Shown here in pieces: positions 1 through 43,200 of a stretch of DNA of 43,200 bases. The stretch lies in NCBI GenBank assembly GCA_965544015.1, contig CBEULV010000001.1, positions 1 to 43,200 on the forward strand. The letters run 5' to 3'. Made by a program: the position numbers and the translations under genes. How positions within the stretch are numbered: position 1 is the stretch's first letter; every line of letters begins with the position of its first letter. The notes under the pieces were generated by a model. The model was given only the letters and a program-made list of their open reading frames with translations, had not been told where the DNA came from and searched no databases. The DNA comes from an uncultured Gammaproteobacteria bacterium. Its GTDB lineage: Bacteria > Pseudomonadota > Gammaproteobacteria > UBA9214.

Positions 1-3000
1 GGCGCTGTAGTGCCAGAAGATGGCGGCCTCGTACAGCAGGCCACTCTCGTCGTGTGCACTGCTTTCCTCGCTTTCCGTGGCCACCGGCACGATATCGGGT
101 CCGGACCTGGCCAGGGTATAGGCCTTCGCGTGCACACCGGAACCCACCACCATGGTCGCTGCCGGCTGCAGGTCGGCGCTCGGATCGATGCGGGCGTCGA
201 GCAGCTGCACGGTCAGCGCCCCGTTGCGCCAGCGGAAGCCGCCGCCTTCCGAACGGGCTGACTCGGTGATGTGCAGCTGTCGGTTCGGATTGCGGACGTA
301 GCCGGGCGGAGGCGGGTTGTTGATATTGAAGCCGTTACAGCCGCTGTAGCTGTAGCTCGGATCGGGTGTTCCCGCGGCCAGTACCGACTCGGCCGCTGTC
401 AGCACCGCTTGGTCAGAAAAACAGACCGTATCCCGGGGGTCGTGCAGGCCCAGCACACACTGCGAGCGCGTGGCATGGATGCCTTCATCCAGGATGGAGC
501 GGGCACCGAAACCGACGCGGATGGTCGGTACCGGGCTCAGGCCAGCGGCAATCGCCGCCTCCCGGCCAATGCCGGAATTCTCGCCGCCCGGGCAGTAGGA
601 CGGGTCTTCCGCCATGATATCGTCCAGGGTGAATACCAGGCTCACGCCGTTCTGGTCGACCAGGCTGCCGACCGAGCTGCGGCCGTTCTGAAGCTGGGTG
701 GCGACCAGGTTCTGGTAGGCCACCACCGGCCAGGTACGGCAGCCGATTTGTATGGTGCCCGATATCGAGCGGTCGGCATTGGCCAGGGTGATGATGAACG
801 GCTTTTCCGGTACTTCCTGCGTGAACGGTTCGGCGCCGGGTTCATTCAGCGAGTTCACCTCGGACTGCAGGATGGCCTCCGGGGCGCCGGTGTCATCGGC
901 GGTGCCGTTCAGGGGCTCGAGGTTGCCGTCACGGTCCTGGTGCAGGGTGTCATAGATACGGTTCAGCTCGCCTTCCACGGCCGGGATACAGGAGTCCGTG
1001 CTGCCGTCACTGACCAGCACCTCGGTGGTGTTATCCGCCGTGCTGCAGGTCACGCTGCCGGTATTACCGGAGGATGTGATGCCCAGTGATATAACCAGGT
1101 TGGACTGTCCACGGCGCGGCTCCAGCGTGAACAGGTCGACGTAGTCCACGCCGTGGATGCCGTCATAGTCATGCACGTGGCCGTCAACGGCGCGTCCCAG
1201 GCCATCATTGGTCTGGATGTTGTAGCCTTCACTGTGCTTGTGGATTCCGTTTGGCGCGATTTCATCGATGGCACCGGTATTGTTCGGGCTGTCCACTACC
1301 ACGTCGATGTGACCGGCGAGGATATCGGCCGGGTCATCCAGAGGGGCGACCGGCAGCTGGATGCCGTTGATGAACATCTTGTCGACACCGGCCTTGAGGC
1401 GGGCAAAGGTCGGTTGCGAGATGTTGCCCGGGCCCAGGCTCAGGCCCACGGGTGCCTTGATGACACCGGACACGGTGACGCCATCGAGATTGTTCAGATC
1501 CGAGTCGCCATTCAGATTGTAGACAATCTTCCCGTTGTCACTGCCCTGCAGGAAATCCAGCGACATCACCCAGCTGTCGCCCACCATGAGGCGCTCACCA
1601 CAGTAGGGGGTCGGCCCGGTCGGGTTGGTGGTGACGAACTGGATCCGTCCGGCACGTATGAAGGGTGAGCCGACCAGGCGTTCGCCGCAGTTCGGGAAGT
1701 CTACCTTCCAGCCCAGGTGCAGGTCCGGGCAGGGAGTGATGCCAAACGGGCAGCGATAGTACACCTTGTTGGCGCTGGGTATGTAGCGGACGTCTTCTGC
1801 CGGCTGGCCGGTGATAAACACCTTGGACGTCTCGGCCAGCGTCTGTGTCTGCAGGTCGCTGCTGTCATAGGGAAGGACGCTGCCACTGGTCAGCGTGGGC
1901 AGGTTCGAAGTATCGACCCATATCCCGTAGACCGACTGATTCTCAGTGTAGTCAGCCTGGACTTCCGGGTCGCCGCCCGAACTCAGGCCGTCATTCAGGG
2001 CATCAGTTGCACTCAGAATGCTGCCGGTGCCGAAGTAGACCATGTAGCCCTCTTCGGTCGGGTGCCTGGTAACCGCGGGGGCATTCGTGATCGGCTGATC
2101 CGGGCTGCCATCGAAGACCTTGACCGCGGTCGAGGAGGCTGGTGTGGTCTGGTTGATCAGGAACATCCACAGGTCGCCGTTGATGTCACCGGCAAACACC
2201 AGCTCGGCCTGGCCGTCTTCGTCGGTGCTGACCAGCACCGGGGCAGACAGGCCGCCGTGGTTGCTGCTGTGGGTGTCAATTTCAGTGACGCTGTTGTCAT
2301 CCAGGTTCACCATCATCAGCTTGGTCGGATGCAGGCTGGCAGCACTGTAGCCGTTGCCGGCAAAGATATACCAGGTCGGATTGGCTTCACTGAGACCAAT
2401 GTAGCCCAGACGCGGACGGCCGTAGACATGGCCCCAGTTGCCGCCGGTTTTCTCGAACAGCAGCTTGTCGTCGGTATAGGCCGGGTCGGTGACATCCAGC
2501 GCAAACAGGCCCGGGAAGCCGGCACCGCCGCCGCCGGTCAGGATGGTGCGCCAGACCGGAGCGCCGTCACTGATCTGCGCCGAACCTGACGTCAGTTCAC
2601 CGTCGACATAGTAGGTGTGCCGGTAGGTCGTGTAACGCGCGGCCAGTCTGCCGAGCTTGCCGTGTACCATGGACGGGACATAGGCGTAGATCTCGGAGCC
2701 ATCGATCTCGTCGAGGACGTGCAGCATGCCGTCATTGGCGCCAAACACCACACGTCCGGCGCGGCCGGCCTGTGCCGAGAGGAAGCTGGTGAATCCGTCT
2801 ATCTTGCGCAGCAGTTCGCGCGGTGGCCCGATGTAGAGCGGTGTGCCGGTGATATCGCCCAGTACGCTGTAGCGGGTGCGCAGGTCACCCGTGGAGCCGG
2901 TTTCCGTGTCATTGCTCTTTTCGTGCAGGCGCTCGCCGAGCACGTAATTCAGGATGTCGCTGACCGTCGCTGTATTCAGACTTGGTTCAGCAGCCTCCAG

Positions 3001-3522
3001 GATGAAATTGTAGGTGGCCGGGTCGATCTGTTGACGCTGGGCGTCACTCAGATAGTCCCAGGTTAAGGGCACCTGGCCATTGGGGTTCAGGACAGTATCG
3101 ACGGCGGCACTGTTATAGGTAAAGATGTTGCGCAACTGCCAGTAGTTGCCGGTCGGATTGTCAGCACCGTTGTCGATGAAGCTGGCGCGTGCCGACCAGC
3201 AACCGCTGGCCGAGCGGTTACATCCACCATTGGAGCCGTGTGTGGCCGGGTTGGCGCCGACACTCACATCGGTGATGCGGCTGCCGTCCTGCCCAATCAG
3301 GTATTCAATAATATCGCCCTGCCAGGCGCCGTTCTCGAACCAGGGCCGGTAGGCGATGGTGCCGGCATCCAGCAGGTCATTATTCTGCAGGGCATACTGG
3401 CCCAGCAGCACGGTCGGTTGCGTGGACGGGATGAAGACCGCGGCGGCATAGACCAGGCAGCCGATAACTGCTGCGAGGCCGGCAGCCAGCTTGATGCGGA
3501 AACTTTTGCTGTGCGTATTCAT
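1..3522 (-). CDS. pilY1: Type IV pilus tip-associated adhesin/biogenesis factor PilY1 (N-terminus complete; C-terminus runs off the window)
   Basis: Absent from the ORF track because it has no stop inside the window. Hand translation from the ATG at 3522-3520 gives MNTHSKSFRIKLAAGLAAVIGCLVYAAAV (signal/anchor). PilY1/PilC beta-propeller motifs follow: VVFGANDGMLHVLD, YAYVPSMV, WRTILTGGGGAGFPGLFALDVTDP, STDEDGQAELVFAGDINGDLWMF, VYFGTGS, VYGIW. The frame appeared open to position 1 in the stretches I checked. Plus-strand ORFs 271-3561 are codon-aligned antisense shadows. It lies directly downstream of pilX. Confidence 0.8.
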   Translation of the reverse strand, partial: MNTHSKSFRIKLAAGLAAVIGCLVYAAAVFIPSTQPTVLLGQYALQNNDLLDAGTIAYRPWFENGAWQGDIIEYLIGQDGSRITDVSVGANPATHGSNGGCNRSASGCWSARASFIDNGADNPTGNYWQLRNIFTYNSAAVDTVLNPNGQVPLTWDYLSDAQRQQIDPATYNFILEAAEPSLNTATVSDILNYVLGERLHEKSNDTETGSTGDLRTRYSVLGDITGTPLYIGPPRELLRKIDGFTSFLSAQAGRAGRVVFGANDGMLHVLDEIDGSEIYAYVPSMVHGKLGRLAARYTTYRHTYYVDGELTSGSAQISDGAPVWRTILTGGGGAGFPGLFALDVTDPAYTDDKLLFEKTGGNWGHVYGRPRLGYIGLSEANPTWYIFAGNGYSAASLHPTKLMMVNLDDNSVTEIDTHSSNHGGLSAPVLVSTDEDGQAELVFAGDINGDLWMFLINQTTPASSTAVKVFDGSPDQPITNAPAVTRHPTEEGYMVYFGTGSILSATDALNDGLSSGGDPEVQADYTENQSVYGIWVDTSNLPTLTSGSVLPYDSSDLQTQTLAETSKVFITGQPAEDVRYIPSANKVYYRCPFGITPCPDLHLGWKVDFPNCGERLVGSPFIRAGRIQFVTTNPTGPTPYCGERLMVGDSWVMSLDFLQGSDNGKIVYNLNGDSDLNNLDGVTVSGVIKAPVGLSLGPGNISQPTFARLKAGVDKMFINGIQLPVAPLDDPADILAGHIDVVVDSPNNTGAIDEIAPNGIHKHSEGYNIQTNDGLGRAVDGHVHDYDGIHGVDYVDLFTLEPRRGQSNLVISLGITSSGNTGSVTCSTADNTTEVLVSDGSTDSCIPAVEGELNRIYDTLHQDRDGNLEPLNGTADDTGAPEAILQSEVNSLNEPGAEPFTQEVPEKPFIITLANADRSISGTIQIGCRTWPVVAYQNLVATQLQNGRSSVGSLVDQNGVSLVFTLDDIMAEDPSYCPGGENSGIGREAAIAAGLSPVPTIRVGFGARSILDEGIHATRSQCVLGLHDPRDTVCFSDQAVLTAAESVLAAGTPDPSYSYSGCNGFNINNPPPPGYVRNPNRQLHITESARSEGGGFRWRNGALTVQLLDARIDPSADLQPAATMVVGSGVHAKAYTLARSGPDIVPVATESEESSAHDESGLLYEAAIFWHYSA

Positions 3523-3544
3523 GCTGCTTCTCCGTTTTCTATTC

Positions 3545-4150
3545 CTACAGCGGGTCAGTGACAACCACGGACTGTAAAATGCGGTTGGCACCGCGCGAGG
3601 TGCCACTCCTGGCCGATACCAGGAATACCTGGACAATGGCCCCGGCCAGCGGGTTCATGTTGCCCGATATGGACTCATCCTCACCTGCGTTATTGTCAAG
3701 ACCGGCATCCTGGATCACATATTCGCCGGTGCTGTCGTCGGCATTGCTGTCACCGTCGGTGTCACTGCCGTCACCGTTGATGTCTGCCATTGCGACCGAT
3801 GCCCTGTTGAATGTCCATACCAGGTCAGTGGGTTGCTGCGTGCCTGTCGTGTCGCCATCGAAATCAACTGTGGACAGCGGGTAGTAGTGATCGGTGGCAA
3901 CATCCGGGTCGAATGGGTTGCCGGCCACCGTCTTGATGTCGTCTTCCGCGGCAACCAGAAAGTACTCGGTATTGTTCAGTGCCAGGGTCTGGAACTGGGT
4001 ATTACCGGCCATGAGGTTTTCCAGTCGCGAGATATTCATGCCGAACACGCCCAGGATGGTCAGCACCAGCAGGAAAATCAGTGCCATGAACAGCGCGGCG
4101 CCGGCCTGCTTCCGGAACGTGGTGTGGGAATTATGAGTTCTGTTTTGCAT
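3545..4150 (-). CDS. pilX: Type IV pilus minor pilin PilX
   Basis: 201 aa. The PilX-type hydrophobic N-terminus is QAGAALFMALIFLLVLTILGVFGMN. Positioned between pilW and pilY1. ATG verified at 4150-4148. Confidence 0.75.
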   Translation of the reverse strand: MQNRTHNSHTTFRKQAGAALFMALIFLLVLTILGVFGMNISRLENLMAGNTQFQTLALNNTEYFLVAAEDDIKTVAGNPFDPDVATDHYYPLSTVDFDGDTTGTQQPTDLVWTFNRASVAMADINGDGSDTDGDSNADDSTGEYVIQDAGLDNNAGEDESISGNMNPLAGAIVQVFLVSARSGTSRGANRILQSVVVTDPL

Positions 4151-4167
4151 GGGTGGCTCCGGGCGGA

Positions 4168-5169
4168 CTAGTTACGCAGGCTTACCGTGCTGGTAAACAG
4201 CTGGCGTCGATAGCCGTCGTTGGGTATGTAATTAATAATGTTGCCGATGGTATAGGGGGTGCTGTTGGTGTAGCCGGTTTCCGGACATTCCGCACGCACC
4301 AGGATCCAGATGCGCGCCGCGATGACCTGGCCCCAGCTGGTGGTATCCGTGGCAGCCGGCGCATCGACATAGCTGTCAACGCTGTCATCACCATTGGTGT
4401 CGAGGCCATACTGCACCTGGAACTGGTCGACGCCGTAGGCAATTTCCTCGGAGATCAGCGCGCCGCTACGCAGGCCGAGGCGGTACAGCGACGGAATGGC
4501 GGCACTGCCCGGGCACTTGTTGGGGTCGCTGTTGGTCGAGGTATGGATGAAGTAGCCATTGGAGACCAGCTCGGCGGTGCGTACCGCGGCACCGGTGACC
4601 GGGTTGGTGGCCTCGTCCTGGCCACGGAACAGCGTGCCTTCGAACAGCGAGGAGCGAATATAGAACTGGTCGTTGTCGAAGTTCGGTGTAGTGATACCCC
4701 CGACCACCCAGGGCGCGGCATAGCGAATTACCAGGATATCCCCAATGTGAGTGGTGTCCGAGGGCAGGCAGCCATAGTTGGTGCGGTTGTCGTCTCTGCC
4801 GAAGATCGGGAAGGTCAGCATGCGTGCCCAGTTGACGTTGGTGCAGGTGCCGTCATCGGTGGCAATCCTGTTGCCGTTGTTGACGCCCCCCGGGGTATTG
4901 TCCTCGATGGCGTTGATGTCGGCATTGCCACCCCAGTAGCCGGCGCGGCGCAGGTCGGTGCTGAGCACCTGCATGGCGTAGCGGCCGTTCTCCTGCATGC
5001 GCCCCAGGGTGTCCTGGATGATGTAGCTTTGTTTCGAGCCCAGGAATACCTGGCTGACACCGGCCATCAGGATGAGCGTGATGACCAGTGCCACCATCAG
5101 CTCGACCATGCTAAAGCCGCGGCTGTGGCGTGGCAGCGTGCCATATATGTTGCGTGTATCCATATGCAT
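4168..5169 (-). CDS. pilW: Type IV pilus minor pilin PilW
   Basis: The track ORF 4168-5331 is over-extended. The internal start MHMDTRNIYGTLPRHSRGFSMVELMVALVITLILMAGV carries a prepilin cleavage/methylation motif (G/FSMVE). Its ATG at 5169 overlaps the pilV stop (TAATG), indicating translational coupling. Confidence 0.8.
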   Translation of the reverse strand: MHMDTRNIYGTLPRHSRGFSMVELMVALVITLILMAGVSQVFLGSKQSYIIQDTLGRMQENGRYAMQVLSTDLRRAGYWGGNADINAIEDNTPGGVNNGNRIATDDGTCTNVNWARMLTFPIFGRDDNRTNYGCLPSDTTHIGDILVIRYAAPWVVGGITTPNFDNDQFYIRSSLFEGTLFRGQDEATNPVTGAAVRTAELVSNGYFIHTSTNSDPNKCPGSAAIPSLYRLGLRSGALISEEIAYGVDQFQVQYGLDTNGDDSVDSYVDAPAATDTTSWGQVIAARIWILVRAECPETGYTNSTPYTIGNIINYIPNDGYRRQLFTSTVSLRN

Positions 5170-5678
5170 TACCTTGTCACCAGGCGGAAACAGCGAAAAT
5201 CGGTTGTCGACAGCGGCGGGCAGTTGAAGGTGCTGGTTCCCGCGTCGCGTGATTCGTTCCAGTAGACCGTCACGACATGCGTGGTCCTGCCGTCCACCAC
5301 CGGGCAGGCCGGCACCGTGGTCGGCGTGCACTGGGTGATTTCACTCTGTCCATTCGGCAGACGGGCCACGTTGGTGCGCCACTCGCTGATATCGGTCTCC
5401 GCCATGGTCGTCGGGAGGGTGGTAGCGTCGGTGGCCCTGGCAATCACATATTCATTATTGGCCACACCGGCCGGGTTAACGCGCATACGGTCGGTGATGT
5501 CATAGGCAAACTGAGTGACCAGTGTGCGCATGCTCGCCATCTGGTTGGAGCGCAGGCCGGTGGTCTGCAGTGCCGCCAGTCCGAGCAGGCCGATCGACAG
5601 CACCAGCAGTGCAATCAGTACTTCCAGCAGGGTGAAGCCGTGCTGGCGGGTTGCGTGTCTGTGTTTGTGTGTCAGCAT
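5169..5678 (-). CDS. pilV: Type IV pilus minor pilin PilV
   Basis: 169 aa. N-terminal prepilin motif RQHGFTLLEVLIALLVLSIGLLG. Operon position between fimU and pilW. Confidence 0.8.
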   Translation of the reverse strand: MLTHKHRHATRQHGFTLLEVLIALLVLSIGLLGLAALQTTGLRSNQMASMRTLVTQFAYDITDRMRVNPAGVANNEYVIARATDATTLPTTMAETDISEWRTNVARLPNGQSEITQCTPTTVPACPVVDGRTTHVVTVYWNESRDAGTSTFNCPPLSTTDFRCFRLVTR

Positions 5679-5691
5679 GGTCAGGGTTCCG

Positions 5692-6243
5692 TCAGGGGCA
5701 GGTTTGAGTGCTAACGATGGTGTGGCCCTGGGTTGTCACCCTGACATTGCGTACCTGGTCGATACGGCAGTCATCAGAGACAATGGTGAAATCCACGGCG
5801 CCACCGTTGGAGGCCATGCCGGTCGGCAGGAAGCGCAACCGGGTTGCCGTGGTAGTCAGGGTGTTGTTGTGTGTCAGGCCGCTACCGGTGCGCATCAGGC
5901 AGTCTTCGGTTGCCTCGCACAGTGGCGCGCTTGCGCCGGGCTCCAGGCTGCCGTTGATGTTGAAATCCGAGAACACCAGCCAGCCGTTCTGCCAGTCCGA
6001 GGCGTCAGCCGAGCAACTGGTCTGGTTGCTGCTGGGGCACAAGATGGTGTTGGTACCTCGTTTCACGGCTTCACTCCTGGCCAGCTGTATTGCGATCACG
6101 AAATCGTTGGTCTGGCTTATCAGTCGATTGTTCTTGGCGAAGTCGCCCAGGTAGGGGACGGCTGCCGCCAGTAGTACTGTTATCACTGTCAGGGTGATCA
6201 GTAGCTCAATAAACGTAAACCCGCTTTCTCTAGCATTAATCAT
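5692..6243 (-). CDS. fimU: GspH/FimT-family minor pilin (FimU-like), first gene of the minor-pilin operon
   Basis: 183 aa. Motif ESGFTFIELLITLTVITVLLAAAVP followed by FVIAIQLARSEAVKRG, typical of the GspH/FimT/FimU family. 13 nt upstream of pilV. Confidence 0.75.
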   Translation of the reverse strand: MINARESGFTFIELLITLTVITVLLAAAVPYLGDFAKNNRLISQTNDFVIAIQLARSEAVKRGTNTILCPSSNQTSCSADASDWQNGWLVFSDFNINGSLEPGASAPLCEATEDCLMRTGSGLTHNNTLTTTATRLRFLPTGMASNGGAVDFTIVSDDCRIDQVRNVRVTTQGHTIVSTQTCP

Positions 6244-6454
6244 GTTTTACAAACCTCGCTCATCCGTGTCATCCCCTATAAGATAAGCGGCTGGGTTTTC
6301 CCGACAGGCGGGGTCAGCGGCATATCTGTAGCGGTTTCCGGACACAGGTCAATCGGCAAGCCCGCAGGCCGGGTTCCCTTTTATCGGCGTAGGCGGGCGA
6401 TACTTAATCCGGCATAACCGGCACAGGCAATGCCCGGCAGGGCGCAAGACAGGT

Positions 6455-7549
6455 ATGACAGAAAGCATCAACAGTGCGGATTGTGTGGTCGTTGGTGGCG
6501 GGTTGCTGGGGCTGCTGACGGCGCGGCGCCTGGCGCAGGAAGGCATGGCGGTTACCCTGCTGGAGCGCGGTGCACTGTGCCGTGAATCCTCCTGGGCCGG
6601 AGGCGGCATCCTCTCGCCGCTGGTGCCCTGGCAGTATGCCGATGCCATCTCGCGACTGGCTGAGAGAAGTCAGCATGACTACCCGTTGCTGATGGCAGAA
6701 TTACTGGAACAGACCGGCATCGATCCGGAGTGGACACAATCCGGCATGTTGATGCTGGATACCGTGCCGGATGCCCGGGTGATGGCCTGGGCGGAGCGCT
6801 TCCAGTGCCAACTTGAAACACTGGATGCCGACCGGGTGCAACTCGCCGAGCCGGCGCTGGCTACCGCCAGCGGTCCGGCCGTGCTGCTGCCTGGCGTGGC
6901 ACAGATCCGCAATCCGCGACTGTGCCAGGCGCTGGCCGTGGCACTGCAGATGCAGGGCGTAACCCTTCGGGAGCAATGTGCCGCGACCCGGCTGCTGGTC
7001 CGTGACCGGGTCGTCAAGGGGGTCGAAACCGTGGCAGGTACCGTGCATGCCGACTGCGTGGTGATTGCCGGCGGTGCCTGGAGCCCGCAGCTACTGCTGG
7101 GTGTGGGCCGGGAACTCCCGGTCAAGCCGGTACGTGGCCAGATGATCCTGTTTCAGGCCCCGCCCGGTATGCTGCGGCATATCGTGCAGGGCGCCGGGCA
7201 TTACCTGATTCCGCGCCGCGATGGCCTGGTGCTGGCAGGCAGTACGCTGGAACATGTCGGCTACAACAAGGAAACCACGCCACAGGCCAGGGAAGAGCTG
7301 ACGCAGGCTGCTTTCAGCATTGCTCCGGGACTGGCCGGTTACCCGGTTATCAGGCACTGGGCCGGCCTGCGCCCCGGCTCGCCGGAGGGGGTCCCGTTTA
7401 TTGGAGAGCATAGTGAAACCAGTGGCTTGTATCTGAATACCGGGCATTTCCGCAATGGCGTGGTGATGGCGCCAGCCTCGGCACAACTGCTGGTGGATTG
7501 CCTGCTGCAACGGGACAGCTTCACGGACCCTGCGCCCTATGCGTTTTGA
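6455..7549 (+). CDS. thiO: FAD-dependent glycine oxidase ThiO / D-amino-acid-oxidase family
   Basis: 364 aa. N-terminal dinucleotide fold DCVVVGGGLLGLLTARRLAQEG. Length and layout fit the ThiO/DAO family. A DAO/ThiO-like gene also neighbours fimT-fimU in Pseudomonas (from memory). Confidence 0.65.
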   Translation: MTESINSADCVVVGGGLLGLLTARRLAQEGMAVTLLERGALCRESSWAGGGILSPLVPWQYADAISRLAERSQHDYPLLMAELLEQTGIDPEWTQSGMLMLDTVPDARVMAWAERFQCQLETLDADRVQLAEPALATASGPAVLLPGVAQIRNPRLCQALAVALQMQGVTLREQCAATRLLVRDRVVKGVETVAGTVHADCVVIAGGAWSPQLLLGVGRELPVKPVRGQMILFQAPPGMLRHIVQGAGHYLIPRRDGLVLAGSTLEHVGYNKETTPQAREELTQAAFSIAPGLAGYPVIRHWAGLRPGSPEGVPFIGEHSETSGLYLNTGHFRNGVVMAPASAQLLVDCLLQRDSFTDPAPYAF

Positions 7550-7627
7550 CCCGACTGGAACGTTCTCGGGTCCTTCGTAGACACTGCGCCAGGATCGGGT
7601 CTATACTAGGACTGATTAAAAAGAAAA

Positions 7628-8077
7628 TTGGTACGGAAAAAGACGGACAAACAGATGATTAGTGAAGCTCATAATGATCTTGCCGGCTTGATGCGGGGGC
7701 ATGGCATTCTGCCGACACAGCAGCGCATGATGATTGCAAAGGTGTTGTTTGAACAAAACGGTCATTTTTCCGCCGACCAGCTGATGCGGCAGGTCAATCA
7801 TGACAGTGACCGCGTTTCCAAGGCGACGGTCTACAACACGCTGGGGCTGTTTGCCCGCAATGGCCTGTTGCGTGAGATCATTGTCGATCCGAGCCGGATC
7901 TTCTACTGTACGAATACCATGCCACACCACCACCTCTATAATGTCGATACCGGTGAGCTGCTGGATATCGATACCGACAGCCTTCCCATCAGTGACCTGC
8001 CGGCCCTGCCCGAGGGAACCGTGGCTGACGGGGTGGATGTCATTATCCGCGTGCGCAATGATTCAGCCGTGAATTGA
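7628..8077 (+). CDS. Fur-family transcriptional regulator, Irr-like (no CxxC pairs, HHH motif)
   Basis: Winged-helix part LPTQQRMMIAKVLFEQNGHFSADQL...SKATVYNTLGLFARNGLL. C-terminal part MPHHHLYNVDTGELLDI...LPALPEGTVADGVDVIIRVR resembles Irr rather than classical Fur. The track start at 7628 is TTG; the ATG at 7655 (MISEAH) is an equally plausible start. Confidence 0.7.
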   Translation: MVRKKTDKQMISEAHNDLAGLMRGHGILPTQQRMMIAKVLFEQNGHFSADQLMRQVNHDSDRVSKATVYNTLGLFARNGLLREIIVDPSRIFYCTNTMPHHHLYNVDTGELLDIDTDSLPISDLPALPEGTVADGVDVIIRVRNDSAVN

Positions 8078-8129
8078 TCTGTACCGGTCCATTCGGAACC
8101 GGTAATATTCCTCAGCAATTATTTTCAGG

Positions 8130-8205
8130 GCCGGAGTAGCTCAGTCGGTAGAGCAGCTCACTCGTAATGAGAAGGTCGGGGGTTCAATTCCTCTCTCCGG
8201 CACCA
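8130..8205 (+). tRNA. tRNA-Thr (anticodon CGU)
   Basis: 76-nt cloverleaf read by hand. Acceptor stem GCCGGAG/CTCCGGC, D-arm GCTCAGTCGGTAGAGC, anticodon loop CTCGTAA (CGT), T-arm GGGGGTTCAATTCCTCT, encoded 3' CCA. Confidence 0.9.
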
Positions 8206-8212
8206 ATGAAAA

Positions 8213-8240
8213 ATGCCCGCAGTCGTGGGCATTTTCTTCT
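8213..8240. terminator. Probable bidirectional rho-independent terminator between tRNA-Thr (+) and fimT (-)
   Basis: Stem ATGCCCGC / GTGGGCAT (8 bp, one G-U pair) with loop AGTC. Followed by TTTTCTTCT on the plus strand and preceded by AAAAA, which reads as a T-run on the minus strand. Confidence 0.5.
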
Positions 8241-8283
8241 GCAGGGGTACCGTTACACCCTAATGGCCGTGAACCTTTTGAGC

Positions 8284-8853
8284 TTAGGTGTCCGGGGTGC
8301 AGTCGGAAATATTACCTGCAAACAGCCTGGGGATTCCGTTACTGGTGACCTGGATCTGCTTGCCATGGTCAGTGCCGCGATCATCGCACAGCGACATGAC
8401 TGCCATTCCACCCTCGTTGGTTGAACCGTCCGGGTTTATCTCAAGGTTATTGTCCCAGATGCCATTGGTGCGAAGTCTGACATCCGTATCGCTGGGCATG
8501 CCCCTGCGTAACAGGACGTCGGTACCGGCGTCGTAGGAATTGTTCAGGTACCTGCCATCATCGGCAAAAATGATGTAGCCGGTGCTCCAGTCATAGCTGG
8601 TGCCACCACAGACAGGTACTGGTGCCTCCACGGTATTGCTGCGACATAGAATTACGCGCACACCGCGCTTGACCGCTTCACTGCGCGCGAAGTGGACATC
8701 CGTTACTACATGATTCAGATGTGTGACCAGCTTGTTGTCCCGGATCAAATCGCTGACGCTGGGTACGGCCAGTGACAGGATGATCGAAATAATACCCAGT
8801 GTGATCAGGATTTCGGGGAGCGTGAATCCACGGAGTTTGTTGTAGTCTGTCAT
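8284..8853 (-). CDS. fimT: GspH/FimT-family minor pilin (FimT-like), monocistronic
   Basis: 189 aa. Prepilin motif LRGFTLPEILITLGIISIILSLAVP followed by VVTDVHFARSEAVKRG, paralogous to the 5692-6243 product. Confidence 0.7.
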   Translation of the reverse strand: MTDYNKLRGFTLPEILITLGIISIILSLAVPSVSDLIRDNKLVTHLNHVVTDVHFARSEAVKRGVRVILCRSNTVEAPVPVCGGTSYDWSTGYIIFADDGRYLNNSYDAGTDVLLRRGMPSDTDVRLRTNGIWDNNLEINPDGSTNEGGMAVMSLCDDRGTDHGKQIQVTSNGIPRLFAGNISDCTPDT

Positions 8854-8966
8854 GACTGTTGCCGTTGCGTTGAAAATAACAAGATCGTATAGCCGCGTTA
8901 TCGACGCGTTACAGGGGAAACTGTAATCGGCAAGGGTAGTTTTCTCAGCAACTCCGAGGCCCGGGA

Positions 8967-9815
8967 TTATTTCGGTGGGCTGGTAAATTTCATAGATAAA
9001 TCAATTGCCTGTATGTTTTTTGTCAGGCTGCCAATGGATATACAATCAACGCCGGTACTGGCGGTGGCGCGCAGGTTATCCAGGGTGTAGCCACCGGAGG
9101 CCTCCAGTTCTGCGCGTCCGGCAACCTGTGCCACTGCATCGGTCAGTTGCTCGAGGGTGAAATTGTCCAGCAGCAGCCGCGTGGCCCCGGCCTCCAGTGC
9201 CTCCGCGATCTGTTCGCTGCGCTCGACTTCCACCTCGATCATCCTGCCGCTGGAGGCTGCAGCCGCCTGGCTGACTGCCGCGCGGATCGAGCCGGCCGCC
9301 TGGATGTGATTCTCCTTGATCAGGATACCGTCATACAGCCCGCTGCGGTGGTTATGGCAACCGCCGGTGCGTACCGCGTATTTCTGTGCCTGGCGCAGCC
9401 CCGGAATGGTCTTGCGGGTATCGAGTATCCGGACCGGCAATCCGGCCACGCAGTCGGCATAGCGACGCGCCAGTGTTGCGGTTGCCGAGAGTGTCTGCAG
9501 GAAGTTGAGTGCGGTACGCTCGCCGCTCAGGATGGCCCGTGCCGGACCGCGTACACTGCACAGGACCTGGTCAGCCACGATGCGCTCGCCGTCATGCCGT
9601 TGCCAGTCGACGTGGATGTCCGTGTCGAGTTCGGCGAATACCGCGTTGAACCACGCCATGCCGCACAATACGGCGGGCTCGCGCGAGATGACGCTGGCGT
9701 AAGCCTGTTGCGTTGCCGGTATCAGTGCGGCGGTGATATCGCCACTGCCGATGTCTTCTGCGAGTGCGGTGCGTACCGACTGCAGCAGCGGTTCTTCAAG
9801 GACCTCGATCAGCAT
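8967..9815 (-). CDS. nadC: Nicotinate-nucleotide diphosphorylase (quinolinate phosphoribosyltransferase)
   Basis: 282 aa. Contains LAEDIGSGDITA, ERTALNFLQTLS, ILDTRKTIPGLR, KYAVRTGGCHNHR and LIKENHI, all characteristic NadC blocks. Confidence 0.9.
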   Translation of the reverse strand: MLIEVLEEPLLQSVRTALAEDIGSGDITAALIPATQQAYASVISREPAVLCGMAWFNAVFAELDTDIHVDWQRHDGERIVADQVLCSVRGPARAILSGERTALNFLQTLSATATLARRYADCVAGLPVRILDTRKTIPGLRQAQKYAVRTGGCHNHRSGLYDGILIKENHIQAAGSIRAAVSQAAAASSGRMIEVEVERSEQIAEALEAGATRLLLDNFTLEQLTDAVAQVAGRAELEASGGYTLDNLRATASTGVDCISIGSLTKNIQAIDLSMKFTSPPK

Positions 9816-10166
9816 TCAGGTGGAGATTTCAAGCAACTCGATTTCAAAGGTCAGGGTGGCGTCGGGCGGGATTACGCCAGCGGCGCCCTGTGCGCCGTAA
9901 CCCAGTTCGGAGGGAATCACCAGGCGTCGAATGCCACCGACCTGCATGCCCTTGACCCCTTCATCCCAGCCGGGAATGACAAAACCGCAGTCAACCGGGA
10001 AACTGAACGGGTCGTTACGGTCGTGGCTGGAGTCAAACTTGGTTTCATCTTCCAGCCAGCCTGTATAGTGCACGATGACGGTCTGGCCGCGCCCGGTTAC
10101 GGTCTCGCCTTCGCCTGTCTTGATGTCGCTATAGCGCAGGCCTGATGCTGTGGTGATTTCCGTCAT
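9816..10166 (-). CDS. FKBP-type peptidyl-prolyl cis-trans isomerase
   Basis: 116 aa. Contains VHYTGWLEDETKFDSS, FVIPGWDEGVKGMQVGGIRRLVIP and LTFEIELL. Its stop abuts the nadC start. Confidence 0.9.
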   Translation of the reverse strand: MTEITTASGLRYSDIKTGEGETVTGRGQTVIVHYTGWLEDETKFDSSHDRNDPFSFPVDCGFVIPGWDEGVKGMQVGGIRRLVIPSELGYGAQGAAGVIPPDATLTFEIELLEIST

Positions 10167-10199
10167 GGTCTGTTCCTCTTGCCTTGTTGTCAGTTTATC

Positions 10200-11561
10200 T
10201 CAGTCGTTTCCTGTGCCGGAAAAATAATCATCCTTGAGTTTTTTCACCAGTCCTGCGAGCAATAGCAGTCCGAGCAGGTTGGGCAGTGCCATTAATATAT
10301 TGGTGATATCAGCGATATTCCAGACCAGTTGCAGCGGCACGGTTGCGCCAACCACCACCAGTACGGTATAGACCACCCGGTAGGGCAGCACGGCGCGTTC
10401 GCCAAACAGGAAATAGGCGGAACGGTCCCCGTAGTAGGACCAGGCAATGATGGTGGAATAGGCAAACAAGGTCAGTCCGCCACCAACCACCCAGGCGCCG
10501 GCATCGCCCAGTGAACCATCGAATGCGTGCGCGGTGAGCGCTGCGCCCATCAGTGCATCAGTGCTTTCCTGCCAGGCACCGGTAACCACGATCACCAGCC
10601 CGGTCATGGTACAGATCACCAGGGTGTCGATGAATGGTTCCATCATGGCGACCAGGCCCTCGCGTACCGGCTCGTTGGTGCGCGCGGCTGCGTGTGCCAT
10701 GGGTGAGGAGCCAAGGCCGGCTTCGTTGGAGAACAGCCCGCGTGCAACGCCCCAGCGTATCGCCTCGCCAACCGCGGCGCCCCCCACCGACCAGGGGTTG
10801 AGCGCCATGTTGAAAATGGTGGAGAAGGCCGCCGGAATATCGGCGGCATGATTGATCAGCACCAGCAGGGCGGCAATGAGATAGGTCGTCGCCATAAAGG
10901 GGACAATGGTGCTGGCCACGCGTGCGATGCGTTTTACGCCACCCAGGATCACCATCCCCACCAGGATTGCCAGCAGGCAGCCGACGAACCATTTGTAGTC
11001 ATGCAGTTGCGGGAAGATGTAGCCGAGTCCATCCATGACCGAGTTGGCCTGTACCATGTTGCCGATGCCGAAAGAGGCAACCAGTGCGAAGATGGCGAAG
11101 CAGGCCGCCGTGCGCTTCATGTCCAGGCCATGTAACAAGGTGTACATCGGGCCGCCCGCCACCTCGCCATTCGGGGCGATCTTGCGGAACTTGACCGCCA
11201 GCGTGCACTCGGTGAACTTGGTGGCCATGCCGAAGACGGCCGTGACCCACATCCAGAACAGGGCGCCGGGCCCGCCCAGTGAAATTGCCGTGGCCACACC
11301 GGCAATGTTGCCGGTGCCAACGGTTGCCGACAGCGCGGTGGACAGGGCCTGGTAATGGCTGACCTCGCCGGCATCCGTGCGACAGCTGTACTTGCCGGAT
11401 ATCACCTCGATGGCATGGCTGAATCCACGTAGCTGGATCAGGCCCATGCGGATAGTCAGGTACAGGCCGGTGCCGAGCAGGGCGAGCAGGGTCAGTGGAT
11501 TGCTCCACAGCAGCCCGGAGAGTTTGCCGGTCAGATCAGTCAATAACTGGACAAATTCCAT
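10200..11561 (-). CDS. Alanine/glycine:cation symporter (AGCS family)
   Basis: 453 aa polytopic membrane protein. Contains GEVSHYQALSTALSATVGTGNIAGVATAI, GGPGALFWMW and FSNEAGLGSSPMAHAAA, typical of sodium:alanine symporters. Confidence 0.9.
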   Translation of the reverse strand: MEFVQLLTDLTGKLSGLLWSNPLTLLALLGTGLYLTIRMGLIQLRGFSHAIEVISGKYSCRTDAGEVSHYQALSTALSATVGTGNIAGVATAISLGGPGALFWMWVTAVFGMATKFTECTLAVKFRKIAPNGEVAGGPMYTLLHGLDMKRTAACFAIFALVASFGIGNMVQANSVMDGLGYIFPQLHDYKWFVGCLLAILVGMVILGGVKRIARVASTIVPFMATTYLIAALLVLINHAADIPAAFSTIFNMALNPWSVGGAAVGEAIRWGVARGLFSNEAGLGSSPMAHAAARTNEPVREGLVAMMEPFIDTLVICTMTGLVIVVTGAWQESTDALMGAALTAHAFDGSLGDAGAWVVGGGLTLFAYSTIIAWSYYGDRSAYFLFGERAVLPYRVVYTVLVVVGATVPLQLVWNIADITNILMALPNLLGLLLLAGLVKKLKDDYFSGTGND

Positions 11562-11614
11562 GCATTAACTCCCCGGTGCATTGGCAGTACCTGTTACAGG
11601 CCTGTGCCGGACGG

Positions 11615-12517
11615 TCAGCTGAGCAGTAATTCCAGCAGGGCCTTTTGTGCGTGCAGGCGGTTCTCCGCTTCATCCCAGACAACGCTTTGCGCGCCGTCGA
11701 TCACGTCAGCCGAGACCTCTTCGTCACGGTGCGCGGGCAGGCAGTGCATGAACAGGGCATCCGCTGCCGCGGCCTGCATGACCTGTGTATTCACCTGGTA
11801 GCCGGCAAATGCGCGCACACGCCTTTCCTGTTCCTGTTCCTGTCCCATGCTGGCCCAGACATCGGTGACTACCAGGTCGGCGTCCCTTGCCGCGGCCTGT
11901 GCAGAATCAAGCATAACGGTCTGCTCGCCTGCGGCGGCCAGGATATCTGCATCCGGCAGGTAACCGTCCGGGCAGGCAATGTTCAGTGTGAAGCCGAACT
12001 GGCGTGCTGCGTTGATATAGGAATGGCACATGTTGTTGCCGTCACCGATCCAGGCAACGGTCCGCCCACGGATGTCGCCGCGGTGCTCGTAATACGTCTG
12101 CATGTCGGCCAGCAACTGGCAGGGGTGGTACAGGTCGGTGAGCGCATTGATCACCGGGACGCTGGAATACTCGGCAAAGCGTTCGATTTTCTCGTGTTCG
12201 AAGGTGCGGATCATGATGATATCCGACATGCGCGACAGCACGCGTGCACTGTCCTCGATGGGCTCGCCACGGCCCAGCTGGGTATCCCGCGGAGACAGGA
12301 AGATGGCATGGCCACCGAGTTGTGCCATGCCGACTTCAAACGACATGCGGGTGCGGGTCGAGGATTTTTCGAACACCATAGCCAGCACACGGTGTTTGAA
12401 GGGTTCAAACAGTTTGCCGGCCCTGTTAAGGGCCTTTAACTCAATAGCGCGCAGTACCAGCCGGTTGAGTTCGTCCGGGGTCAGGTCCAGCAATGTCAGG
12501 AAATGCCTGCTACTCAT
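11615..12517 (-). CDS. argF: Ornithine carbamoyltransferase
   Basis: Motifs [20 protein letters not shown] and [11 protein letters not shown]. Start moved to [12 protein letters not shown] (ATG 12517) with GGAG about 11 nt upstream. The track start at 12544 would overlap argD. Confidence 0.9.
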
Positions 12518-12521
12518 GGGG

Positions 12522-13697
12522 TTACTCCGACAGGAAATCAGCAATCAGCGTGCTGACCTGTTCAATGATCATGTCGGCCTGCTTTTCCGTAGTTATCAAG
12601 GGTGGCAACAGGCGAATGACACGTTCCGCGGTGACGTTGATCAGCAGTCCCTGGTCCAGCGCCCTGGCTACCAGTTCTGCACATGGACGGTTCAGTTCGA
12701 TGCCGATCATCAGCCCCATGCCACGGATTGAGGTAACGCCCTTGAAGTCACCCACCCTGGCGTCAAAGCCATCCAGCAAGTGTCTGCCCAGTTGCGCGGC
12801 GTGCGCGACCAGTTGCTCGTTCTCAATGGTGTCTATGACGGCCAGTGCTGCGCGGCAGGCCAGCGGGTTGCCGCCAAAGGTGGTGCCATGGCTGCCGGGT
12901 TGCATCAGTTCGGCTGCTCTTCCACTGGCCAGGCAGGCACCGATCGGCACCCCGTTGCCGAGTGACTTGGCCACTGTCAGTACATCCGGTTTTGCATTGC
13001 CGTGTTGCCAGGCGAACCAGTGCCCGGTGCGGCCCATGCCGGTCTGAATTTCGTCGAGCATCATCAGCCAGCCCTGTTCATCACACAGCTGGCGAATTTC
13101 GGCGAGGTAGTTTGCGTCGGGTATATTGACACCGCCTTCACCCTGTACCGGTTCCACCAGCACCGCGACGGTATCGCTCTTGCTGGCTGCAATGGCACGG
13201 ATCGCCTCGATGTCGTTGAATGGCACGCGCAGGAAACCGCGCACCAGCGGTTCAAAGCCAGCCTGGATGCGCCGGTTACCGGTGGCAGTCAGCGTCGCCA
13301 GTGTGCGCCCGTGGAAACTTTGTTCCATCACGATGATGGCCGGGCAGCTGATGCCCTTGCTGTGACCGTACAGGCGTGCGATCTTGATCGCAGCCTCGTT
13401 CGCCTCCGCCCCCGAGTTACTGAAGAACGCGCGGTCCATGCCGGACAGTGCGCACAGTCGCTGAGCAAGCTGCTCCTGCAGGGCAATGCCGTACAGGTTG
13501 GAGGTATGCACCAGGGTGGCGGCCTGGTCGGCAAGCGCCGCCGTCACTGCCGGATGTGCATGACCGAGACCGCACACGGCGATGCCGCTGAGGGCATCGA
13601 GGTATTGGCGGTGTTCGCTGTCCCACAGCCAGACACCCTCGCCGCGTTCGAATGTGACGGGGAGTCTGTTATAGGTCGACATCAGGTGCTCGGGCAT
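12522..13697 (-). CDS. argD: Acetylornithine (succinylornithine) aminotransferase, class III PLP enzyme
   Basis: 391 aa. Contains [56 protein letters not shown] (PLP lysine) and [13 protein letters not shown]. Confidence 0.9.
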
Positions 13698-13780
13698 TTT
13701 TCAGTTGTTCCAGAAACAGAAAAGGCAGCCTGTTCCAGACTGCCAGCATCAAGAGGAGTGATTCTATAACCGCTGGCCGG

Positions 13781-13813
13781 AAAAGCGCAAACCCGGCCAG
13801 GGCCGGGTTTGCG
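13781..13813 (-). terminator. Candidate rho-independent terminator downstream of the 13859-14461 gene
   Basis: Near-perfect hairpin CGCAAACCCGGC-cagg-GCCGGGTTTGCG. On the minus strand it is followed by CTTTTCC, a short T-run. Confidence 0.45.
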
Positions 13814-13858
13814 TGGTTTCAGGGCTGTACAAGCCCTTGTGTTTCCAGTTGCTCCGTC

Positions 13859-14461
13859 CTAGAAGGGCAGGCCGTGCATATGGCCGGTCATGCACATCAG
13901 CATCGGGATGGACAGCAGGGTGTTGGTGCGGGATGCCATCAGCGCAATCTTCTTGGCACCGGCAATTTCGTCGGCACTGGCCTTGACGATGCCGAGGATT
14001 TTCTTCTGGTTCGGCCAGATCAGTCCCCAGACATTGAACAGCATGATGGTGCCCAGCCAGGCGCCGATACCGATAACCTGCCAGCCGTCCTGCAATGTGA
14101 ATGCCGCGACTACGCCATTCTCACCAAGGTTTTGCAGGGCGCCGACACCCGTCAGCCAGGTGGCGACAGCGCCCCAGCGGAACCACAGCAGGGCGCGCGG
14201 GGCGACATACTTGTTGATTGCTGCAGGTCCGGGGCCACCTTCATCGCCCAGTGCTTCACCCACCGCAGGTACCTGCACAAAGTTGAAGTAGTACAGCAGG
14301 CCAATCCAGAGCACACCGGCCAGGACATGGAACCAGACTTCGAATTCAAGTGCATTGATGCCGGATGTCCCGAGGCCAAGTACGATCAGGATGGACAGGA
14401 CGAAACCTGAAATAATCGTTCCCAAAACAGAAGTTAACGGATTCATTGATGTGGCTCCCAT
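13859..14461 (-). CDS. Integral membrane protein of unknown function (about 5 TM; weakly reminiscent of the membrane domain of urate hydroxylase PuuD)
   Basis: 200 aa, hydrophobic. The WIGLLYYFNFVQVP block resembles PuuD-type membrane domains from memory only. The alternative start MNPLTS (ATG 14446) has GGGAG 8 nt upstream. Confidence 0.55.
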   Translation of the reverse strand: MGATSMNPLTSVLGTIISGFVLSILIVLGLGTSGINALEFEVWFHVLAGVLWIGLLYYFNFVQVPAVGEALGDEGGPGPAAINKYVAPRALLWFRWGAVATWLTGVGALQNLGENGVVAAFTLQDGWQVIGIGAWLGTIMLFNVWGLIWPNQKKILGIVKASADEIAGAKKIALMASRTNTLLSIPMLMCMTGHMHGLPF

Positions 14462-14647
14462 GCTCCGCGGCGCGACGTGGCGCGGTTGTTTGATTTTTAA
14501 TAACTGACTGAATTAGTCAGGAATGGGAGGATACGGCAGCATTGTCCGATTTGCAATATGCTTGATTGCCAATTTTTGCCAGTAAAGCATTGGGTTAGAG
14601 TATATTTATCCATTACCTCGGGAAACGACAGCTAAACTGCCAGAAGC

Positions 14648-16186
14648 ATGAACGCCATCGAACTCAGCCTGTTTGCCAGCCAGTTGGCCGCCGTCTGTGA
14701 CGAGATGGGGGCGGTGCTGCGGCGGGCCGCGTTCTCGACCAATATCAAGGACCGGCTCGACTATTCGTGCGCCGTGTTCGATCCGCAAGGCGAACTGTGC
14801 GCACAGGCGGCGCATATCCCGGTCCATCTCGGCAGCATGGCCTTTGCCATGCGTAACCTGGTAACACAGCTGGACTGGTCAGCCGGCGACATGGTGATCG
14901 TCAATGACCCCTACCTGGGCGGTACCCACCTGCCGGATGTCACCGTGGTCGCGCCGGTTTTTGTGCACGGGTCCTGCATCGGCTTCGTTGCCAACCGTGC
15001 GCATCATGCCGATATCGGTGCCCACACCCCGGGCTCGATGCCGGTATCGAGCTCTCTCGAGGAGGAAGGGCTGGTGATTGCCCCGACCCACCTGCTGCGT
15101 GCCGGCATCGTGGTAACGGAGGTCTGGCAACGTGTCACCACGGCAACCGCCAACACGGCGCAGATGCAGGGCGACCTGGCTGCGCAGATCAGCGCGAACC
15201 AGTCCGGCGTGCGGCAGCTAGCGGAGTTGGCTGCAACGGCTGGTGTTAGCGGCTACCTTGCCGGACTGGCCGCGGTTAATGACTATGCAGCGCGACTGGC
15301 AAGACAGGCGCTGGAGCGGATCCCGAACGGCAGCTATTCATTCCGCGATGTCATGGATGATGACGGCATGGGGCGGCGGGACATACCGGTTGCCGTTACG
15401 GTGCGTGTCTGCGATGGCGACATCGAGGTTGATTTTGACGGTACTGCATCCCAGGTAGAAGGCAATATCAATTGCCCCCTGTCGGTTGCAGCGGCAGCCG
15501 TGTTGTACGTATTCCGCTGCCTGATGCCGGCGCAGACGCCGGCCTGTGCCGGCAGTTTCCGCGGCATTCGCCTGCGCGCGCAGCAGGGGTGCCTGGTAAA
15601 CGCGCAGCGTCCTGCAGCGGTTGCGGCTGGTAATGTCGAGACCAGCAGCCGTATCGTTGATGCGGTGATGGGCGCGCTTGCGCAAGCCCTGCCGGAACAG
15701 ATTCCTGCGGCCAGCCAGGGCACCATGAACAATCTTGCCATGGGCGCCAGGGGCAACGGTGTGTGCTGGGATTACTATGAAACCATGGGTGGCGGGTGCG
15801 GTGCCGGCAGTCGGCATGACGGGCTGTCTGCTGTCCAGTCACACATGACCAATACACTGAATACACCGATCGAGGTGCTGGAGCTGAATTTCCCGGTCCG
15901 GGTCAATCGCTACCAGATCCGCCATGGCTCCGGTGGCGCGGGACGGCAGCGTGGCGGTGATGGCCTGATCCGGGAATTCCATTTCCTCGCACCTGCCAGC
16001 GTAACCCTGCTGACCGAGCGTCGTCTGCATGCCCCATGGGGACTGGCCGGTGGCGATAGCGGCGCGTGTGGCGAAAACCTGCTTGGTGCAAAACGATTGC
16101 CCGCCAAGGCCAGTATCCGGGTAGCCAGTGGCGAATGTCTGACGGTGTACACGCCCGGTGGTGGTGGCTGGGGAGCGCTCCCGTGA
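14648..16186 (+). CDS. Hydantoinase B / oxoprolinase family protein (HyuB-like), no A subunit adjacent
   Basis: 512 aa. Contains LFASQLAAVCDEMGAVLRRAAFSTNIKDRLDYSCAVFD, VNDPYLGGTHLPD and NRAHHADIG, which are Hydantoinase_B hallmark blocks. Confidence 0.85.
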   Translation: MNAIELSLFASQLAAVCDEMGAVLRRAAFSTNIKDRLDYSCAVFDPQGELCAQAAHIPVHLGSMAFAMRNLVTQLDWSAGDMVIVNDPYLGGTHLPDVTVVAPVFVHGSCIGFVANRAHHADIGAHTPGSMPVSSSLEEEGLVIAPTHLLRAGIVVTEVWQRVTTATANTAQMQGDLAAQISANQSGVRQLAELAATAGVSGYLAGLAAVNDYAARLARQALERIPNGSYSFRDVMDDDGMGRRDIPVAVTVRVCDGDIEVDFDGTASQVEGNINCPLSVAAAAVLYVFRCLMPAQTPACAGSFRGIRLRAQQGCLVNAQRPAAVAAGNVETSSRIVDAVMGALAQALPEQIPAASQGTMNNLAMGARGNGVCWDYYETMGGGCGAGSRHDGLSAVQSHMTNTLNTPIEVLELNFPVRVNRYQIRHGSGGAGRQRGGDGLIREFHFLAPASVTLLTERRLHAPWGLAGGDSGACGENLLGAKRLPAKASIRVASGECLTVYTPGGGGWGALP

Positions 16187-16212
16187 ACCATGGCAGGGGG
16201 GGTTGACCAGGC

Positions 16213-17994
16213 ATGTGTGGTATTTGCGGAGAATTGCGCTTCGATGGGTGTGCGCCGGACCAACATGTCCTGGCGCGCATGACCGAACGCCTGGCGCGAC
16301 GTGGTCCGGACGCCAGCGGCGAGTACCTTGACGGGCCGGTAGCGTTGGGCCACCGGCGCCTGGCCGTGATCGACCTTTCCGAGCGTGCCGCTCAGCCGAT
16401 GGTGGATAACGATAGCGGCCTGGCGCTGGTATTCAACGGCACCATCTACAATTACCCGGAACTGCGCGAGCAATTACGTGCACTGGGACACCGCTTTGTC
16501 TCCGACGGCGATACCGAGGTCATTCTCAAGGCCTATGTCGAGTGGGGCGAAGACTGCACGATACGGTTGCAGGGCATGTTTGCCTTTGCCATCTGGGACA
16601 GCAAGCGGCAACAGCTGTTCATGGCGCGCGACCGTTTCGGTATCAAGCCGCTGTACTACAGCGTGACACAGGGTGCTGTGCGCTTTGCCTCCAGCAGCCA
16701 GGCGTTGCTGGCGGCCGGTGATGTCGAGACCGGCATCGACCCGGTCGCACTGCACCATCATCTGACTCTGCATGCGGTGGTGCCGGCACCTCGCACCCTG
16801 CTGCGCGGGTTGCGCAAACTGCCGCCGGCACACAGCCTGACTTTTCAACCTGATCGGCGCAGGAGGTCAAGACGTTACTGGAAACTGGATGCGCTGAACT
16901 GTCCAGGCCAAATGAGCGAATGGGAATGGATCGAGGCAACGCATGAGGCCCTCAAGCGGGCCGTCAGGAAGCGTATCGAGATTGCCGATGTGCCGGTCGG
17001 GTTGTTGCTATCGGGCGGACTGGATTCCAGCCTGCTGGTGGCCCTGCTGGCCGAGGCTGGTTGCACGCAATTGCTGACTTTCTCGGTTGGCTTTGAAGAC
17101 GAGCCGGAGGAAAAGGGTAACGAGTTTGAGTACTCCGATCCGGTTGCGCAGATGTACGAAACAAACCACCACCGTTTCACCATTCCCAACAGCGAGGTGC
17201 TGGCGCGCCTGCCCGAGGCCGTCGACAACATGGCCGAGCCCATGGTCGCTCAGGATGCCGTGGCGTTCTACCTGCTTGGTGAGCGTGTCTCGGAGCAGGT
17301 CAAGGTGGTGCAGAGCGGGCAGGGTGCAGACGAGGTCTTTGGTGGCTACTTCTGGTATCCGCAGATGCAGGCGGCGCAGGGCAGTGATATCGAGCGTTTC
17401 AGCCGCTTGTATTTCGACCGCGATCACGCAGAGATGCAGCGCACGATTGCGCCACGTTTTCACGGGGTGGACTACACCACGCCACGCGTGGCGGCCGGCC
17501 TGGCGGAGTCCGGGGCTGAACGGTTTATCAATCGTGTACTGGCCTTTGATGTTACTACGCTGATCGTGGATGACCCGGTCAAGCGCGTGGACAACATGAC
17601 CATGGCATGGGGGCTGGAGGCGCGCGTGCCATTCCTCGACCAGGAACTGGTCGAGCTGGTCGCCTGTATGCCGCCGGAAGTGAAACTGCGTTCCGGTGGC
17701 AAGCATCCGCTCAAGGTGATTGCGCGTGGTCTGCTGCCGGATGCGGTGATCAATCGTCCCAAGGGTTATTTCCCGGTACCGTCGCTCAAGTACGTGCGTG
17801 GCAAGGCGCTGGATTTCATGCGCGGGGTGCTGGATTCGCGCGCCTGCCTTGAACGTGGCCTGTTCCAGCGCAGCTATGTGGAGAAATTGCTGGGAAATCC
17901 GGACAGCTCACATACGCCGATCCTGGGTAACAAGCTCTGGCACCTCGCGCTGCTGGAGTTCTGGCTGCAGCGTAATGTCGACAAATCCCTGTAA
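16213..17994 (+). CDS. Asparagine synthase-family glutamine amidotransferase (AsnB/AsnO-like; resembles N-acetylglutaminylglutamine amidotransferases)
   Basis: 593 aa. The MCGICGE N-terminus carries the Cys2 nucleophile of Ntn amidotransferases. Also HRRLAVIDLS, FNGTIYNYPELR and the PP-loop LLSGGLDSSLLVALL. Confidence 0.85.
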   Translation: MCGICGELRFDGCAPDQHVLARMTERLARRGPDASGEYLDGPVALGHRRLAVIDLSERAAQPMVDNDSGLALVFNGTIYNYPELREQLRALGHRFVSDGDTEVILKAYVEWGEDCTIRLQGMFAFAIWDSKRQQLFMARDRFGIKPLYYSVTQGAVRFASSSQALLAAGDVETGIDPVALHHHLTLHAVVPAPRTLLRGLRKLPPAHSLTFQPDRRRRSRRYWKLDALNCPGQMSEWEWIEATHEALKRAVRKRIEIADVPVGLLLSGGLDSSLLVALLAEAGCTQLLTFSVGFEDEPEEKGNEFEYSDPVAQMYETNHHRFTIPNSEVLARLPEAVDNMAEPMVAQDAVAFYLLGERVSEQVKVVQSGQGADEVFGGYFWYPQMQAAQGSDIERFSRLYFDRDHAEMQRTIAPRFHGVDYTTPRVAAGLAESGAERFINRVLAFDVTTLIVDDPVKRVDNMTMAWGLEARVPFLDQELVELVACMPPEVKLRSGGKHPLKVIARGLLPDAVINRPKGYFPVPSLKYVRGKALDFMRGVLDSRACLERGLFQRSYVEKLLGNPDSSHTPILGNKLWHLALLEFWLQRNVDKSL

Positions 17995-18079
17995 ACAGTA
18001 GCTTTTTGTCGTGGCCGATCAGGGTTACACTGCGGTCAACTACTAATCAACCTGTTCTTGAATGCAAGAGGATAAAGCA

Positions 18080-18400
18080 ATGGATGTAATGGATCGAATC
18101 GACAGTGCCGTGAAAGATAATCCGGTCGTCATTTTCATGAAGGGCTCGCCACAGATTCCGCAATGCGGTTATTCCAGTCGTGCCGCGCAGGCGCTGGGCG
18201 CCTGCGGTGAGGAGTTTGCGCACGTGAATGTGCTGGCCGACCCGGAAGTTTTCGAGAACCTGCCGCGCTACGCCAACTGGCCGACTTTCCCGCAGATCTA
18301 TATCAATGGCGAGCTGATTGGCGGCTGTGATATCACGCTGGAGCTTTACCAGAAGGGCGAGTTGCAAAAGATGGTGAAGCAGGCAGTCAGCGGCGCCTGA
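18080..18400 (+). CDS. grxD: Monothiol glutaredoxin (Grx4 family)
   Basis: Active site PQCGYSSRA and WPTFPQIYINGELIGGCDI. Start set to MDVMDRI (ATG 18080), which has AGAGGA 7 nt upstream. The track start is 18062. Confidence 0.9.
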   Translation: MDVMDRIDSAVKDNPVVIFMKGSPQIPQCGYSSRAAQALGACGEEFAHVNVLADPEVFENLPRYANWPTFPQIYINGELIGGCDITLELYQKGELQKMVKQAVSGA

Positions 18401-18454
18401 TTCCTGAACTGCGGGGTGGGGTGAGTTCACTCCGTCCCGCAGCTGATTCCGCTG

Positions 18455-19009
18455 TCAGCTTGCCTCGAGCTTGATCAGCTCTTCAATAATATCCAGCATC
18501 AGCTTCTGACCCTTGTCTGACATTTTCTTTGTCAGCTTGTCCGGGTCGCGTTCGCCCTCGACCAGAGGTCGCAGACGGCCGGACAGGATACCCATGTCGC
18601 CACCGGCGGCGAGCATCTGTTTAGCCATGTTGCCAACGATTTGCAGGGCCTGCAGGTTGCCTTTACGGGAGGCATGAATCAGTCCGGCAATGCCCGGCGC
18701 CGCCATGTTGGCGTCAAAGTCGCTCTGCAGGTCCGGCAGCGTGGCAGGGTCCTGCAGTCCGCGCAGGATGGATTCGGCAATGGTGCGGTCCTCGTCATCC
18801 AGACCGAGCAGGATGCTCTCGTCGCGCTTGCCTGCCATGATCTCGCGTATGACGGTAACCAGCTGTTTCCAGTCATTGTCCCCGGCCTGTTGCAGCACCT
18901 GTTCCAGGTCCGGCACGGAGCCGGGATTGTTGCAGTGCATGACAACACGGTGGATCAGGCCGGAGTGGGATTGCAGTATCTGTTCCTTAAGATCAGGTGT
19001 CGAGGACAT
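18455..19009 (-). CDS. Hypothetical cytoplasmic protein
   Basis: 184 aa, acidic and helical-looking, with no motif I recognise. Its start lies 3 nt from the rnt stop, so it is likely co-transcribed with rnt. Confidence 0.55.
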   Translation of the reverse strand: MSSTPDLKEQILQSHSGLIHRVVMHCNNPGSVPDLEQVLQQAGDNDWKQLVTVIREIMAGKRDESILLGLDDEDRTIAESILRGLQDPATLPDLQSDFDANMAAPGIAGLIHASRKGNLQALQIVGNMAKQMLAAGGDMGILSGRLRPLVEGERDPDKLTKKMSDKGQKLMLDIIEELIKLEAS

Positions 19010-19012
19010 GGC

Positions 19013-19678
19013 TTATGTTCCCTTGCTGGCAATAACGGGTGTGTCCTGTTCCTGTTGGATCAGGTTGAGTTCGTTCCAGCGGTTGATGATGGCACAGAAC
19101 AGGTCGGCGGTGCGTTCCGTATCATAGATGGCTGAATGGGCCTTGTCGCTGTCCCAGCTAAAGCCGGCCGCTTGCACTGCACGTGCCAGTACCGTCTGGC
19201 CAAATGCCATGCCGGCCAGTGGGACGGTGTCGAAGGTGCTGAACGGATGAAACGGGTTGCGCTTGATGCCGGTACGGTCGACGGCGGCGTTGAGGAAAGA
19301 CAGGTCGAACGAGGCGTTGTGGCCGACCAGTACGGCACGGTTGCAGCCGGTCTCGCGAACCAGCTTCCGCACCGGCCTGAAAATCAGATCCAGTGCATCA
19401 TGCTCCGGTTTTGCCATGCGGAACGGGTTGTAGGGATCGATACCGGTGAAGGCCAGGGACTCCTCGTCGAGGTTGGCGCCGGCAAACGGCTCAACATGAC
19501 AGGCGATGGTTTCCCTGCGGCTGATGAAGCCTTCTTCATCCATGTCCAGGGTAACGGCGGCGATCTCCAGCAAGGCGTCGCGTTTGGCATTGAAGCCGGC
19601 GGTCTCCAGGTCCACTACGACCGGCAGGAAACCGCGAAAACGCGTCGCAATCGGTGCTTTTTCCTTGTTGCTGCTCAT
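19013..19678 (-). CDS. rnt: Ribonuclease T (DEDDh 3'-5' exoribonuclease)
   Basis: Contains [29 protein letters not shown] and [11 protein letters not shown]. The track start at 19705 is TTG. The ATG at 19678 ([16 protein letters not shown]) matches the usual RNase T N-terminal length. Confidence 0.85.
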
Positions 19679-19738
19679 CCAGACAGGATAAGGAAACTTG
19701 CGCAAAGACGCAAAGAAAAGCCTTAAGAAGGAGACCTT

Positions 19739-20111
19739 GCCACAGAGAACACAGAGAATACAGAAGGCAAAACAATTACGTCGTTTCAGCCCCCGCCTTC
19801 GCGGGGGCAGGCTTGCAGGCGCGATTTCAGAATAATAGCCACAGAGAACACAGAGAGAACAACAATTACGTCGTTCCCGCGAAGGCGGGAACCCAGCCCT
19901 GAAAAGTGAGTTGCAGGCAAGTTGTCTTCAAAAGTGCTATCCAGGTGCAATTCCTGCTTTTTTTGTCCCCTCTCCCCAACCCTCTCGGCAATTGCTCCAT
20001 GCATTGCTCTACCGCCTACATCCCTGTAGGCGTCCCTGAGGGAGAGGGGGTGGTAGCAATAGTCCTCTTCCGGAGGAAGAGGAAGTGGGTCTTCTCTGTG
20101 CCCTCTGTGGC
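19739..20111. repeat. Composite cluster of palindromic (REP/MITE-like) units bounded by inverted GCCACAGAG-type ends
   Basis: Direct copies of GCCACAGAGAACACAGAGA...AACAATTACGTCGTT start at 19739 and 19838. Each is followed by a 7-bp GC hairpin (19790-19807; 19874-19891). Inverted arms TCCCCTCTCCCC / GGGAGAGGGGG lie near 19967 and 20040. Further hairpins are at 20012-20031 and 20064-20082. An inverted terminal copy TCTCTGTGCCCTCTGTGGC is at 20093-20111. Confidence 0.6.
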
Positions 20112-20124
20112 AAATGTCTTGTAG

Positions 20125-21150
20125 TTAATCCCGAAGCCGCCAGTGCAGGGTCTGCCCTGCAAACATGGGGATAACGGTGGAATTCCCCAGCGGGTAACTG
20201 TCCGGTACCTGCCAGTCTGTTTTTTCCAGCGTGATGCTATCCGTGTTGCGCGGCAGGCCGTAGAAGTCTGCGCCGAAGTGGCTGGCGAAGCCTTCCAGTC
20301 GGTCCAGTGCGCCGGCCTGTTCAAAGGCATGGGCATATAGCTCGATGGCGGCATGCGCGGTGTAGATGCCGGCGCAGCCGCAAGCGGTTTCCTTATGTTC
20401 GCGCGCATGGGGGGCGCTGTCTGTGCCCAGGAATATCTTTTTGTTGCCGCTGACAGCCGCCTCGATTAGCGCCGCCCGGTGAGACTCGCGTTTCAGCACC
20501 GGCAGACAGTAGGCATGTGGCTGCAGGCCGCCGCTGAACATGGCGTTGCGGTTGAGCAGCAGGTGGTGCGCGGTAATCGTTGCCGCAATGTTGTCATCGC
20601 GCGATAGTACAAAATCAACCCCATCCCGGGTGGTCACGTGCTCCAGTACGATTTTCAATTCCGGGAAACGCCTGGCCAGCGGTTCCAGTATGCGGTCGAT
20701 AAACACGCGTTCGCGGTCAAACACGTCCACATCCCTGTCGGCAACCTCGGCATGTACCAGCAGCGGCAGGCCGTGTGCCTGCATGGCATCCAGTGCGTCC
20801 CAGGTGTTGCTGATTTCGGTAACTCCTTCGTCCGAGTGCGTGGTGGCACCGGCAGGGTAGAGTTTGACCGCGTGTATGCTGTCTGCCGCCGCATGGATGA
20901 CTTCTGCCGTGGTGTTGTCGGTCAGGTACAGCGTCATTAACGGCTCAAAGTCGTTGCCCGGCGGCAGCGCGGCCAGGATGCGTTCACGATAGGCGCTTGC
21001 CTGCGCAGCGGTTGTAACCGGTGGCTTGAGGTTCGGCATGATGATGGCGCGTGCAAACTGCCGGGCGGTATGTGCAATGACAGATTCCAGTGCGGCGCCG
21101 TCGCGCACATGCAGGTGCCAGTCGTCCGGGCGTGTCAGGGTCAGTTCCAT
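20125..21150 (-). CDS. pyrC: Dihydroorotase (homodimeric type)
   Basis: 341 aa. The N-terminus [14 protein letters not shown] carries the HxH metal ligands. Also [24 protein letters not shown] and FLGTDSAPH. Confidence 0.9.
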
Positions 21151-22697
21151 GTGTTATCCAGCAGTGCCTGTTGCAGCAGCAGGTTAAGTGTATAACGTAC
21201 GCCAAAGCCGGTAGTATCGGTCGGGATGTGCCCAAGCCCGCCCTTGTGATGACTGGCTGCCAGGTCCACGTGTATCCAGTCGATGCTCTCGTCGACAAAG
21301 CGCTGCAGGAAACGTGCGGCCAGGATATGGTCGGCTTCGCCATCCAGCGTGCATTGCAGGGTGTCGGCAATGTCGGACTTCAATGCCTCGTCAAAGTCTT
21401 CATCGAGCGGAAACGGCCACACGCGCTCGCCGCTGTCACGTCCTGCGTTGATCAGTACGGCATGCAGGGAATCACGATTGCTGAACACGCCACTGTAGCG
21501 TGAGGACAGGGAATAGATGCAGGCGCCGGTCAGTGTCGCGTAATCGATCATCACGGCCGGCTTGTCCCGGCTGGCCAGCGCCAGTGTGTCTGCAAGCACC
21601 ATGCGGCCTTCGGCGTCGGTGTGTTTTACCTCGATGCTGGTACCGTTACATGCGGTGACCACGTCATTGGGTTTGTAGGCGCGGCTGCCAACGTGGTTCT
21701 CGGCCAGTGCCAGCCAGCAGTCGATCGGAAAATCCACCTTGAGACGCGTTAGCGCCAGCAGTGTGCCCAGCGCCACGGCACTGCCCTGCATATCCTCGTG
21801 CATGCCGTTCATGTACTTTGCCGGTTTGATGTTGACGCCGCCGGTATCAAAACAGATGCCTTTGCCGACCAGCGCCAGTTTCCTGCGCCTGCTGTTTGGC
21901 GGGCGGTAGCGCAACTGCACGATGCCGGCATCCGGCGTGGGACTGCCCTGGCACACGGCGAGAAATGCGCCGGCCTTTTTTCTTTGTAGCGCCTTGCGGT
22001 CGAGGAACTGCATTTCCCAGCCTTCCTGTTTGGCCAGCGTGCTGACGAATGCCTGGTAGATACCCGGGGTGAGCTCGTTGGGCGGCAGGGCCGACAACCA
22101 GCGTGCAAGATGATTGCCCATGCTTTCTGCCTGCAGTGCCGACAGGTCGGCTGTCTCGGTGCAACCATAGACGTTAATGCGCTTCAGCCGGGCGACCTTC
22201 CCGGGTTTTGACTTGTAATCCGGCATCGGGCAAGCCGCTGCCAGCAGCGCGGCAATCAGGTTGTCACGCAGCTGGCCGTCATGTGGTGGTTTGAACCCGG
22301 CGAGTTGCAGTCCCACTGTGCCCGGGTCTTGCTTGCGTACCTCCGCGGCCAGCTTGCGGGCGCGGGTCAGGCTGGCAAAGCTGCCGCTGTCCGGCTTGAT
22401 CGCCAGCAGCATGACGCGGGTGCCTGCCTTGTTGGGCAGGTCAGTCACCAGACAGTCGCTGTCGTGGTCACGGCGCCGCAGCTGTTGCCAGCGTGACTTG
22501 AGCAGTTGACCGTGCGGCAGACGTTCCCAAACCGCCTTGCCGGGTTTGTGCGGTACCACCATAACCAGTACGGCAATACGCTCCGCCGCTGTCGCGGTGA
22601 GGTCTTTTATTTGTTGATTTAACTTGATTTTCTCGGTGTGGCGGTAGGGTATATCCATACTATTTGCCTTGACCTGTTCGCGTAAAACACTGATCAT
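21141..22697 (-). CDS. M17-family leucyl aminopeptidase-like protein
   Basis: 518 aa. Contains [24 protein letters not shown] and [12 protein letters not shown]. Its stop overlaps the pyrC start by 10 nt. Confidence 0.8.
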
Positions 22698-22838
22698 ATC
22701 GCGCTTGTTGTGTTTCGGGTACCACCGTTCTCTTCAGTATTCAGCGGGGCGGCGTCAATATGGGTATTCGAAGCCGGTAATCAACGACCGGAACCGGCGG
22801 CAAGCAAGCCGGGATTCCGCCACAACCATCATGGATCC

Positions 22839-23831
22839 ATGAAAGACGCTGACAAGAAACGCCTGCTAAGAGAGATGCTGTTTGCGCGCCGCTTCGAAGA
22901 GCGCTGCTATGAGGCTTACGTGGAACGCAATATTGGTGGTTTTCTCCACCTGTATCCCGGTGAGGAGGCTTGCGCACATGGCGTGCTGGAAGCGGCCCGG
23001 GTCGGGCACGATTACGTGATCACCAGCTATCGTGATCACGTCCACGCCATCAAGTCCGGTTCCGACCCGCGCGCGGTGATGGCGGAACTGTTCTCCAAAG
23101 AGACCGGCGTCAGCAAGGGACGTGGCGGTTCCATGCACATCTTCGATGTGAAGCACCGCTTCATGGGTGGCTATGCACTGGTCGGTGGGCCGTTCCCGCT
23201 CGCTGCCGGTATTGCCAAGGCGATCCGGCTGCAGGGCGGTGACGAGATCTGTATCTGTTTCCTCGGTGATGCGGCCAACAACCAGGGGACGTTTCACGAA
23301 TCGCTTAACATGGCTGCATTGTGGAATTTGCCGGTGTTGTATGTGTGTGAGAATAACCTGTATGGCATCGGTACCCGCATCGATCGTTCCACCGCCGTGG
23401 TCGACCAGTACAAGCGCGTGGCGGCCTACAATATTCCCTCGGCGCAGGAGAACGGACAGGATGTCGAACTGGTCCACAAGGCGGCCGTCAAGGCCATCAA
23501 GCACGTGCGCAGTGGCAAGGGACCGTACTTCCTGGAACTGATGACCTATCGATACCGGGGTCACTCCATGTCCGACTCCAATGCCTATCGTGCCAGGACC
23601 GAGGAACGCATGTGGAGCAAGCGTGACCCGGTCATCATGCTGCGTGATCGGCTGATCGATGCCGGCAAGCTGACACTGAAGGAATTCAAGGATATGGACA
23701 CCAAAATCCTTGACGAGATCGAGGACGAGGTAATCCGGTTCGCTGCCGAATCCCCCGAGCCGCACATCGCGGATGTGGAGAAATACGTGCTGGCCGAGAA
23801 TGACCCATGGGTCAGGGGTGGGGCAGGATAA
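22839..23831 (+). CDS. pdhA: 2-oxoacid (pyruvate/acetoin-type) dehydrogenase E1 component, alpha subunit (TPP-binding)
   Basis: Contains FEERCYEAYVERNIGGFLHLYPGEEA and GDAANNQGTFHESLNMAALWNLPVLYVCENNLYGIGT. Start moved to MKDADKKRLL (ATG 22839). The 43 upstream codons of the track ORF look non-coding. The stop overlaps the pdhB start (TAATG). Confidence 0.85.
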   Translation: MKDADKKRLLREMLFARRFEERCYEAYVERNIGGFLHLYPGEEACAHGVLEAARVGHDYVITSYRDHVHAIKSGSDPRAVMAELFSKETGVSKGRGGSMHIFDVKHRFMGGYALVGGPFPLAAGIAKAIRLQGGDEICICFLGDAANNQGTFHESLNMAALWNLPVLYVCENNLYGIGTRIDRSTAVVDQYKRVAAYNIPSAQENGQDVELVHKAAVKAIKHVRSGKGPYFLELMTYRYRGHSMSDSNAYRARTEERMWSKRDPVIMLRDRLIDAGKLTLKEFKDMDTKILDEIEDEVIRFAAESPEPHIADVEKYVLAENDPWVRGGAG

Positions 23832-24811
23832 TGGCCGAGATTATGGTATGGGAGGCCATCCTGCGCGCCCATGACGAGGAACTTGCCAATGATCCCATGG
23901 TAATTGCCATGGGTGAGGATATCGGTGTAGTTGGCGGCACCTACAAGGCCACCCTTGGCTTGCATGACAAGTACGGTGAGGAGCGCATCATCGACACACC
24001 GATTTCCGAGAATGGCTTTACCGGTCTCGGTATCGGCGCATCCTTTCTCGGTGTGCGGCCGATCATTGAAATCATGTCGGTGAATTTTTCCTGGCTGGCG
24101 ATGGACCAGATGTTCAATACCGCCGCCAAGGTGCGCTACATGTCCGGTGGCCAGCTGCAGGCGCCGATCGTGGTGCGCTCGCCTGGCGGTACTGCCCATC
24201 AGCTTGGCTCACAGCATTCCGCGCGCATGGAGAAGGTATTCATGGGTATTGCCGGTCTGCGCGTGGTCACTCCGTCCAATCCGCGCCAGGCCTACGGGTT
24301 GCTGAAGTCCGCGGTGCGTTGTAATGACCCGGTGTTCATTTATGAACATGAACTCATGTACAACATGAAGGGCACGGTGCCGGAAGAGGAATATTTTCAC
24401 CCGCTGGAAGGTTCCGAGGTTGCACGTGAGGGACGTGATATCACGCTGTTTGGCTATAACATATCGGTGCACTGGTGTTTGCAGGCGGCGGAACTGCTGT
24501 CGAAATATCATGGTATCGAGGCGGAGGTGGTCGATCTGTATGCATTGAGCCCGCTCGACCGTGCCGGTATCCGTAACTCGGTCAGCAAGACGCATCGTGC
24601 CGTCATCGTGGAAGAGGCCGAGCCGGCCGTGGGTGTCGGAGCGGAAGTGATGGCAATCATCAATGAGGAATGTTTTTTTGAGCTGGACGCCGCTCCGGTG
24701 CGCGTGTCTGCGCTGAACGTGCCGATTCCATACAACCACGCGTTGGAAAAGACAGCGTTGCCGGATGCAAATAATGTAGTCGAGGCCGTGCGCAAGATAT
24801 TTGGTATTTAG
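23831..24811 (+). CDS. pdhB: 2-oxoacid dehydrogenase E1 component, beta subunit
   Basis: Contains MAEIMVWEAILRAHDEEL, IDTPISENGFTGLGIGASFLGVRPI and SPGGTAHQLGSQHS. The start at 23831 is coupled to the pdhA stop. Confidence 0.9.
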   Translation: MAEIMVWEAILRAHDEELANDPMVIAMGEDIGVVGGTYKATLGLHDKYGEERIIDTPISENGFTGLGIGASFLGVRPIIEIMSVNFSWLAMDQMFNTAAKVRYMSGGQLQAPIVVRSPGGTAHQLGSQHSARMEKVFMGIAGLRVVTPSNPRQAYGLLKSAVRCNDPVFIYEHELMYNMKGTVPEEEYFHPLEGSEVAREGRDITLFGYNISVHWCLQAAELLSKYHGIEAEVVDLYALSPLDRAGIRNSVSKTHRAVIVEEAEPAVGVGAEVMAIINEECFFELDAAPVRVSALNVPIPYNHALEKTALPDANNVVEAVRKIFGI

Positions 24812-24829
24812 GATCTTTTAAAAAGATTT

Positions 24830-24904
24830 GCCACAGAGATCACAGAGCACACAGAGGCCGACGCAGCCGGGTTTTAGTTCTGTGCCCTCTGTGTTCTCTG
24901 TGGC
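24830..24904. repeat. 75-bp imperfect palindrome of the GCCACAGAG repeat family, inside the E1-E2/E3 operon
   Basis: Left arm GCCACAGAGATCACAGAGCACACAG. The reverse complement of the right arm is GCCACAGAGAACACAGAGGGCACAG. About 25-nt loop. Same terminal motif as the 19.7-20.1 kb cluster. Confidence 0.6.
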
Positions 24905-24935
24905 TGAAATAAATTATTGGCTGGATACTTAAAAT

Positions 24936-27581
24936 ATGGCTGAACCCTATGTAATCAAGATGCCCCAGCTCTCCGACACCATGACGGAAGGTGTCATTGT
25001 CAGCTGGGAAAAGAATATTGGTGACGCGGTCAAGCGCGGCGACATCGTGGCCACGGTCGAAACCGATAAGGCCGTGATGGACGTGGAAGTATTCCGTGAC
25101 GGCTATCTTTCCGGGCCGGCTGCGCCTGTCGACGCCGTGGTGCCGGTCACGCATCCGATTGCCTACCTGGTGGAAGAAAAAGCCGATGTTGACGACAGCG
25201 AGGCAAAGGCTGTCGTACAGTCCGTGGCCGAGACCACGGCCCGGGCAGCTGCCACGGCTGCTACATCCGCAATACCCGCGCCAGTGCCGGGTAGCGCACC
25301 CATGCCACGGCCACAGGGTAACAAGGCTTCGCCGCTGGCGCGCAGACTGGCGACGGAAACGGGTACCGATATTGATCGCATCAGCGGTTCCGGCCCGGGC
25401 GGCGTGGTGACGGCGTCAGATGTGCAGCGTGCCCCGGCACCATTTGAAGTTGCCGTGCCCGGTAATGGTCGTCCGATGAAATCCATGGAAAAGGCGATTT
25501 CGCGTGCCATGGCTTCCTCGATCTCGATGCCGACTTTCCGGGTTACCTCGCATATCCACCTGGAAGGCCTGATCAGCGCAGCCAAGGCCGCCGGTATTTC
25601 GGTGACCGTGGCAATAGCCAAGGCCTGCGGACAGGCCATTGCCAGCCATCCGAAGATGAACTGGTGCTACCAGCCGGATGACAAGCTGATCGAGCGCAGC
25701 CAGGTAGACATCGGCATGGCGGTGGCAGCCGATGACGGCGGACTGGTGGTGCCGATCCTGCGTGATTGTGAAACACGCGAGTTGCCCGAGTTGAACACGG
25801 ACTGGAAGGACCTGGTGGCGCGGGCGCGCAGCCGGCACCTCAACCCGGAGGAATTCACCGGCGCGACATTCCAGATTTCCAATATGGGCATGTTCGATAT
25901 CAGTTACTTCGATGCCATCGCCACGCCGGGCCTGGCCGCGATCCTGGCGATCTCGTCGAACACGGAGAAGGGCAGTGCATTTACCATTACGGCCGACCAT
26001 CGCGTCGTCAACGGCGCCGATGTTGCGCTGTTCCTGAGTACCCTCAAGGAACTTGTCCAGCAACCGGCCGACTGGATGGGGCCGGGTGGCCAGGCCATCC
26101 CGGAAGGCGACTGGGACTATGATGTGGTCGTCATCGGCGGCGGACCGGGGGGCGAAGACTGCGCGCGCGACCTGGTGGCACACCGGCTGAAGGTCGCGCT
26201 GGTCAACGATGCACCGTTCCCGGGTGGCGAGTGCCTGTGGCGCGGTTGTATTCCGTCCAAGGCCTGGCGTGCCGCGGCCGACCGCATGCGTGATCGCGCC
26301 GGCGACGCGCAGCTTGGCGTGACCGGCACCGACAAAGCGAAGCTGGTATGGAAAGACCTCGAACAACATCGCCGCAAGGTGCTGGAGACACGGGGCGAGA
26401 TGGCGCTCAAGACCGACAAGGGTGTGCGCATCGACTATCTGCAGGGATTTGGCCAGTTTGTGGATGCACACACACTGGCTATTAATACGTCTACCAACAG
26501 CAACGACCCGCATGCACGTGCACGGATACCGGAAGACAGGGCCGGAAAGGCCGTTACCTTCGGCTGCGCGGTGATCGCCACCGGTGCGCCGCCATTTGTT
26601 CCGCCGATTCCCGGTGCACAGGAAGGACTCGACAGTGGTGGTGTGCTGACCTCCGATACCGTATGGGCGCTGGATGCGCCACCGAAGAAACTTGCTGTTA
26701 TCGGTGGTGGTGCGATCGGCGTCGAGATGGCGCAGATCTTTCATGACTTTGGCGCCCGTGTCACGCTGCTGGAGGCGCAAGCGCGCATCCTTGCCGAGGT
26801 CGAGCCGGAGATCGCGAAAACCACGGCCGGGATCCTTGCCGATGAAGCGCGACTGGATGTGCTGACTGGCGCCGCAGTCAATAAAATCAGCGGTACGCCA
26901 GGGGCCATGAAGCTGGCCTATACCGATGCCGATGGCAAGAAGCGTAAGCTCACCGTGGATTACGTCATCATGGCAACCGGCAAGCGGCCGGTGCTGACCG
27001 GTCTCAATCTGGAAGCCGCCGGTGTTGCCAGTGAGCGCAGCATCGTCACGGCCGACAGCCGTTGTCGTACCAGTGTGCCGCATATCTTTGCCGTGGGTGA
27101 TGTGATTGGTGGCTTGATGCTTGCGCATACCGCGGCACAGCAGGGGCGGGTTGCGGCGGCAACTATCCTGGGCGAGAACATGCAGTATGACCAGAGCAAG
27201 GACTGTGGTGTGATCTTCTCGCGTCCGCAGGCAGCCTTCGTCGGCCTGTCCGTTGAACAGGCAAAGGCGCGGGGCATGGATGTGGCCGAGGTGAAGGTGC
27301 CGATGAACATCGACGCCAAGGCAATGATCAACAATGAAACGCATGGCATGATCAAGATTGTGGCGGACAAGGCAACGCACCGCGTGGTGGGTGTGCACTT
27401 CCTGGCCGATCATGCCGACACGCTGATCGGCGAGGCGGTCATGATGGTTGCAGCCGACATGACACTGGAGCAGGTGGGCGAGGCGATCCATCCGCACCCG
27501 ACCCAGACCGAACTGTTTGGTGACATGGCGCGACGCCTGCTGTCACGCCTGCGTCGCAGCAAGAAAAGGGCAAAGGCATAA
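24936..27581 (+). CDS. Fused E2-E3: lipoyl domain + E3/E1-binding domain + acyltransferase catalytic domain + dihydrolipoyl dehydrogenase
   Basis: Single 881-aa ORF. Lipoyl domain with [11 protein letters not shown] (Lys45). Ala/Pro linker. PSBD segment [32 protein letters not shown]. Catalytic core ending [10 protein letters not shown]...[11 protein letters not shown] (about aa 381). Then [17 protein letters not shown], the redox disulfide [13 protein letters not shown], the NAD fold [13 protein letters not shown] and the C-terminal HPHPTQTE, all typical of E3. Confidence 0.85.
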
Positions 27582-27582
27582 T

Positions 27583-28809
27583 ATGTCAGACATAAAAAAA
27601 GTCGTGCTCGCCTATTCCGGCGGGCTGGATACCTCGGTCATCCTCAAGTGGCTGGAGCAGGTCTATCACTGCGAGGTGGTAACCTTTACCGCCGATGTCG
27701 GCCAGGGGGAGGAGATTGAACCGGCGCGCGCCAAGGCCAAGGCCATGGGCGTCAAGGAAATCTATATCGAGACGCTGCGCGAGGAATTTGCGCGTGATTT
27801 TGTTTTCCCGATGTTCCGGGCCAACACAATTTATGAAGGTGAATACCTGCTCGGTACTTCCATTGCACGCCCGCTGATTGCCAAGCGGCTGGTGGAGATC
27901 GCGCACGAGACCGGCGCCGACGCCATTGCCCACGGTGCCACCGGCAAGGGCAATGACCAGGTGCGTTTTGAGCTCGGCGCCTATGCCCTGAACCCGGATA
28001 TCAAGATCATTGCGCCGTGGCGTGAATGGGATCTGACCTCGCGTGAGAAACTGCTTGCCTATGCCGAACAGCATGACATCCCGGTCGAGCACAAAAAAGG
28101 CAAGAAATCACCGTACTCCATGGATGCCAACTCGCTGCATATCTCCTACGAGGGTGGCATTCTCGAGGATCCGTGGGCGGAACCTGAAGAGGATATGTGG
28201 TTGTGGACGGTTGCGCCGGAGCAGGCGCCGGACAAGCCCGTCTATGTCGAAATTACCTTTGAGCGCGGTGATGCGGTTGCCATCAATGGCAAGTCCACCA
28301 GCCCGGGACGGGTGATGGAGATCCTTAATCAGCTCGGTGGTGAGAACGGTGTCGGCCGTTCGGACATCGTCGAGAACCGCTATGTCGGCATGAAGTCGCG
28401 CGGTTGCTATGAGACACCGGCCGGTACCATCCTGTTGAAGGCGCATCGGGCCATGGAGTCGCTGACACTGGATCGCGAGGCGGCACACCTGAAGGACGAA
28501 CTGATGCCGCGTTACGCCAGCATGGTGTACAACGGTTACTGGTGGAGCCCGGAGCGCAGGTTGTTGCAGGAACTGATCGATGCATCGCAGGAGCATGTCA
28601 ACGGAACGGTGCGACTCAAGCTCTACAAGGGTAATGTCGTCGTGGCTGGACGCAAATCCGACACCGACAGCCTGTTCGACGAGCGTATCGCCACCTTCGA
28701 GGACGACGCCGGCGCCTATGACCAGAAAGATGCGGAAGGCTTTATCAAGCTGAATGCCCTGCGTATGCGTATTGCCGCCGGCCGCAGGAAGCCGGACCGT
28801 CGCAAGTGA
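27583..28809 (+). CDS. argG: Argininosuccinate synthase
   Basis: Contains [19 protein letters not shown] (ATP PP-motif), [15 protein letters not shown] and [16 protein letters not shown]. Start moved from 27517 to ATG 27583, 1 nt after the E2-E3 stop. Confidence 0.95.
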
Positions 28810-28840
28810 TTTCATTACTACCGCCCGGAAGCCGCGACCC

Positions 28841-29350
28841 ATGTTCGTTCAGCTGATTACCTTGATACCGAGGCGCCTGTTCAACCTTGCCGGCTTCCTG
28901 TTCTGTGCGGCGTTGCTCGGTTACGCATATTATGTGCAATTCAACCAGGGACTGGATCCCTGTCCGCTGTGCATCTTCCAGCGTGTCGCTTTTCTCGCCA
29001 CCGGTTGTGTGTTCCTGCTGGCCGCCATTCACAATGCGAGCCGCATCGGCAGCCGTATCTATGCTGTGTTGATTGCACTGGCTGCGCTGAGTGGGGCGGC
29101 GATTGCCGGTTGGCATGTCCGTCTGCAGCACCTGCCGCCGGATCGGGTGCCGGAGTGCGGCCCGGGCCTGGATTACATGCTGGAGGTGTTTTCCTTCTCG
29201 GAAACACTTAAAAAGGTGTTCACCGGTTCCGGTGAATGTGCCGAGGTGAGCTGGCAGTTTATCGGGCTGAGCATGCCGGTCTGGGCGTTTTTGTGTTTCA
29301 TCGGCCTGGCGGTCGGTGGATTCAGTCGTAACTGGCTGTCCAGAGACTGA
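28841..29350 (+). CDS. dsbB: Disulfide bond formation protein B
   Basis: Start at [12 protein letters not shown] (ATG 28841). First Cys pair in [11 protein letters not shown]. Second periplasmic loop has PECGP...GECAE. Four predicted TM segments. Confidence 0.85.
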
Positions 29351-29376
29351 GCGGTTACCAACAGGAGAGCCGGCCT

Positions 29377-29763
29377 ATGCGTCTGCTGCATACCATGTTA
29401 CGGGTCGGCAATCTCGAACGGTCCATCGAGTTCTATACGCATGTGCTTGGCATGCAATTGCTGAGACAGAAGGATTACCCGGAAGGCCGGTTTACGCTGG
29501 CATTCGTCGGTTACGGTGACGAAAAAGACAACACGGTAATCGAATTGACGCATAACTGGGATACCGACAGCTATGACCCGGGCAAGGGCTTCGGTCATAT
29601 TGCAATCGAGGTCGATGACGTCTACCAGGCGGTAGATGCACTGCGCGAGCGCGGTGGCAAGGTGATCCGCGAGGCCGGGCCGATGAACGCCGGTAACACG
29701 ATTATCGCCTTTGTCGAAGATCCGGATGGCTATGCCATCGAGTTGCTGGGTAAAAAGTCCTGA
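29377..29763 (+). CDS. gloA: Lactoylglutathione lyase (glyoxalase I)
   Basis: 128 aa. Contains [37 protein letters not shown] and [24 protein letters not shown] at 29361-29368. Confidence 0.95.
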
Positions 29764-29837
29764 AGGCCTGGCCGGCTGCACTGACAGAGGCTGTAGCGCC
29801 CTGAAGCCATCCTCATCATCTAATTACGGAACATGCC

Positions 29838-30728
29838 ATGAAATTTCTCACCCTGGAGAACGGGCAGCTGGGCGCCCTGATTGATGAAACCGTCATCGAT
29901 ATTCCTGAGGCTGCAGAGGCGCTTGCCATGGGAGCCCCGGCGACAACGCTGGCCGGACTGATCGATGCCGGGGAGGGTGCGGCGCAAGCCGTCTGGGAGC
30001 TTGCCGGGAAGGCGGCCAGTCAGGGTATTGCTGCGCGTGCCTATGCCGATGTGGCGCCACTGGCGCCGATCCCGGAGCCGCGACGCAATATCCTTTGCCT
30101 GGGCAAGAACTACCTGGAGCATGCGCGGGAAGTGGCAAAGAAGATGGATGCTTCCGGCAAGGCACCGGAGAAACCAATCATTTTTACCAAGGCCACGACC
30201 GCAGTGATCGCCCCCGGGCAACCCATCCCGAGTTATCCGCAGTTTACCTCCAAGCTGGATTACGAAGCCGAGCTGGCGCTGGTTATTGGTACGGGAGGGC
30301 GTGATATTGCCCCCGGCGATGCCTGGAAGCACGTGTTTGGCTATACCGCGATCAACGACATTTCCGCGCGTGATCTGCAGAAAGATCATTTCCAGTGGTT
30401 TCGCGCCAAGAGCCTGGACGGTTTTGCGCCGATGGGCCCGGTGCTGGTACATCGCAGTGCCATGCCTGCGCCTGCGGATATCGAGGTGAAATGTTTTGTC
30501 AACGGGGAGCAGCGACAGTGTGAACGCCTCGACCGACTGATTTTTGATGTGCCCACGATCATATCCGTACTGTCTGCGGGCATGACGCTGTTGCCCGGCG
30601 ACATCATCGCGACCGGTACACCGGCTGGTGTCGGTATGGGTTTTTCACCGCCGAAATATCTACAGGCCGGTGACGAGGTCGTGGTGGACGTCACCGGGGT
30701 CGGTCCGCTGCGTAACCCGGTAACGTAA
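29838..30728 (+). CDS. Fumarylacetoacetate hydrolase (FAH) family protein
   Basis: 296 aa. Contains LCLGKNYLEHA, DYEAELALVIG, YTAINDISARDLQ, SKSLDGFAPMGP and GDIIATGTPAGVG. Confidence 0.85.
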   Translation: MKFLTLENGQLGALIDETVIDIPEAAEALAMGAPATTLAGLIDAGEGAAQAVWELAGKAASQGIAARAYADVAPLAPIPEPRRNILCLGKNYLEHAREVAKKMDASGKAPEKPIIFTKATTAVIAPGQPIPSYPQFTSKLDYEAELALVIGTGGRDIAPGDAWKHVFGYTAINDISARDLQKDHFQWFRAKSLDGFAPMGPVLVHRSAMPAPADIEVKCFVNGEQRQCERLDRLIFDVPTIISVLSAGMTLLPGDIIATGTPAGVGMGFSPPKYLQAGDEVVVDVTGVGPLRNPVT

Positions 30729-30744
30729 TTCTTGAATATCCGTG

Positions 30745-31524
30745 TTATCGGCACGCAGGGCGTTTGCCCTGCTGTTGTGCACGTGCCTGCAGTTGCAGAG
30801 CCGTAGCCATACGTTTCTCCAGCTCACTGATACGGCTGCTGTGCGAAGGGTGGGTAGAGAGAAATTCCGGTGGCTGTCCCTTGTTGGCCCGACTCATGTT
30901 TATCCACAAGCGGGTGCTTTCACGCGGGTCGAAGCCGGCGCGCGCCATGATATTGAGTCCGAGAATATCTGCCTCACTTTCCTGCAGTCGTGTGTAGGGC
31001 AGCAGTACGCCGTATTGCGCACCCACGCCCAGCAGGCCCATCAGCGTCTTGCCAGTGCCGGTCTGCGGGTTGGCCACTGCGTTGATCAGGCCGAGGCCCT
31101 GTTCCACTGCGAATTTTTGTGACACGCGCTCATTGGAATGGCGCGATTGCACATGTGCAACCTCATGGCCAATAACCGTCGCCAGCTGGTGCTGGTTGCT
31201 GGCCACCTTGAGCAGGCCGGTATTCACACCAATCCTGCCGCCGGGCAGCGCAAAGGCATTGGCACTGTCATCCCGGAACACCACGACCTCCCATTGACCG
31301 CCGACCTCGCGGGTGATGGCGTTCGCCACGCACTGCACGTACCGGTTGGTGGTGCGATCTGTTTCCACCGGTGTCTTGCCCTTGATGTTGGTGAAGGCCT
31401 GCAGTCCCATCTGGTTCATCTGGCTGTCCGGCATCAGTATCAGTTGCGTGCGACCGGTAGGCGAGGTCGTGCAGGCAGTAAGCAGTGCAAGCATGCCGCA
31501 TAGAATGATCTTGCGCGATATCAT
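30745..31524 (-). CDS. M48-family zinc metalloprotease, lipoprotein
   Basis: 259 aa. Lipobox LALLTAC. HEVAHVQSRH (HExxH) with a downstream ESEAD motif. Confidence 0.85.
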   Translation of the reverse strand: MISRKIILCGMLALLTACTTSPTGRTQLILMPDSQMNQMGLQAFTNIKGKTPVETDRTTNRYVQCVANAITREVGGQWEVVVFRDDSANAFALPGGRIGVNTGLLKVASNQHQLATVIGHEVAHVQSRHSNERVSQKFAVEQGLGLINAVANPQTGTGKTLMGLLGVGAQYGVLLPYTRLQESEADILGLNIMARAGFDPRESTRLWINMSRANKGQPPEFLSTHPSHSSRISELEKRMATALQLQARAQQQGKRPACR

Positions 31525-31681
31525 GGCTTCCTCCGGATTGTCTGCCTTTGATTATAGGCAGTTCACGATACTTCGTGCAGAGGAGTTTTGTCCCTTGATT
31601 GATTACTGGCCCTTGCCAGTCTCCGGCCCGTTATTGGCCAGTGTGCGCCGGATCGGAGTGTGCCAGGCAGGAAGGCAGCCC

Positions 31682-32434
31682 TTAATAGTGCTGCTTGGTG
31701 AGTATGCGTAGTTTTTCAATGTCGTTGTTGTGTAACGAGAAGGAATAGCGCCCGTTTCTGGTGCGTTGGGCAAGCTGCAGCGAGCTCCCGTTTGCAGCGA
31801 TCAGCCGGTATTCCTTTTCCAGCGCATTTTTGCGTGTAACCTTCACGGTGGCGCCAACATACTTGTTTGCGTCGGTGACCTTGATGGTCCTGTAGGCCAG
31901 GCGATAGCGTTCCTCCTGGGGTTTTATCTTCTTGTTAATCCGGCTGGCGCTCAGGTTGTCGCTCTCCTCCTGCGCCTTGCGTATTGCTTCCAGCTCGGCC
32001 TGTTGCGCGGCCTCCAGGTCAAGTTGCTGCTGTACCATGGCGACGACATACGGGTCATTGATCTCGATGCCGGAGTTTTCGATGAATGCCAGGTTGGCCT
32101 TCATGAAGGCCTCTGCATTGCGGCTGGAAAGGTTGCGGTTCTGGAGGCCGGACTCGACCAGGGCGCTGGTGCGCAGCACTTCCCAGCCTCCCCAGGCACT
32201 GAACAGGTACACGGCCAGGGAGATGTACCCGAGCGTGGTCAAGATGTAAACCAGGAAGGGTTTCTTCACCGTGTTCCAGTGCTTCAGGCCAAAGGCGGTG
32301 GCGCTGAACGGAGACAGCAATAACACACCAAGCCCCCAGCCGAAGTGCGTGCGGAAGGCGCGTACAGTAAGCCAGATAAAGGCCAGCATCGATGCGGCGG
32401 CCAGCGCCTGGGTGATGGTGGTCAGAAGGTTCAT
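31682..32434 (-). CDS. Hypothetical membrane protein (N-terminal TM segments, coiled-coil linker, C-terminal soluble domain)
   Basis: 250 aa. Three hydrophobic stretches in the first 95 aa. Then the Q/E/A-rich segment QQQLDLEAAQQAELEAIRKAQEE. No recognisable catalytic motif. Confidence 0.5.
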   Translation of the reverse strand: MNLLTTITQALAAASMLAFIWLTVRAFRTHFGWGLGVLLLSPFSATAFGLKHWNTVKKPFLVYILTTLGYISLAVYLFSAWGGWEVLRTSALVESGLQNRNLSSRNAEAFMKANLAFIENSGIEINDPYVVAMVQQQLDLEAAQQAELEAIRKAQEESDNLSASRINKKIKPQEERYRLAYRTIKVTDANKYVGATVKVTRKNALEKEYRLIAANGSSLQLAQRTRNGRYSFSLHNNDIEKLRILTKQHY

Positions 32435-32537
32435 GGTCTGTGTCCTGTCGGGTGCCCCTGCCGTCGGTGCATAAAAACGGTGTTCCGGTAGAATTTATCG
32501 GCCCGTCTCGGAACAATCTTTAGGCGGCCAGCCAGTA

Positions 32538-32753
32538 TCAGTAGTGCGGCGGGGGCGGCTCCTGTTCGGCAGGGGTGGTAATGTCTGCAGACAGGCCTTT
32601 TAGCTGGGTTTCCAGTTGCCGAATGAGTTCCGTCTGGCGTGCGGTTAGTTGTTCCTGTTGCAGCAGGGTGCGGGTCATCTCATCCATCGCAGCCTCGAGA
32701 TGCATCAGGCGAATCTCGAGCTGTTCGATGCGTTGTACCAGGTTATCCGTCAT
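32538..32753 (-). CDS. slyX: SlyX-family coiled-coil protein
   Basis: 71 aa. RIEQLEIRLMHLEAAMDEMTRTLLQQEQ matches the SlyX pattern. Confidence 0.8.
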   Translation of the reverse strand: MTDNLVQRIEQLEIRLMHLEAAMDEMTRTLLQQEQLTARQTELIRQLETQLKGLSADITTPAEQEPPPPHY

Positions 32754-32782
32754 GGCAGGCGTCCTGCTTGCGTGTGTGGTTG

Positions 32783-33964
32783 TTACAGTCGGGGACTCAC
32801 TGATTCCGAGCCCTGTGTTGCCTTGTCCAGCGCTTCATCCACGGTGTTGCCGCGTGCCAGTACCACGCCCATGCGCCGCTTGCCGCTGACCTCCGGCTTT
32901 CCAAACAGGCGCAGCTGTGTGTCCGCTGCTGCCAGGGCCATCTCCAGGCCGGCAAAACTGACCTGTCTCGATTCACCCTCCACCAGGATGACGCTGGAAG
33001 CCGAGGGGCCCAGCTGCCGGATATTCGGAACCGGCAGCCCGAGAATGGCACGTGCATGCAGCGCGAACTGCGAAAGGTCCTGCGAAATCATGGTTACCAT
33101 GCCGGTATCATGTGGGCGTGGCGAGACCTCGCTGAAGATCACCTCGTCACCACGGATGAACAACTCTACGCCAAATATGCCACGTCCACCCAGTGCCGCG
33201 GTAATTCTGCCGGCGATGTCGCGTGCTGCAGCCAGTGCCTGCTCACTCATGGCCTGGGGTTGCCATGACTGGCGGTAATCGCCATCGACCTGGACATGGC
33301 CGACCGGGGCGCAGTAACTGGTGCCCGCGGCATGGCGTACGGTCAGCTGTGTGATTTCGTAATCAAATTCGATAAATCCCTCGATAATTACCTTGCCTGC
33401 ACCGGTGCGGCCGCCCCCCTGTGCATAGGCCCAGGCGGAATCAATACCATCCCGGCTGCGAATGGTGCTTTGTCCCTTGCCCGAAGAACTCATGATGGGT
33501 TTCACCACGCAAGGCAGGCCGATTGTCTCGATGGCGACGTCAAATTCGGCGCGTGTTTCAGCAAAACGATACGGCGAGGTTGCAATACCAAGTTCCTCGG
33601 CGGCAAGACGCCGAATGCCCTCGCGATTCATGGTCAGGCGCGCGGCACGCGCGGTCGGGATGACGGCGTAGCCCTCTGCCTCCAGTTCCACCAGTGTATC
33701 GGTGGCGATTGCCTCGATCTCCGGCACAATGAAGTGCGGGTTTTCCTGCTCGATTACTGCGCGCAGTGCCTCGCCATCCAGCATGGACAGGGTGTGACTG
33801 CGATGCGCGACCTGCATCGCCGGCGCATTGTCATAGCGATCCACCACAATGACCTCGACACCGAGTCGCTGCAGTTCGATGACGACTTCCTTGCCCAGTT
33901 CGCCGCCTCCGCACAGCAGTACACGGGTTGCGGTTGGAGACAGCGGGGTGCCGATCGTGGTCAT
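32783..33964 (-). CDS. purT: Formate-dependent phosphoribosylglycinamide formyltransferase (GAR transformylase 2)
   Basis: The true start is [27 protein letters not shown] (ATG 33964). ATP-grasp body with [14 protein letters not shown] and the C-terminus [16 protein letters not shown]. The 154-codon N-terminal extension in the track ORF is spurious. Confidence 0.9.
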
Positions 33965-34090
33965 GTGCGGGCCTTTCCCGTGGCTGTGGCGGTAAGGGGT
34001 TTCATGGCAGGAATTGTACTGTGAAGTACATCGATGCAGTAGTCGAATCTTCATCTCCCCATCGACATGGCGTAGACTCGAACTATTGAA

Positions 34091-34702
34091 ATGACTGATC
34101 CGGGTGCGCTGATGAGACTGACAACGGTTTCCACAATCATTGTCTTGCTGCTGGCTGGCGGCGGCGTGTTTGCCGGGGTGACACACTCGGTCAACGAGGA
34201 AAACGGGCTGCGAGGCTGGCGCTTTCTTGAAGGGGATATCGAGATCGAGCTGGTGCAGCGCCTGCCGGACCAGACACGCGCCCTGTTGATGAATCACGAG
34301 TTCTCGCGCGAGGTCATCGAGCAACTGGCGTTGAGTTGCATGTTCCAGACCATTGTCCGCAACACCAACGCCTCCGGCAGTGGCCGGACAGTGGCAATCG
34401 ACCTGACCCGCTGGCGCATACATCATGACGGCGTGACGCGTGAACTGTTGATGAAGGAGCCGTTGCTGGCCTCATGGGATGAGCAGGATGCCAGTGAGGC
34501 AGCACGGCTGGTGATACGCTGGGGTATGTTTCCGACCCGGCAGGAATACCTGCCGAGCGATTACAACTGGGGGCTGACAGCCTATGGGATCCCGCCTGGT
34601 TCGAAATTTGATCTCGATGTCAACTGGACCGAAGACGACAAGCCATACAGCGGGGCGATCAGGGGTATTGTTTGTGCGCCGGATGTCGATAAGCTGAAGT
34701 GA
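34091..34702 (+). CDS. Hypothetical exported/anchored protein
   Basis: 203 aa. N-terminal hydrophobic segment [20 protein letters not shown]. No recognisable motif. Its stop is 4 nt before the TlpA-like gene. Confidence 0.5.
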
Positions 34703-34706
34703 CGTT

Positions 34707-35210
34707 ATGATTCAGACCAGAATTCTCATCCTGCTGTTGGCGCTGTTTTCACTGCCACTGTTCGCCGGTCAATCAATGACGGCAATCCCCGGCAAGGTTG
34801 CGGCACCTGATTTCGAGCTGATTGATACGGACGGCAACACACACCGCCTGTCCGACTACCGCGGCAAGACCGTAATCATCAATTTCTGGACCACCTGGTG
34901 CCCGCCGTGCCGCGAGGAAATTCCTTCCATGAACCGCGCCTGGCGCGAACTGGCCGATGAGGGAGTTGTGATCCTGGCCATCAATATGGGCGAGGATGAA
35001 GACACCATCTTTGTTTTCACGGGCGATTATCCTGCGGACTTTCCGTTACTGCTCGACCGGGACGGGGCGGTGATTGCTGAATGGCCGGTAAAGGGGCTGC
35101 CTACTACGTATGTTGTGGCACCGGATGGCAGCATTGCCTACCGCGCCATCGGTGGTCGCGAGTGGGACGACCCGGTGTTTCTGGAGCAGATCCGGGCACT
35201 CGGTCGATAG
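34707..35210 (+). CDS. TlpA/ResA-like periplasmic thiol:disulfide oxidoreductase
   Basis: 167 aa. Signal peptide ILILLLALFSLPLFAG. Thioredoxin-fold active site NFWTTWCPPCREEIP. Confidence 0.85.
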   Translation: MIQTRILILLLALFSLPLFAGQSMTAIPGKVAAPDFELIDTDGNTHRLSDYRGKTVIINFWTTWCPPCREEIPSMNRAWRELADEGVVILAINMGEDEDTIFVFTGDYPADFPLLLDRDGAVIAEWPVKGLPTTYVVAPDGSIAYRAIGGREWDDPVFLEQIRALGR

Positions 35211-35370
35211 GGGGAACCAGGTCCCCACACCACCAGGGGATGGAGCAATGTGTGTGACGGAAGAACCCGGTTCCCGTACCGACAGATGCAGTATCGCACT
35301 CACCAGCATTTCCGGACGGGATGCGCATCACATTTTAGTCATGCCGGCTGAATTGCTGCCGGTTACTGCA

Positions 35371-38300
35371 CTATTGCAGTGCCATTTGTGTAATCAGAAT
35401 CAGGTCCTGAATATTGATTACACCGTCCGGGGCGCCGGACGGGTACAGGTCGCCATGCTGCAGCAGATGATTGTCTACCGGGATCAGGCCCAGCACGGCG
35501 CGAGTGAGAACCCAGAGATCACCCGCATTTACTGCATTGTCCAGGGTGCCGGGCGGGAGCGGTGCCACATCACCGTCGTTGAAGTTGAACGCCAGCGGTA
35601 TCGGGTCGACCGGGTCGAGCAGGCCGTCGCCATCGGTGTCCGCGCTGGCAGGATTCAGATCGGCGCCCGGTGTGTAGCTGTTCGGGTCACCGTCCCAGGC
35701 CACCTCCTCGAAGTCGGTCAGTCCGTCACCGTCGGTGTCAATGAGTATGGTGCTGGAGCCGGCTGACTGTTCCAGCAGGTCACTCAGTCCATCGTTGTCA
35801 TCATCCAGGTCACAGGCGTCGCCACTGCCGTCGGTGTCGGTGTCCAGCTGAGTGGCGTTGGCGATGGTCGGGCAGTTGTCGCAGGCATCGCCGGGACCGT
35901 CACCATCCTGGTCGGTCTGGCTCAGGTTGGCATCAATTGGGCAGTTGTCGTCCAGATTAAATATGGTGTCCTCGTCGGCATCGATCGCTATACGCTCACC
36001 GTCACCGACGGGTACAGCCGTGTAGGTTAGTGTCTCGCCGGTTGCTAACACCTGGTCACGTATAAAGGCCTCCGACAGGTCGCCCAGCGCGATACTGTCC
36101 ATCCTGAACAGCCCGCTGGAAACGCGCACCGCACCACGCTGCAAGCTCCCAAGGTTGCCCTTGATGATCACATCACAGTCGCCGGCCGCCGCGCGCGCCA
36201 CCAGCAGGTCGGCACGGGTCGCGGCGATTGAGGGGCTGCTGCTCACGGTCACCTGCTGGCCGACCACCGGTTTCAGATTGGAGTCGAAGGCGAGCATGAA
36301 TTGTTCGACATCACGGCGATGCTCGTCCGGTGTTTTCTGGTTCTCGATAATGAAATTGGCGCTGGTATCGAAGCCGAACAAGGAGGCATTAAAAAACCGG
36401 AACAGCGTATCGGTGCTGCCGTCATGCAGGAACCCGAAACCACGGATCTGGTCACCCTGTGGCCCATTGTTGCCGGTATTGAAGAACGGCAGGTCCGGCA
36501 TGCCGAACATGCCGACCTTGGCATACATGTTGCGCAGGTGGGGGACCTTGAAATGCTGCGGCTCACCCTCGAAGCTGGACAGCCCGCTGGTGCCGAAGAA
36601 GCCATTGGTGGTATCCAGTACGTGGCAACCGTTGCAGGTGGTCACTATGTCGGAGACATGGTTGAAATAGAAATCACGACCGTCACTCTGGCTGGTTGTA
36701 AGGGAATTATTCAGGTTGCGGATCGGGTTGGGTGGCAGGGCGACCTGCAGGATGAAGTCGGTGTACTGGTCCATTTCCGCTGTCGTCAGCGGCCCGCTGC
36801 GGCCCAGCAGCCCCTCGAAGGCCACATTGAACTTGCTGAACGAGAGTCGCTCGTTGTAAGCGCCTGTTCGGTTCACTATATCGTTGGGTTCATCGTTGCC
36901 GCCGGTACGGTCGCCGCGCCAGTGCATGGAGCCATGGGTGTCCATGCCGCGCAGTGTTTGTGTGGTCATCGGTCCCTTCATGGGGTGGAAGTCCTGTCCC
37001 CCACCGGTCGGACTCGGATCCAGCGGGTTGGTGAGGATCGAGCCGGTGGGGTCGCCGAGGTCCCAGGCCAGGCTGTCGAGGTCGCCATCGACGTGGCAGC
37101 TGGCGCAGGCCGCCTCGCCGTTGCTGGAGGTGAAGCTCGCGTCATACAGGAAGCGGCGTCCGGTGATGAGGTCCGGCGGCTCCGGATTGTGCAGCAGGTA
37201 ATGCGCAGCTTCCGTCCGGTTAGTGAGATCGAGGATCGATACGCCGTTATCGAAACGCGTGGTCACATAGAGGCGATTGCGGGCTTCATCCAGCAACAGG
37301 CCGGCGGGGCCACCGCCACTGACCGCGATGTGGTCGGCGCTGTCCGGCACGAAGGTGTTGTCCTCGATGTCAGCACTTAAAAAGATGCCGACCTTGTCGG
37401 ACCCCTTGGCGGCCAAATAGAGCGTGCTGCCGTTGCTGGAGATTGCCAGTTGGCGCGGCAGCGCCAGGCTCTTGTCGGCCACACCGGCCGGTGCCGGTGA
37501 CACACTGTAATCGATGTGCTTGTTGATATGGCGTGGTGTCACCGTGTCGGAGCCGGTATCGATGACGGTGATGCGCGTTTCATGCTGGTGGCCTATCACC
37601 GAGCTGGTGGTGTCGGTCGGCGTACGCGTGCCTTCGAAGCGCACTTCGTTGATGGCCTCGGTGTTGACGACAAACAGCTTGCCGTTTACCGGGTGTACCG
37701 CGATATTATAGAGAACAGTGCCGACACCGCTATAGAAGGCCGTTTCCACCGGCGGGTTGGCCAGTGCATCGATCGCGAACACATCCTTGTCCGGCAGGTC
37801 GAAGCGGACCAGCCCGTCCCACAGCCGGCCTAGTTCATCAACCCAGTTGCTGCCATTGTGCCTGACGATCAGTCCCACTTCCGGCTGCAGTGAATTGTCC
37901 GAGTCCACGTTCGGCGCCGGCAGGCCACCGGGTGCCGTGGCACCATCGACTGTACAACTTGGCGCAGTTGCACCGCCGTTACAGACGGCTTCGCCATGGA
38001 TGGTGGTGGTCCTGTTGCCGGAGTGATAGATCCCGGCATACACGGTGCTGCCGTCAGGTGAAACCGCCAGTGGCCGCGGCGTATCACCAAACAGCGTAAC
38101 AATGGTGAGAGGTGTACCACCCAGCGCACCGCCCAGCGTTGTGGCATCGAATACCCACACATCGGCACGGCCGATACCGGGCGTGGTGGCTTCACCGGGG
38201 TTCCCCGGGGTCACGCACTTGCTATCGCTGCTGTCACCGCACCAGGGACTGTTCTGACCGCGGTGCGCGGTTGTAATGAAGGCACGGTTGCCGCCCGGCC

Positions 38301-38709
38301 CGGCAAAGACGATATCGCGGGGTTCGTCGCCCACCAGCAGGGTGCGGGTGATGCGCGGTGGGGAGAGCGACACATCGATGATACTGATGGAGTCGGACAG
38401 GTGGTTAACCACCCAGACCTCATTGTCATTGCGCAATGCCACGGCAACCGGTTCCATTCCGGTCGGAATGGAAGTGGTGAGCGTCAATCCGAAACTGTCG
38501 ACCGAGAAGACCTCGAGCAGGTTGTCGGGCGTGTTGACGACATAGAGGCGGTCACCAGTGGAAGACATGGCCAGCGGGCGCACATGGCCACTTTCGAAAG
38601 CGGTAAATGCGGCGTGTGCTGTTGCCTGCAGCAGTAACAGCAGGATCGCGACAAGGCATCGGTCGATTGCAGACAGAGGGTGTCGGTTGGTGTTAAATCC
38701 GGGTTTCAT
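35371..38709 (-). CDS. Large secreted multidomain protein: beta-propeller + di-heme cytochrome c peroxidase-like domain + TSP type-3 Ca-binding repeats + dockerin-like C-terminus
   Basis: 1112 aa. Signal peptide ...LLLLLQATAHA/AF. Repeated YVVNT / LFVVNT / LYVTT strand motifs (aa 40-500). CASCH at nt 37093-37107 and CNGCH at nt 36622-36636, plus FKVPHLRNMYAK, a CCP/MauG-like block. DxDxDGxxDxCD repeats at aa 920-1035. The tandem segments GDVAPL...AGDLWVLTRAVLG and GDLYPSGAPDGVINIQDLILITQMAL look dockerin-like. Confidence 0.8.
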   Translation of the reverse strand: MKPGFNTNRHPLSAIDRCLVAILLLLLQATAHAAFTAFESGHVRPLAMSSTGDRLYVVNTPDNLLEVFSVDSFGLTLTTSIPTGMEPVAVALRNDNEVWVVNHLSDSISIIDVSLSPPRITRTLLVGDEPRDIVFAGPGGNRAFITTAHRGQNSPWCGDSSDSKCVTPGNPGEATTPGIGRADVWVFDATTLGGALGGTPLTIVTLFGDTPRPLAVSPDGSTVYAGIYHSGNRTTTIHGEAVCNGGATAPSCTVDGATAPGGLPAPNVDSDNSLQPEVGLIVRHNGSNWVDELGRLWDGLVRFDLPDKDVFAIDALANPPVETAFYSGVGTVLYNIAVHPVNGKLFVVNTEAINEVRFEGTRTPTDTTSSVIGHQHETRITVIDTGSDTVTPRHINKHIDYSVSPAPAGVADKSLALPRQLAISSNGSTLYLAAKGSDKVGIFLSADIEDNTFVPDSADHIAVSGGGPAGLLLDEARNRLYVTTRFDNGVSILDLTNRTEAAHYLLHNPEPPDLITGRRFLYDASFTSSNGEAACASCHVDGDLDSLAWDLGDPTGSILTNPLDPSPTGGGQDFHPMKGPMTTQTLRGMDTHGSMHWRGDRTGGNDEPNDIVNRTGAYNERLSFSKFNVAFEGLLGRSGPLTTAEMDQYTDFILQVALPPNPIRNLNNSLTTSQSDGRDFYFNHVSDIVTTCNGCHVLDTTNGFFGTSGLSSFEGEPQHFKVPHLRNMYAKVGMFGMPDLPFFNTGNNGPQGDQIRGFGFLHDGSTDTLFRFFNASLFGFDTSANFIIENQKTPDEHRRDVEQFMLAFDSNLKPVVGQQVTVSSSPSIAATRADLLVARAAAGDCDVIIKGNLGSLQRGAVRVSSGLFRMDSIALGDLSEAFIRDQVLATGETLTYTAVPVGDGERIAIDADEDTIFNLDDNCPIDANLSQTDQDGDGPGDACDNCPTIANATQLDTDTDGSGDACDLDDDNDGLSDLLEQSAGSSTILIDTDGDGLTDFEEVAWDGDPNSYTPGADLNPASADTDGDGLLDPVDPIPLAFNFNDGDVAPLPPGTLDNAVNAGDLWVLTRAVLGLIPVDNHLLQHGDLYPSGAPDGVINIQDLILITQMALQ

Positions 38710-38866
38710 GGGTCAGTTGTTGTTATCTGGCTATGCCGTGTTTGATTAAAGCATATCCCGATCATGCCATTTAACCAAACGTTGAAGTGTCTCCTTTATA
38801 ACACCATGAACATAGAGCAGTTATTTGCAGCTAGCCAGTGACGCCAGCAGGTGTTCGGAAATATTT

Positions 38867-40396
38867 TCAGGAGTTTTGCAGGGTCTGACTTTCCGCTGTT
38901 ACATCGGGATGCAGTTCGCTAAGTGGCACCGAGAGCCCGTTATTGCCTACCACCCGTGCATGGAAGCGTTTCAGTTCGCGCGGTTCCTTTACGCCGCAGG
39001 AGTGCGCGATGATGCCGACTTCGTAGACCATGTTTTTTGCATAGTGTGCAACGCGGACTGCCTTGTGTTCGGGATTCAGACCGCGTTGCAGGCGTTTGTT
39101 GTGCGTGGTGATGCCGGTTGGGCAGGTATTCCTGTTGCATTGCAGGGCCTGAATACAACCGAGTGCAAACATGAAGCCGCGTGCGGAAACTATGAAGTCG
39201 GCACCCATGCACAGGGCCCATGCTACGTCTGCCGGTGTGACAAGCTTGCCGGAGGCGATGATCTTGATGCGCTCGCGCAATCCATACTCGTTGAGTTTGT
39301 CGATCAGCAACGGCAGACTCTCGCGCAATGGCAGGCCGACATCATCGATCAGCGGCATTGGCGCGGCGCCGGTGCCGCCGTCTGCGCTGTCCACGGTGAT
39401 GAAATCCGGTGCGCATTCGCTGCCGCGTTCGTTGATCTCCGTGAACAAGCCGTCCAGCCAGCCGTAGGCGCCGATGACGGCCTTGAAGCCAACCGGCTTG
39501 CCGGTGACCTTGCGTACCCGGTGGATGACATCGAGCAGCTCGCTGTTGGAATTGATGTCCAGGTGCCGGTTCGGGCTGATGGCATCGCAGCCTGCCTCGA
39601 TACCACGGATTTTTGCAATCTCCTCGGTGACCTTGATGCCGGGCAGGATACCGCCCTTGCCGGGCTTGGCGCCCTGGCTCAGCTTTATCTCGAACATGCG
39701 CACGGCGTCATGGGCCGCGGTCTCTCGCAGCTTGTCATCGTTCAGGTTGCCCTCCCGGTCGCGCACACCGTTCTTGGCGGTACCAATCTGAAACACGATG
39801 TCGGCACCACCCTCGAGATGGTAGGGCGACAGACCACCCTCACCGGTATTCATCCAGCAGCCGGCCTTGTTGGCGCCATGCGAGAGTGCCAGTATCGCCG
39901 GCTTCGAGATGGCGCCGTAACTCATGCCGGAAATATTGAACAGGGAACTGGTCGTGTAGGGCGTTGCACAGTGCGGTCCGATTGTCACGCTGCGTGGCGG
40001 GACGGCGTCCTGCCCAAGGGTGGGAAAGGGGCAATTCACGAACAGTACCGTCCCGACCGGGCGCAGGTCACGGGTGGAGCCGAAGCCTACGGTGTTGTCG
40101 ATATTCTTGGCGGCGCGGTAGACCCATGTTCGCTGGGCCCGATTAAAGGGCATCTCTTCGCGGTCCATGGCGAAGAAATACTGGCGGAAGAAACTGCCAA
40201 GATGCTCGAAGAAATAGCGGAAGTGACCGACCACAGGGTAATTGCGCCGGATCGCACTTTTGGTCTGGGTAATGTCGAGAATGAAGGTGACAACGACGAC
40301 GAGTACGCCTATCCCGATCAGCACCACGAACAGGGTTGCCATGATGTCCATGACCGCGGTGACCAGCGAGAATGTTTCTGCTGAGGTCATGTCCAT
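38867..40396 (-). CDS. Membrane-anchored FMN-binding glutamate synthase-family (GltB domain 2-like) protein
   Basis: 509 aa. N-terminal TM segment IMATLFVVLIGIGVLVVVVTFIL. Contains ISGMSYGAIS, NTGEGGLSP, EIKLSQGAKPGKGGILPG, VDSADGGTGAAP and ASGKLVTPADVAWALCMGADF, typical of the Glu_synthase FMN domain. Confidence 0.85.
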   Translation of the reverse strand: MDMTSAETFSLVTAVMDIMATLFVVLIGIGVLVVVVTFILDITQTKSAIRRNYPVVGHFRYFFEHLGSFFRQYFFAMDREEMPFNRAQRTWVYRAAKNIDNTVGFGSTRDLRPVGTVLFVNCPFPTLGQDAVPPRSVTIGPHCATPYTTSSLFNISGMSYGAISKPAILALSHGANKAGCWMNTGEGGLSPYHLEGGADIVFQIGTAKNGVRDREGNLNDDKLRETAAHDAVRMFEIKLSQGAKPGKGGILPGIKVTEEIAKIRGIEAGCDAISPNRHLDINSNSELLDVIHRVRKVTGKPVGFKAVIGAYGWLDGLFTEINERGSECAPDFITVDSADGGTGAAPMPLIDDVGLPLRESLPLLIDKLNEYGLRERIKIIASGKLVTPADVAWALCMGADFIVSARGFMFALGCIQALQCNRNTCPTGITTHNKRLQRGLNPEHKAVRVAHYAKNMVYEVGIIAHSCGVKEPRELKRFHARVVGNNGLSVPLSELHPDVTAESQTLQNS

Positions 40397-40438
40397 GCCC
40401 CGTGCTTGTCTGTAACCGGCTTGCTATAGTCTGGCAGT

Positions 40439-41044
40439 TCAACAACTACCAGTGGTTCTCCAGCGTCGTGCGATCCAGTAATCCAGGCTGAAGTATCTGC
40501 CAGCACCTATGAAGAACAGTGCCAGTAACATGATGAAATAGGTGGCGGCAAACTCGATGCCGTTCTTCAGGATGGTGATGCTGCCGGCCTCGGTCAGCCA
40601 TTCGTAGTTGGCGTGTTCACGCAGGATTTCCCTGGCCTTCTCCTTGCGGATGCTGGCCTCCTCGATCAGGTCCGTGCGCCATTCCCATGGTACCGTCAAA
40701 TCTGTCTCCGGCAAGACATGCCAGCCGTTCTCCCAATGTGCGGTGGTGGCGGCAACGAACATGGTAAACATCAGTGGAATGGCAAACCAGCGTACCGCAA
40801 AGCCGCCGAGCAGCGCGATACCGCCCAGCAGTTCTGTCAGTGCGGCGACATAGACCATGATCTCGGGTGCCGGGATGCCAAGCGAGGCAAAGTAGGGGCC
40901 GAGGTCTTCCGCGTATGCCAGCTTGTTGGAACCAGCCATGATGAGAATCGGCGCAAGGTAGATGCGCAGAGCCAGCGGTGCCAGGAAATCGATAGCACGG
41001 CTACGGTCCAGCAGGCCCTGCAGGCAATTCAGTAATCGGATCAT
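40439..41044 (-). CDS. DoxX-family membrane protein of the MNIO operon
   Basis: Start at MIRLLNCLQGLL (ATG 41044); the track start at 41170 would overlap the upstream gene. Contains LAPLALRIYLAPILIMAGSNKL and ELLGGIALLGGFAVRW. A soluble insert of about 60 aa lies between hydrophobic segments. Confidence 0.8.
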   Translation of the reverse strand: MIRLLNCLQGLLDRSRAIDFLAPLALRIYLAPILIMAGSNKLAYAEDLGPYFASLGIPAPEIMVYVAALTELLGGIALLGGFAVRWFAIPLMFTMFVAATTAHWENGWHVLPETDLTVPWEWRTDLIEEASIRKEKAREILREHANYEWLTEAGSITILKNGIEFAATYFIMLLALFFIGAGRYFSLDYWIARRWRTTGSC

Positions 41045-41093
41045 AACGCCCCCTTGTTGGTGATTCGTATGCTGGAGATTATATCGAGTGGCT

Positions 41094-41876
41094 CTACTGC
41101 CGCCTTGTTCCGATAACGATCGATTTTTTCCTGAGATTGTCCAGAATTTCCGCGCCGCCACTGACCACAACCTCAGGCTGCGGGTGGGACAACTCCCCGG
41201 CGATCTGTAGCAGCAACTTGCGTCCGCTGGCTATATCCGATGTCTCCAGCAGTTCCAGCAGTCGCTTGGTGACCGGGTTGATTTCCATGAAACCAACTTC
41301 ATCCTCATTGTCGCGGTAAACCACCAGGAAAGTGGGGATCCTGTCCTCAGGGCCGGGCAGAAAGTCCGGACCGATCCTGTGTACCGGGTATTGATAGGCC
41401 AGGTGCCAGGCCAGTGGCGACAGCACCGGTATCCCGTCTAACAGGTCCCCGGTGGTATCGATGTCGTCATAATTCAGCGTGTCGTCTGCAACGGAGACAG
41501 CCAGTTCCGCCCATTCGTAGTGGGCCAGGTCATACAGAAAGGGCAGGTCATCTTCCCGGGCGGTGCGTTCCTCGTGTAGCCAGTTGAGAAATTCGCGGGG
41601 GATTTCAAGGAATAGTGGTGTGCGCGACAGGTGCGAGGAGAAATAATCCCGTACCAGCGCATGCCAGGCATCATCGTCGTAAATTTTCCTCAGTACCGGG
41701 AATGTGTTGGATAGAAAACTTTCGACATTGTTGTAGAACAGCTCACGGTAGATCGCCATGCGCCGGTCTTCCACATCTCCGGGTGCCGGCTGATGTTCGG
41801 GGTCACGGATATGCGCGGCAAATTCGTATTGCCGGCGAATGAATTCAGGCCTGTTTTCCATGCGAGATGTCGCCAT
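41094..41876 (-). CDS. DUF2063-family protein (MbnC/HvfC/BufC-type partner of the MNIO enzyme)
   Basis: 255-260 aa. Contains [52 protein letters not shown] and LAHYEWAE, characteristic of DUF2063. Overlaps the MNIO gene 3' end by 32 nt (ATG 41876) or 17 nt (ATG 41861). Confidence 0.8.
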
Positions 41877-42708
41877 GTTCGTTGCCCCATTTGTCCTGCA
41901 GCGAGGCGATCTGGCCTACCTCGCCAAGCAACTCCGGTAGTGGCGGGATGTTGAAGTCACGCTCCAGCAGGGTAGGGACCACGCCGAAATGCGCATAGGC
42001 CTTTTCCAGTAGCGCCCATACCGGGTCGATAATCGGTGCGCCGTGCGTATCTACCTTCAGATCATCGGCCTCGTCATAGTGGCCGGCGATGTGGAAGTAT
42101 GCCACACGTTCGGCTGGCAATGATTTCAGGAAGGTCTCTGCATCATAGCCATGGTTGATGCTGTTCACGTAGATATTGTTGACGTCCAGCAACAGGTCAC
42201 AGTCGGCCTCTGCGAGTACCGCGTTGATAAACTCGATTTCGTCCATCTCCTTGCCCGGTGCTGCATAGTAGGAGACATTTTCCATGGCGATACGACGTTC
42301 CAGGATGTCCTGTACGCGCCGTATGCGCGCGGCTACATAGTGTACCGCTTCCCCGGTGAACGGGATCGGCATCAGGTCATAGAGATGACCGTCATCGCTG
42401 CAGTAGCTCAGGTGTTCGGAGTAATAGCGGAAGTTGTGTTCGTCCAGCAACTTCCTGACACGGTGCAGGAAGGTCTCGTCCAGCGGGGCCGGGCTACCGA
42501 TGGAGAGTGACAGGCCGTGTGCCACGAACGGATAGCGCTCGGTGAAGTAACGGAGCTGCTTGCCGAGTTTGCCACCTACACCTATCCAGTTCTCGGGGGC
42601 AACCTCGAAAAAATCAACAGTATCCGGCGGGTTGTCCCGCAGCGGACCCATCAGGGTCCGCCGCAGGCCAAGTCCGGATCCTTCAACAGGATAGTTTGAT
42701 GAAGCCAC
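41845..42708 (-). CDS. DUF692 / MbnB-like multinuclear non-heme iron oxidative enzyme (MNIO)
   Basis: 287 aa with a GTG start. Contains [70 protein letters not shown] and PTLLERD, the TIM-barrel metal-ligand blocks of DUF692. Starts 15 nt after the precursor stop. Confidence 0.85.
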
Positions 42709-42723
42709 GACAGTGTTTACTGC

Positions 42724-43185
42724 CTACTTCTGGGCGCCGCATTTACCTTCGCCGCACTTGCCTTCCTTGTCGGCCTTCTTCTCGGCACCACATTTTCCTT
42801 CCATTGCTTTCATTTCACTGGCATCGAGCACGCCATCGCCATTTTTGTCCCTCTTGATGAACATGGCCTCGTGTGCTGCATTGAACTCGTCCCTGGTGAT
42901 CTTGCCATCGCCGTCGGCATCCATCATTTCCATGCCGCACTTGCCTTCACCGCACTTGCCTTCACCGGCAGCCTTCTTCTCGCCGCCACACTTGCCTTCT
43001 GCGCCTGCCTTCTTCTCGCCACCGCACTTGCCTTCAGCCATCTCGGCAACCATGTAACCGCTGGACAAATCGGACATGGCAAACGGGTTTTCCGCTGCGT
43101 TGGCAACGCTGGTGCCGGCCAGGGACGTCACGAAGGCAGCACCCATTGCAATGGCCAGCGGCTTGAGAGTTGATTTTTTTGACAT
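42724..43185 (-). CDS. Secreted EGKCG-repeat protein with central EF-hand pair; predicted MNIO substrate (HvfA/bufferin-like RiPP precursor)
   Basis: 153 aa. Sec signal MSKKSTLKPLAIAMGAAFVTSLAGTSVANA/AE. Seven exact EGKCG units (Cys54, 66, 78, 83, 132, 144, 149 are the only cysteines). EF-hand loops DADGDGKITRDE and DKNGDGVLDASE. Confidence 0.8.
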   Translation of the reverse strand: MSKKSTLKPLAIAMGAAFVTSLAGTSVANAAENPFAMSDLSSGYMVAEMAEGKCGGEKKAGAEGKCGGEKKAAGEGKCGEGKCGMEMMDADGDGKITRDEFNAAHEAMFIKRDKNGDGVLDASEMKAMEGKCGAEKKADKEGKCGEGKCGAQK

Positions 43186-43190
43186 TGATA

Positions 43191-43196
43191 TGTCTC
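43191..43196 (-). promoter_or_regulatory. Shine-Dalgarno sequence of the precursor gene
   Basis: The reverse complement reads AGGAGA, followed by a 7-nt spacer and the ATG at 43185. Confidence 0.55.
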
Positions 43197-43200
43197 CTAG

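Follow-up and report, generated by a model that had tools for sequence, protein, structure and literature searches.

The locus described here raises the question of whether calcium sensors of the type of Pseudomonas aeruginosa EfhP are MNIO-modified copper proteins, a question already posed for their class (PMC12452194), and whether bacteria couple the binding of Ca2+ to that of copper in their periplasm. It lies at positions 40439-43185 of a 43,200-nt stretch of DNA from an uncultured gammaproteobacterium (hereafter the window), where open reading frames and translations place four close-packed genes on the minus strand in the order precursor, hvfB, hvfC, and hvfX (Table 1), as an earlier note on this DNA had described. 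In profile searches, all four products exceed the curated NCBIfam cut-offs for the Hvf families, and the gene content of an HvfABCX system (EGKCG precursor, HvfB, HvfC, and HvfX) is complete; the system is thus already known and curated. Judged from these sequence features, the locus very probably represents an HvfABCX-type (“oxazolin”/captophorin) RiPP-protein operon, whose substrate would be an EfhP-like EGKCG/EF-hand chimaera. Its one unusual trait is an EF-hand pair, predicted to bind Ca2+, amid the repeats. The assignment draws on the genes present and the families they belong to, on intact motifs, and on conservation and synteny; the modification chemistry and the binding of copper and Ca2+ are taken from homologues. 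For the product itself, modification, copper and Ca2+ binding, and any coupling between the two are inferred.

The earlier note had presented the family as characterised in a handful of organisms, which overstates its novelty: the Hvf family is curated, its members are counted in thousands, and EF-hand chimaeras have been described (PMC12452194). As the operon is of the textbook Hvf type, nothing new on MNIO chemistry follows from it. Its value is that it represents, in clean and compact form, a subclass of precursors abundant in environmental Gammaproteobacteria, the hallmark of which is an EF-hand pair, predicted to bind Ca2+, within a thiooxazole-type copper-binding repeat array.

Table 1. 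Features of the operon and its downstream neighbour (window coordinates; aa, residues of the precursor or length of the product).
Feature	Coordinates	Strand	Description
Precursor (HvfA-family / EfhP-like)	42724..43185	-	153 aa; predicted Sec signal, seven EGKCG units, EF-hand pair in the middle
Predicted Sec signal peptide	43096..43185	-	aa 1-30: MSKKSTLK n-region, hydrophobic core, predicted cleavage between ANA and AE
Leader motif NPFAMSDLSSGYMVAE	43042..43089	-	aa 33-48, conserved
N-terminal EGKCG cassette	42934..43035	-	aa 51-84; Cys54, 66, 78, 83; units start at 51, 63, 75, 80
EF-hand pair	42802..42933	-	aa 85-128; Met-rich flanks
EF loop I	42886-42921	-	D89-E100, residues 89-100
EF loop II	42814-42849	-	D113-E124, residues 113-124
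C-terminal EGKCG cassette	42736..42801	-	aa 129-150; Cys132, 144, 149; absent from P. aeruginosa-type EfhP
hvfB, MNIO/DUF692 multinuclear non-heme iron oxidase	41845..42708	-	287 aa, predicted cytoplasmic
hvfC, DUF2063/PME-type-1 partner with RiPP recognition element	41094..41876	-	260 aa
hvfX, DoxX-family membrane protein	40439..41044	-	201 aa
Possible co-transcribed neighbour, non-core	38867..40396	-	42 nt past hvfX; membrane-anchored protein with an FMN-binding glutamate-synthase domain

The maturation genes leave little doubt about their families. HvfB, which starts with GTG 15 nt past the precursor stop, scores 449 bits against NF003818 (cut-off 360) and 358 bits against PF05114, covering profile positions 2-262 of 263, and matches PDB 3BWW at 3.2e-77. 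It retains the blocks HGLSLS (H64), SEHLS (H99), MENVSYY (E143), and LDVNN (D175/N177-178) as well as FHIAGH (H206/H210), VDTHG (D220/H222), and LERD (E249); from the alignment to 3BWW and the literature, these His, Glu, Asp, and Asn residues would form the MNIO iron site. Among the residues kept is the N/D/H triplet that is essential in HvfB (10.64898/2026.07.17.739211). Close homologues of HvfB, at 80-97% identity, occur in metagenome-assembled genomes labelled Gammaproteobacteria, one of them Thiohalobacterales. The hvfC gene overlaps hvfB by 32 nt if the first ATG is used or by 17 nt with the second, and its product scores 318 bits against NF050145 (cut-off 142), matches the Pfam families PF09836 and PF22106 (DUF2063 and NGO1945_C), and finds PDB 3DEE at 1.7e-10. 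No hydrophobic segment is present in HvfB or HvfC. HvfX has three hydrophobic stretches (residues 17-39, 61-100, and 161-187); it starts 49 nt after the hvfC stop, is preceded by AAGGGGG, and scores 188 bits against NF050144 (cut-off 80) with a match to PF07681. A called gene with exactly this 201-aa product is already on record. The spacings, overlaps, and metal-ligand blocks read by the earlier note are hence those found here, and the profile searches it had proposed for DUF692, DUF2063, and DoxX are positive.

The translation and hydrophobicity of the precursor likewise agree with the earlier reading of a Sec-signal protein with cysteines only in seven EGKCG units. Its ATG is preceded by AGGAG 8 nt upstream, and a hydrophobic 19-mer at residues 10-28 together with an AxA motif points to likely cleavage after ANA. 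HvfA has been seen to lose its signal peptide by cleavage (PMC11252979), and the same is predicted for EfhP (PMC9132961); the N-terminus could instead be an uncleaved membrane anchor, as predicted for the EGKCG/EF-hand chimaera class (PMC12452194). The leader motif that follows is likely where the recognition domain of HvfC docks. Within it, N33, P34, F35, G43, and Y44 vary little or not at all among 56 homologues; of 120 homologues, 107 have the motif, and EF-less HvfA-type precursors share it. Against NF050137, the HvfA-family KCGExKCG repeat domain, the precursor scores 55 bits in three stretches (cut-off 19.5), while the HvfA equivalog NF050188 aligns only over the C-terminal repeats and reaches 37.5 bits (cut-off 95). 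The precursor is therefore a member of the family and not an orthologue of HvfA (NTHI1441). A Pfam profile search found no DUF2282 match in it.

The EGKCG repeats are visible in the DNA as 15-nt and 36-nt tandem units far beyond chance. They comprise two EGKCGEGKCG doublets, while three of the seven units are isolated as EGKCGxEKK. The substrate rules of FonBC call for Cys at position 4 followed by a small residue (position 5), without any Pro (PMC13097082), and all seven E-G-K-C-G units satisfy them; the seven cysteines are predicted 5-thiooxazole sites. The non-doubled units (Cys54, 66, 132) may be poorer substrates, and a one-repeat FonA peptide was unprocessed in vitro (PMC13097082). The mature parts of precursor homologues contain 8.9% Met on average. 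Direct modification data come from EF-less members, and one could imagine that the cysteines here stay unmodified, acting as thiolate ligands or forming disulfides as in a metallothionein or a redox sensor, with MNIO and HvfC acting on another substrate. We consider this very unlikely, since precursor, MNIO, and HvfC keep a strict order in every locus examined, with precursor-to-MNIO gaps of 12-76 nt, the EGKCG units are exact substrate motifs, and the window ORF list holds no other small Cys-rich ORF adjoining hvfB.

The second element of the precursor, missed by the earlier note, is an EF-hand pair at residues 85-128 (Pfam EF-hand_5 1.4e-10, EF-hand_1 2.1e-10), which splits the cysteines 4 + 3 around a predicted Ca2+-binding module. 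The note's periplasmic, heterocyclised copper-binding protein, as opposed to a secreted chalkophore, fits the family literature, but with the EF-hands overlooked, “copper-binding” covers only half of the predicted function. Both loops, DADGDGKITRDE and DKNGDGVLDASE, are canonical and lie 12 residues apart. Across 56 homologues, ligand positions 1, 3, 5, and 12 are conserved in both loops, and D89, G94, E100, D113, and E124 never vary. AF2 models the precursor with a mean pLDDT of 53.5 and is confident only in the EF module (~81 across residues 90-120), while the EGKCG tails are disordered. The two-sided layout, with EGKCG units on either side of the EF pair, is found in 112 of the closest 120 homologues and is common in metagenomes; in these two-loop homologues the loop spacing is always 12 residues, and a Cys follows the second loop in 112 of 112. 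This form is unmentioned in the literature description of the class (PMC12452194). A search of a representative library allows only a rough census of architectures, as 87 of its 150 matches are unrelated multi-EF-hand proteins.

The best PDB relatives of the precursor are the lanmodulin structures 6MI5 (E = 1.7e-8) and 8FNS (E ~2e-8), and lanmodulin shares with it compact, closely spaced EF loops, 12-13 residues apart. Together with a weak NCBIfam LanM match and the invariance of the 12-residue spacing in the 112 homologues, this would suit a lanmodulin-like protein whose compact EF pair selects lanthanides or another hard metal over Ca2+. Such a protein is extremely improbable here: NF053806 (LanM) yields 34.2 bits, far below its cut-off of 135, the precursor has two loops instead of four, and the scanned window ORFs include no XoxF or lanthanide genes. 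A Pro at EF-loop position 2 is the hallmark of lanmodulin, and neither DADGDG nor DKNGDG carries it.

Compared with hvfABCX of nontypeable Haemophilus influenzae (NTHi) (PMC11252979), the operon encodes the same four protein families, namely a Sec-signal EGKCG precursor, an MNIO with its RRE partner for Cys oxidation, and a DoxX protein. HvfA itself, at 95 aa, differs in its three AEGKCGEGKCG motifs and its N-terminal disulfide and in lacking an EF-hand, and the NTHi doxX gene (NTHI1440) lies at the opposite end of its operon. The HvfA modification, initially assigned as oxazolone/thioamide, has since been reassigned to 5-thiooxazole (10.64898/2026.06.05.730506, PMC13097082). Fontiphorin (FonABC), gonophorin (Ngo), and bufferin (BufABC) clusters likewise combine an MNIO with a PME-type-1 (DUF2063) partner (PMC13097082, PMC11626156). 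Captophorin clusters install 5-thiooxazoles on signal-peptide-bearing Cys-rich precursors to yield copper-binding products, often with DoxX present, but no characterised captophorin has an EF-hand. Instead of EGKCG repeats, bufferin systems have DUF2282 or Buf_6/12Cys proteins as precursors, and HvfB of the window scores 276 bits against the BufB equivalog NF050167 (cut-off 310).

In methanobactin (MbnABC), too, an MNIO-superfamily enzyme and a partner oxidise Cys to a copper-binding heterocycle. As MNIO chemistry on cysteine goes along with copper binding in related products (PMC11252979), the product could in principle be a methanobactin-like chalkophore that is released, scavenges copper outside, and is re-imported. 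This is highly improbable, since methanobactin is a small, leader-cleaved, exported peptide with an oxazolone/thioamide modification and dedicated import and export genes, whereas the product here is a 123-aa protein with a Sec signal and a predicted folded domain. HvfB reaches 52.9 bits against the MbnB equivalog TIGR04159 (cut-off 325). Neither the 36 window ORFs scanned nor the genes listed beside the operons of relatives include a TonB-dependent receptor, a MATE exporter, an MbnN-type aminotransferase, or a protease, and the scanned ORFs contain no mbn-type gene; the earlier note had likewise reported no TonB receptor, MATE exporter, or aminotransferase. Methanobactin-like, bufferin sensu stricto, and lanmodulin identities were dropped because the scores lie below the curated cut-offs of TIGR04159, NF050167, and NF053806.

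EGKCG/EF-hand chimaeras have been described bioinformatically, the studied example being the P. aeruginosa periplasmic Ca2+ sensor EfhP (PA4107) (PMC12452194). EfhP is predicted to be periplasmic and binds Ca2+ with a Kd of 13.7 uM (PMC9132961); it was purified without its MNIO partners. The precursor resembles EfhP (155 aa) in length, in its signal-like N-terminus, in its four N-terminal EGKCG units, and in its two canonical EF loops. The features of an EfhP-type chimaera, a signal or transmembrane N-terminus, EGKCG, and two EF loops encoded upstream of MNIO and DUF2063, are all found. In P. paraeruginosa (L003), the genes next to efhP encode an MNIO and an HvfC that are 64 and 37% identical to those of the window, with a DoxX-like gene on the opposite strand. 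As described, proteins of the class carry a Buf_EGKCG domain at the N-terminus and EF-hands at the C-terminus (PMC12452194), while three EGKCG units lie past the EF pair in the window. Correspondingly, EfhP has no Cys past its EF-hands and a loop spacing of 15 residues instead of 12. The additional C-terminal cassette thus embeds the EF pair in the repeat array.

The similarity to EfhP raises the possibility that the precursor is first of all a periplasmic Ca2+ sensor, working by Ca2+-induced conformational change and signalling, with the EGKCG units, modified or not, as accessories that tune it with copper or iron, for example, or anchor partners. The canonical, conserved EF loops speak for such a sensor, as do the 40% identity to EfhP over 110 residues, the related adjoining MNIO, and the dual Ca/Fe sensing via EGKCG cysteines proposed for EfhP (10.1101/2024.01.09.574892). 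We regard this reading as possible though unlikely, since the precursor has seven Cys units, on both sides of the EF pair, but only two EF loops, and the three dedicated maturation genes are conserved. Moreover, its close relatives include EF-less precursors that share the leader, which suggests that the EF pair was inserted into a metallophore scaffold. Copper genes also adjoin the operon in some relatives: a 1147-aa multicopper oxidase follows it in L009 and an HMA/P-type (CopA-like) ATPase in L011. The Ca2+-sensor reading and the preferred Hvf-type explanation are not mutually exclusive.

According to the Hvf-type explanation, the precursor would be synthesised in the cytoplasm and bound by the RRE-containing DUF2063 protein HvfC, probably via the conserved NPFxMSxLSSGY region. 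HvfC and the iron enzyme HvfB would form a heterodimer in which HvfB, with O2, carries out the four-electron oxidation of up to seven EGKCG cysteines to 5-thiooxazole (-4 Da each). Conversion of EGKCG cysteines to 5-thiooxazoles with copper-binding products is known from HvfA, fontiphorin, and gonophorin, where a loss of 4 Da per Cys and a band at ~302-305 nm mark the modification (PMC11252979, PMC13097082, 10.64898/2026.06.05.730506). The modified, still-flexible protein would then leave via Sec, its signal peptide being cut after ANA. In the periplasm, thiooxazole sulfur and nitrogen donors and the many flanking methionines may bind Cu(I), either to buffer it or to hand it on, in line with the copper binding and periplasmic role reported for the family (PMC11252979, PMC13097082, PMC11626156), while the central EF-hand pair would take up two Ca2+ and fold. 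HvfX would be a membrane accessory.

Cys83 lies 6 residues ahead of loop I and Cys132 8 residues past loop II, and conserved Met clusters flank both. One may speculate, although we rate this as quite doubtful, that the EF pair acts as a Ca2+-operated clamp. Proteins of the two-sided subclass would then buffer or sense copper in a Ca2+-gated way, perhaps under the control of a sigma-E-type envelope-stress response. Once folded by periplasmic Ca2+, the pair would unite the N-terminal and the C-terminal thiooxazole cassette in a single composite Cu(I) site. Low cytoplasmic Ca2+ would keep the apo form unfolded and thereby both modifiable and Sec-exportable.

In all five related contigs examined, the precursor-MNIO-HvfC trio is preserved, with DoxX next in four. 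The hvfB/hvfC overlap is conserved in relatives, at 8-35 nt. In relatives, the operon follows rnf-nth and is preceded by a conserved sigma-E-like promoter motif. No such motif was found upstream of efhP in L003, and the literature provided nothing usable on AlgU control of efhP. A scan of 38600-43200 found no sigma-70 promoter, and its sole terminator-like match falls within the precursor gene, on the strand opposite to the operon; the real operon promoter must lie beyond 43200, off the contig, as the earlier note had placed it. The 36 scanned window ORFs include no copper-homeostasis gene. Rfam and tRNA scans of the window found no regulatory RNA, and their only match is a tRNA-Thr at 8130-8205. 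The same scan of 38600-43200 found no terminator-like site between hvfX and its downstream neighbour, a protein with a PF01645 match at 1.1e-86 and a hydrophobic N-terminal segment at residues 7-49. This gene is missing from L001, L009, L010, and L011 and accompanies the operon also in L002.

The precursor of the operon carries a canonical pair of EF-hand loops, DADGDGKITRDE and DKNGDGVLDASE, at residues 85-128, a feature that the earlier note overlooked. The pair matches EF-hand_5 (1.4e-10) and EF-hand_1 (2.1e-10) in Pfam, and the Ca2+-ligand positions D89, E100, D113, and E124 as well as G94 are invariant in an alignment of 56 homologues. It is also the sole confident part of the AF2 model of the precursor (pLDDT ~81), in which the EGKCG stretches are disordered, as reported for the class. 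All seven cysteines lie, as claimed before, in EGKCG units, each of them exact (Cys54, 66, 78, 83, 132, 144, and 149) and visible at the DNA level as 15-nt and 36-nt tandem repeats. Three of the units stand alone (Cys54, 66, and 132), and the others form two doublets (Cys78/83 and Cys144/149). The N-terminus is Sec-signal-like, with the n-region MSKKSTLK, hydrophobic residues 10-28, and a likely cleavage between ANA and AE.

This two-sided EGKCG/EF-hand layout is common in metagenomes and no oddity of one contig. The precursor has roughly 5,700 homologues. Of the 120 closest at the 90% clustering level, 112 have a pair of loops with cysteines before as well as after it, and the inter-loop spacing is exactly 12 residues in every one of these 112. 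Of the representatives at 50% identity that have both KCG units and EF loops, 26 are two-sided, six are C-terminal only, and five are N-terminal only. The mature parts of the homologues average 8.9% Met, and conserved Met clusters flank the loops in the window as well as in the homologues (GMxMMD... and ...MK(M)MxEGKCG). EF-less HvfA-type precursors have the signal peptide and the NPFAMSELSSGYMVAE leader in common with the window precursor. This suggests that the EF pair is a module that was inserted into an otherwise ordinary array of repeats.

The 12-residue spacing is compact and lanmodulin-like, and lanmodulins are the nearest solved structures to the window precursor. A lanmodulin-like reading of the protein is nevertheless poorly supported, as the precursor misses the LanM cut-off (34 bits versus 135) and both loops lack Pro at position 2.

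Searches for DUF692, DUF2063, and DoxX, as the earlier note had asked for, were run as profile searches against curated NCBIfam cut-offs and Pfam, and place all genes in the most specific curated family, that of the Hvf (oxazolin) operons (Table). Pfam is concordant (PF05114 with 358 bits, PF09836 together with PF22106, and PF07681). Competing profiles fall below their cut-offs, namely BufB (276 bits versus 310), MbnB (53 versus 325), ApyH (83 versus 400), ChrH (54 versus 600), and the HvfA equivalog (37.5 versus 95). The multinuclear non-heme iron oxidase (MNIO) HvfB indeed keeps the full metal-ligand blocks (HGLSLS, SEHLS, MENVSYY, LDVNN, FHIAGH, VDTHG, and LERD); its closest structure is the Histophilus somni DUF692 protein 3BWW (3.2e-77), and HvfC matches the N. 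gonorrhoeae structure 3DEE. Hydrophobic segments are found neither in HvfB nor in HvfC, while HvfX has several, which fits modification in the cytoplasm followed by precursor export.

Table. Features of the window and of related loci. Scores and cut-offs are in bits unless given as E-value.
Feature	Location (strand)	Profile	Score	Cut-off
Precursor, HvfA-family KCGExKCG domain, three stretches	42724-43185 (-)	NF050137	55	19.5
EF-hand loop pair with flanking Met clusters	42802-42933
HvfB-family MNIO maturase	41845-42708 (-)	NF003818	449	360
HvfC RiPP maturation partner	41094-41876 (-)	NF050145	318	142
HvfX DoxX-type protein	40439-41044 (-)	NF050144	188	80
Glutamate-synthase-domain protein	38867-40396 (-)	PF01645	1.1e-86
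Secreted beta-propeller/TSP3 protein	35371-38709 (-)
Apparent E2-E3 fusion	24936-27581 (+)
E1 alpha/beta genes	22710-23831 and 23807-24811
tRNA-Thr(CGT)	8130-8205 (+)
Minor-pilin cluster	3545-6243 (-)
GAAACTT-N15-GTCnnA element	L001 7884-7909
GAAACTT-N15-GTCnnA element	L002 7885-7910
GAAACTT-N15-GTCnnA element	L009 5888-5913
GAAACTT-N15-GTCnnA element	L010 5888-5913
GAAACTT-N15-GTCnnA element	L011 5886-5911
Multicopper oxidase	L009 8435-11878
HMA/P-type ATPase	L011 8862-11570

HvfA of nontypeable H. influenzae has six cysteines in its AEGKCGEGKCG motifs, each of which loses 4 Da through oxidation by HvfB together with HvfC, and the modified HvfA binds copper (PMC11252979). The modification was initially described as oxazolone/thioamide and has been reassigned to 5-thiooxazole (10.64898/2026.06.05.730506; PMC13097082). 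Oxazolin, fontiphorin, gonophorin, and the bufferins are grouped as 'captophorins', and FonBC accepts only units with Cys in the fourth and a small residue in the fifth position and without Pro (PMC13097082). Measured against these rules, seven of seven units in the window precursor are exact E-G-K-C-G; a reading in which the cysteines stay unmodified is poorly supported. A genomic survey gathered ~2,000 Buf_EGKCG/oxazolin precursors and describes a second precursor type, in which a short N-terminal EGKCG domain precedes two EF-hand_5 domains, with EfhP (PA4107) as example (PMC12452194). With these papers, systems of this type, their chemistry, and also the EF-hand fusion are already on record. 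The earlier interpretation as a copper-binding RiPP system is supported, but its novelty is not, as the operon joins a known, curated family. The two-sided layout is not singled out in the cited literature on the family, and the locus is notable only for this architecture.

Taken as a whole, we consider it quite probable that the system proceeds from cytoplasmic thiooxazole formation via Sec export to periplasmic binding of Cu(I) and Ca2+. HvfC would dock the unfolded precursor in the cytoplasm, where HvfB would convert as many as seven of the EGKCG cysteines into 5-thiooxazoles by oxidation, and the modified precursor would then leave via Sec. Once it is periplasmic, its thiooxazoles and its unusually Met-rich sequence would jointly bind Cu(I), and the EF pair would bind Ca2+. 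Gene content, motif integrity, and conservation are established here at the window locus. Cysteine modification, copper binding, and Ca2+ binding are established for homologues only, and we infer their combination in one protein.

According to the chief rival reading, which is compatible with the combined Cu(I)/Ca2+ reading, the protein mainly senses Ca2+, as EfhP does. EfhP of P. aeruginosa is predicted to be periplasmic and binds Ca2+ with a Kd of 13.7 uM (PMC9132961). The window precursor is 40% identical over 110 residues to EfhP of the P. paraeruginosa efhP locus, and the enzymes encoded beside that efhP are 64% (MNIO) and 37% (HvfC) identical to those of the window. EfhP of that locus (155 aa), however, has four EGKCG units before the EF-hands, none after them, and 15 instead of 12 residues between the loops; unlike EfhP, the window precursor has an extra three-unit EGKCG cassette after the EF pair.

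The earlier description of four tightly packed minus-strand genes (40439-43185) agrees with ORF coordinates and spacings. AGGAG lies 8 nt upstream of the precursor ATG (product 153 aa), and the MNIO gene (287 aa) starts with GTG 15 nt past the precursor stop. The HvfC gene (260 aa) overlaps it by 32 nt from its first ATG or 17 nt from its second, and the DoxX gene (201 aa) follows 49 nt further on with a good RBS, AAGGGGG. In databases, the annotation of many HvfB homologues omits the first 19 residues and begins at the M20 equivalent, giving 269 aa. The profile of the family already aligns at residue 11, and homologues of 288 aa have a conserved N-terminus. This makes the GTG at 42708 the better start codon, and a good many of the public gene calls in the family are probably truncated.

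The closest HvfB relatives (80-97% identity) are from uncultured Gammaproteobacteria, one labelled Thiohalobacterales. In each of the five related contigs examined, the order precursor-MNIO-HvfC directly follows rnfABCDGE-nth, with an overlap between the genes for MNIO and HvfC; DoxX comes next in four and is missing in L009. Directly after the operon, L009 encodes a multicopper oxidase of 1147 aa that carries bacterial TSP3 repeats and L011 an HMA/P-type ATPase of CopA type, circumstantial evidence consistent with a copper role. The window operon itself has housekeeping neighbours, and no copper genes were found among the window ORFs scanned. TonB receptor and MATE exporter are likewise lacking among these ORFs, as previously noted, and a reading as secreted chalkophore is poorly supported. 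L010 has AhpC/TSA and purT downstream, both of which the window has further downstream.

Between nth and the precursor gene, the five relatives show little conservation apart from GAAACTT-N15-GTCnnA, ~100 nt upstream of the ATG. Each of the five loci has a single match to AACTTN{14,16}GTCNNA, invariably at this site, and the 43-kb window has none (0.41 expected by chance). The window contains just 15 nt of sequence ahead of the precursor ATG, the equivalent spacer lying beyond 43200. No such element precedes efhP in P. paraeruginosa. The element resembles the RpoE/AlgU-type ECF promoter consensus; if it is such a promoter, the operon would be under envelope-stress control.

On the same strand, 42 nt downstream of hvfX and with no terminator found between, lies a gene for a membrane-anchored FMN-binding glutamate-synthase-domain protein, which may be co-transcribed with the operon; this neighbour follows DoxX in L002 but not in the other four loci. 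The 1112-aa secreted protein encoded beyond it combines beta-propeller and thrombospondin type-3 repeats with two CxxCH haem-binding-like motifs (CASCH and CNGCH) and resembles, weakly and below threshold, the beta/gamma subunits of hydrazine synthase as well as YncE. The minor-pilin cluster of a type IV pilus (PilX, PilW, GspH/FimT-like) and the tRNA gene are unrelated to the operon. In a 2-oxoacid dehydrogenase cluster, separate E1 alpha/beta genes precede an apparent E2-E3 fusion of 881 aa, in which lipoyl, E3-binding, and acyltransferase domains (E2) are joined to dihydrolipoamide dehydrogenase domains (E3).

Follow-up and report, generated by a model that had tools for sequence, protein, structure and literature searches.

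This study focused on a small gene at the end of a contig from an uncultured gammaproteobacterium (GenBank assembly GCA_965544015.1, contig CBEULV010000001.1, positions 1 to 43,200; this whole 43,200-nt stretch is referred to below as the window). The product combines a pair of EF-hand loops with seven EGKCG units, and the locus thus raises the question of what kind of protein this is, and whether calcium at its center could influence copper at its cysteines, as had been proposed in a sequence-only reading of the same DNA. The combination of EF-hands and cysteine repeats is real, but it belongs to an already described family, that of HvfA (oxazolin) and of the Pseudomonas aeruginosa protein EfhP. 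The best overall explanation, to which we assign a probability of roughly 0.8, is that the gene specifies a precursor exported by Sec and belonging to the HvfA/oxazolin-bufferin ("captophorin") type, in an EfhP subtype with an EF-hand pair, and that it passes through the steps of modification, export and metal binding set out below. In these, a neighboring iron enzyme probably converts the cysteines of the repeat arms into copper-binding groups, as in characterized relatives.

The precursor gene and its product

The gene, its ribosome binding site and the parts of its product occupy the following positions.

42724..43185, minus strand: hvfA/efhP-type precursor gene, 153 aa plus stop (ORF translation, NF050137, Pfam EF-hand_5/1/6)
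43194..43198, minus strand: Shine-Dalgarno sequence AGGAG, 8 nt before the precursor ATG (read from the sequence)
43096..43185, minus strand: predicted Sec-type signal peptide, aa 1-30, with KK n-region, hydrophobic core and cleavage motif ANA↓AE (sequence features only)
43036..43095, minus strand: conserved post-signal segment ENPFAMSDLSSGYMVAEMA, aa 31-50, candidate HvfC docking site
42934..43035, minus strand: N arm, four EGKCG units (Cys54, 66, 78, 83) as two singles and one EGKCGEGKCG doublet; pLDDT <50
42802..42933, minus strand: EF-hand pair cassette, aa 85-128, two loops and a 12-residue joining helix (Pfam, PROSITE, AF2)
42886-42921, minus strand: EF loop 1, DADGDGKITRDE, aa 89-100 (PROSITE PS00018)
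42814-42849, minus strand: EF loop 2, DKNGDGVLDASE, aa 113-124 (PROSITE PS00018)
42727..42801, minus strand: C arm, three EGKCG units (Cys132; doublet Cys144/149), with the best NF050137 stretch at aa 126-151; pLDDT <50

The protein runs in the order putative signal peptide, conserved NPF..GY segment, four EGKCG units, two EF-hand loops, and three further EGKCG units. Its translated first half can be written as MSKKSTLKPLAIAMGAAFVTSLAGTSVANA↓AENPFAMSDLSSGYMVAEMA-EGKCG-GEKKAGA-EGKCG-GEKKAAG-EGKCG-EGKCG-MEMM-DADGDGKITRDE, and the half that follows DADGDGKITRDE as FNAAHEAMFIKR-DKNGDGVLDASE-MKAM-EGKCG-AEKKADK-EGKCG-EGKCG-AQK. Every one of the cysteines in the 153-aa translation (Cys54, 66, 78, 83, 132, 144, and 149) lies within an exact EGKCG. 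Translation and the PS00018 matches reproduced exactly what had been read from the letters alone, that is, the open reading frame, the seven cysteine positions, the GEKKAGA/GEKKAAG linkers, and the coordinates of both loops.

Family assignment came from the NCBIfam model NF050137 (KCGExKCG_twice, "HvfA family oxazolone/thioamide-modified RiPP metallophore"), which matched the precursor over three stretches with 55 bits (cut-off, 19.5). The HvfA equivalog model NF050188 was missed (37.5 bits; cut-off, 95), with the C arm alone aligning. A six-frame scan of the window for clustered [KR]CG gave no second copy of the precursor.

The features of the predicted signal peptide (KK n-region, hydrophobic core, and ANA↓AE motif) were kept across an alignment of 40 homologs; A30 was invariant in this alignment (A1), and the AF2 model shows a helix at aa 13-22 within the predicted signal peptide. 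In the segment that follows, N33, P34, F35, G43, and Y44 were invariant among the 40 aligned sequences, a P[FL]..GY motif is likewise present in the Lysobacterales clade described below, and we infer that ENPFAMSDLSSGYMVAEMA is a candidate docking site for HvfC. The contig stops at position 43200, 15 nt upstream of the precursor ATG, so that the promoter lies outside the window; the sequence immediately upstream of the gene was also found in three relatives (L081, L082, and L083).

The operon and its genomic neighborhood

The precursor gene is the first of four consecutive genes on the minus strand, in the order hvfA-hvfB-hvfC-hvfX, and all four products score above their NCBIfam cut-offs. A fifth gene lies downstream of hvfX.

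41845..42708, minus strand: hvfB, MNIO (DUF692) maturase; NF003818 449 bits against 360, PF05114 E 2.7e-107; GTG start uncertain
41094..41876, minus strand: hvfC, DUF2063 and RRE-type partner protein; NF050145 317.6 bits against 142, matches to PF09836 and PF22106
40439..41044, minus strand: hvfX, DoxX-type membrane protein; NF050144 187.5 bits against 80; the longest ORF reaches 41170
38867..40396, minus strand: membrane-anchored FMN protein of the glutamate-synthase family; PF01645 E 1.1e-86

The hvfB gene begins 15 nt downstream of the precursor gene, and its product scored under the BufB equivalog cut-off (276 against 310 bits). The NF050144 match begins at residue 62 of the long hvfX frame, and the start of hvfX is likely the ATG at 41044, behind GGAGGA.

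A scan of a genome collection with the family alignment returned 80 loci, of which only twelve (L001-L012) were true relatives; most of the 80 are generic EF-hand proteins, because the back-translated patterns used were derived from the EF loops. P. aeruginosa was not among the 80 loci, and the nearest of them belonged to MAGs of Gammaproteobacteria/Ectothiorhodospiraceae. The gene order A-B-C(-X) was kept in six of the relatives (L001, L002, L003, L006, L010, and L012), with orthologs of the FMN protein directly behind hvfX in L002, L003, and L006, and four others (L005, L007, L009, and L011) hold orphan precursors without an adjoining maturase. In related genomes the precursor gene sits behind a housekeeping rnf-nth cluster, and no dedicated regulator was found upstream of it there.

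The operon bears directly on one alternative, namely that the protein is an EfhP-like periplasmic Ca2+ sensor whose EGKCG cysteines remain thiols that sense iron or redox state, rather than being maturase substrates that chelate copper. EfhP shows a Ca2+-dependent conformational change, with virulence and iron-uptake phenotypes, and iron sensing through its four EGKCG repeats and their cysteines has been proposed by its authors (PMC9132961; bioRxiv 10.1101/2024.01.09.574892); the orphan precursors without adjoining hvfBC genes are also compatible with such a role. However, only 15 nt downstream of the precursor gene there is a gene for an MNIO of the HvfB family, with that for HvfC behind it, and both products exceed their equivalog cut-offs by far; the same EGKCG motifs undergo complete modification in HvfA, FonA, and NgoA (PMC11252979; bioRxiv 10.1101/2025.11.18.689057). 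A pure thiol sensor is therefore regarded as distinctly unlikely here, and the roles of sensor and copper chelator are in any case not mutually exclusive.

The EF-hand pair

Pfam models EF-hand_5, EF-hand_1, and EF-hand_6 all exceeded their gathering scores on the precursor (E about 1e-10), with EF-hand_5 (PF13202) matching two stretches at E 1.4e-10, while the EF-hand_7 pair model PF13499 remained below its cut-off (27.6 against 30). The description of the two as canonical EF-hands thus holds for the loops, which are recognized by both PROSITE and Pfam, but not for the pair. A calmodulin-type canonical pair consists of helix-loop-helix twice over and has its loops about 24-25 residues apart; the precursor departs from this arrangement in its condensed spacer of 12 residues and in the lack of a predicted entering helix before loop 1 in the AF2 model.

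That model, which was built from a 40-sequence alignment, reached pLDDT values of 79-82 over roughly aa 90-127, where it places helices at 98-112 and 122-126; in the arms (aa 47-83 and 129-153) the values were under 50. Although only moderately confident, it supports a small ordered hairpin at the center of the protein with unstructured arms on either side, and in this it agrees with the folded centre and flexible arms envisaged beforehand. A Foldseek search of the PDB with the AF2 model gave no match at E<=0.001, a result that is uninformative for a model with so short an ordered part and with disordered arms.

Among solved structures, the best match by sequence was lanmodulin 6mi5 (E 1.7e-8), whose loops are also 12 residues apart, and the NCBIfam LanM model NF053806 aligned with aa 16-131 of the precursor at E 2.2e-8. 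Lanmodulin (6mi5/8fns) is a periplasmic protein with a signal peptide, as predicted for the precursor, and further resembles it in DxDxDG-type loops and a 12-residue joining helix, and likely also in metal-induced folding. These matches suggest an alternative in which the loops bind lanthanides, or some other trivalent or alternative metal, instead of Ca2+, and the protein would then be a rare-earth/copper dual metallophore. The LanM score, however, was only 34.2 bits, far short of the cut-off of 135, and the precursor has two loops instead of four. A proline at loop position 2 is reportedly the hallmark of LanM, but this position is A or K in the precursor and proline in 0 of 111 homologs (A, T, S, or M in loop 1; mainly A, K, Q, or T in loop 2). 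The cysteine-repeat flanks and the RiPP operon are further differences from lanmodulin. Membership of the lanmodulin family was rejected, since the low score, the two loops and the missing proline make the likeness one of geometry rather than of membership in that family. EfhP binds Ca2+ with a Kd of 13.7 uM and a change in conformation, and is reported to be Ca2+-selective; these data refer to unmodified recombinant protein, for which N was about 1 and not 2 (PMC9132961). Taken together, lanthanide binding appears very improbable, and Ca2+ is the preferred ligand in what follows.

Conservation of the architecture among homologs

Database searching gave 5757 relatives of the precursor at E<=1e-3, and the two-EF arrangement was surveyed in the best 120 of these 5757 homologs together with a second, Lysobacterales-type clade. 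Exactly two EF loops were present in 111 of the best 120, and in all 111 of these KCG units stood on both sides of the pair; among the same best 120, arm sizes ranged from 1 to 7 units on the N side and from 1 to 6 on the C side. In the Lysobacterales-type clade, which has a spacer of 14-16 residues between the loops, as does EfhP, units were found on both sides in 106 of 115 two-EF proteins. With both clades combined, EGKCG units flank the EF pair on both sides in 217 of 226 two-EF homologs, and the recurrence of this arrangement in more than 200 homologs confirms that it goes beyond chance. Members with EF-hands from isolates (Pseudoxanthomonas, Luteimonas, and Pseudofulvimonas) are named HvfA family metallophores by NCBI/UniRef; there was no Pseudomonas entry among the 240 homologs listed.

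The EF-hand ligands predicted from the single sequence proved to be conserved in all 111 close homologs of the alignment. D1 and E12 were present in 111/111, Gly6 in 109-110 of the 111, and position 8 was always I, V, or L; loop positions 3, 5, 6, and 8 are nearly invariant in this set, and the spacer between the loops was 12 residues in every case. The N-side junction is also fixed: of 225 proteins from both clades, 218 have the last N-arm cysteine 6 residues ahead of D1 in loop 1, and with this constant distance the last EGKCG unit stands where an entering helix of EF1 would be. On the other side, the spacing between loop 2 and the first cysteine of the C arm varies from 4 to 18 residues. 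The total of cysteines per protein runs from 3 to 12, and odd totals are common in the family.

Repeat polymorphism, and probable gain and loss of the EF module

At the DNA level, the units had been described as encoded by near-identical 15-mers, and this was only partly borne out. The 15-mer GAAGGCAAGTGCGGC occurs in just two exact copies, in the units at aa 80-84 and aa 141-145, and the other five EGKCG units differ from it by 1, 1, 1, 2, and 4 bases. When compared with a simulation from the codon usage of the window itself, the likeness of all seven units was marginally above expectation (P about 0.08), and that of the four N-arm units was significant (P about 0.015), so that codon bias as the sole cause of the 15-mers is partly rejected and the claim stands best for the N arm. 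The glutamate codon of the units is GAA in 7/7, as against 53% GAG among the glutamate codons of the genes in the window.

The suggestion that repeat number might vary was upheld, both by the range of arm sizes given above and by close relatives that differ at the following site.

42948..43036, minus strand: 36-nt tandem repeat, 2.5 copies with 83% matches (TRF); site of repeat-number polymorphism

The two closest metagenomic relatives, L082 and L081, have about 95% DNA identity to the window outside the N arm and differ from it here, in frame, by -36 and +36 nt, respectively, and the 36 nt missing from L082 correspond to exactly one EGKCGGEKKAGA period. The EF cassette and C arm of both are the same as in the window. 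A larger difference was seen in seven close relatives, which lack EF-hands yet agree with the precursor in the predicted signal peptide and the NPF..GY segment; three of the seven occupy the same nth-hvfA locus. One of these proteins without EF-hands, L083, comes from a sequence highly similar to the window from the ribosome binding site through the N arm, and the homology breaks directly behind the EGKCGEGKCG doublet, which is the start of the EF cassette. In a further homolog, P0117, the cassette and a flanking unit have been duplicated to give four loops. This pattern fits recombination between EGKCG units, which may move both single 36-nt periods and the whole EF module, although the relatives with indels and those without EF-hands are short metagenomic contigs in which assembly artefacts within repeats are possible.

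The presence of alleles without EF-hands at the same locus in close relatives, together with the wide variation in arm length and cysteine total (3 to 12), could also mean that the EF pair has no coupling role at all. It would then serve passively for solubility or spacing, or buffer Ca2+ on its own, within a stochastic copper-sequestering array, and its presence would be near-neutral; stochastic copper binding by EGKCG peptides is suspected by the authors of the fontiphorin study (bioRxiv 10.1101/2025.11.18.689057). Against this stands the near invariance of the EF ligands, of the 12-residue spacer, and of the 6-residue distance from cysteine to D1 across two divergent clades, which argues for selection on calcium binding and on the N-side junction. 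A passive role is, in our view, fairly unlikely.

Relationship to HvfA, EfhP and other known systems

The chemistry expected of the preferred reading, a modified and exported captophorin precursor, is best known from the hvf operon of non-typeable H. influenzae, where HvfBC oxidizes all six EGKCG cysteines of HvfA, with a change of -4 Da each, and where the modified protein binds Cu(I) in a manner that fits one Cu(I) per pair of modified cysteines (PMC11252979). Truncations of HvfA revealed that modification requires neither the signal peptide nor the N-region (PMC11252979), in line with the earlier view that the substrate is not a classical leader-core peptide. The modification was first called oxazolone/thioamide and is now regarded as 5-thiooxazole, and the name captophorins has been given to EGKCG peptides and bufferins together (bioRxiv 10.1101/2025.11.18.689057; 10.64898/2026.06.05.730506). 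In vitro, FonBC required two adjacent repeats, and a peptide with a single repeat was not modified (bioRxiv 10.1101/2025.11.18.689057).

HvfA/oxazolin, FonA (fontiphorin), and NgoA (gonophorin) have a Sec signal peptide, as predicted for the precursor, and share EGKCG(EGKCG) motifs with it, and the HvfA-type captophorins also have neighbors of the hvfB, hvfC, and hvfX type; by analogy, the same conversion of cysteine to 5-thiooxazole and the same binding of Cu(I) would be expected here. Unlike the precursor, all three are without an EF-hand domain. The N-terminal disulfide of HvfA (C38/C43) is absent from the precursor, and the units of the latter, in contrast to those of HvfA-type proteins, are split over two arms and include isolated singles. 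The bufferins Buf1 (DUF2282) and Buf2 resemble the precursor in the operon logic of an MNIO, a DUF2063 partner and a DoxX protein, and Sec export and periplasmic copper chelation by 5-thiooxazole would be further shared properties, but the fold and motifs of their precursors are different, DUF2282 being a folded domain with ordered copper binding.

In EfhP (PA4107) of P. aeruginosa the EF loops span residues 88-99 and 115-126, and its gene shares an operon with DUF692 and DUF2063 genes (PMC4053335). At its N-terminus EfhP has a signal peptide or TM-like helix, the former being predicted for the precursor as well, and the two proteins share a short EGKCG segment without structure and a pair of EF-hand_5 loops, which in the precursor lie at nearly the same positions (89-100 and 113-124). 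In both cases DUF692, DUF2063, and DoxX genes follow, and the EGKCG regions are disordered according to AlphaFold. The spacer between the loops is 15 residues in EfhP, as calculated from the published loop positions, versus 12 in the precursor. The published account of EfhP names an N-terminal EGKCG domain only, whereas the precursor and 217 of 226 homologs also possess a C-terminal arm.

A class of chimeras that join Buf_EGKCG and EF-hand_5 has been described (PMC12452194), and the precursor belongs with it, as it contains two EF-hand_5 domains and a short EGKCG segment, with a period of 12 residues and not repeats of 17 residues. The portion of that description dealing with these chimeras reports that their EGKCG part is unstructured by AlphaFold2, suggests a role in Ca2+ homeostasis or signaling, "as exemplified by EfhP", and places the EF-hands C-terminal to the EGKCG domain (PMC12452194). 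Since the EF-hands are placed in this way there, the C-terminal EGKCG arm appears to be under-described rather than new. The literature on EfhP with MNIO enzymes, and on EF-hands with thiooxazoles, yielded, as searched here, a single bioinformatic paper and no experimentally modified EF-hand chimera.

Proposed mechanism

The modification chemistry and Cu(I) binding assumed in the following steps are those demonstrated for the relatives HvfA and FonA, and the Ca2+ binding is that of EfhP. In the cytoplasm, where free Ca2+ is presumably low, the precursor would for that reason be largely unfolded. The complex of HvfB (the MNIO) and HvfC would then oxidize EGKCG cysteines to 5-thiooxazoles, most surely at the doublets Cys78/83 and Cys144/149, and less surely at the three isolated single units (Cys54, 66, and 132). 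Export would occur via Sec, with cleavage of the signal peptide after ANA. In the Ca2+-rich periplasm, the central segment of 40 residues would fold round one or two Ca2+ to form a compact loop-helix-loop-helix unit with lanmodulin-like spacing, and the thiooxazole arms would chelate Cu(I) at about one Cu per two heterocycles.

The sequence-only reading had allowed for up to seven copper sites, but this is an overcount, given that the oxazolin data indicate one Cu(I) per pair of modified cysteines (PMC11252979) and that FonBC needs two adjacent repeats (bioRxiv 10.1101/2025.11.18.689057); with seven cysteines, about three sites would be expected. Because odd cysteine totals are common in the family, strict pairing within one molecule cannot be the general rule, and some heterocycles must either pair between molecules, stay unpaired, or stay unmodified.

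As the last heterocycle of the N arm lies 6 residues before the first calcium ligand in nearly all homologs, it is probable that the binding of Ca2+ sets the position of the N-arm doublet at least, and possible that it draws both arms together. The fixed junction argues for some structural coupling between the calcium site and the nearest copper ligands, and the idea that Ca2+ occupancy is coupled to copper binding, which formed part of the earlier proposal, is a reasonable hypothesis.

A more specific form of this idea is that the EF pair acts as a Ca2+-triggered clasp, in which folding in the periplasm joins the N-arm doublet with units of the C arm to create Cu(I) sites between the arms, and in which the EF cassette is mobile. 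The unfolded state in the low-Ca2+ cytoplasm would allow HvfBC and the Sec machinery to handle the chain, and the product would be a calcium-gated copper chelator, or else a copper-modulated calcium sensor, which would account for the metal and virulence phenotypes of EfhP. The EF cassette would be swapped as a mobile module by recombination between the EGKCG units that flank it. This combination of properties is considered speculative and, as a whole, unlikely.

Significance

The window provides a clean and typical gammaproteobacterial example of the family. Several family-level facts are absent from the published descriptions, to the extent covered by their available text: the EGKCG units flanking the EF pair at either end, the fixed junction from cysteine to loop, the lanmodulin-like loop spacing, the polymorphism of the 36-nt period in the N arm, and the alleles without EF-hands at the same locus. 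These will be useful for the choice of constructs, but they would not surprise a specialist. If the coupling of Ca2+ and Cu(I) is true, it would supply a mechanism for EfhP, a virulence modulator of P. aeruginosa with DUF692/DUF2063 neighbors, and it would be a first case in which a second metal governs the geometry of a protein that bears a RiPP-type modification.

The precursor and its homologues

The segment that follows the signal peptide of the hvfA precursor carries a motif picked out by sequence conservation:

43036..43095, minus strand, aa 31-50: post-signal motif NPF..(L)..GY

The motif was invariant in an alignment of 40 homologues and recurred as P[FL]..GY in the second homologue clade, that of the Lysobacterales. 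The NPF..GY motif is a candidate docking site for HvfC, the RRE-type partner. The signal peptide and the NPF..GY segment are also common to the window precursor and to precursors without EF-hands, which were found in close relatives at the same nth-hvfA locus:

L083:1227-1538: EF-hand-less precursor
L084:794-1192: EF-hand-less precursor
P0086 contig: EF-hand-less precursor

When L083 was compared with the window, homology stopped at the EGKCG doublet, at the point where the EF cassette begins. The cassette is also found duplicated, as in the metagenomic homologue P0117 (190 aa), where it was repeated in tandem together with one flanking KCG unit, giving four EF loops in total, with a KCG unit separating the two pairs. 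Other EF-hand/EGKCG precursors were orphans:

L005:3995-4519: orphan EF-hand/EGKCG precursor
L007, L009, L011: further orphans

In these four loci of related genomes, hvfB, hvfC and hvfX were not found within 4 kb of the precursors. In L005, nth still precedes the precursor, which is followed on the opposite strand by genes for an aldehyde dehydrogenase and a TPP enzyme.

Other proteins of the window

Three further genes were assigned features:

24936..27581, plus strand: 881-aa ORF with lipoyl, E2 and dihydrolipoamide dehydrogenase domain matches
35371..38709, minus strand: 1112-aa protein, two genes downstream of hvfX
38867..40396, minus strand: glutamate-synthase-family FMN protein with a membrane anchor, directly after hvfX

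Matches in the single 881-aa ORF cover a lipoyl domain, an E3-binding domain and the E2 catalytic domain of a 2-oxoacid dehydrogenase, together with an entire dihydrolipoamide dehydrogenase (Pyr_redox_2 and Pyr_redox_dim); from these matches the ORF looks like an E2-E3 fusion. The N-terminus of the 1112-aa protein resembles a signal peptide. This protein also gave a weak match to a 7-bladed beta-propeller and carries two haem-binding CxxCH motifs (CASCH and CNGCH) and, near its C-terminus, thrombospondin type-3 Ca-binding repeats; the matches placed it in no family.

The FMN gene was kept in its position after hvfX in three related loci (L002, L003 and L006), at 81-86% identity. One of these, L003 (CAVYIJ010000003.1), is a MAG contig labelled 'uncultured Halobacteria archaeon', but is probably mis-binned or mislabelled, since it carries an rnf-nth-hvfABCX-gltS locus of gammaproteobacterial type and its HvfB shares ~80% amino acid identity with that of the window. 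The FMN glutamate-synthase-family gene may represent an accessory redox gene of the hvf cluster.
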